Shown piece after piece: positions 1 to 9,168 of a stretch of DNA of 9,168 nucleotides. The stretch spans positions 1-9,168 of the forward strand of contig NZ_JAEDAM010000044.1 of the NCBI RefSeq assembly GCF_018420025.1. Reading direction: 5' to 3'. The translations under genes and the position numbers were made by a program. Every line of letters starts with the position of its first letter. Position 1 is the first letter of the stretch. Origin of the DNA: Candidatus Vampirococcus lugosii (GTDB lineage Bacteria > Patescibacteriota > Gracilibacteria > Absconditabacterales > Absconditicoccaceae). The notes beneath the pieces are model-generated. The model saw nothing but the letters and a program-made list of their open reading frames with translations, was not told the origin of the DNA and ran no database searches.

Positions 1-1010
1 TTATCAAATAATTCTCTCATTTCTGATTTTAAATTTTGTGAAATTCATTCTCTTAGTTTTTTTTCATTTCATTGAATCATAGGTTTATAAATAGATGATA
101 CTTTTTTTATTCAAATACTAGCATGATTTATTTGTAAATAAATATTATATATTCATCTAAGATTCATATCTTGCTCATCTATATTAAATATAATTGTTTG
201 TAAATTATTTATTCTAGCTGTCAAATAATCTCAAATTTTTTCTCTATCTCAATCTATATTTTCTCATTCATCAAATATTTTTGATAAATAGTTTGATAAA
301 TAATTTCTTGTATTTTCATCTCAAATATTATCTAATTCATCATTAATTTTTTCTAATTTTTTATATATACTTACATAATTATCAATAATTTCTAAAATAT
401 TTTCTATAATATATTTTAAACTATAAAAATCTAATTTATTATCATAAGATTTTACAGTTATTTTTTGGAAACTACAATCCGAACTTTCTAGTTCATCCAA
501 TAATTTACAAGAAAGTCAATTAATAATATCTGTTCATATTCAAACATCTTTCAAATTTACATAACCAGTAAAAGCATCTACAAATTCTTGTCTATTTTGA
601 TATCATGTAAATTTATTTTCCCATCTCAAATAATTATTATAACTATCATTATTTTGAAATAAAACTTTAATATCACTTATATCAAAATATTTTAGAGAAC
701 CTTCCAAATTTTGAACAGTTCTCAATTGCAAAATTGCTACATCTATAAAAGTAGGCTGACTTTTTGGAGATTCATTTGATAATTTATTCAGAGCATTTGA
801 TTTTTGTGAAGAATCTAATTGATCAAAATTAATAGAAGATACACCTCATAACACATCAAACTTCTCAAAAGTATCAGGAATTTCTGCTGTACTTATTATA
901 TTTTTATAAACTTCATTTAATAAAGTTGAAGATGTTGCTCAAAATGATATAGAAGTTAAATTTCCCAAAGAAACTATAATAAACAACATTAATATATATA
1001 ATTTTTTCAT
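1..1010 (-). CDS. Hypothetical secreted or envelope protein with an N-terminal signal peptide; partial, the 3' end lies beyond position 1
   Basis: With TGA=Gly the frame is open from ATG (1010..1008) to the window edge: 336 codons plus 2 nt, no TAA/TAG, about 14 in-frame TGA. TAA/TAG are frequent in the other frames. The N-terminus MKKLYILMLFIIVSLGNLTSISFG/ATSS has a basic n-region, a hydrophobic core and a small-residue cleavage-like site, with no lipobox Cys. The rest is N/D/E/K/I-rich and looks helical, for example ...IIENILEIIDNYVSIYKKLEKINDELDNIGDENTRNYL.... It has two Cys 11 residues apart (LSCKLLDELESSDCSF). I recognise no family. Confidence 0.7.
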
Positions 1011-1025
1011 TTTTTATTTTTTTAT

Positions 1026-1077
1026 TTTAATAAATAATATTATTTACTTAAAATAAAGTATAATATTATTTATTAAA
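1026..1077. repeat. Imperfect 52-nt palindrome: 18-bp perfect inverted repeat plus an inner 4-bp extension
   Basis: The arm 1026..1043 (tttaataaataatattat) is the exact reverse complement of 1060..1077 (ataatattatttattaaa). After a 2-nt bulge (tt, 1044..1045), ACTT (1046..1049) pairs with AAGT (1056..1059) around the 6-nt loop aaaata. It is the longest inverted repeat I found in the window. It overlaps the -10 and spacer of the predicted promoter of the 1..1010 gene. Confidence 0.8.
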
Positions 1078-1084
1078 TTTTCAA
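1057..1084 (-). promoter_or_regulatory. Sigma70-like promoter candidate for the hypothetical secreted protein gene
   Basis: The minus strand reads TTGAAA (1084..1079), then 16 nt, then TATACT (1062..1057). 46 nt separate the -10 from the ATG at 1010. Three other genes on this strand show the same layout. Confidence 0.4.
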
Positions 1085-1178
1085 GTATATTTTAAGTTTT
1101 ATTATATTAAATCAAAAAAATACCACTTTTTTAATTAAATTAAATTAAAAAAATGGTTATTAGATAAAAAATATTTTT

Positions 1179-3071
<1,893 letters not shown>

Positions 3072-3110
3072 ATATTAATTTATTTAATAAATACTAAAAA
3101 TATAAACTAT

Positions 3111-3138
3111 ATTATATATATTTTTTTAATAAATTCAA
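3111..3138 (-). promoter_or_regulatory. Sigma70-like promoter candidate for gyrB
   Basis: The minus strand reads TTGAAT (3138..3133), then 16 nt, then TATAAT (3116..3111). 39 nt separate the -10 from the ATG at 3071. Confidence 0.45.
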
Positions 3139-3245
3139 TTGTAAAAACTATTTTTATCTTAATACCCAAAATTTATTGACAATAATAATATTATATAATC
3201 AAATTATTATTCTTGACATATATTCTCAAAAAATAATCTAGTAAA

Positions 3246-4340
3246 TTAAACATTAAATTTAAAAATTATTACATCTCAGTCTTGAACAACATAATCCTTT
3301 CATTGCAATTTTACTAATCATTTTTCTTTTGCTTTTTGCCAAGAAAATGTTTCCAAAAGATCTTCATATTTTACTATTTCTGCTTTAATAAATCATCTTT
3401 GAAAATCAGTATGAATAGCTCATGCTGCTTGAGGAGCTGTACTATTTTTTAATATTGTCCAAGCTTTAGTTTCTTTTTCTCAACTTGTAAAATAATACAT
3501 AAGCCCAACTTCATCAAAAGATTTTTTTATCAAATCATCCAATGTAGGAATTTTTACATCTCAATACATATCTTTCAAAAAATCTTGTTTTTCTTGTTTA
3601 TCAAATTCTATCATATCAGCTTCAATTTTTGCACTTACTAAACAAACTACTTTATCAAGCTTTTTTTCATATTCTTTTATTAATTTTGAAGAATTTAAAA
3701 TATTTTCTTCGGAAACATTTAAAACATATATAAACGGTTTATTTGTAAGAAAATTATATTGTTTCAAAATATTTTTTTCTTTATCAGAAAAATCACTATA
3801 TATATCATATATTAATTTTCATTCTTGTAATATTGATTTTGCTTTTTCCAAAACAGAAAAAGTATCTATTGCATCTTTATCTTTACTTTTAACTTTTTTT
3901 GATAATTGAGGTAATTTATCTTCTATTTGTTGCAAATCGGATATTATAAGTTCTGTATTTATTGTTTCTATATCTCTCATAGGATCAACATTTCAATCTA
4001 CATGATTTACATCTTCATCTTCAAAATGTCTTACCACTTGCACAATAGCATCAACTTCCCTTATATTTCATAAGAATTTATTACCTAATCATTCACCATT
4101 ACTCGCTCATTTCACCAAACCTGCTATATCAACAAATTTAATATTTGCATAAATTTTATTTTTAGAATTTGAAATTTCAGATAATTTATCAACTCTTTCA
4201 TCTTTTACATCAACTATTCAAGTATTTGCATCAATAGTACAAAATGGAAAATTTCAACTATCTGCAGAATAAGAATTTGTAAGAGCATTAAACAATGTAG
4301 ATTTACCAACATTTGGCAAGCCAACTATACCTATTTTCAT
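3246..4340 (-). CDS. ychF: Ribosome-binding ATPase YchF (Obg-family P-loop NTPase)
   Basis: 1095 nt, 364 codons plus TAA, matching the roughly 363-aa family size. Motifs: [21 protein letters not shown] (P-loop); [13 protein letters not shown]; [38 protein letters not shown]; NVSE (YchF-type NxxE in place of NKxD). The C-terminal TGS-like region reads [36 protein letters not shown]...[18 protein letters not shown]. Track ORF 3561..3767 is an in-frame fragment. Confidence 0.93.
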
Positions 4341-4374
4341 AAAAAATATATTTAATTAAATAAATTTAAATATC

Positions 4375-4402
4375 ATTATAATTAATTAATATTTTATTTC
4401 AA
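4375..4402 (-). promoter_or_regulatory. Sigma70-like promoter candidate for ychF
   Basis: The minus strand reads TTGAAA (4402..4397), then 16 nt, then TATAAT (4380..4375). 34 nt separate the -10 from the ATG at 4340. Confidence 0.45.
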
Positions 4403-4469
4403 CAAGATATTGTTTTTTATTTCAAAAATTTTTTAAAATAAAAAATTGTATTAATTTAAACTAAAAAAA

Positions 4470-5039
4470 TTATCTCAAAATTTTGTAATTATCAGTAAAA
4501 TCTATAATTCTAGATTCAACAGATTTTTTGTAATTATGTATCAGAATATAATCAACATTTTTTTCAAATTTTTCTTCAAAATATTTTTCATCTTCTATAT
4601 AATCAGTATTTGAAATATTTGCAGAAGTAGTAATAAAAGCTTGATTTAATTTAGTTACAAAATTTTGAAAATTATTTTTTAATATTCTAACTCAAACTTT
4701 ATTATTTACTCAGATATCGGGCAAGAATAAATTATTTTTTTTACTAAGAATTACTGTAATACCGTGATTATTTTCCAAAAAAAAATTAAATTTTTCTTCA
4801 AAATCATTACTTGTAATAAAATTTTCTTTGATCCAATCAATATTTGGAGCTACAATAGAAAAAGGTTTATTTTTATCTCTTTTTTTAATATCATAAATTC
4901 TCTCAATATTTGATTTATTTACAATAGATCAAATTCAATAAATAGTATCTGTAGGATAAATAAAAATTTTATTATTTAATGCTTCTTTTACATAAAAATC
5001 AAAATTATCACAGAAATAATTGAAATTTATTTTCTCCAT
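4470..5039 (-). CDS. tsaC: L-threonylcarbamoyladenylate synthase, short YrdC/TsaC form (Sua5/YciO/YrdC/YwlC family)
   Basis: 570 nt, 189 codons plus TAA. Family motifs: IFIYPTDTIYGIGS; IKKRDKNKPFSIVA (K-x-R...KP); GVRI; FITTSANISN (S-x-N); SRIIDFT. The size fits the single-domain YrdC form without the Sua5 C-terminal domain. It starts only 30 nt downstream of the pheS stop. Confidence 0.8.
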
Positions 5040-5069
5040 TAAAAATAAATTAATTCAATAAAATAAAAT

Positions 5070-6095
5070 CTAAAAACTTTTTATGAATCTTATATCTCAA
5101 TTTGTCAAAAGTCTTATATCTTTAATTCAATATTTAACTGCTATCAGTCTAGTCATTCACATACCAAATGCAAATCATGAATATTTTTCAGTATCTATTC
5201 ATCACTCTTTAAGAACATTAGGATGGATCATTCAAGCTCATAAAATTTCTATCCAACCAGTTCATTTACACAAACTACATCATTTTCATTTACAAATAGG
5301 ACAAGATGCATCAATTTCCATACCTGGTTCTACAAAAGGAAAATATCAAGGTCTCATTCTTATTTCAAGTTCATCATTTTCTAATATTTTGGACAAAAGT
5401 TCTCTCAAAGTATATTTAAGCTCTGCCATAGATATATTTTCTCAAACTACAATTCATTCATATTGCCGAAAACATGAATCATGAGATGAATCTAAATTTT
5501 CATATCTATAAACTTTACCTGGAATTACAACTTTTGATGGTGCTCAATATTTTTTAAATATATCATTTTGTTTAGCAGAAGTATGAGTTCTTAATATATA
5601 TTCTTCTCATTTTTCATCTTTATTTGTAAGAAAAATAGTATCATGCATTTCAGTAGCAGGATGATTAGATGGAACATTAAGAGAATTAAAATTTTCATAT
5701 TTACTAACTAAACTATCTCCTTTTTCTATTATAAATCACATTCATCTAGATATTTCTTCTATTTGTCTCCTAGTTTTTGAAATCAAATTTAAATATCATT
5801 TATCTATATCAAAAGATGGAATACCTATATCTATAAGTTCATTATTTAATTTTTTATTTATTTGTTCTTTTTTTAAAAAATTCTGTTTTTTATCAAATTC
5901 AATTTGTATTTCATTCTTTAGAGAACTAAGAAATTGTCATTTTTCTTTTCTTTCTTCAGGAGACAATTTTCCCAAAGTTTTAAATTCTTCATTTATTTGA
6001 GATTTCTTACCAAGATATTTTCAATGAAAAGATTGTAATCATTCTACATCACAAACACTATCTAAATTTTTTAAAATTTCATCTTTATTTATCAT
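5070..6095 (-). CDS. pheS: Phenylalanine--tRNA ligase alpha subunit
   Basis: 1026 nt, 341 codons plus TAG. Motifs: ...EEISRGMGFIIEKGDSLVSKYENFNSLNVPSNHPATEMHDTIF; LRTHTSAKQ; PGKVYRYENLDSSHDSCFRQYEG (class II motif 2 region); [50 protein letters not shown] (Cys4 cluster as in Bacillus-type PheS); YSGFAFGMGMTRLIAVKYGIKDIRLLTNGDIRFIKSF* (motif 3). Confidence 0.93.
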
Positions 6096-6133
6096 AAAAA
6101 AATATATATTATATAATAAAATTATATTAAATA

Positions 6134-6161
6134 TATATAATGAAAAAATAAATATTTTCAA
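6134..6161 (-). promoter_or_regulatory. Sigma70-like promoter candidate for pheS, probably a pheS-tsaC unit
   Basis: The minus strand reads TTGAAA (6161..6156), then 16 nt, then TATATA (6139..6134). 38 nt separate the -10 from the ATG at 6095. Confidence 0.45.
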
Positions 6162-6231
6162 GATTTAAATATTTTTTTGTACCAACAAGATTAAATTATC
6201 AGTACTACTATAAAAAAAAACATATTTATAG

Positions 6232-6259
6232 TTGTTTTTTATTAAAAAATCTTTATATA
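6232..6259 (+). promoter_or_regulatory. Weaker promoter candidate for infB
   Basis: The plus strand reads TTGTTT (6232..6237), then 16 nt, then TATATA (6254..6259). 35 nt separate the -10 from the ATG at 6295. The spacing matches the minus-strand candidates but the -35 is poorer. Confidence 0.3.
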
Positions 6260-6294
6260 TTAATATTATTTAATTTTGTAAACTACAATTTTGT

Positions 6295-8991
6295 ATGGTA
6301 AGCATTAGTGTCGCAAGTAAAGAATTTTGACTTACAAAAAAAGAATTTATTCAATTTGTAAAAGAAAAAACTGGTAAAGTTTATAGTGAGAAAACTTCAA
6401 GAATTTCTGATAATGTTTTTAATAAATTAAAAAAAGAATTAAAGCCAAAACTTGAAGATAGTGATACTTCAAAAATTTCTTATAAAAAAACATTTGTATC
6501 TGATGATGATATTCTTTTGGAAGAGAATTCTTTTTTATCTGAATTATGATTTGAATCTGAAATAAATAATATGATTATAGATAATAAAAAAAACTTAAAA
6601 AAAGAACAAATTGTAAGCACTATTTCTGACAAAAAAAATGAAATTATTGAAAAACTTGAGAATATTGAAGAAGTAAAAGTAAAAAAAGATGAAAAAGAAT
6701 TTATTAATACTAATTTAGATATAGATATAGATAAAAAAGATCTATGAAAAGATGAATTTATTAATGAAGAAAATGATAAAAATAAAGAAGTAGAGGTAGA
6801 AGTAGAAGAAAAAAAAGAAAAAATAAATCTTAATTCAGAAGAAAAAGCTTGATCAAAAAATATATCTGTTTGAGGTAAAAATAAGAAAACAGGTAATAAG
6901 TTTAAAGTAACCAAAAAAATAGATCAGAATCAGAATATAAAAGAAGAAAAGAAAAATGATAATAAATCAAATAATACACCTGTTGTAGGCAACAATAATA
7001 ATTGAGAAAAAAAACAATGATGAATAAAGTTTAATATAGTTAAAAAAAGTGATAAAGTTAATACTTCTTCTAATTTTGGTAAAGTAAATAATTACTGAAA
7101 AAAAACTACAAAATTAACAAAAAAAGATAAGAAAAAACAAGCATCTTTTGTTAAAAAAGAAGAACCAATTAAAAAAAGAGAGATAAATCCTCAAGTTTCT
7201 TCAACATTAAAGAAAAAAGATGTTATTAGTATATGAGATAAAATAAGTATAAAAGAATTTTCGGAAAAAATGTGAGTTTCATTACAAGAGCTAATGAAAG
7301 CTTTATTGTGAAATAAAATTGTTTTGTCGGTAGCATCTAATATAGATTTTGATACAGCATCTTTGATATGAGAAGAACTTGGTGTTAAAGTAGAAAAAGA
7401 AAAAGAAGATGTTTCTGTAAGTAAATTATTGTCTTGAGATATTAAATCTATTTTGGATCTTGATAAAGATTTGCCAAATCTTTCAGTTAGAGCTCCTATT
7501 GTTACAGTTATGGGACATGTAGATCATGGTAAAACTAAATTATTGGATTATATTAGAAAAACTGATGTTGTATGATGAGAAGCGGGTTGAATAACACAGT
7601 CTATTTGAGCATCACAAATTCATCATAATTGAAATTTAATAACTTTTATAGATACTCCTTGACATGAATTATTTACAGCATTAAGATCTAGGTGATCAAA
7701 AATAACTGATGTAGCAATTATTGTTGTTGCTGCTGATGATTGAATTAAACAGCAAACTGTAGAAGCTATAAATCATGCAAAAGATGCACAAGTTCCTATA
7801 ATTGTTGCAGTTACAAAAATAGATTTGCCAAACTCTAATATTGAGTTAGTTAAATCTAAACTTTCAGAACATTGATTAGTTGCTGAAGATTGGTGATGAG
7901 AAACTATTGTAGTTCCAATTTCTTCTATTACTTGAGAATGAATTGACGAATTGTTAGATATGGTAAGTTTACAATCTGAAATATTAGAATTAAAATATAA
8001 TTCTGAAAGAAATTGAGTTGGTGTTATTTTGGAGTCAAAAAAAGATGCTAAAAAATGAATTACAGCTAGTATGATATTAATGACTTGAAATATGAATATT
8101 TGAGATGTTATTATTTTAGGATCTACATATGGAAAGATAAAAAGAATGACCAACTGGAAAAAACAAGATATAAGAAAAAGTTTCGGTTGAGATCCTATAC
8201 AAATTCTTTGAATACAAGATTTACCAAAACCTTGAAGTATTGTGGAAGTTATAAATTCGGAAAAAGATGCTCGTAATAAAATACAAAAAATTAAAGATAA
8301 TGAAGAAAACGAAGTTGTATGAATTTGAGTTCAAAATTTATTGGATCAAATTTCTGCATGAGAAAAGACACAACTTAAACTTATTTTAAAATCTGATAGT
8401 TTTTGAAGTTTGGAAGCATTAAAATATGCTATATGAAAAATAGATGTACATGAAAATGTTGAAATTAAAATACTACATAGTGATGTATGAGCAGTTAATG
8501 ATTCTGATATTAATTTGGCAAAAGCTTCTCTTGCTTTTATTGTTTGATTTAATCTTATTAATAATGCTTTAATCAAGAAAAAAGCTGAAAATCAATGAGT
8601 TATAATTAAGTCATTTGATATTATCTATGAACTTATAGATTATGTACAAACATTAGCTACTTGAATGATTGTGATAGAAAAAGAAGAAGTTCATATATGA
8701 AAATTAGAGATTAAAGCTGTATTTTATAGAAAATGAAAAGAAATGATTGTTTGATGAAAAGTTATTCAATGAAAAATTAGAAATTGATCATATTTGAGAG
8801 TATATAAAGATGAAATAAAAAAAGAAGAAGAGAAAGATATACAAGCTTTTGCAACTGGTAAAGTAAGTTCCTTAAAAAAAGAACAAGAAAATGTTGAAGA
8901 AATTTCTGTAGGTCACGAATGTGGTATTAAAATAAAAGTTTCTCAAAAATTACAAGTATGAGATGTTTTAGATTTTTTTGTAATGGAATAA
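6295..8991 (+). CDS. infB: Translation initiation factor IF-2
   Basis: 2697 nt, 898 codons plus TAA. The in-frame TAA at 6271..6273 leaves ATG 6295 as the only start. About 50 in-frame TAA-free TGA codons by hand count. The roughly 400-aa K/E/N-rich N-terminal region includes an IF2_N-like segment, [48 protein letters not shown]. The GTPase core reads [42 protein letters not shown] (G1 at 7513..7536), [17 protein letters not shown] (G3), [24 protein letters not shown], and [10 protein letters not shown] (G4 variant). It continues [24 protein letters not shown] and then domains through ...[27 protein letters not shown]. Confidence 0.96.
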
Positions 8992-9168
8992 TATATAAAA
9001 AATAATTTTTAATTATAAATTAAATCATTTTTTATGATGAACAATAAATTAAGTTAAAAATTAATTAATATTTTTATATTTAATTTATTTATTATAATTA
9101 GTATGATACTGTATATATAATATATTTATTTGAAAATTATTTATAAAATGAAATTAGTTGTTTGATTA

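Follow-up and report, generated by a model that had tools for sequence, protein, structure and literature searches.

The closest described system to the locus considered here is NCBI translation table 25, under which UGA encodes glycine, UGG encodes tryptophan, and UAA and UAG are the sole stop codons, all of this in low-GC, reduced CPR genomes. The literature on this reading of UGA includes a 2013 paper in PNAS and the work of Rinke et al. (Nature, 2013), as cited in PMC8080830 and PMC8629427. The code has been stated for the clade (GTDB class JAEDAM01) in the genome paper of Candidatus Vampirococcus lugosii (PMC8080830) and in a preprint (10.64898/2026.05.24.727570); the genome paper gives UGA as glycine and ran Prodigal with table 25. 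The initial annotation of the DNA described below rightly called the reassignment known biology, and it had already been published for exactly this genome.

Table 4 of the Mycoplasmatales, the Entomoplasmatales and several insect endosymbionts also reads UGA as sense in AT-rich, reduced genomes, and it is often the table that gene callers pick for these CPR genomes. The difference lies in the amino acid, tryptophan there and glycine here, and table 4 was tested and rejected for our sequence. The last point of comparison concerns CGA and CGG, which were predicted by Codetta to encode tryptophan in Absconditabacteria (Shulgina & Eddy 2021, PMC8629427); some Gracilibacteria keep CGG as arginine according to the same paper, in which Vampirococcus is unmentioned.

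We analysed a stretch of 9,168 nucleotides, which is called the window throughout. Its PheS is 100% identical to NCBI protein P0001 of Ca. Vampirococcus lugosii, a member of the Absconditabacteria, and the next matches come from Ca. Absconditicoccus praedator, Absconditabacteria and Gracilibacteria; the lineage that had been guessed from the letters alone, SR1/Absconditabacteria or Gracilibacteria, was thus the right one. The best explanation of the data as a whole, with a probability of about 0.98, is that the window is a complete contig of V. lugosii, which uses UGA for glycine, UGG for tryptophan and only UAA and UAG as stops, with CGG and CGA most likely read as tryptophan. The window does not differ from table 25 in its use of UGA, and its sole deviation is CGG (CGA in relatives), which apparently stands for tryptophan.

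Reading frames and genes of the window

The window is 22% GC, with a GC3 of about 8%. Stop-to-stop segments reach at most 186 codons with table 11, and only seven ORFs reach at least 60 amino acids. The claim that the standard code breaks every gene, and that glycine at TGA opens six long ORFs, could be reproduced: reading TGA as sense gave six long frames, of 337, 632, 370, 200, 365 and 906 codons. Taking TAG as sense, as a control, left the codons in long segments nearly unchanged (1176 versus 1081), whereas TGA as sense raised them to 4931. The coding density then amounts to 90.6%, made up of the following genes.

3..1010, minus strand: orf1, 336 codons, ATG at 1008..1010, C-terminus beyond the window start, 14 in-frame TGA
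1179..3071, minus strand: gyrB, DNA gyrase subunit B, 630 aa, TAA stop, 36 in-frame TGA
3246..4340, minus strand: ychF, redox-regulated ATPase YchF, 364 aa, TAA stop, 14 in-frame TGA
4470..5039, minus strand: tsaC-family gene with a Sua5/YciO/YrdC domain, 189 aa, TAA stop, 4 in-frame TGA
5070..6095, minus strand: pheS, phenylalanine--tRNA ligase alpha subunit, 341 aa, TAG stop, 22 in-frame TGA and one CGG
6295..8991, plus strand: infB, translation initiation factor IF-2, 898 aa, TAA stop, 50 in-frame TGA
9148..9168, plus strand: first codons of pth, for peptidyl-tRNA hydrolase, which runs off the end of the contig; ATG AAA TTA GTT GTT TGA TTA = MKLVV-G-L

Re-translation with table 25 followed by profile searches, a check proposed at the outset, placed five of these genes above curated family cut-offs. 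The scores are 903 bits for gyrB (NF004189; PDB GyrB at E = 3e-164), 438 bits for ychF (TIGR00092), 262 bits for pheS (TIGR00468), 557 bits for infB (TIGR00487) and 109 bits for the tsaC-family gene (Pfam PF01300). The last of these, with 99.5 bits, stays under the TIGR00057 cut-off of 123, and its product may be described as L-threonylcarbamoyladenylate synthase-like. The name pth is based on the V. lugosii contig L081, which extends beyond the window end, reads MKLVVGLGNPG... and matches Pfam Pept_tRNA_hydro. NCBIfam and Pfam profile searches returned no match for orf1. Its frame is open solely when TGA is sense, the other two frames hold 28-30 TAA/TAG, its codon-position signature is like that of the other window genes (GC3 of 0.07, purines at 0.62 of first codon positions), and its hydrophobic N-terminus resembles a signal peptide. 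The whole window gave no match to Rfam or in a tRNA scan, and tRNA genes are absent from the window and from the V. lugosii contigs L081 and L172, in all about 20 kb of this genome, for which 38 tRNA genes are reported.

The longest ATG-started ORF of the standard code was considered as a gene and rejected.

5083..5484, plus strand: 133-aa ORF, antisense within pheS

It has no Pfam match, lies wholly inside the confirmed pheS on the opposite strand, and is almost certainly spurious.

The amino acid at UGA

That TGA encodes glycine in the window is supported by comparing codons with alignment columns, using as references raw DNA of standard-code organisms without in-frame stops (79 GyrB and 76 PheS), so that no earlier translation enters the comparison. 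Such column-wise inference, suggested in the initial annotation, was done for gyrB and pheS and returned glycine for TGA in both. In gyrB the next best residue, Glu, trails by 128 nats and Trp, at -286 nats, comes last of the 20; in pheS glycine leads by 83.5 nats and Trp stands at -151. Of the 38 gyrB columns with Gly in 85% or more of the references, the window fills 22 with TGA and 15 with GGN. Put the other way, 22 of the 36 gyrB TGA codons fall in such columns, 13 of them in columns that are 100% Gly, and none in a Trp column. Chance is excluded as the source of this pattern (Fisher p = 8e-30, TGA versus non-Gly codons in Gly columns).

The solved structures tell the same story, with Gly in 96 of 155 TGA-residue pairs and Trp in none. 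Glycine is found opposite 9 of the 14 YchF TGA codons in H. influenzae YchF, E. coli YchF and human OLA1, opposite 3 of 4 in MTH1692 for the tsaC-family gene, and, in the conserved C-terminal 593 aa of IF-2, opposite 26 of 41 in the E. coli protein and again in that of P. aeruginosa, with Trp opposite none. Around 40% of the TGA codons occupy columns that vary and are not Gly; this share is expected, being what any Gly codon would show, and it adds no support. Across the window, 140 in-frame TGA compare with 52 GGN, so that 73% of the Gly codons are TGA.

Two motifs illustrate how TGA sits in conserved sequence.

7573..7608, plus strand: IF-2 G1-G2 region VV-G-G-EAG-G-ITQSI-G, with TGA at 7573, 7576, 7588 and 7606
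1365..1373, minus strand: GyrB RYK-G-L-G-EM, with TGA at 1371..1373 and 1365..1367, both columns 79/79 Gly

All the IF-2 positions that had been named for TGA (7573, 7576, 7588, 7606 and 7660..7662) are exact in the sequence. The broader statement, that every TGA anchored in a motif falls on an invariant glycine, holds for many motif columns and fails for several that are variable. On the first side stand the TGA codons of GyrB RPGMYI-G, LHA-G-GKF and RYK-G-L-G-EM, at columns of 100% Gly in the 79 standard-code GyrBs; the glycines of PheS ILGAGM and SGFAFGMGM, at columns 97-100% Gly in 76 standard-code PheS; and those of YchF LVKGASNGEGLGN, TsaC TIYGIG and IF-2 GEAGGITQSIG/DTPGH, which are Gly in aligned solved structures. 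On the other side, the second G of GyrB EGQTK-G-KLG is Thr in 60 of 79 GyrBs, and the first G of RP-G-MYIG is Gly in just 66%. The four TGA codons of the IF-2 G1-G2 region align to S/A, G, G and G in E. coli and P. aeruginosa IF-2, and the first G of VV-G-G is therefore variable as well.

The least credible of all readings is that TGA is a true stop and the genes are pseudogenes, carry assembly or amplification errors, or are occasionally read through: table 11 does interrupt every gene, and the source DNA was whole-genome amplified by MDA/MALBAC (PMC8080830), but the in-frame TGA codons are specific to Gly columns, 76 of 76 recur unchanged in two Logan assemblies made independently from separate runs (L081 and L082), 26 of the 36 gyrB TGA are common to the 75%-identical gyrB of a relative (L001), gyrB, infB and pheS are essential single-copy genes that cannot all be pseudogenes, and the window genes have no in-frame TAA or TAG. 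The two Logan assemblies were at one point taken for a relative of 94% identity, a candidate that was dropped. They are the same organism as the window, at 99.7% nucleotide identity and with identical proteins once TGA is read consistently, so they attest to the reproducibility of TGA only and give no independent evolutionary evidence; the Logan copy of the window PheS appeared 94% identical because it had been translated with table 4.

Hardly more credible is the reading of TGA as tryptophan after the Mycoplasma/endosymbiont type. It would suit a genome that is very AT-rich and reduced, as in table-4 lineages, and it has been chosen by automatic gene callers for V. lugosii and its relatives: among the best 120 PheS relatives in a large protein database, 40 have W in place of the invariant Gly of motif 2. 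However, of the 36 TGA codons examined in gyrB and the 21 in pheS, not one falls in a Trp column (0/57). The invariant Trp columns use TGG instead, at GyrB QQLW (79/79 W) and PheS TGW (76/76 W), and YchF KAW and IF-2 EDW have TGG in the window and W in the PDB sequences. The gyrB of L001, the only gene that it has in common with the window, has 42 in-frame TGA; at 19 positions one of the two gyrB genes has TGA where the other has GGN, and no position pairs TGA with TGG. Table 4 would also imply 5.5% Trp and 1.9% Gly, against 0.4% Trp and 7.0% Gly with table 25. The earlier exclusion of tryptophan at TGA, and the observation that the tryptophan columns use TGG, are both borne out.

A somewhat larger, though still very small, probability goes to an ambiguous UGA, which would be glycine within genes and a context-dependent stop at some gene ends. 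Stop/sense ambiguity is known from the codes of some eukaryotes. Against it, the complete genes of the window end in TAA (four) or TAG (one) and never in TGA, just as had been reported; those of a second V. lugosii contig, L172, end in TAA (eight) or TAG (one), which makes TGA the end of 0 of 14 complete genes. Full-length alignments place these TAA and TAG stops where the homologues end.

As for the mechanism, V. lugosii reads UGA as glycine as in table 25, presumably through a tRNA-Gly with anticodon UCA, whose Gly identity elements would be G1:C72, C2:G71, G3:C70 and U73, and with the loss of release factor 2, as published work on the clade suggests. Once UGA was free for use, the AT bias of the genome may have favoured it as the main Gly codon. 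For UGA as glycine in V. lugosii, then, our analysis arrives at what is already known.

CGG and CGA as probable tryptophan codons

The initial annotation held that the TGA reassignment decides the whole annotation of the window. Table 25 is not quite enough for this, as one codon probably escapes it.

5466..5468, minus strand: CGG, pheS codon 210, in motif 2 (CF-?-QYEG); the sole CGA/CGG of the window, Arg in table 25

This codon probably encodes Trp rather than Arg, judging by the comparison of homologous columns and codon usage. The window has 0 CGA, 1 CGG and 62 AGA in 2763 codons, and L172 has 1 CGA, 1 CGG and 70 AGA in 3265. Both the near extinction of CGN, with AGA as the main Arg codon, and the rare CGG/CGA at Trp columns are just as in the Codetta-predicted system. 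At the column of codon 210, Arg is found in 0 of 76 standard-code PheS, which have H, Y or Q; the code-25 relatives have TGG, CGG or CGA there and never AGA. The eight lineages with a nominal R at this column (the window and seven relatives) invariably use CGG or CGA, never the dominant Arg codon AGA. At another PheS position, a Trp that is invariant in 76 of 76 references, the relatives alternate between TGG, CGG and CGA. The sole CGG of V. lugosii bipA, in turn, is matched by Trp in the five relatives nearest to V. lugosii, the four solved BipA sequences among the matches listed have Trp there too, and at both V. lugosii CGG sites (pheS and bipA) the nearest relatives have a TGG-encoded Trp. 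A metagenome scan with PheS brought mostly distant standard-code organisms and only one further code-25 locus, which made it useful as a reference panel and of little help with CGG.

A tRNA from a relative points the same way. We took G73, the absence of A20 and A/G1:U72 as marks of a Trp-type tRNA(UCG/CCG), and A20 with A73 as Arg identity. The tRNA(UCG) of relative L083/L084 has A1:U72, G73 and G20, and again resembles the Codetta-predicted system, with G73 and no A20, here in a relative; by contrast, the tRNA-Arg(GCG) in L166 and L171 has A20 and A73. A search for the V. lugosii tRNA(UCG) through BipA synteny with L083 found none on L172, the V. lugosii contig that carries bipA, where the neighbours differ, and none even upstream of secE. 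A Trp-type tRNA(UCG) of this kind would most likely read the rare CGG (and CGA) as Trp, as predicted for Absconditabacteria.

The competing view is that CGG is ordinary arginine, that table 25 suffices and that this PheS motif-2 position tolerates Arg. We regard it as unlikely, and yet as much the strongest of the alternatives. The CGG codons evaluated in V. lugosii itself are two, those of pheS and bipA, bacteria differ from one another at the PheS column (H/Y/Q), and some Gracilibacteria do read CGG as Arg. Against this view stand the lack of Arg in the standard-code column with the strict avoidance of AGA, the alternation of codons at the invariant PheS Trp, the Trp opposite the bipA CGG and the features of the L083 tRNA. 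It seems likely that the code of V. lugosii goes beyond table 25, with UGA as glycine and CGG, presumably also CGA, as tryptophan. To our knowledge this combination is in no NCBI translation table. The CGG/CGA reassignment was predicted for the clade, and the searchable literature holds no report of it for Vampirococcus, nor any paper that links this organism to CGG.

Consequences for annotation and for the V. lugosii proteome

The result for UGA is of practical value rather than a discovery. A wrong table turns this contig into fragments (table 11) or puts Trp at each UGA glycine, 73% of the glycines (table 4), and the latter error is widespread, as the W at an invariant Gly in 40 of the best 120 PheS relatives attests. 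Tools that infer genetic codes could be checked against the window, which makes a compact positive control.

Our secondary finding on CGG and CGA suggests that even the official table 25 probably mistranslates these rare codons in Absconditabacteria, including one PheS residue in the window, since its CGG is most likely Trp; it favours putting the Codetta-predicted code into annotation pipelines. If CGG is indeed Trp, the NCBI/published proteome of V. lugosii has Arg where the cell inserts Trp: PheS residue 210 would change FRQYEG to FWQYEG, and BipA residue 136 would likewise be Trp.

Gene content with TGA as a sense codon

In an ORF scan of the window (22% GC), the bacterial code gave only seven ORFs of at least 60 aa, and the longest stop-to-stop segment was 186 codons. 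Once TGA was set as sense, six long frames of 337, 632, 370, 200, 365 and 906 codons appeared, as the initial annotation had claimed for genes it saw broken under the standard code; the control of setting TAG as sense left the frames almost unchanged. The longest ATG-started standard-code ORF (133 aa, 5083..5484, forward strand) lies antisense to pheS and belongs to no family. It is almost certainly spurious and shows how misleading the standard ORF track is here. The genes are listed with bounds from the first ATG to the stop, and with the outcome of profile searches after translation with TGA as Gly.

Genes of the window
3..1010, minus strand: orf1, cut by the contig start; 336 codons; no Pfam or NCBIfam family
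1179..3071, minus strand: gyrB; GyrB above the curated NCBIfam cut-off
3246..4340, minus strand: ychF; YchF above the curated NCBIfam cut-off
4470..5039, minus strand: tsaC-family gene; above the Pfam Sua5/YciO/YrdC cut-off, below the TIGR00057 equivalog cut-off
5070..6095, minus strand: pheS; PheS above the curated NCBIfam cut-off
6295..8991, plus strand: infB; IF-2 above the curated NCBIfam cut-off
9148..9168, plus strand: pth, first seven codons (ATG AAA TTA GTT GTT TGA TTA), cut by the contig end

The last of these was identified as pth (MKLVVGLGNPG...) from L081, a copy of the locus from the same organism in the Logan assemblies, and its TGA encodes the Gly that opens the conserved GLGNPG motif. 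While orf1 matches no family, it has a hydrophobic N-terminus resembling a signal peptide (MKKLYILMLFIIVSLGNLTSISF...), 14 TGA codons and a codon-position signature like that of real genes. With TGA as sense the coding density is 90.6%, and the six genes contain 140 TGA, 52 GGN and 11 TGG codons, TGA making up 73% of the Gly codons in the window. The complete genes end in TAA (four) or TAG (one), just as first described.

The arrangement of the genes has some features of its own. The usual pheS-pheT pair is split, pheS being followed after 30 nt (spacer 5040..5069) by the tsaC-like gene and not by pheT; infB runs divergently from pheS, without a nusA gene upstream of it. The neighbours of pheS in L083, a locus from a relative that also uses code 25, are entirely different, which indicates little synteny inside the clade. 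The spacers at 1011..1178, 3072..3245, 4341..4469, 6096..6294 and 8992..9147 drop to 3-11% GC from an overall value near 22%, and the GC skew changes sign near 6200, the switch point of the coding strand.

Decoding TGA against standard-code references

Since related database proteins have already been translated under some code, their use would be circular, and raw DNA was used instead. A GyrB scan of GTDB species genomes provided 80 loci, 79 of which have no in-frame stop and served as standard-code references; the remaining one, L001, has 42 in-frame TGA codons. The column profiles of these 79 genes were then used to decode each codon of the window's gyrB. All well-sampled codons returned their standard meaning and TGA returned Gly, with Glu second best at 128 nats below and Trp last of the 20 at -286 nats. 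Among the 36 TGA codons of gyrB, 22 fall where at least 85% of the references have Gly. GyrB has 38 columns of this kind; the window fills 22 of them with TGA, 15 with GGN and one with another codon, and of its 573 non-Gly codons only 1 stands in such a column (Fisher p = 8e-30). In pheS, decoded against 76 standard-code metagenome loci, TGA was again assigned to Gly, by 83.5 nats (Trp -151). When IF-2, PheS, YchF and TsaC were aligned to solved structures (E. coli, P. aeruginosa, S. haemolyticus, H. influenzae, human OLA1 and M. thermautotrophicus), 96 of the 155 residues paired with TGA were Gly and none was Trp.

Comparison with L001 gave the same picture: between the two gyrB genes TGA is kept at 26 positions and exchanged with GGN at 19, and never with TGG. 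Tryptophan columns of the window use TGG, as had been noted, in GyrB (QQLW, 79/79 W), PheS (TGW, 76/76 W), YchF (KAW) and IF-2 (EDW), the last two being W in the PDB sequences. The overall composition is 7.0% Gly and 0.4% Trp under table 25, versus 1.9% Gly and 5.5% Trp under table 4, which reads TGA as Trp. The Logan copies L081 and L082 (runs SRR13241708 and SRR13241709) match the window at 99.7% identity, with each of the 76 shared TGA codons in place. The number of TGA codons in pheS follows AT-richness, with 22-25 at 21-29% GC (window, L083, L085) and 2-5 at 31-43% GC (L166-L171).

The observation is therefore confirmed, and its interpretation as Gly, rather than stop or Trp, is supported by column decoding of gyrB and pheS, structure alignments, GGN exchanges and composition. 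The TGA coordinates first given for IF-2 were exact. The statement that TGA falls on invariant glycines stood for many of the anchor motifs, 13 of the gyrB TGA columns being 100% Gly, and failed for a few with variable columns: the second Gly of EGQTKGKLG (Thr in 60 of 79 GyrBs), the first of RPGMYIG (66% Gly), and the first of VVGG in IF-2 (Ser or Ala in E. coli and P. aeruginosa). Some TGA codons of PheS likewise stand at columns that in bacteria are mostly Ser (the S of RPSYFPF) or Asn. The TGA codons outside the Gly columns stand in variable ones, which is to be expected of any glycine codon. These anchors leave the conclusion unchanged.

Relatives and gene calls under the wrong table

The reading of TGA as Gly is right, and for this genome it was in print before: table 25 dates from 2013, and the 2021 genome paper (Moreira et al., PMC8080830) reports UGA = Gly with genes called by Prodigal under table 25. 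According to the literature on the clade (PMC8629427; preprint 10.64898/2026.05.24.727570), UGA would be read by a tRNA-Gly(UCA), together with the loss of RF2; neither the window nor the other V. lugosii contigs reached (L081, L172) contain a tRNA gene.

In a large protein database, the window's PheS matches a full-length protein of Ca. Vampirococcus lugosii with 100% identity; the nearest relatives after it are Ca. Absconditicoccus praedator (63%) and then Absconditabacteria and Gracilibacteria MAGs. It is worth pointing out that the apparent 94% identity of the L081 and L082 database proteins is purely an artefact of gene calling under table 4, by which each TGA became W. For the same reason, the invariant Gly of motif 2 is given as W (EW instead of EG) in 40 of the top 120 PheS relatives, including P0002, P0004 and P0005. 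L001 (CAYMVT010000018.1; its entry also names P0062), the closest gyrB relative among the GTDB species at 75% identity, is labelled 'uncultured Candidatus Peribacteria'. Given its clear use of UGA as sense, the label probably reflects a taxonomy problem such as those treated in the gTranslate preprint.

CGG as a probable Trp codon

Shulgina and Eddy (PMC8629427) also predicted a change of CGA and CGG to Trp for Absconditabacteria. Vampirococcus is absent from that study, and our literature search found no paper connecting it with this reassignment. In code-25 relatives, TGG, CGG and CGA are interchangeable at the invariant Trp of PheS (the TGWIEIL column, 76/76 W in the standard code), which is CGG in L166 and L169 and CGA in L167 and L170; the pheS genes of L167 and L169 have no TGG at all. 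In another relative (65% PheS identity, 24% GC), a tRNA with anticodon UCG was found in L083 (1144-1217, minus strand) and L084 (205-278). ARAGORN calls it Arg from the anticodon; its A1:U72, G73 and G at position 20 give it the Trp-type pattern that Codetta relies on. The tRNA(GCG) of L166 (2127-2201) and L171 (2206-2280), in contrast, has the A20 and A73 of the Arg pattern.

CGN codons are close to absent from the window, which has a single CGT, a single CGG and not one CGA beside 62 AGA codons. Its CGG (5466..5468, minus strand) is codon 210 of pheS, in motif 2 (the x of CFxQYEG). No Arg occurs at this column in the 76 standard-code PheS, which have His, Tyr or Gln there; among the 120 closest relatives in the database, 38 have W, 48 have Y and 24 have "R". 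At the DNA level, seven independent "R" relatives have CGG or CGA there and never AGA, though AGA is the main Arg codon of their pheS, and the column is TGG in A. praedator and one metagenome relative. Codon 210 is thus probably Trp, and the FRQYEG given by NCBI under table 25 likely to read FWQYEG.

The other case comes from L172, a second V. lugosii contig of 11 kb with 22.1% GC and 149 in-frame TGA, assembled from the run of one Logan copy (SRR13241708); its nine complete genes all stop at TAA or TAG. The single CGG of its bipA (L172:3800-5590) is codon 136, the x of ARPExVIDQLF; at this position the five closest relatives have Trp, as do all four solved BipA sequences shown (ARPDWVVDQVF). 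The two CGG codons of V. lugosii open to evaluation therefore both point to Trp. With two codons, and none of the organism's own tRNA in the contigs reached, we put the chance that CGG means Trp in V. lugosii at roughly three in four.

If so, proteins annotated under table 25 carry Arg at positions that are really Trp. What had been predicted for the clade in print is thereby extended a little, to a named organism, and the case serves as a reminder that table 25 does not cover the whole code of Absconditabacteria.
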